14,611 nucleotides of DNA from positions 1-14,611 of the forward strand of contig SDNY01000093.1 in the NCBI GenBank assembly GCA_004524535.1, given 5' to 3'. Both the position numbers and the translations under genes were made by a program. The notes under the pieces are model-generated. The model searched no databases, was not told the origin of the DNA, and saw only the letters and a program-made list of their open reading frames with translations. Origin of the DNA: Promethearchaeota archaeon (GTDB taxonomy: Archaea > Asgardarchaeota > Lokiarchaeia > Sigyniarchaeales > SOKP01). Positions 1 through 14,611 of this stretch are shown in pieces; within the stretch, counting starts at the first letter, position 1, and each line of letters begins with the position of its first letter.

Positions 1-1
1 T

Positions 2-793
2 GCTTGCACATTAAAGGGGCTTCCTCGTAATCGGAACCATTGTGTCATAAAAGCGGAAGTAAATTTTCAAAAAGAAATGGGACATAAACCCGATTTGAAC
101 ATCGATGAGGAAGTATTAAAATTAAAAGAATTAGCTCAAGAAGAATTAAAAAAATTGAGAGAAAGAGTCTTTAATGAGAATGTACCACCAGAAAAGAGAG
201 AATCATTGACTCCAGAAGAAATTCAAGAGTGGAAAAATAATATAAAAGAAACTTTCGGATCGGATTATAAATTCGAAGAAATGGAAAACATATTAGGAAA
301 TAAAATTGCGGCAGTTCAAACTGTTAGTTCCATTATTTCTAGTATTGAATCCCAAGAAGCGTTAAAATTATTGTTCCGAGTAAATGGTAGAAATATTGGC
401 CCTCCGATGGATCCTCCTTATATTAATTATAATGGCGTTTATGGTCAATTTGATGCTCTGAGCATAACAAAGCGAGAGGACTGTCTTGCATGCGGCATAA
501 TTGAGGGCGAGGAAAATGTCCATATTGTGGTTCCATTTGATGCAGATTTGGGTTATATCTTTGAGGCCATGGAAATCAGTGAACATAAATTAGAACCAAA
601 TTTATGGATGATTACTAATCCGATAAGTAAAGAAATTTATTGGAATCCATATATTCCGTCAATGAAAGACCCAAAAATTAAGCTAAATTCTCTTAAAATT
701 AAAAGTAATGACATTGTTTCTATAACACCATTAGGAAAGGCAAAACAAGAATCGAAAATTAAAAAATATAATGTGATAATTACGTTTATGTAG
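2..793 (+). CDS. Ubiquitin-like activating enzyme E1 (UBA3/SAE2-like architecture), 5'-truncated by the window edge
   Basis: The frame is open from base 2 (ACTLKGLPRNRNHCVIKAEVNFQKE-MGHK...), upstream of the ATG at 77. CT-x4-P-x4-HC matches the eukaryotic E1 catalytic-Cys motif (Cys codon 5-7). IAAVQTVSSIISSIESQEALKLL matches the E1/ThiF 'IPAxxTTxAII...EALK' helix. KREDCLACG is the Zn-binding CxxC, followed by a ~90-aa tail consistent with a ubiquitin-fold domain. Confidence 0.88.
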   Translation, partial: ACTLKGLPRNRNHCVIKAEVNFQKEMGHKPDLNIDEEVLKLKELAQEELKKLRERVFNENVPPEKRESLTPEEIQEWKNNIKETFGSDYKFEEMENILGNKIAAVQTVSSIISSIESQEALKLLFRVNGRNIGPPMDPPYINYNGVYGQFDALSITKREDCLACGIIEGEENVHIVVPFDADLGYIFEAMEISEHKLEPNLWMITNPISKEIYWNPYIPSMKDPKIKLNSLKIKSNDIVSITPLGKAKQESKIKKYNVIITFM

Positions 794-1394
794 TTTCTGC
801 TCTCTTTTTATTAACAAGATTAATTAATTCATCTATTAAATAAGCCTGAATTCCAGCATTTTTACCAGTAATTACATCCTTTTCGAGATCTCCGATATAT
901 ATCATTTCTTCTTCTTTAACATCATAATGATCTCGAATTTTTAACAATCCTTCCGGATTCGGTTTCCACTTTCTCACATCTTCTCTTCCTATAATATAAT
1001 CTATCTTTTCATAAATTCCTGCTAATTTTAAAGATTCAATAATTGTTTTTCTTGTGTTTAAGGATAATACTGCTAATTTAATATCATTAGGAACTTTAAA
1101 CAGGTGTATATTCTTAATAAAAAAAATGGTTTCTTTAATCTTTTCATTGTCGTTTATCGTTTTCATCTCATAATCTTCAATTATATTAAAAAAATTCTGT
1201 AATTCTGCTTCATCGTCTTTATCTACAATCTTATCGAGGCAAGCAGTAATATGTACAAATTCACAAGCTTCATCATAAATATCATTATATCTTTTGGTTA
1301 AAAGTTTCTTTAAATGACTCCAATTAACAGGCAACCTTACAATAGTTCCATCTAAGTCAAATATAATTACTTTTTTTTTTTTAAAAGAGATCAT
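786..1394 (-). CDS. HAD-superfamily hydrolase (phosphoglycolate phosphatase-like)
   Basis: Motif I IIFDLDGT, motif II LSLN, motif III KPNPEG, motif IV YIGDLEKD. Overlaps the E1 3' end by 8 nt (convergent). Confidence 0.9.
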   Translation of the reverse strand: MISFKKKKVIIFDLDGTIVRLPVNWSHLKKLLTKRYNDIYDEACEFVHITACLDKIVDKDDEAELQNFFNIIEDYEMKTINDNEKIKETIFFIKNIHLFKVPNDIKLAVLSLNTRKTIIESLKLAGIYEKIDYIIGREDVRKWKPNPEGLLKIRDHYDVKEEEMIYIGDLEKDVITGKNAGIQAYLIDELINLVNKKRAETT

Positions 1395-1673
1395 TTGATT
1401 TGAAATATAATTAACTAATTAAAAAATAATATTGACTAAAGAATTATAAATTTAAGTAATACTTTCATTATTAGACAAAAATTTTCAAATCATAAGTAAT
1501 AACAGGAAATAAATGTGAATTAAAAATGATAATTAAGGAAGTCAAAATTAACGAATACACAATGGACATGGCTAGAAATCAAGACTTTTATTTTGACAGT
1601 TGTGTTACCTAAAACTAAAGAAAAATTATAAAGAAAAAGATATTTCTAAACTAATCTTCGCTCGATAAGTTTT

Positions 1674-2180
1674 ATGAAAAACATCCCGCCCCAATATCGA
1701 CTCAGTGAAGAGTTCAGGGATAATGATCTTAAAATACTGCTTGAGGAAAGACATCCGCATTCTAAGGGCTCAGAAGAGCTCAAGATCTATTCCAATTGGG
1801 GATGGGTCGAAACGATGGGAATTACTGATGAAAGCGGCAATAATATTGCATGGATACCAGATTTCATTAAATATCCTTCCGGAGATGGTGGAGGCGGTTA
1901 TCATATCTGTGAAGATCATATAGAAGAATTAGACTTCTTTTACGCTTACGGAACTCATGGTTATATAGAAGCACTAGAATATGTTCTTAGAACAATTAGG
2001 GATAATGAACCTTTACCTTATTTAGTGCCTGCTGATGAAGGAAATATAGGGCGCATATATAAAATTGAGGGCTCACCATATCTAATTGTAATATATGGGG
2101 GATCTGATCATCATATTCATACAGCATACCCAGTAGCAGATTTACCTAAGAATTTAATACCTCTAGAAGAAGGTTCTTAA
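1674..2180 (+). CDS. Hypothetical protein, probable polymorphic-toxin-type ribonuclease domain
   Basis: 168-aa ORF with G-x-x-H-I-x-x-x-H (GGYHICEDH), an upstream 'SGNNIAWI' strand, 'GRIYKI', and a terminal 'IHTAYP' strand. This pattern recalls toxin C-terminal RNase domains (BECR/EndoU-type). Family assignment is by eye only. Confidence 0.55.
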   Translation: MKNIPPQYRLSEEFRDNDLKILLEERHPHSKGSEELKIYSNWGWVETMGITDESGNNIAWIPDFIKYPSGDGGGGYHICEDHIEELDFFYAYGTHGYIEALEYVLRTIRDNEPLPYLVPADEGNIGRIYKIEGSPYLIVIYGGSDHHIHTAYPVADLPKNLIPLEEGS

Positions 2181-4149
2181 AAGATTCATCAAGAATTACA
2201 CTAAAATTAGGATTTAATTGATTCTTTATTTCTTTAAAAGTTTCAAAGATAGTATTGCATAATTTTGGAGTAATCAGATCCTTTCTTAGATTATAGACCA
2301 TTTTATATAATTCATCTAGCTTGTCAATAATATTCAAGGTTAAAGGCAATCTTTCTGGCTTTACATAGAAAGAATATTTATATCGCGTGTTTAGATTTTT
2401 CGGTCTAATACAAGTAGGTTCTGTTTTAAGGTCAAGACTAATTATATAAGGAGGGCTACAAATATTTATATTATTATTAGAAAGAATGTCTAATATTGAA
2501 TGTGCGGTCTCATCCATACATTCTGGATTAATTGAAAATATTTCAAGAGAACACATCTTTAAAATTGATTCTGGAAGTGAAGTAATAGGATTTCCATCTA
2601 TATGCAATTCTTTAAGCTTCATTAAATTACCAATGGAATTTGGAAGATCTTTTAAATTGTTATAATCGCAGAGTAGTATTTTAAGGGATTCAAGCTTATT
2701 TATATTCTCTGGAACGGATTCTAAATTGTTAAAACTTAAATTTAATAATTCCAAATTTTTCAAGCCTGAAATGGAATTAATGGATTCTAAATTGTTATGA
2801 TTTAAGTCTAAGAGCTCCAAATTTTTTAAACTTGAAATGGAATTAGGCAAGATTTTTAGATTATTCTTGCTCAGATCAAAAAAGTTTATGGAATTAAGTT
2901 CGAAAATAGTTTCAGGAACTTCTTCAATAAAATTTTTCTCTAATCTTAATTTTTCAAGGGATTTTAATTGAGAGATTACGGATGGAAATTCATCAAATTG
3001 ATTATCACTCAATTCTAATTCTTTTAGGAGTTTAAGATTACTCATTGAAGCAGGCAAAGATTTTAAAGCGTTTTTTAATAAATCTATTCTTTTCAGATTA
3101 GTAAGTTTTCCTATACTGTCGGGGATTTTGTCAAGGACACACCCTCTTAAATTAAGATTAACTATTCTTTTATTCACAATGGTTATGCAAGGTGAAAGCG
3201 GGGGAGGTCGCCCTTGAAACACATTTGGTTGATAAATATGAATAGGTGAATTTAGTATGGAGTACAAGTCTAAGAAAAAAGGAATTTCGTTGTTTATTAA
3301 CATTTTTTTGAGGAAACTTTCACTTTCATTAAAGATCCAATTTTTATAAAATTCCCTAACATTTGGTGCTTTTAACTCTATTAATCTATCAAGAATTTGA
3401 TAGCCATATTTAGGATCTTCTCTTAAAATTAGACTATAATCAAATTTTTTAAATAAATTATTCATATCATCACGATTAAGAGTTTTAATATAACTGTAGT
3501 TATTCCAGATTAGAGCTTTCATAATAGGATAATCATAATGTCTGAGATTATAGAGAGATTTGTTTTTCTTTGTTTTAAGTGTTCTTGATCTTGTAGAAGA
3601 ATTATAAAGAGCGATTAGAATTCTTGGTTTTTGTTTTATAATAAGTTCAAGATCAAGACCTTCAAATAAAGTATCAATTTCTTCAGCATTTAAATAATCC
3701 AAATAACGCTTACGAATTAAAAATTCAATAACAGAAGGATAACCACTTTGAAACCGTTTCGCAATTTCATCTTTAAATGCTCTTTTTGCCTTTGGATCAT
3801 TAATTTCTGGATTAGATAGTTTTTTTAATAAAGGAAACGCCAGATTAGAATGAAGAAATCTCGTATCGTAATTATTTTCTGCCCATAATTGCATATTGGA
3901 ACAATGTACAAAAAATTTTGTTTCATCAGGTATGTTGACTACTTCATGTTTAACTTTTTTTAATGAATTCGTATAATCTACGATTTCATCTACCGATTTT
4001 AAATCTTTAAGGAGATCTTCAAGCTCATAGGCAGTTTTTCTCATCAAGATATACTTACATTGAATAAATGGTTTGCCCCCTACATAAATATTGGTCCTAC
4101 CATCCTCTAATTTCAGCGTGATATATTCATTGACCTTAAACTCTCCCAT
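2146..4149 (-). CDS. Leucine-rich repeat protein with Lokiarchaeal-type N-terminal domain
   Basis: The N-terminus EFKVNEYITLKLEDGRTNIYV..FIQCKYIL...FVHCSNMQLWAENNYDTRFLHSNLAFPLLKKL is a pattern I recognise from an expanded Lokiarchaeal protein family. It is followed by about nine 22-23-aa LxxLxLxxNxLxxLPxxI repeats. Confidence 0.9.
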   Translation of the reverse strand: MGEFKVNEYITLKLEDGRTNIYVGGKPFIQCKYILMRKTAYELEDLLKDLKSVDEIVDYTNSLKKVKHEVVNIPDETKFFVHCSNMQLWAENNYDTRFLHSNLAFPLLKKLSNPEINDPKAKRAFKDEIAKRFQSGYPSVIEFLIRKRYLDYLNAEEIDTLFEGLDLELIIKQKPRILIALYNSSTRSRTLKTKKNKSLYNLRHYDYPIMKALIWNNYSYIKTLNRDDMNNLFKKFDYSLILREDPKYGYQILDRLIELKAPNVREFYKNWIFNESESFLKKMLINNEIPFFLDLYSILNSPIHIYQPNVFQGRPPPLSPCITIVNKRIVNLNLRGCVLDKIPDSIGKLTNLKRIDLLKNALKSLPASMSNLKLLKELELSDNQFDEFPSVISQLKSLEKLRLEKNFIEEVPETIFELNSINFFDLSKNNLKILPNSISSLKNLELLDLNHNNLESINSISGLKNLELLNLSFNNLESVPENINKLESLKILLCDYNNLKDLPNSIGNLMKLKELHIDGNPITSLPESILKMCSLEIFSINPECMDETAHSILDILSNNNINICSPPYIISLDLKTEPTCIRPKNLNTRYKYSFYVKPERLPLTLNIIDKLDELYKMVYNLRKDLITPKLCNTIFETFKEIKNQLNPNFSVILDESFKNLLLEVLNS
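2530..3165 (-). repeat. LRR tandem array (~9 units of 66-69 nt)
   Basis: Units such as LNLRGCVLDKIPDSIGKLTNLKR / IDLLKNALKSLPASMSNLKLLKE / FDLSKNNLKILPNSISSLKNLEL. Boundaries are approximate. Confidence 0.85.
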
Positions 4150-4616
4150 TTTTTTAAAAAATAGTTTTTCTAATTAGCCTATGATATTATCAGAATTCAG
4201 AAATTTAAATTTAATCTCCTTGAGAATTTTTCTATTCATCTTTTAATTTTGAGATTTTTTTGCCTTCCGACAAACACAGAATATCCTTAAAGAAGTTCAA
4301 GAATAGATTTAATTATTTTTTCACCATATCATTTAAAGGCAAAAATTTCGTGTTATAAGTTACACAATAGACAAAGATATTAATTTAAAAAAATTTTTTC
4401 GGAGAAACGAAAATTTGATACATTTCTGTTCGTTTTTTTCACTTGACCTTTCACTTAGTCTTACTCTAATCCTTCCAATTCAGAGAATTCAGAGCATTTT
4501 TCAGAAAAAATCTAAACCTTAATTCTATAACAAGATAATGATAGACAATACTTACCAAAACTTACTAAACCTTTCCACTCTTTTTATTTTAATAGGAATA
4601 TTTATTTTAAATTATT

Positions 4617-5147
4617 ATGAGAGGAGAATCAAGGGTTTTATTTATTGTAGGTTGTTCCAAGAAAAAGTTATCCAACTGTGCGCCTGTCAAAGATTTTTAT
4701 CAGGGACAATTATTCAAAATGGTTAAGAAACTCGTCACCCAAAACAACTTTGATTATAGAGCTTTATCCGGAAAACTCGGTCTACTAAGCCCGGATGAAA
4801 TGGTAACCCCTTACGACCAAAAGATTGAGAACTCCGAGGAAAGCATTAACGCAATACGAGACCTTGCGCTTTCGAGATTATCCAAGATCCTCCCCGAATA
4901 CGATTCAATCATTCTTATTATGGGAAAGACCTACAGAAAGGTTATCGAGCCTCTCATAAATCATAAGTTTATAGTCATAGTTGACAAGAAAGGCATTTTT
5001 GGATACCTTTCAATCATTTCTAAATACCTCAAACTTCCTAAAGCTCAGGTATTAAAAGAGCTTGAGAAATTTAGGATACAAGAGGGCAACATCAATATTG
5101 AAATTCATAATGAATTAAATAAAATTACATTAGAGAAGTGGATATAA
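4617..5147 (+). CDS. DUF6884-like protein
   Basis: IVGCSKKK...APVKDFYQGQLF...ALSGKLGLLSPDEMVTPYDQKI matches the recalled family pattern 'CsxxK..PAxdLYxgxlF..ILSAkyGLl..d..i.pYD'. Confidence 0.65.
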   Translation: MRGESRVLFIVGCSKKKLSNCAPVKDFYQGQLFKMVKKLVTQNNFDYRALSGKLGLLSPDEMVTPYDQKIENSEESINAIRDLALSRLSKILPEYDSIILIMGKTYRKVIEPLINHKFIVIVDKKGIFGYLSIISKYLKLPKAQVLKELEKFRIQEGNINIEIHNELNKITLEKWI

Positions 5148-5342
5148 AAATGAATAAATTAAATTTGGAAAAGAATAAGAAAAATGGTACCACAGGCTTA
5201 AGAAAGAAACAAAATCAAGAAGCGTTTAATGTTAGTTTTATGACTACAGCTAATATGGAGTGGTACCATTTGTCCATTAAAAAACTTTTGTTGAACATAA
5301 TAAGAGACAACAAAACAACACCCAAATTAGAATTTTTTTCTG

Positions 5343-5852
5343 TTATTCTTTGGCATACTTGTCTGTCCATTTACGCGCTTTAGACTCAAATTTCTTCAAA
5401 TTCCTAAAATATTCTTCTCCTGCTTCGTGATTTAGTGGATCTCCGGGATTAAAGAAAGGAGCCTCATAATGCATCATGCCCTTTAAAGCTTCGATAATAT
5501 TAATTAAAGTTTTTGATGGTGTCCACCCGGATGCACCAGTACTCGCATCAACTTTACCTACGAGATCGGGATTAATCAAGTCCAGACAGATGTTAAGTTT
5601 GCCAGGGGGTATGCTAGAATCAATGTTAGGATGCCACATAAGAGTTACCGCATACGCGTACGGCGGAGCGAAGGGATAATTTTCAGGGAACTTAATCTCA
5701 AAAACAAATTTTCCATCCGCATATGGATTTCCTTTTTTACCAATAATAGTTAATCGTAAATGATCTATACTTCGCCCCCATGGTTCAATAATAACATATG
5801 GATCATCTTTATACGTCTCTAAAGCGTCCCCATAGTCATTTTCTTCACGCAA
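5343..5852 (-). CDS. Ubiquitin-conjugating enzyme E2 (UBC fold)
   Basis: G..GNPYADGKF.FEIKFPENYPFAPP, HPNI, catalytic ICLDL (Cys codon 5586-5588), GWTP, DPLN.EA, FESKARKWT.KYA. The start codon is uncertain (TTG at 5852; a near-frame ATG lies at 5863). Confidence 0.95.
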   Translation of the reverse strand: MREENDYGDALETYKDDPYVIIEPWGRSIDHLRLTIIGKKGNPYADGKFVFEIKFPENYPFAPPYAYAVTLMWHPNIDSSIPPGKLNICLDLINPDLVGKVDASTGASGWTPSKTLINIIEALKGMMHYEAPFFNPGDPLNHEAGEEYFRNLKKFESKARKWTDKYAKE

Positions 5853-6026
5853 ATTTCTTTCATCTCAAATATAAATATTTTTATAATTTAATTTAATAAA
5901 AAGATTTTAATAATTTAATAAAAAGGTTTGGAATTCATAAATTATACGGATTTTTCATTTTTTTATTATGAAAAAACTATTTAAAAAAAGATTTTATTTT
6001 AGGATTTTTAGAATCTTGCTTAAAAT

Positions 6027-6067
6027 CGTAAAAAATATATAAATTAAAGAATTAGATAATTATAAAA
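6027..6067 (+). promoter_or_regulatory. Candidate BRE/TATA promoter(s) for tRNA-Tyr
   Basis: cgtaaaaaa-TATATAAA (TATA 6036-6043) and TTATAAAA (6060-6067) lie upstream of the tRNA 5' end at 6086. The AT-rich background limits specificity. Confidence 0.4.
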
Positions 6068-6085
6068 AAACCCCTCTATAAATAG

Positions 6086-6273
6086 CCCCTCTTATTTAAA
6101 GGAATAACCTTTAAAGAGGTAAGCTCAGACTGGTAGAGCGCTCGGCTGTAGATGAAATCGCGTACTAAGGTTTTGTACCTATGAAGTTACGTCAGCCAGC
6201 AAAAACCGAGCGGCCCCCGGATGCGTCGGTCCAAAACGGAACGACGGCGGAACGAGGCCGGGAGAGGGGACCA
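6086..6273 (+). tRNA. tRNA-Tyr(GTA) with three introns (exons 6086-6093, 6122-6151, 6205-6222, 6253-6273)
   Basis: Acceptor stem CCCCTCT(6086-92)/AGAGGGG(6263-69), A73 and encoded CCA. D-stem GCTC/GAGC. Anticodon stem CTCGG/CCGAG with GTA at 6148-6150. T-stem CCCGG/CCGGG. C1:G72 plus A73 are the archaeal/eukaryotic Tyr identity elements. The spliced product is 77 nt. Confidence 0.92.
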
Positions 6274-6381
6274 TTTTATTTTTCTTTATAGACTTTAATT
6301 AGTTTCTACATTTAACTTCAAAAAAATTATTATTTTAATTTCATTATTCTTAACTATAAAGTTAAAAGAAAAAAGAATTAA

Positions 6382-7299
6382 ATGAAAAAAAAGAGTACAG
6401 CCGTTGTGGGTGCGGGATGGTTCGGAAGGGCTCATATAAGAAACTTTAATGAGCTTTCAAATTTAGTTTGCGTTTGTGATATCGATAAGGCAAAATTGGA
6501 GCAAGTTGCTAAACAATATGATATAAATACTTATACAAATGTGGATGATTTGATAAAAAGTGAAGAAATTGACGCAGTTAGCATTGTAACCCCGCCTAAA
6601 TTTATACCTTCCATATCAAAAAAATTTGCATCGGCTGGAATTGACATTCTAATGGAAAAACCAATGGCATTAAATATCCAAGAGTTAAAAGCTTTCTTGG
6701 ATTATGAGAATAGTATTAAAATTTTACCCGCCTTCATAGAACTTTATAATCCTGTTTTTGAAAAACTTTTAGAGCATTTACCTCAAATTGGTGAAGTATT
6801 TTCAATTACCTCAAGGAGAATTGGATTATATCCCAAAAGAGACTGGCAAATGGGAGTTATATTAGATTTGTCAATACATGATATATATTTACAAGAGAGG
6901 ATCTTAGGCAAAGAAAATTTTGTAGATGCGTTTGGAGTAAAAAAATGCTTTAAAGATGATATACACGCCGATGCTGCGTTTATAGTATTAGATTTTGGAA
7001 ACTCAATTGGACATATAGAATCGAACTGGCTTACTCCTTCAAAATTTAGAAAAATGTATCTTAGTGGGGTTTCAGGTGGAATAATTGTAGATTTTATGAA
7101 TCAAAAAATTAAAATCAATACGGGAATAGATTTACAAGGAGACTGGCCCGTAAATAAAGAAATATCGTATACTCCTTTAAGAGCTGACGAACCTCTTAGA
7201 AGAGAAATTAATAATTTTCTCTACGATAAAGAACCTCTTGTAACACTAGAAGATGGTATAAGAGCTTTGGAAATTGCTTTAAAAATCGTTAATAATTAA
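6382..7299 (+). CDS. Gfo/Idh/MocA family NAD-dependent oxidoreductase (nucleotide-sugar dehydrogenase-like)
   Basis: Rossmann AVVGAGWFG, MEKP motif, GVILDLSIHD, SNWLTP.K.R, EPLRREI..F. Confidence 0.9.
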   Translation: MKKKSTAVVGAGWFGRAHIRNFNELSNLVCVCDIDKAKLEQVAKQYDINTYTNVDDLIKSEEIDAVSIVTPPKFIPSISKKFASAGIDILMEKPMALNIQELKAFLDYENSIKILPAFIELYNPVFEKLLEHLPQIGEVFSITSRRIGLYPKRDWQMGVILDLSIHDIYLQERILGKENFVDAFGVKKCFKDDIHADAAFIVLDFGNSIGHIESNWLTPSKFRKMYLSGVSGGIIVDFMNQKIKINTGIDLQGDWPVNKEISYTPLRADEPLRREINNFLYDKEPLVTLEDGIRALEIALKIVNN

Positions 7300-7321
7300 A
7301 TGACCAGGTGAAAAAAGAATT

Positions 7322-7747
7322 ATGAGTCAAGAAAATAAAGAAAAGGAACAGCACGAATTAGATAAAATTCGAATGAAAAAAATGAAAGAGCTTATGGAAG
7401 CGCAAAAAAGAAAACAAGCTTCTCAAGATATAATATCAAATCTATGGGAAAAAGTTGATTACGTTTTAAAAATTGTATTAATGCCTGAGGCATATAATCA
7501 TTTGATTAATTTAAAAGAGAAAGAACCTCAAATATATCAAAAGATTTTTAATGAGTTAGTAAGTCCCGAAGTGGTACAAAATGTAGATTATTTATTGACA
7601 ATTATTTCAAGACAAGGAGGAGTTCCAAGAAGAATTCCATTAGATGCAATTGTTTATCTAGAACGACAAGCAAAAGGCATAAAAAGTAAAATTCAAGTTA
7701 AGCGAAAAGATGAGTTAATGGATTTAGGTCAATATTTAAGTAAGTAA
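7322..7747 (+). CDS. PDCD5/TFAR19-family protein
   Basis: ELDKIRMKKMKEL N-terminal helix, LKIVLMPEAYNHL (cf. LRxILxPEAxxRL), basic KIQVKRK tail. SD-like AGGTGA at about 7306-7311. Confidence 0.75.
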   Translation: MSQENKEKEQHELDKIRMKKMKELMEAQKRKQASQDIISNLWEKVDYVLKIVLMPEAYNHLINLKEKEPQIYQKIFNELVSPEVVQNVDYLLTIISRQGGVPRRIPLDAIVYLERQAKGIKSKIQVKRKDELMDLGQYLSK

Positions 7748-7894
7748 ATTTAAGTAAGTATTCTTTTTAGACCTTGAAAACAAAATATTCTTAAATAAAG
7801 ATCCCTATAACTTATTTTTAATTCATCTATGTAAACCAAAAATAACATTATAACTTCTGAGATTTATCAATCACCGAAAAAATTGTGTCGATTC

Positions 7895-8896
7895 ATGGCT
7901 TTAAAAAAAGTAAAGAAAAAAGATTTTATTAGTACTCAAGAATGGGATAAAGAGGAATTGGATGAGTTATTAAAGTTAACAAAAGATGTGAAATTAAATC
8001 CAAAAAAGTATAGAAATTCCTTAGATGGAAAATCTATATGCATGTTTTTTTATAATCCCTCAACTCGAACAAGAAATTCGACTCAAGTGGCAGCCTATCA
8101 ATTAGGTATGCAAGCAACTTTTAACAGCATTAAAGATTCTTGGATTGGCTATAAATCTGAGTCTGTAAAAGACACAGCGATAGTTTTATCAAGATATTAC
8201 GACGCAATTGGAATTCGATTATTCCCTAATTCTGTAAATTGGATTTATAAGGAAGGAAATAAAATTCTTCGGGAATTTGCGAAATGGGCTCCTGTTCCTA
8301 TTATTAATTTTGAAGATGATCAATTCCATCCTCTCCAAGCACTTACAGATATCTTTACAATAAAAGAGAAAAAGAAAGAAGTTAAAGGAAAGAAGGTTGT
8401 GATTTCGTGGGCTTATCATCCAAATCCTTTGCCATTAAGTGTTCCAAACTCTATTTTGCTTATAACTACTCGATATGGAATGAATGTGACTTTAGCTCAT
8501 CCAAAAAATTATGAATTAGATGATGAAATCTTAAATATGGCACATCAAAATGCGAATGAATCAGGGGGATCCCTTGAATTTTCTAATGATATAGAGGATT
8601 CTTATAAAGATGCTGATGTCGTCTACATTAAAAGCTGGGGCTCAATAAAGGAATATGGAAATGCGAAAGCAGAAAAGCCTCTAAGAGTACCTTATAGAGA
8701 TAGTTGGAGAATTCAAGAAAAATATTTAGAAAATACTCAGAATGATTCAATTCTAATGCATTGTTTACCCATTAGACGAAATATTGTCGCAGAAGATGCA
8801 GTAATTGATGGAAAGCATTCCATTGTGTATGATCAAGCAGAAAACCGTCTTTATACAGCTAAGTCACTTCTCTATTATTTACTTAAAGAGAAATAA
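7895..8896 (+). CDS. argF: N-acyl-ornithine carbamoyltransferase (AOTCase/SOTCase, ArgF'-type)
   Basis: Carbamoyl-phosphate motif FYNPSTRT, HPLQALTD, the ArgF'-specific WAYHPNPLP..V.NS and HCLPIRRN. The ATG at 7895 is preferred over the TTG at 7883. Confidence 0.85.
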   Translation: MALKKVKKKDFISTQEWDKEELDELLKLTKDVKLNPKKYRNSLDGKSICMFFYNPSTRTRNSTQVAAYQLGMQATFNSIKDSWIGYKSESVKDTAIVLSRYYDAIGIRLFPNSVNWIYKEGNKILREFAKWAPVPIINFEDDQFHPLQALTDIFTIKEKKKEVKGKKVVISWAYHPNPLPLSVPNSILLITTRYGMNVTLAHPKNYELDDEILNMAHQNANESGGSLEFSNDIEDSYKDADVVYIKSWGSIKEYGNAKAEKPLRVPYRDSWRIQEKYLENTQNDSILMHCLPIRRNIVAEDAVIDGKHSIVYDQAENRLYTAKSLLYYLLKEK

Positions 8897-8901
8897 AAGA
8901 A

Positions 8902-9456
8902 TTATTGTTCTCTAGCAGATATGGTGGCTATAACTTCATATTCTCCATTGTCGAATTGTTTTGAGTCAATATTAGCAAATTGAAACGCAAAAGGCCTTGT
9001 GAAGATTTGCTCTACCATAGGAGCGAACGAGCTAACAGCAAATATTAAAACTCTTTTTAGAATTCCCTCAACTTTATCTTGAATATTCAGTTCCTTCATA
9101 ACTTCTTCAACAACAGCAATTTCCTTTTGATTATAATGATACCTATATACACATTTAAAATCAACGGTGGTGGGCGCTTCAGGATCTTCAAGTGATAAAC
9201 CCCCTTTTCTAAAAGGAAAGATTGTTGTTAGATAAAAATAAAATATTTCTTCATAATGATCTTTTAAAAGATTCGCAATCATGAAACGATGTTCATAGTT
9301 TTTCCAATAAGCTTTCATAAGTTCTAAAAGACGAGGATAATTTTTATATTTATTTTCGGCGTCCTTTCTTAAATAGTTAAGTAAGGCGTTTTTAAGTGGT
9401 TTAAATTCGCTCTCCTTTCCTGCCCGTAATAAAAATTTTTTGAATCTAATACTCAT
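8902..9456 (-). CDS. Hypothetical protein
   Basis: 184-aa ATG-initiated ORF with plausible composition that fills the gap convergent to argF'. No motif recognised. Confidence 0.7.
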   Translation of the reverse strand: MSIRFKKFLLRAGKESEFKPLKNALLNYLRKDAENKYKNYPRLLELMKAYWKNYEHRFMIANLLKDHYEEIFYFYLTTIFPFRKGGLSLEDPEAPTTVDFKCVYRYHYNQKEIAVVEEVMKELNIQDKVEGILKRVLIFAVSSFAPMVEQIFTRPFAFQFANIDSKQFDNGEYEVIATISAREQ

Positions 9457-9711
9457 TATTTGCTGTAGACGAATAGTTGTTATTGAATATTTATTTCTTC
9501 TATAATATTTAAATAATTTAATCTTTTGTATTTAATCCTACCATTATTTCACTCATACTTTCAAAAAATAAATAAAAGATTAAAAAAAGAAATAATATTA
9601 GGATATAATTAATAATAATAGAATTTCTTGACAAAAGATACTTAAAAAAATTAGAGGTAATAGGAGATTTTTGATTCTAGCTCGTATACGAGATCAGAAG
9701 ATACATTATTC

Positions 9712-10827
9712 TTGAATGCGCTTACTCCAAATATAACAGAAATGCCTTTTATTTATGAAGCAATAGAACGTTTTTGTGAAGTAAAAACTTCGATTGACCC
9801 GAGTAGTAGATATAATGTGTCTTTTTTTGAAGAGAACGGTCCAAATTATCTTGAAGATTTCACCTTAAATTCCGAACATATTCTACTAACATTAAAGTCA
9901 TTAGAACCCGTTATTATTGGAGGAAATATCGGAGGAGGTATTTTTGTGGGAATTTCGTTTATTATTCAAGCTTTTAAAATTATTGGTGAAAAGGCTTTTC
10001 GCTTAATTGTATTTTCTGATGCATACACACCAAAAATTGCACCAGTATATTTACCTGTTCTTCAAAATTTGATCTCCCAAGTCAAAGACATGCCATTATT
10101 TATTGATATTATTAGAATTAAAATAAAAGATCCTGAAGAAGACGAAAAATTACAGAAATTGGTGAAAAGGTGTAATGGGGAAATTCTTTATGTAGAAAAG
10201 CTTAATGAGTTACCTCAATTATTAGAGACATTAGCATTAAAGAAAAAGATTAAGAGAAGTTCATTGGAGGATGGAAAATATATAATTCCCCAAGATAGCC
10301 ATTTATTTTACATAAACTTGGCAGAAGATTTAGCTGAAGTAAAAAAACACGATACATGTTCTATTTGTTTTGAAAAAGATGCGACAGATCTATTGAAGTG
10401 TAAAAAATGTGGAACTAAAGCTCATAGGACTTGTTGGGCACAATGGGCTCCAGAAACCTCGATAGGAATACCTCACGTCTTTAGGTGTTTTAATTGTTAT
10501 AATTTAATAAGACTTGATAGAGAATATATTGAAAAAGTTAAGTTTACTAAGGCAATGCAACGTGATATTCGAGTAGAACTTTTAGATATTCAAGATTATT
10601 TAAAAAGTCATGAATCACAGGAAGCCCCACAGGTAATTCAAGCAGAAAATGTATTGGGAATCTCTACTGGAGTATCTGATGCTAACCAAATCGAGACCCC
10701 CAAAACTGAAGATATTAAAAAAGAAATAAAGGATGAGGAACTTAAATTTATTTTATGCCCACACTGTTATAAGATGATAACTAATGAGTATAAAATTTGT
10801 CCCGCATGTCATAAGACAATTAAATAA
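9712..10827 (+). CDS. vWA domain (Rpn10/Ssl1/MERIT40-like) + C4HC3 PHD/RINGv finger + C-terminal zinc ribbon protein
   Basis: AIERFCEVKTSIDP...RLIVFSD...FIDIIRI...LQKLVKRCNGEILYV gives a vWA beta/alpha pattern. CSIC-x10-CKKC-x4-HRTC-x15-CFNC is the finger, and CPHC-x10-CPAC is the ribbon. The frame is open back to 9664, so the true start is probably upstream of 9712. Confidence 0.75.
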   Translation: MNALTPNITEMPFIYEAIERFCEVKTSIDPSSRYNVSFFEENGPNYLEDFTLNSEHILLTLKSLEPVIIGGNIGGGIFVGISFIIQAFKIIGEKAFRLIVFSDAYTPKIAPVYLPVLQNLISQVKDMPLFIDIIRIKIKDPEEDEKLQKLVKRCNGEILYVEKLNELPQLLETLALKKKIKRSSLEDGKYIIPQDSHLFYINLAEDLAEVKKHDTCSICFEKDATDLLKCKKCGTKAHRTCWAQWAPETSIGIPHVFRCFNCYNLIRLDREYIEKVKFTKAMQRDIRVELLDIQDYLKSHESQEAPQVIQAENVLGISTGVSDANQIETPKTEDIKKEIKDEELKFILCPHCYKMITNEYKICPACHKTIK

Positions 10828-10859
10828 TAGAAAAAAAATTACTGTTTATAATTATTATA

Positions 10860-12056
10860 ATGGTTGGCAATAAAGTTGGTTTAATCTGGTCTAATGATTA
10901 TCAAAGATATAATTTTGGACAAAGTCATCCGTTACGCCCCCAACGGCTGGAGCTGACTTATAGCTTAATGCAAAAGCTGGGGCTTCTTGATAACCCTCGA
11001 TTAGAAATTATTTCTCCTCGTATGTGTACTAAAGAAGAATTGGAGATGGTCCATTCTCCAAAATATATTGATATAGTTAAAAAACTCAGCGATAATCCAG
11101 AAGATAATTCAATTATTCCTTTCCGATATGGATTAGGGCCTGGGGATAATCCAATTTTTAAGGGTATGTATGAGGCATCTGCTTTGATTTGTGGAGGATC
11201 TCTAATAGCTGCTGATAAGGTTTGGACTGATGATGAATTCAATGTAGCTTTTAATTTTGCTGGAGGACTTCATCATGCTGTTAAAGATAAAGCCTCAGGA
11301 TTCTGTATTTTCAACGATATAGCTGTGGCAATAGCACATCTCAAAAAAGTACAAAAAGATATCCGAATCGCATACTTAGATATTGATTGCCATCATGGAG
11401 ATGGTGTTCAATGGCTATTTTACGATGATCCTGACGTTCTAACTATTTCATACCATGAAACTGGACAATTCTTGTTCCCTGGAACAGGAAATCTTAATGA
11501 ACGAGGCGAAGGAAAAGGAAAAGGATTTTCAATTAATTTTCCTTTATTGCCGGGAACTAATAATAAAATATATTTGAATTTATTCCGAAAAACAGCTCCT
11601 AGAATATTGGAAACTTACCAACCAGATATATTGATATCTCAATTAGGAGTTGATAGCTATTTTGATGATCCATTAACTCAAATGGGGCTTTCAATCCAAG
11701 TATATAGGGATATTGCTCAAACCCTAAAAACAAGCGCAAAAGAATATTGTCAAAATAAATGGCTTGCTTTAGGTGGGGGGGGTTATTTAATTTCAGTTGT
11801 ACCAAGAGCATGGAGCTTATTTCTAGCCAAAATGCTGGATGTGGACTTAAATAATGAATTACCTCAAAGTTGGATTGAAGAGGTGAAAGAAAAAGCTCCT
11901 CATGAAAATAAACCATATTTATTATGGGATAGAGATGATAAAACGAAAGTTGAGATGCTTGCCAATCCCGAAATCGCAAAAAAAATGATCAATTATACAA
12001 AAGAACTTATTAAAATATGTGATGAGGATTTTATCCCAGCTTTAATTGGTTCCTAA
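10860..12056 (+). CDS. acuC: Zn-dependent histone deacetylase family protein (class I HDAC / AcuC-like)
   Basis: FGQSHPLRPQR, GGLHHA, SGFCIFND, YLDIDCHHGDGVQ, FPGTG, GVD...DPL and GGGGY: the full catalytic set. Confidence 0.92.
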   Translation: MVGNKVGLIWSNDYQRYNFGQSHPLRPQRLELTYSLMQKLGLLDNPRLEIISPRMCTKEELEMVHSPKYIDIVKKLSDNPEDNSIIPFRYGLGPGDNPIFKGMYEASALICGGSLIAADKVWTDDEFNVAFNFAGGLHHAVKDKASGFCIFNDIAVAIAHLKKVQKDIRIAYLDIDCHHGDGVQWLFYDDPDVLTISYHETGQFLFPGTGNLNERGEGKGKGFSINFPLLPGTNNKIYLNLFRKTAPRILETYQPDILISQLGVDSYFDDPLTQMGLSIQVYRDIAQTLKTSAKEYCQNKWLALGGGGYLISVVPRAWSLFLAKMLDVDLNNELPQSWIEEVKEKAPHENKPYLLWDRDDKTKVEMLANPEIAKKMINYTKELIKICDEDFIPALIGS

Positions 12057-12102
12057 TACTTAATTTAGGAACTTTGAAGAATTTCAATTTATTTTTTTTT
12101 TT
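12049..12102 (+). terminator. Hairpin plus T-tract at the end of the HDAC gene
   Basis: GTTCCTAA(12049-56)/TTAGGAAC(12065-72) 8-bp inverted repeat, with T11 at 12092-12102. Confidence 0.4.
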
Positions 12103-12155
12103 CATTTCTTAGAATATTTTTAATTTCATAGTCTTCATTATTTCCTAGTTCTTGA

Positions 12156-12251
12156 ATACTATATGATATTTCCATCTTAATAACAATAATCGCTCTATTT
12201 TCAGTTGGAATTATCCTAAATCGACGTAAAATATTACTTCGACTTAAATAA
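12156..12251 (+). pseudogene. Orphan C-terminal membrane-anchor fragment (Loki-CTERM-like)
   Basis: Translates ILYDISILITIIALFSVGIILNRRKILLRLK*, i.e. YD + hydrophobic helix + basic cluster. Preceded by an in-frame TGA, with no canonical start. Confidence 0.4.
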
Positions 12252-12367
12252 CTGAAATATTAAAAAAATAAATTCTTTTTTTTTATTTATTATATTATAC
12301 ATTAAGGAATTATATGATGATTATAGCCCAGCCTTAATTAGATACTAATGCTTTTTAGTTTTTCCTT

Positions 12368-12392
12368 TTTTTCACGTGAAAAAGTTTAAATA
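12368..12392 (+). promoter_or_regulatory. BRE-TATA promoter with overlapping 16-bp palindrome
   Basis: GAAAAAG-TTTAAATA (TATA 12385-12392). The perfect palindrome TTTTTCACGTGAAAAA spans 12368-12383. Confidence 0.55.
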
Positions 12393-12418
12393 TCATCTTA
12401 TGCAATTTATTAATTAAT

Positions 12419-12552
12419 AAAATCGAAGCCATGATGTTAAATATATTCTTATACCTAAAGCCGATGAAAAGGCAATACCTCAACCCTTAACCCTGTTATT
12501 AGATAAATATGTCTCCTCTTTTTTCTACTTTTGAATCATAGGCTGCGATTTT
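12419..12552 (+). ncRNA. Candidate structured small RNA (~135 nt)
   Basis: Terminal stem AAAATCG-a-AGCC-ATGAT / ATCAT-a-GGCT-g-CGATTTT and an internal GCC-gatgaaaa-GGC hairpin. It starts about 27 nt after the TATA box and is followed by a pyrimidine/T tract. Confidence 0.45.
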
Positions 12553-12775
12553 AGTTCTCTTTCTTTTTAATCATTGAAAATTATTGAATTATCTTTAATC
12601 TTATTGATTCCTAATATCTCTAAAATAATAATATTTAATAATTAGGTTGAAATCTCGATTCTGTTGCCTAATAAATTTAAAAAAGGTTGAATTATCTTTC
12701 TTATATTTAGTGAGTTGATATGATCAGCTTTAATAAAAAAAGATCTAATTAATATGTTGAGATATTTATCTTATT

Positions 12776-13900
12776 ATGAGCTTAGAAAGAATAAACCGTA
12801 TTCGTTCTCATGAAAAATTTGTTGAACTTGGACTTGATGGGATTTTAATTACAAAACCAGAAAATGTTTTATATATCCTTGGTTTTAAGGTTGAAAGTGA
12901 CGTTGTAATTTTCATTCCAAGAGAAGATAATAAATCTAACGACGAGAAGATTTTGGTGTTTTTTAATGAATTAGAATATGATCAGGCAAGAAAATTCATT
13001 GAGGAAGATAAAAGTCTGTCTAATATTATAGAGATAACGCAAATTCCAAGAGAACCAAATTTCATATACGAAACAATTAATAAGTTAGAACTCAATTCTG
13101 TAGGATTCGAAGACGATTATATTTCAGTTAAAAGATATAATGAGTGGAATGAAAAATATAAGATTGATAAATTTGTGGGGAGTTCGGAAATAATTAATGG
13201 TGCCAGAAAAATAAAAACTGATAAAGAAATAGAAGCAATTCGAAGAGCTGGGGAGATAGGAGATCTTGGATTTAAGACGATCTTTGATGGCATAGAAGAA
13301 GGTAAGACGGAATATGAATTGGTAGCAGAGGCAGAATATGTTATGCGAAAGGCAGGGTCAGAAGGAATTCCTTTTGACACAATTGTAGCCTCAGGAGAAA
13401 ATTCAGCATATCCTCATGCTAAAACGACTAATAAAAAAGTTCAAGACGGCGATATAATTATAGTAGATATTGGGGCAAGATATGGGGGGTATTGTTCTGA
13501 TATGACAAGAACATTTATTTTTGGAAAAATAAGTAAAGAAAAAGCGAAATTAATAAACTTAGTGAATGATGCTCAACAATATGGGTTAGACAACATAAAG
13601 GCGGGAGTTAAATGCTCTGATATTGACAAAATCGTTCGAGAGTTTTTTATCAATAAAAATAAGGAATGGGGCGCAAGATTTCTTCATAGTCTTGGACATG
13701 GAGTGGGTATAGACATTCATGAAAATCCATATTTATCCCCCCTTTCTCAAGACGTTTTAGAGGAAAATATGGTTGTAACAGTTGAGCCTGGATTATACAT
13801 TCCAGGCTCAGGATTAGGAGGTGCCCGTACCGAAGATCAAATCTTGATTACAAAAAACTCGTTTATTCCTTTTACTCATTCAAAAAAAATATATTATTAG
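12776..13900 (+). CDS. pepQ: Xaa-Pro aminopeptidase/prolidase (M24B)
   Basis: Creatinase-type N-domain; ARKIKTDKEI, FDTIVASG.NSAYPHA, DIGA...GYCSDMTRT, HSLGHGVGIDIHE.P, TVEPGLY, GARTED metal ligands. Confidence 0.92.
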   Translation: MSLERINRIRSHEKFVELGLDGILITKPENVLYILGFKVESDVVIFIPREDNKSNDEKILVFFNELEYDQARKFIEEDKSLSNIIEITQIPREPNFIYETINKLELNSVGFEDDYISVKRYNEWNEKYKIDKFVGSSEIINGARKIKTDKEIEAIRRAGEIGDLGFKTIFDGIEEGKTEYELVAEAEYVMRKAGSEGIPFDTIVASGENSAYPHAKTTNKKVQDGDIIIVDIGARYGGYCSDMTRTFIFGKISKEKAKLINLVNDAQQYGLDNIKAGVKCSDIDKIVREFFINKNKEWGARFLHSLGHGVGIDIHENPYLSPLSQDVLEENMVVTVEPGLYIPGSGLGGARTEDQILITKNSFIPFTHSKKIYY

Positions 13901-13999
13901 TAAACAATTCTTAAATATTTTTGAAAGAAAAAAATTATTTTATATTAGTTAGTTTATTTATTAATAAGTCAGTTTTCGAAAAATTCTTGTGATTTTAAA

Positions 14000-14455
14000 A
14001 TGGCTCAGGAAAGTAAGAAAGTTAAGCTAATAACTGGAATGGAATTAGAATTTCAACAACAAGATCCCCATACACTATTTGAATTAATAATTAGTGAAAT
14101 TTTAATTCCGAAATATAAAGAGAATGCGGATTGGAATTTAACTTTGAATATTATACTAGAAGAGATAAATCGATTAATATCCGAATATAATTTAAACCCA
14201 AAATTAAAATTAGGATTGCTAAATCAAATTGAAGAACATTTGGATAAAGATATTGAAGAATTAACGGGCGTTGCGAAGATTGAGATATTGTTCATAAATA
14301 TGGAAGATTACGTTGCAGATATTAAGAAATTAGTTACAGCCGGATTAGATAAACAATCGTTACGCGATCAAATGGCTCGATTAATTCAACCATTAACGCT
14401 TTTTGAGCTGGGAGAGCTTTTTATTTTTTTAGGCAAGAGAGCTTTTTTGAAATAA
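14000..14455 (+). CDS. Hypothetical helical protein
   Basis: 151-aa ATG-initiated acidic, Leu/Ile-rich ORF. No motif recognised. Confidence 0.7.
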   Translation: MAQESKKVKLITGMELEFQQQDPHTLFELIISEILIPKYKENADWNLTLNIILEEINRLISEYNLNPKLKLGLLNQIEEHLDKDIEELTGVAKIEILFINMEDYVADIKKLVTAGLDKQSLRDQMARLIQPLTLFELGELFIFLGKRAFLK

Positions 14456-14535
14456 TTTAAATTTAATTAAGAATTAAGAAAATTTAATCTAAATATTTTC
14501 TTTTATTAAATTATTATATTTTTTTAAGAGTTTTA

Positions 14536-14611
14536 ATGTCAGTAGAAAATCGTCCCTGGGTCGAACGGTATCGTCCGCGTTCTTTAAACGATGTTGTTAA
14601 CCAAAATGCCA
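14536..14611 (+). CDS. rfcS: Replication factor C subunit (probably small), 3'-truncated by the window edge
   Basis: MSVENRPWVERYRPRSLNDVVNQNA contains RFC box II (PWVEKYRP..L.DVV.Q). Not in the ORF track. Confidence 0.88.
   Translation, partial: MSVENRPWVERYRPRSLNDVVNQNA

Follow-up and report, generated by a model that had tools for sequence, protein, structure and literature searches.

Among Asgard archaea, tRNA genes with several introns have already been published together with an (alpha-beta)2 endonuclease EndA bearing the L1/CSL loop (Kaneta 2018, PMC5829648; preprint 10.64898/2026.10.13.758758). In the available parts of these two sources, the genes carry several BHB-type introns outside the canonical position (in the D arm and the T arm), are missed by standard annotators and point to repeated lineage-specific intron gains, and the locus described here resembles them in all these respects and in its predicted enzyme. 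The preprint focuses on Freyr-, Jordi- and Atabeyarchaeaceae, whereas our genome is that of a Promethearchaeota member; its available text holds no Tyr, K-turn or L7Ae, and its per-gene tables may include this gene or its relatives. Thermoproteales (e.g. Pyrobaculum) likewise have up to three introns per tRNA gene with relaxed BHB/BHL junctions, cut by a heterotetrameric, CSL-bearing EndA that needs K44 for cleavage (Hirata 2011, PMC3241643). They belong to another phylum; the genome studied here is mesophile-like with 30% GC and gained introns at its positions independently.

The tRNA-Trp intron of Euryarchaeota carries a box C/D guide. It is comparable to the tRNA-Tyr intron reported below in being a K-turn RNP module of a canonical intron, able to act on the precursor that contains it as ours may; however, it directs methylation and has C, D, C' and D' boxes, whereas our intron has a single K-turn with no D-box partner and two "guide" strands that pair with each other. 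In eukaryotes, pseudouridine 35 (Psi35) of tRNA-Tyr is the classic intron-dependent modification. The same nucleotide is modified in the pre-tRNA-Tyr of Sulfolobales through Sso1/sR115, which needs the intron-containing precursor and, like our module, pairs over the anticodon stem-loop and the intron (available parts of PMC2651775 and PMC11077068); it is a classic trans guide that has both a lower stem and ACA and occurs in organisms with a crippled Pus7, whereas Pus7 looks intact here. Atypical H/ACA guides without lower stem and without ACA, as in our case, are described for Pyrobaculum and Sulfolobus islandicus in the available parts of PMC4652768 and PMC11077068. Those guides come from sRNA genes of their own and act in trans, unlike our candidate module, which lies in the intron of its own target, the substrate strand being continuous with the candidate guide via a 3-5-nt loop.

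The window analysed here, a stretch of 14,611 bp, comes from a Promethearchaeota (Asgard) genome, in agreement with the origin supposed in the first-pass annotation. It contains on the forward strand, at 6086-6273, a tRNA-Tyr(GUA) gene divided into four exons by introns at 8/9, 37/38 and 55/56 (Table 1). The exons, joined by script, give a 77-nt sequence identified by ARAGORN as tRNA-Tyr(gta). By ARAGORN and a pairing check it forms a cloverleaf whose acceptor, D, anticodon and T stems measure 7, 4, 5 and 5 bp and whose 7-nt anticodon loop carries GUA; each of the 21 stem pairs is Watson-Crick, so both the identity and the perfectly paired stems proposed earlier hold. The exon blocks, and with them the three intron positions, were recovered without any splicing motif when the locus was aligned with the mature tRNA sequences from three orthologues that have a single intron (L003, L074 and L043; 5-7 mismatches in 74); with a fourth, more distant one (L005, 15 mismatches) the same alignment misplaces the third insertion. 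The start of exon 2 (6122) is the exact start of BLAST matches in relatives. A73, an identity element of tRNA-Tyr, is present (A6270). The C1-G72 pair (C6086-G6269) corresponds to the one required by archaeal TyrRS according to the available parts of PMC3491384 and PMC3695527. The universal nucleotides U8, A14, G18G19, U33, G53, U55, C56, A58 and C61 are all in place, while position 54 of the T loop is A and not U.

Table 1. Position of the features of the tRNA-Tyr gene, its splice-site structures, its intron module and its flanks in the window.
Feature	Position	Strand	Remarks
Promoter-like block (BRE/TATA-like)	6026-6045	+	some 45 nt 5' of the gene
Repeat of 7-nt acceptor 5' strand	6071-6077	+	second copy, in the 5' leader
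Exon 1	6086-6093	+	8 nt; tRNA positions 1-8 (acceptor 5' strand, U8)
Intron 1	6094-6121	+	28 nt; at 8/9
Intron 1 BHB	central helix 6088-6091/6116-6119; inner helix 6095-6102/6108-6115; bulges 6092-6094 and 6120-6122	+	computed geometry
Exon 2	6122-6151	+	30 nt; positions 9-37: D arm, anticodon stem 5' strand, G37
Anticodon GUA	6148-6150	+	in exon 2
Intron 2 (canonical)	6152-6204	+	53 nt; at 37/38
Intron 2 relaxed BHB	6152-6204	+	central helix 3/4 (C32.A mismatch), inner 2 bp, outer = anticodon stem
Helix M	6151-6153 with 6157-6159	+	3-nt loop; G37 and first two intron nt paired
K-turn hairpin	6160-6192	+	lower stem 6160-6166/6185-6192, U6187 bulged
K-turn tandem pairs	A6168.G6183, A6167.A6184	+	3-nt bulge 6180-6182
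K-turn C stem	6169-6171/6177-6179	+	loop 6172-6176
3' guide-like pentamer	6193-6197	+	complementary to positions 30-34 (6144-6148)
Exon 3	6205-6222	+	18 nt; positions 38-55
Intron 3	6223-6252	+	30 nt; at 55/56
Intron 3 BHB	central 6217-6219/6248-6250 and G.G mismatch; inner 6224-6228/6242-6246	+	computed geometry
Exon 4	6253-6273	+	21 nt; positions 56-76 with A73 and encoded CCA
T-rich tract	6274-6289	+	directly 3' of the gene

The first-pass annotation had stated that all three junctions follow the cleavage rule of EndA. This is exact for intron 1, with 4/4 Watson-Crick pairs in the central helix, an inner helix of 8 bp and 3-nt bulges with the predicted cut behind their second nucleotide; in introns 2 and 3 one of the four central pairs is mismatched (3/4), which makes them relaxed BHBs. 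The canonical intron, having no real inner helix, is of the relaxed type for this reason as well. Compared with the strict hBHBh' form, the flanking helices of all three introns are relaxed: the outer helix of intron 1 has 1 bp (3 bp if a single bulge is allowed), while intron 3 has an outer helix of 1 bp and an inner one of 5 bp. When 6080-6130 was folded alone, the helices and the 3' bulge of intron 1 were formed (z = -2.69), whereas in the full-length MFE the acceptor stem outcompetes this BHB. For intron 3 the MFE fold differs from the BHB, and the segment is no more stable than shuffled ones (z -0.24). The chance expectation per specified junction pair is about 2e-5 for intron 1, 2-3e-2 for intron 2 and 1-2e-3 for intron 3. 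We abandoned BHB counting as a stand-alone test because the pattern is too common in this AT-rich DNA, a hairpin-like 4-position helix plus an inner helix of at least 5 occurring 75 times in 2.5 kb, where shuffled sequences average 44; the weight therefore rests on the coincidence with the junctions defined by homology.

The relaxed-specificity endonuclease called for by such junctions has a candidate, since two EndA paralogues are encoded in the genome. The alpha protein (L021 ORF) is most like the catalytic subunit of A. pernix (3p1z_B, E 7.6e-37), keeps the Y/H/K residues and, in an ungapped alignment, has K-P-R opposite K44-P45-R46 of the CSL, where Lys44 and Arg46 have a role in cleavage (PMC3241643). 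In the beta-like protein (L022 ORF) the position of the catalytic His reads Ser by alignment to 1a79. The genome thus encodes a predicted (alpha-beta)2 EndA with a broad-specificity CSL/L1 loop; a gene for the RtcB ligase is also present. We suggest that a precursor of about 190 nt with a short leader would be transcribed from the gene, that this EndA would cut out the three BHB-type introns at the predicted sites, and that RtcB would join the exons.

In the unspliced window, ARAGORN reports no tRNA and Rfam gives no match, as the first-pass annotation had foreseen for standard scanners; this silence is expected and does not count against the gene, because it is interrupted three times. Even among the one-intron orthologues, only L005 passes RF00005 (47.5 bits), L003, L074 and L043 being below. 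No other tRNA-Tyr was found in the genome by ARAGORN -i (22 calls, none of them Tyr), by blastn-short or by the covariance model R1, which has one match, so the locus is the sole tRNA-Tyr detected, as far as the assembly allows: the genome is a MAG of 198 contigs (completeness 99.11%), and its contamination of 4.41% limits the meaning of "only copy". No second copy of the exons or of any of the three introns was found there by blastn-short, and intron copying between genes was discarded as an origin of the introns. Contigs of two other metagenome studies (X5 record 13; X6 records 17 and 18) run across all the introns and differ from the locus by 5 and 3 changes, all of them in introns and flanks and none in exons. 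Two natural variants of intron 3 (6229 G>A, 6234 A>G) both fall at unpaired positions. Among RNA runs, none was found to contain the locus. The "skips 250/255" joints in X5 were set aside, being single AT-rich contigs at 85% likeness.

We consider, with a probability of about 0.9, that 6086-6273 is a functional, apparently single-copy tRNA-Tyr(GUA) gene with three introns predicted to be spliced by proteins. That it could instead be a decaying pseudogene, whose "introns" are junk insertions while a working gene lies in unassembled DNA, seems very improbable. The fragmented assembly, the rejection of the locus by standard scanners and the unusual A54 would suit such an origin. However, the same odd T loop is found in L003, uninterrupted but for its one intron, the exons are intact with every stem paired, the insertions lie exactly at BHB junctions, a block upstream is conserved, the metagenome variants spare the exons, and 120 of 150 genomes of the class have a match, one per genome, in which the canonical intron is conserved in sequence and structure.

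All of the 49 distinct orthologues compared have the canonical intron and differ in their extra introns, four other genes having three introns as well. Judging from this distribution, the canonical tRNA-Tyr intron is ancient, while introns of the T loop, D arm and variable region come and go. Intron 1, at 8/9, occurs among these 49 only in this genome (G000) and in G008, where it has two changes and a hairpin longer by one G-C pair; by its distribution it is a recent, genus-internal gain. The three-intron gene is one more case of a described Asgard habit, extra introns being normal for this archaeal group, and the novelty implied by the first-pass annotation was overstated, as multi-intron tRNAs and a CSL-type EndA are already in print for Asgard archaea (PMC5829648; 10.64898/2026.10.13.758758, in the parts available). 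For annotation it is a warning, since the sole tRNA-Tyr found in a 99%-complete genome escapes both ARAGORN and Rfam. With only 15 (Rfam) to 22 (ARAGORN) tRNA calls in the genome, the tRNA sets of MAGs of this kind are severely under-annotated.

The canonical intron also contains a conserved K-turn module, which had gone unremarked in the first-pass annotation. Covariation in 79 distinct sequences indicates that this intron includes a K-turn hairpin within a three-way junction with the anticodon loop, where only U35 (6149) and A36 (6150) stay unpaired, as they do in 79/79. Helix M, in which the 5' splice site is buried, covaries (AU 61 / GC 10 / UA 5; UA 53 / AU 8 / GC 2) and is 100% paired in an unfitted MAFFT alignment (n=18). 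The hairpin agrees with the definition of the kink-turn (PMC7991803), having a C stem closed by G-C, a 3-nt bulge and tandem sheared G.A / A.G. At the sheared positions G and A are each kept in 78/79 sequences, 1n is A in 69/79 and the bulge reads N-A-U (A 74, U 76); position 2n is mostly A (A 43, G 25, U 8), and therefore the second pair is often A.A. Families f10 and f32 have K-loop variants. The spacing between the GA and the next helix is 8 nt in 74/79, and between the pocket and the distal G.A the stem has 9 pairs plus one conserved bulged nucleotide, with a 3' strand of 10 nt in 74/79. Around it are flanks of 3 nt (5') and 5-6 nt (3'), and the pairing of the pentamer reaches position 29 in 97/128 sequences, with C-G to U-A changes; family f17 has a C32.A mismatch in this 3' duplex.

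The module occurs once per genome in at least two Asgard classes and is also found in records labelled DPANN (Woesearchaeota, Nanoarchaeota) and Thermoprotei. It has no Rfam family, and the K-turn three-way junction in the canonical tRNA-Tyr intron is new relative to the literature searched, in which no description of it was found. A classic H/ACA guide was rejected, as the 3' strand after 6192, in our sequence and in related ones, has no lower stem of 7-9 bp and, at 14-16 nt from the pocket, no ACA/ANA box. A box C/D sRNA was also rejected, given the one K-turn without partner C/D boxes, the wrong spacing and the mutual pairing of both "guides"; the intron ends carry no conserved C or D box.

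What the module does allows three readings. The geometry of an atypical H/ACA RNA, with about 10 layers and a 3' guide of 5-6 nt, means that it may direct pseudouridine-35 in cis: tentatively, L7Ae would bind the K-turn, Cbf5-Nop10-Gar1 would dock on the stem, the pentamer and the trimer 6157-6159 would clamp the anticodon loop with U35 exposed, and after Psi35 formation the precursor would refold into a splicing-competent form. The topology is that of guide and substrate, the 3' guide ending at the nucleotide 5' of the target and the 5' guide starting at G37, with U35 and A36 left unpaired throughout. The stem, with its bulged nucleotide, and the 3' duplex fit the productive archaeal guides, which have 10 stacked layers, a bulged nucleotide sometimes stacking to make the tenth, and 3' duplexes of 5-6 nt (available parts of PMC4652768). 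In the available parts of PMC11077068, guides lacking both lower stem and ACA work in vivo and in vitro, Cbf5 pseudouridylating them in cis when folded back on their own 3' guide, and Psi35 of pre-tRNA-Tyr in Sulfolobales is H/ACA-guided with pairing across the intron. Genes for Cbf5, Nop10 and two L7Ae-family proteins are present in our genome; the corresponding P. furiosus proteins work with guides of the atypical kind. Against a guide, besides the missing lower stem and box, stand a 5' duplex of only 2-3 bp and the mismatch of f17. Pus7/TruD is also encoded, keeps both the Lys of motif IIIa and the Asp-Arg-Arg of motif II, and occurs in 5/5 DPANN carriers, so on present knowledge a guide is not needed; its absence was accordingly dropped as an argument for one.

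Just as tentatively, the module may be a structural or timing device bound by L7Ae with no guide function. The 37|38 junction lies within helix M and the pentamer takes nucleotides of the BHB central helix in another register, therefore the two folds are mutually exclusive; the junction would make the 5' splice site inaccessible, along with a portion of the anticodon stem, and so delay or order splicing. Alternatively, the module would aid the folding of a weak (BHL/hBH-type) canonical intron, which may need help because its inner helix has 0-1 bp in 63/73 orthologues. However, such a device leaves unexplained both the constant 8-nt spacing to the K-turn and the unpaired U35 and A36 in all sequences, and we found no precedent in the literature searched. 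An unlikely third reading is that the excised, probably circularised intron persists as a stable K-turn sRNA acting in trans on rRNA or others. Once freed, it would be a hairpin with two single-stranded flanks, an atypical H/ACA shape, and the available parts of PMC3491384 report that archaeal tRNA introns can house C/D sRNAs and that the tRNA-Met intron of N. equitans yields a stable RNA. In opposition to this, C and D boxes are absent, and both flanks covary with the host pre-tRNA: the first two intron nucleotides pair with the trimer, including G-C and U-A variants, while mature position 38 stays A. The partner is therefore the precursor and not a foreign target.

Returning to the cis guide, the tRNA-Tyr intron may tentatively be regarded as a self-contained, ACA-less H/ACA-type guide in Asgard archaea and in the Woesearchaeota-, Nanoarchaeota- and Thermoprotei-labelled records. 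If so, the precursor would guide its own pseudouridine-35 before refolding and splicing, as a pseudouridylation counterpart of the tRNA-Trp intron guide. This would offer a mechanistic, pre-eukaryotic reason for the persistence of the tRNA-Tyr intron and for the intron-dependence of Psi35 in eukaryotes. The module would tie together intron retention in tRNA-Tyr, the L7Ae/H/ACA machinery and that eukaryotic modification.

In the flanks of the gene, the leader copy of the acceptor 5' strand is also seen in G008 and is absent from orthologues lacking intron 1. The BRE/TATA-like block also lies 5' of tRNA-Tyr in orthologues from several genera, and this conserved block would act as the promoter. 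The T-rich tract is probably the transcription terminator, because transcription in archaea terminates at oligo-T.

Direct reading of 5900-6450 placed the exons and insertions exactly where the first-pass annotation had put them (see the table). In Sprinzl numbering, with one additional D-loop nucleotide (17a), the insertions interrupt the tRNA at 8/9, 37/38 and 55/56, and an encoded CCA is followed by a T-run. Spliced in silico, the exons yield a 77-nt molecule (68.8% GC) that ARAGORN calls tRNA-Tyr(gta), and 21/21 stem pairs are Watson-Crick, in agreement with the claim that all four stems are paired after splicing. The gene was also expected to be missed by scanners, and in the unspliced window ARAGORN found no tRNA, and Rfam reported no family either with its gathering score as cut-off or with E up to 10.

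Features at and around the tRNA-Tyr(GUA) gene, in window coordinates
Feature	Position	Length	Strand	Remark
LRR protein	2146-4149	667 aa	-	flanks tRNA gene
Ubiquitin-conjugating E2 (UQ_con)	5343-5852		-	flanks tRNA gene
tRNA-Tyr(GUA) exons 1-4	6086-6093, 6122-6151, 6205-6222, 6253-6273		+	direct reading of 5900-6450
Three insertions, in gene order		28, 53, 30 nt	+	direct reading
Prokaryotic RING-finger	9712-10827		+	weak match; flanks tRNA gene

By BLAST, the region 6040-6320 matched 22 genomes among 40 relatives. G008, from the same genus, is 98% identical along the entire region; in the other matched relatives the similarity begins only at 6122, and thus exons 1 and 2 form one uninterrupted stretch there. 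Global alignment to the mature sequences of L003, L074 and L043, orthologues with the canonical intron alone, uses no splicing motif and returned exactly the blocks 6086-6093, 6122-6151, 6205-6222 and 6253-6270, with mismatches at 5-7 of 74 positions. The alignment to L005, which is more distant (15 mismatches), puts the third insertion at the wrong place. All three introns are also present in two other metagenome studies, X5 (record 13, 6053-6350, 5 differences) and X6 (records 17 and 18, 6038-6366, 3 differences); the listed differences are all in introns or flanks (6107, 6229, 6234 and others), with 0 in exons. Another X5 contig belongs to a relative with exon 1 directly joined to exon 2, and the upstream block 6026-6045 is common to orthologues from other genera. 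A search among RNA runs found none that contains the locus. We consider the three-intron tRNA-Tyr gene to be real, with a probability of about 0.9.

The T-loop position 54 (window 6221) is A, while U54 is near-universal elsewhere; among orthologous tRNA-Tyr genes it varies between A, C, U and G (L003, L005, L011, L014, L016). The Rfam tRNA model passes L005, with a standard T loop, and fails three other orthologues. The 7-nt acceptor 5' strand has a second copy in the 5' leader (6071-6077), 8 nt upstream of exon 1, which is also found in G008 and missing where orthologues have no 8/9 intron. This copy may be a trace of the origin of intron 1, or an alternative partner for the GAGG of this intron.

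The source genome, G000 (3.66 Mb in 198 contigs, 99.11% completeness, 4.41% contamination, 30.4% GC), has no second tRNA-Tyr among 22 ARAGORN intron-mode calls, some of them spurious, and blastn-short found no further copy of the exons or introns. R1, a covariance model of the intron module described below, has a single match. These searches address the question, left by the first-pass annotation, of whether this is the only tRNA-Tyr gene: no other was found in the 99.11%-complete genome. With RF00005, of whose 280 candidates 150 were scored, there are at least 15 hits; the 22 ARAGORN calls, several of them spurious, lack Ala, Asn, Asp, Cys, Glu, Thr, Trp and Tyr. Probably, the majority of tRNA genes in this genome are interrupted like tRNA-Tyr. 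A 'tRNA-Val' called by ARAGORN in intron mode at 8050-11067 (-) has a 2927-nt intron over several ORFs (OTCase, a histone-deacetylase-family gene) and is almost certainly a false positive. The E2, LRR and RING-finger matches belong to the eukaryote-like signature proteins that Asgard genomes typically encode.

A 2026 Asgard preprint (10.64898/2026.10.13.758758) reports that tRNA genes of three focal families have a mean of 2.2 intervening sequences each, against 0.91 in other Asgard families, that a single gene has up to five, and that tRNAscan-SE misses 25-30% of them. In our own census of tRNA-Tyr orthologues (49 distinct genes, positions accurate to about 3 nt), all 49 have the canonical intron, about 27 a T-loop intron (55-60), 8 a D-arm intron and about 5 a variable-region intron. 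The 8/9 intron is confined to G000 and G008, and four further orthologues (L018, L070, L036, L088) also have three introns. Given these rates and the census, the three-intron architecture belongs to a known kind and is ordinary for its lineage; the per-gene supplementary tables of the preprint may already include this gene.

Bulge-helix-bulge (BHB) geometry was scored as an outer helix, a 4-bp helix, a 3-nt bulge cut after the second nucleotide and an inner helix. The first-pass annotation had all three junctions obeying the endonuclease (EndA) rule, which is exact only for intron 1, where the central pairs are Watson-Crick at 4/4 positions (6088-6091 with 6116-6119) and the inner helix has 8 bp. 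The other two are relaxed, with 3/4 central pairs each: in intron 2 the mismatch is C32.A, the anticodon stem serves as outer helix and the inner helix has just 2 pairs; in intron 3 the mismatch is G.G, with 5 pairs in the inner helix. By chance, junction pairs do as well at rates of about 2e-5 for intron 1, 2-3e-2 for intron 2 and 1-2e-3 for intron 3. BHB-like patterns abound in AT-rich DNA (75 observed versus a mean of 44 in shuffles), so the evidence lies in their coincidence with the homology-defined junctions. Folded alone, 6080-6130 is predicted to form the 3' bulge and central helix (z = -2.69), and the 3-nt 5' bulge may slide two positions at equal energy; the intron 3 BHB is not the minimum-energy fold. 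In the full-length minimum-energy fold the acceptor stem forms in place of the intron 1 central helix, so the predicted BHB would be plausible mainly co-transcriptionally.

G000 encodes RtcB and two EndA paralogues. The alpha paralogue is most like the A. pernix catalytic subunit (3p1z_B, E 7.6e-37), with Tyr/His/Lys present, and in an ungapped alignment its K-P-R faces K44-P45-R46 of the Crenarchaea-specific loop; K44 is required for cleavage and the loop gives broad specificity (PMC3241643). The source names of its close homologues are Promethearchaeota, Lokiarchaeota and Hermodarchaeota. The second paralogue resembles the M. jannaschii and M. kandleri enzymes and, with Ser at the catalytic His position, fits a structural beta subunit. 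The pair agrees with the (alpha-beta)2 EndA bearing the L1 loop that Kaneta et al. 2018 describe in Asgard archaea (PMC5829648).

The canonical intron is conserved in sequence between genera by BLAST. In A2, a MAFFT alignment of 18 orthologues unfitted to structure, RNAalifold found a stem capped by a hairpin, and a pentamer 3' of it (6193-6197) that pairs with positions 30/31-34. Helix M, added by eye, pairs G37 and intron nucleotides 1-2 with the three nucleotides immediately 5' of the stem. In A2, 96.4% of cells pair, double changes occur in 8/17 pairs, and the covariation score was reached by 0/500 shuffles. A further alignment of 79 distinct sequences was fitted to the model and hence leans towards structure, with 93.2% of cells paired versus 78.1% in shuffles and covariation of 0.409 versus 0.150. 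In it, helix M pairs are AU 61 / GC 10 / UA 5 and UA 53 / AU 8 / GC 2, and the only unpaired junction nucleotides are U35 and A36 (79/79). The apical part has a K-turn signature: the C stem begins with G-C pairs and is followed by a 3-nt bulge (N-A-U); at the sheared positions, G and A (78/79 each) face A (69/79) and A/G. Families f10 and f32 carry K-loop variants. As a comparative observation from sequences, the putative K-turn three-way junction is solid. We found no description of it in openly accessible full texts, the preprint or Rfam 15; one may exist in subscription papers (e.g. the original Pyrobaculum H/ACA-like paper) or supplements. In L080 (genome G052), two anticodon-arm and K-turn-intron modules lie about 930 nt apart (1501-1556 and 2435-2490, -), one with an altered anticodon-stem 5' strand; they may represent a duplicated or decaying tRNA-Tyr gene.

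The covariance model matched 120/150 genomes of the class, once each, and 44/151 at phylum level. Matches outside the class are in families f17 (12/19), f10 (3/13), f9 (1/2), f19 (1/4), f27 (1/7) and f32 (1/1), and many other families, e.g. f12 (0/26), have none. Scanned with a pattern, the genomes of 185,579 species gave at least 120 matching stretches, 80 of them given as loci, and the structure model scores 45 of these 80 at E < 1e-3. Among the matches listed, 22 of the 45 carry Promethearchaeota/-eia, Hermod-, Hod-, Thor- or Odinarchaeota labels, 8 Woesearchaeota, 2 Nanoarchaeota, 2 Thermoprotei/Thermoproteales and 5 'uncultured archaeon'; 5 are labelled 'uncultured Methanosarcinales', a doubtful label on sequences like the Woesearchaeota ones, and 1 is a bacterial-labelled bin with a family-f1 sequence. 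The remaining 35 loci, mainly with bacterial labels, do not reach E < 1e-3. Three of bacterial label (L105, L120, L132) were rejected as chance matches, the closing stem missing in two and the scores poor in all. The DPANN and Thermoprotei copies have the Asgard architecture with canonical G.A/A.G pairs; the 8-nt spacing is fixed by the scan pattern, so these matches are no test of it. The Woesearchaeota record L175 (G276) is flagged unpublished, and the claim of occurrence beyond Asgard archaea is independent of it. L153, labelled Nanopelagicaceae bacterium, has a tRNA-Tyr gene of Promethearchaeota type, and L113, L135, L149, L154 and L181, labelled Methanosarcinales, have genes of Woesearchaeota type; the labels or purity of these bins look doubtful.

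The module could be a cis H/ACA-like guide for Psi35, a tentative reading. In archaeal H/ACA guides, the pseudouridylation pocket lies below a K-turn or K-loop (PMC7991803). Every solved and productive fold stacks 10 layers between the pocket-closing pair and the G.A pairs, a count to which a bulged nucleotide may contribute by stacking, and the 3' duplex is 5-6 nt (PMC4652768). Here, 9 pairs and one conserved bulged nucleotide make 10 nt on the 3' strand in 74/79 sequences, and the 3' flank pairs with 30-34, plus position 29 in 97/128 sequences, including a C-G to U-A change. In the GC-rich Thermoprotei/Thermoproteales copies L161 and L122, the complementarity extends to 27/28-34 (7-8 bp) and spans the whole anticodon-stem 5' strand, which speaks for real pairing rather than a sequence motif alone. 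The 5' duplex has 2-3 bp, and the 'target-N' dinucleotide would be U35-A36. Unlike classic H/ACA, the module has neither a lower stem nor any ACA at 14-16 nt; 'atypical' guides without either are found in Pyrobaculum, those of S. islandicus are active in vivo and in vitro, and such guides are pseudouridylated in cis by Cbf5, the 5' flank folding back onto their own 3' guide (PMC11077068). According to the same source, Psi35 of Sulfolobales pre-tRNA-Tyr is H/ACA-guided, with a pairing that spans the intron. G000 carries Cbf5, Nop10 and two L7Ae-family genes. Against a cis guide, however, the genome encodes Pus7 with an intact Lys in motif IIIa and an intact Asp-Arg-Arg in motif II, 5/5 DPANN carriers also have Pus7, and family f17 has a C32.A mismatch.

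Alternatively, the module could be a structural or timing device, which is possible and likewise uncertain, whereas a trans-acting sRNA made from the intron is improbable. The 5' splice site lies hidden within helix M (6151-6153/6157-6159), and the pentamer shares nucleotides with the BHB central helix, so that the module fold and the splicing fold are mutually exclusive. In a comparison of 73 orthologues, the BHB of the canonical intron is relaxed in type: its central helix has 3/4 pairs in 47, 4/4 in 25 and 2/4 in 1, and its inner helix has 0-1 bp in 63.

Follow-up and report, generated by a model that had tools for sequence, protein, structure and literature searches.

Non-canonical BHB introns interrupt archaeal tRNA genes in Thermoproteales and in other lineages. 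Positions 3/4, 20/21, 22/23, 25/26, 29/30, 45/46, 53/54, 56/57 and 59/60 are among those reported (PMC4090602), the 3/4 intron being an extreme case from Thermoproteales (PMC4090602). Such introns are spliced by proteins, show two 3-nt bulges around a 4-bp helix, can sit at any site of the tRNA, reach up to three per gene and include relaxed HBh' forms. The introns of the tRNA-Tyr gene that we describe here appear to resemble them in all these respects. Unlike the listed introns, the first of them lies at position 8/9, which does not occur in the list given in the excerpt of PMC4090602 at hand. Moreover, the central helix of its splice motif is made of acceptor bases and the leader of the gene carries a copy of the acceptor 5' strand; that excerpt makes no mention of such a copy. 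We regard the 8/9 intron as a known kind of intron at a rarely or never reported position.

In some Asgard lineages most tRNA genes are interrupted and many of the introns are missed by standard software (PMC11291895; 10.64898/2026.10.13.758758). Intron gains there are repeated and recent, with 71 of 129 placed on terminal branches, and they show a preference for BHB boundaries (PMC11291895; 10.64898/2026.10.13.758758). The excerpt of the preprint leaves open by what route these introns come in and what keeps them at particular sites (10.64898/2026.10.13.758758). Our locus fits these surveys: the 8/9 intron of tRNA-Tyr is a recent gain in a gene that is wholly missed by the gene finders. Unlike the present analysis, the Asgard intron survey does not use the word "leader" in its main text, and in the part available it leaves open how sites become spliceable.

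The nearest analogy comes from the split tRNAs of Nanoarchaeum equitans, where pairing between leader and trailer presents the BHB motif and holds the pieces for cutting and joining (PMC4090602). Both there and here, sequence outside the mature tRNA supplies pairing that helps, or in our case is predicted to help, the presentation of the motif. In N. equitans the complementary extensions of two transcripts form the motif itself. In tRNA-Tyr, by contrast, there is one transcript, and a duplicate of a mature strand is predicted to tie up the competing partner, leaving the motif to form at another place. Full-text searches, judged by titles and abstracts, returned no published description of an acceptor-strand copy in a tRNA leader.

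The tRNA-Tyr gene and its intron at position 8/9

The window is the whole stretch of 14,611 nt that was analysed, contig C24 of a 198-contig draft genome (G000; 3.66 Mb, 30.4% G+C, rated 99.1% complete). A gap of 530 nt between two open reading frames (5343-5852 on the minus strand and 6382-7299 on the plus strand) houses a tRNA-Tyr(GUA) gene, which we read by hand as four exons and three introns at 6086-6273 of the plus strand (Table 1). Removing the three introns by their coordinates leaves a perfect cloverleaf of 77 nt with C1-G72, A73 and an encoded CCA, which ARAGORN calls tRNA-Tyr(gta). C1-G72 is the archaeal and eukaryal tyrosine identity pair. Excision of intron 3 gives the T loop AUCGAGG with A54; this odd loop is genuine, because the orthologue in G018, which has the same acceptor stem and an uninterrupted T loop, reads ...GCCGG ATCGAGG CCGGC and is identical to it.

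Table 1. Features of the tRNA-Tyr(GUA) locus, in positions of the window.
Feature	Position	Strand	Basis
Promoter-like element tcgtaaaaaatatataaatt, taken as archaeal BRE/TATA box	6026..6045	+	motif common to most relatives
Leader copy of acceptor 5' strand, CCCCTCT; proposed stand-in partner of the 3' strand	6071..6077	+	exact 7-mer repeat of 6086-6092
Leader spacer, 8 nt, ATAAATAG	6078..6085	+	sequence
Exon 1, tRNA positions 1-8, CCCCTCTT, 8 nt	6086..6093	+	in-silico splicing gives cloverleaf; orthologues have CCCCTCTT directly before the D arm
BHB central helix, 5' strand, CCTC, tRNA positions 3-6	6088..6091	+	pairs 4/4 with 6116-6119
Intron 1, 28 nt, position 8/9	6094..6121	+	BHB geometry
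BHB central helix, 3' strand, GAGG, intron-internal	6116..6119	+	geometry scan
Exon 2, positions 9-37, D arm, anticodon stem 5' strand and anticodon GTA	6122..6151	+	
Intron 2, 53 nt, canonical position 37/38	6152..6204	+	relaxed BHB; family-wide sequence conservation (alignment, 21 loci)
Exon 3, position 38 to T-loop position 55	6205..6222	+	in-silico splicing
Intron 3, 30 nt, T loop (55/56)	6223..6252	+	relaxed BHB
Exon 4, remaining T arm, acceptor 3' strand AGAGGGG (6263-6269), A73, encoded CCA	6253..6273	+	
T-rich trailer TTTTATTTTTCTTTA, likely archaeal terminator	6274..6288	+	sequence

Standard tools overlook this gene. Neither ARAGORN on the window nor Rfam at its gathering score finds a tRNA at the locus, Rfam at E up to 10 gives no tRNA match in the surrounding region (5950-6400), and none of the 26 genome-wide matches of RF00005 (15 over the cut-off) falls on it; ARAGORN finds intron 2 once introns 1 and 3 have been removed. 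With its intron search ARAGORN reports only 12 tRNA genes in the whole genome. Together with the 15 RF00005 matches over the cut-off, this low number indicates that heavy interruption is the rule in G000. The motif GGCTGTAG, invariant in the tRNA-Tyr genes of the family, occurs at 31 sites in the genome, and one of them, the locus described here, lies in a tRNA context. Judged by this marker, 6086-6273 is the only tRNA-Tyr(GUA) gene of the genome, and since the genome is 99.1% complete the gene should be needed.

Signals for transcription lie where one would expect them. A BRE/TATA-like motif is found 31-60 nt upstream of the mature 5' end of tRNA-Tyr in most relatives. From the usual archaeal promoter spacing we assume that transcription starts near 6062-6066, and from the general use of oligo-T termination in archaea we take the T-rich trailer to be the terminator. 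A combined sigma-70 and terminator scan is unsuited to archaeal promoters.

A sequence-only reading of this DNA had proposed a BHB-type intron at position 8/9, and our geometry scan of 6041-6300 recovers it. The scan applies the BHB rule (a 4-bp helix, two 3-nt bulges on opposite strands, cuts 2 nt into each bulge), and the sites that it predicts are exactly the three site pairs required by the cloverleaf. Intron 1 is the best motif in the scanned region: the cuts fall at 6093/6094 and 6121/6122, the central helix H has 4/4 Watson-Crick pairs, the inner helix h' has 8 bp and the outer helix h has 1 bp. For intron 2 (cuts 6151/6152 and 6204/6205) H is 3/4, h' 2 and h 7; for intron 3 (cuts 6222/6223 and 6252/6253) the values are 3/4, 5 and 1. 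The bulges of intron 1 are TTA (6092-6094) on the 5' side and TAA (6120-6122) on the 3' side, and its inner stem of 8 bp pairs TTTAAAGG (6095-6102) with CCTTTAAA (6108-6115) around the loop AATAA. Every coordinate that had been proposed for the elements of this intron, including the 8-bp stem and the first exon of 8 nt, agrees base for base. The mature 5' end that had been predicted, CCCCUCUUAGCUC, likewise fits the uninterrupted orthologues, which read CCCCTCTT followed by A(A/G)CTCAG.

Such a motif is rarely obtained from shuffled sequence. Among 20,000 shuffles of the 28-nt intron, four pairs in H together with a flanking helix of at least 2 bp appear in 0.045%, and four pairs in H with an h' of at least 6 bp in none. 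When a 28-nt frame is slid along the locus, 2 of 205 positions satisfy the canonical rule. Folded locally, 6080-6130 has an MFE of -13.7 kcal/mol (z -2.69), and 3 of 200 shuffles fold as well. A6094 and A6122 are both A, so the sequence alone fits an intron at 8/9 or at 9/10, and it is the BHB cutting rule that gives 8/9. The enzyme requires the 4-bp register. The fold programs show a slight preference for adjacent registers of the AU-rich stem, with 6 or 5 pairs ahead of the bulge in the MFE and centroid folds, and these registers are almost equal in energy to the 4-bp one.

The outer side of the motif is weak. The outer helix consists of the single pair C6087-G6123, and an alternative weak helix of 3 bp joins AG (6084-6085) and C6086 to GCU (6123-6125) with C6087 bulged. 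The strict hBHBh' form, which is the one that alpha4 and alpha'2 endonucleases accept, asks for an h of at least 2 bp stacked directly on the 3' bulge, which intron 1 lacks. By its sequence the motif is of the relaxed HBh' form. It combines a central helix and bulges with a flanking helix, in-silico excision of the intron restores the tRNA, and the machinery is encoded in the same genome. Altogether we consider it highly likely that the 8/9 intron is real and spliced.

As for that machinery, G000 has two EndA paralogues (two PF01974 matches; 201 aa, 29% mutual identity), whose PDB matches are tRNA-splicing endonucleases, one RtcB (one PF01139 match) and one RNase P RNA. The histidine of the Y..H..K pattern is kept in one EndA paralogue, and the other has no histidine there. 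Endonucleases of the (alpha-beta)2 and epsilon2 class cut relaxed motifs at non-canonical positions, according to excerpts of two sources (PMC5829648, PMC3239211). Two diverged paralogues, one of them without the catalytic histidine, make G000 look like the genomes of that class, and they fit a putative two-subunit splicing endonuclease of broad range.

The 8/9 intron is young. A search of 40 relatives gave a tRNA-Tyr match in 21 genomes including G000, and a script parsed all 21 loci. The intron is present in 2 of them, G000 and G008 (99% identical), and absent from the other 19; 13 of the 21 loci have no interruption upstream of the anticodon and 6 have an intron in the D arm. Because genomes of the same genus lack it (five of the six others with a match), the 8/9 intron of tRNA-Tyr is, on sequence comparison, a recent gain. 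Intron 1 of G008 differs by 6103 A>G and 6107 A>C, which convert loop bases into a ninth pair (G-C) of its stem, and one environmental contig carries 6107 A>C alone. Intron allele and leader copy occur together in DNA contigs of runs from three studies. In other contigs the upstream DNA matches up to 6065 and then runs straight into an intron-less gene. Scans of sequence collections for CCTCTTA-N10-40-GAGGTAAGCTCAG returned 11 metagenome and 8 genome loci, with one homologue among them (L039, identical in sequence to G008); the other 18 were rejected as chance matches in unrelated DNA. Within G000 there is no paralogue of intron 1 (blastn-short finds only the intron itself at E up to 0.05), and therefore we see no sign of intron copying between genes.

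One could also argue that the locus is a decaying pseudogene that retains its insertions, and that the working tRNA-Tyr gene lies in unassembled DNA. Three interruptions, the silence of the standard finders and an assembly in 198 contigs would all suit this view. Yet excision yields a perfect cloverleaf, each of the three insertions coincides with a BHB motif at precisely the required sites, and the genome, rated as 99.1% complete, has no second tRNA-Tyr-like site. The allele is also found in G008 and in the contigs from three studies, where the changes in intron 1 preserve the stem or affect the loop only. Heavy interruption is, moreover, normal in such Asgard genomes, as far as the excerpt of the preprint goes (10.64898/2026.10.13.758758). 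We give the pseudogene almost no credence.

The acceptor-strand copy in the leader

The copy begins fifteen bases upstream of the real acceptor 5' strand and is identical to it in 7/7 positions. With both strands counted, the 3.66 Mb genome contains CCCCTCT 213 times, a frequency of 2.9e-5 per position. Both tRNA-Tyr loci with the 8/9 intron have the copy (2/2), and none of the other tRNA-Tyr loci does (0/19). A conserved TATA-like element (tcgtaaaaaatatat..) begins 37 nt before the copy; going by this promoter sequence, the transcript very probably includes the copy.

Folding predictions point to a possible role of this copy. In the MFE structure of 6060-6280 the copy, and not the real strand, pairs with AGAGGGG at 6263-6269, while the CCUC of the real strand pairs with the GAGG of the intron. 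When the copy is free in the partition function, the probability of the H helix is 0.87-0.99, that of the copy pairing with the 3' strand 0.97-0.99 and that of the real strand pairing with the 3' strand at most 0.008. When the copy is kept unpaired, or the transcript starts at 6078 or 6086, the three values are 0.000-0.001, 0 and 0.98-1.0. The switch appears at all three temperatures computed (20, 37 and 50 C), whether introns 2 and 3 are included or left out. In G008 the probability of H is 0.959 with the copy free versus 0.000 with the copy blocked.

These predictions bear on three claims of the sequence-only reading. It had noted that the motif and the acceptor stem exclude each other, which is correct: the central helix uses acceptor bases 3-6, and the real acceptor stem cannot form beside it. 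It had also proposed that splicing precedes the final trimming by RNase P. Modelling agrees, in that removing the leader first brings the probability of the motif helix to 0.000 and so abolishes the BHB motif. The third claim, that the intron has to be spliced from a non-cloverleaf fold, is unsupported as worded. That reading had overlooked the copy, whose predicted pairing with the 3' strand lets the body of the precursor stay cloverleaf-like. In the folding model the leader can resolve the conflict between motif and acceptor stem: while the BHB is presented, a stand-in stem can preserve the shape of the tRNA body. A stand-in stem of 7 bp would also hold the leader and the 8-nt exon after cleavage, which otherwise would be held by an outer helix of 1-3 bp only. 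After in-silico splicing the 3' strand is shared, with a probability of 0.62-0.66 for the copy and of 0.33-0.37 for the real strand. We infer that tertiary contacts or irreversible cleavage by RNase P would be needed to tip the balance towards the real stem.

Could the copy itself be the true first exon, with a longer intron (6079-6121) removed by way of the same GAGG? Its CCUC (6073-6076) could pair with GAGG at 6116-6119, and it sits at the ancestral position of the 5' end. A cut after A6078 would, against this, produce CCCCUCUA/AGCUC with A8 in place of the near-universal U8, and 21 of 21 orthologues have T there. Such a motif would have no inner helix beside the bulge, and the geometry scan lists no such candidate. 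The probability of the copy CCUC pairing with GAGG is 0.000, and the orthologous sequence is not regained by any one excision involving the copy. This reading is extremely improbable. Target-site duplication was rejected as a source of the repeat, because the two copies are both found upstream of the intron instead of on either side of it.

A more serious alternative accepts that the 8/9 intron is spliced and takes the copy to be a functionless scar. The scar would stem from a tandem duplication, or else a donor allele would have contributed its own leader, 5' strand and intron by illegitimate recombination; splicing would then depend on a transient BHB or on its capture by the endonuclease. 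Where intron-less alleles have the same upstream DNA, their mature 5' end lies at the position of the copy, and the second strand and the intron look inserted. The repeat of G008 speaks for a scar as well: it is 8 nt long (GCCCCTCT), and its extra G is unable to pair with A73. To weigh this alternative we turn to other tRNA genes.

Leader copies in other tRNA genes and in relatives

Genome-wide scans of G000 for a repeated GC-rich 7-mer with its complement downstream led to two tRNA genes, tRNA-Tyr and a tRNA-Ser(GGA) on contig C188. In the latter the leader holds a 23-nt duplicate of the gene's own 5' end and there is no intron at that place; we found no convincing BHB that would remove the 41-nt repeat unit. 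The serine gene, a point in favour of a scar, tells us therefore that leader duplications also arise without a helper function. Such duplications could be raw material rather than adaptation.

A GC-island screen of the same genome, which is a partial census, exposed a tRNA-Cys(GCA) on contig C173 with the arrangement GCCAGC-GCCAGCG-TAT-(30 nt)-CCGAG, that is, with a leader copy directly adjoining the 5' strand. Its BHB is cut after nucleotide 10 and has an H of 4/4, GCGU:ACGC, formed by acceptor bases 5-7 and U8, and an h' of 9 bp. The predicted probability of H is 0.94 with the copy free versus 0.011 with the copy blocked. Six more hidden tRNA genes of G000, inspected by eye, run from the 5' strand directly into the D arm, and their AT-rich leaders contain no copy.

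Among the same 40 relatives, 30 genomes gave a tRNA-Cys match and 23 loci could be parsed. Eight of these have an intron at 9/10-10/11 (G000, G008, G004, G007, G013, G003, G001 and G022), and all eight have a leader copy, at offsets of -6 (five genomes), -12 (two) and -10 (one). They display three copy arrangements and four intron sequence types. The copy is absent from the Cys loci without a 5' intron (0/14) and from G028, which has an intron in the D loop. For Tyr and Cys together (44 loci) the copy is present in 10/10 loci with an intron abutting the acceptor strand versus 0/34 loci without one, a comparison among kin genomes that is not a statistical test. The ten positives represent perhaps four to five separate arrangements.

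The predicted dependence of the motif on the copy can be followed through the ten loci in the folding model. The switch is clean in seven of them (Tyr of G000 and G008; Cys of G000, G008, G004, G007 and G022). It is partial in Cys of G013, where the probability of H is 0.997 with the copy free versus 0.33-0.49 with the copy blocked. In Cys of G003 and G001 the assigned BHB helix (H 3/4) has a probability of about 0 either way, though pairing between copy and 3' strand remains at 0.95-0.99. The acceptor strand is invariant among the intron-bearing Cys genes, so that the copy never had to co-vary, and the Tyr design is present in one lineage only (G000, G008 and near-identical environmental contigs), so that Tyr by itself supplies neither an independent replicate nor covariation in the copy.

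It is unlikely that a scar explains these observations, for the following reasons. First, the association of 10/10 against 0/34 spans two tRNAs, at least three spacings and four unrelated Cys intron sequences. Second, one contiguous insertion cannot, as the sequences read, yield both copy and intron in either Tyr or Cys; at least two separate insertions would be needed in both genes. That copy and intron occur together in several arrangements which did not come from a single insertion argues for selection over mutational accident. Third, conservation of the copy is 100% among the four Cys genomes of type A, against 62% identity for the 24-nt upstream flank (61% for the intron). Fourth, without the copy the motif helix has a probability of 0.000-0.013 in seven of the ten computed loci. 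A functionless scar nevertheless keeps a real share of our belief, well below one half.

Proposed order of processing and its meaning

On balance the folding model and the distribution of the copy make it fairly probable that the leader copy is a functional helper for the splicing of intron 1. The cutting signal of this intron would consist of acceptor bases 3-6 and the GAGG of the intron, and it would compete with the much stronger acceptor stem of 7 bp; the leader would therefore carry a spare acceptor 5' strand. By occupying the 3' strand, the spare copy at 6071-6077 would leave the real strand free to form the BHB. The two-subunit splicing endonuclease would then cut at its two sites, the spare copy would keep the 8-nt exon tethered to the tRNA body, and RtcB would join the exons. 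The real strand would next displace the spare copy, and RNase P would act last and remove the leader, copy included. Transcription of the copy, splicing, the order of the steps and selection of the copy for its helper role are what this proposal presumes.

The proposal can be widened. Spare strands in leaders may be a general helper, acting in cis and kept by selection, that licenses BHB introns behind or inside the acceptor strand, with a fixed order of steps and a tether for the short exon; neutral duplications, like that of tRNA-Ser in G000, may come first and create permissive sites at which a new intron can survive. We put this broader version forward tentatively, at a little under even confidence. 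For tRNA-Tyr itself, modelling and the strict comparative association support the leader copy as a new way of making such introns spliceable.

Asgard tRNA genes are the most interrupted known, and the tRNA-Tyr locus shows an intron gained very recently at a point where its splice signal competes with the acceptor stem for bases. A second tRNA has the spare-strand design too, and among the relatives it takes several arrangements. If the helper role is true, it explains how introns so close to the acceptor strand can exist at all, and it predicts an obligatory order of processing with splicing first and RNase P last. It would also provide a signature for annotation, an acceptor-strand repeat together with a hairpin that carries the complement, which would reveal tRNA genes that ARAGORN and the Rfam tRNA model miss, such as the sole tRNA-Tyr of this genome. 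If the general reading is true as well, it would answer part of the question why Asgard tRNA introns persist at their sites.

Other tRNA genes of the same genome

The tRNA-Cys(GCA) gene on contig C173 carries a 30-nt intron after nucleotide 10, and the helix of its bulge-helix-bulge (BHB) motif is built from acceptor bases 5-7 together with U8. Adjacent to this gene lies a leader copy, GCCAGC, that is, an upstream repeat of the acceptor 5′ strand, proposed as a stand-in partner for the 3′ strand. The gene scores only 27.1 bits with the Rfam tRNA model RF00005, because the model misplaces the 5′ strand. Its variable region is 12 nt long, compared to 5 nt in relatives.

On contig C188, the tRNA-Ser(GGA) gene has a canonical intron of 24 nt and a T-loop intron of 29 nt at position 59/60, the latter with a strict hBHBh' motif. 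The first 23 nt of the gene are partially duplicated in tandem 41 nt upstream, in a duplicate that lacks TAGC. At this locus, neither an intron nor a BHB accounts for the duplicate.

Features located in the window and elsewhere in the genome
Feature	Location	Strand
tRNA-Cys(GCA) gene (L048, L050)	C173, about 18250-18410	minus
tRNA-Ser(GGA) gene (L049)	C188, about 6780-6955	minus
tRNA-Tyr T-loop intron, position 55/56	window 6223-6252	
GC-rich element, copy 1	C7 6525-6644	minus
GC-rich element, copy 2	C70 7000-7115	
GC-rich element, copy 3	C157 20724-20844	

Repeats and a very likely spurious tRNA call

A 6-bp AU inverted repeat at window positions 6078-6099 (ATAAATA, 6078-6084; TATTTA, 6093-6098) encloses the real tRNA-Tyr acceptor strand GCCCCTCT. 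It may have arisen by chance in AT-rich DNA, or it may be a remnant of the allele's origin. Elsewhere in the genome, AT-rich intergenic DNA contains a GC-rich element in three places; it is about 120 nt long and has an 11-bp closing stem (GACTCCTGCCG...TGGCAGGAGTC).

At window 8050-11067 (minus strand), ARAGORN with intron search called a tRNA-Val(tac) whose intron would span 2927 nt. This call is very likely spurious, since its stems are weak, the sequence at both ends is AT-rich and one end falls within the ORF at 7883-8896.

Conserved and variable introns of tRNA-Tyr

Comparison with the tRNA-Tyr loci of relatives (L002-L021) shows that the sequence of the intron at the canonical position 37/38 (window 6152-6204) is kept across genera. 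The shared pattern is AUCGCGUAyUrAGG - loop - CCnAUGAnnAUACGUCAGCC, and pairing of one stem is maintained despite base changes, for example in L013. The motif UGAGG/UAAGG ... CCnAUGA may be k-turn-like (an L7Ae-binding hairpin); an Rfam search returned no match.

The family's tRNA-Tyr has A54 in place of U54, with T loops such as AUCGAGG, AUCAAAG and AUCAAGA in several genera, a replacement by which the usual U54-A58 pair would be lost.

Extra introns differ among relatives (L004, L006-L010, L012, L017, L019, L020): six genomes have D-arm introns, G001 and G004 have insertions in the variable region, and T-loop introns vary in sequence. Hence, one tRNA has been struck repeatedly, at different sites.
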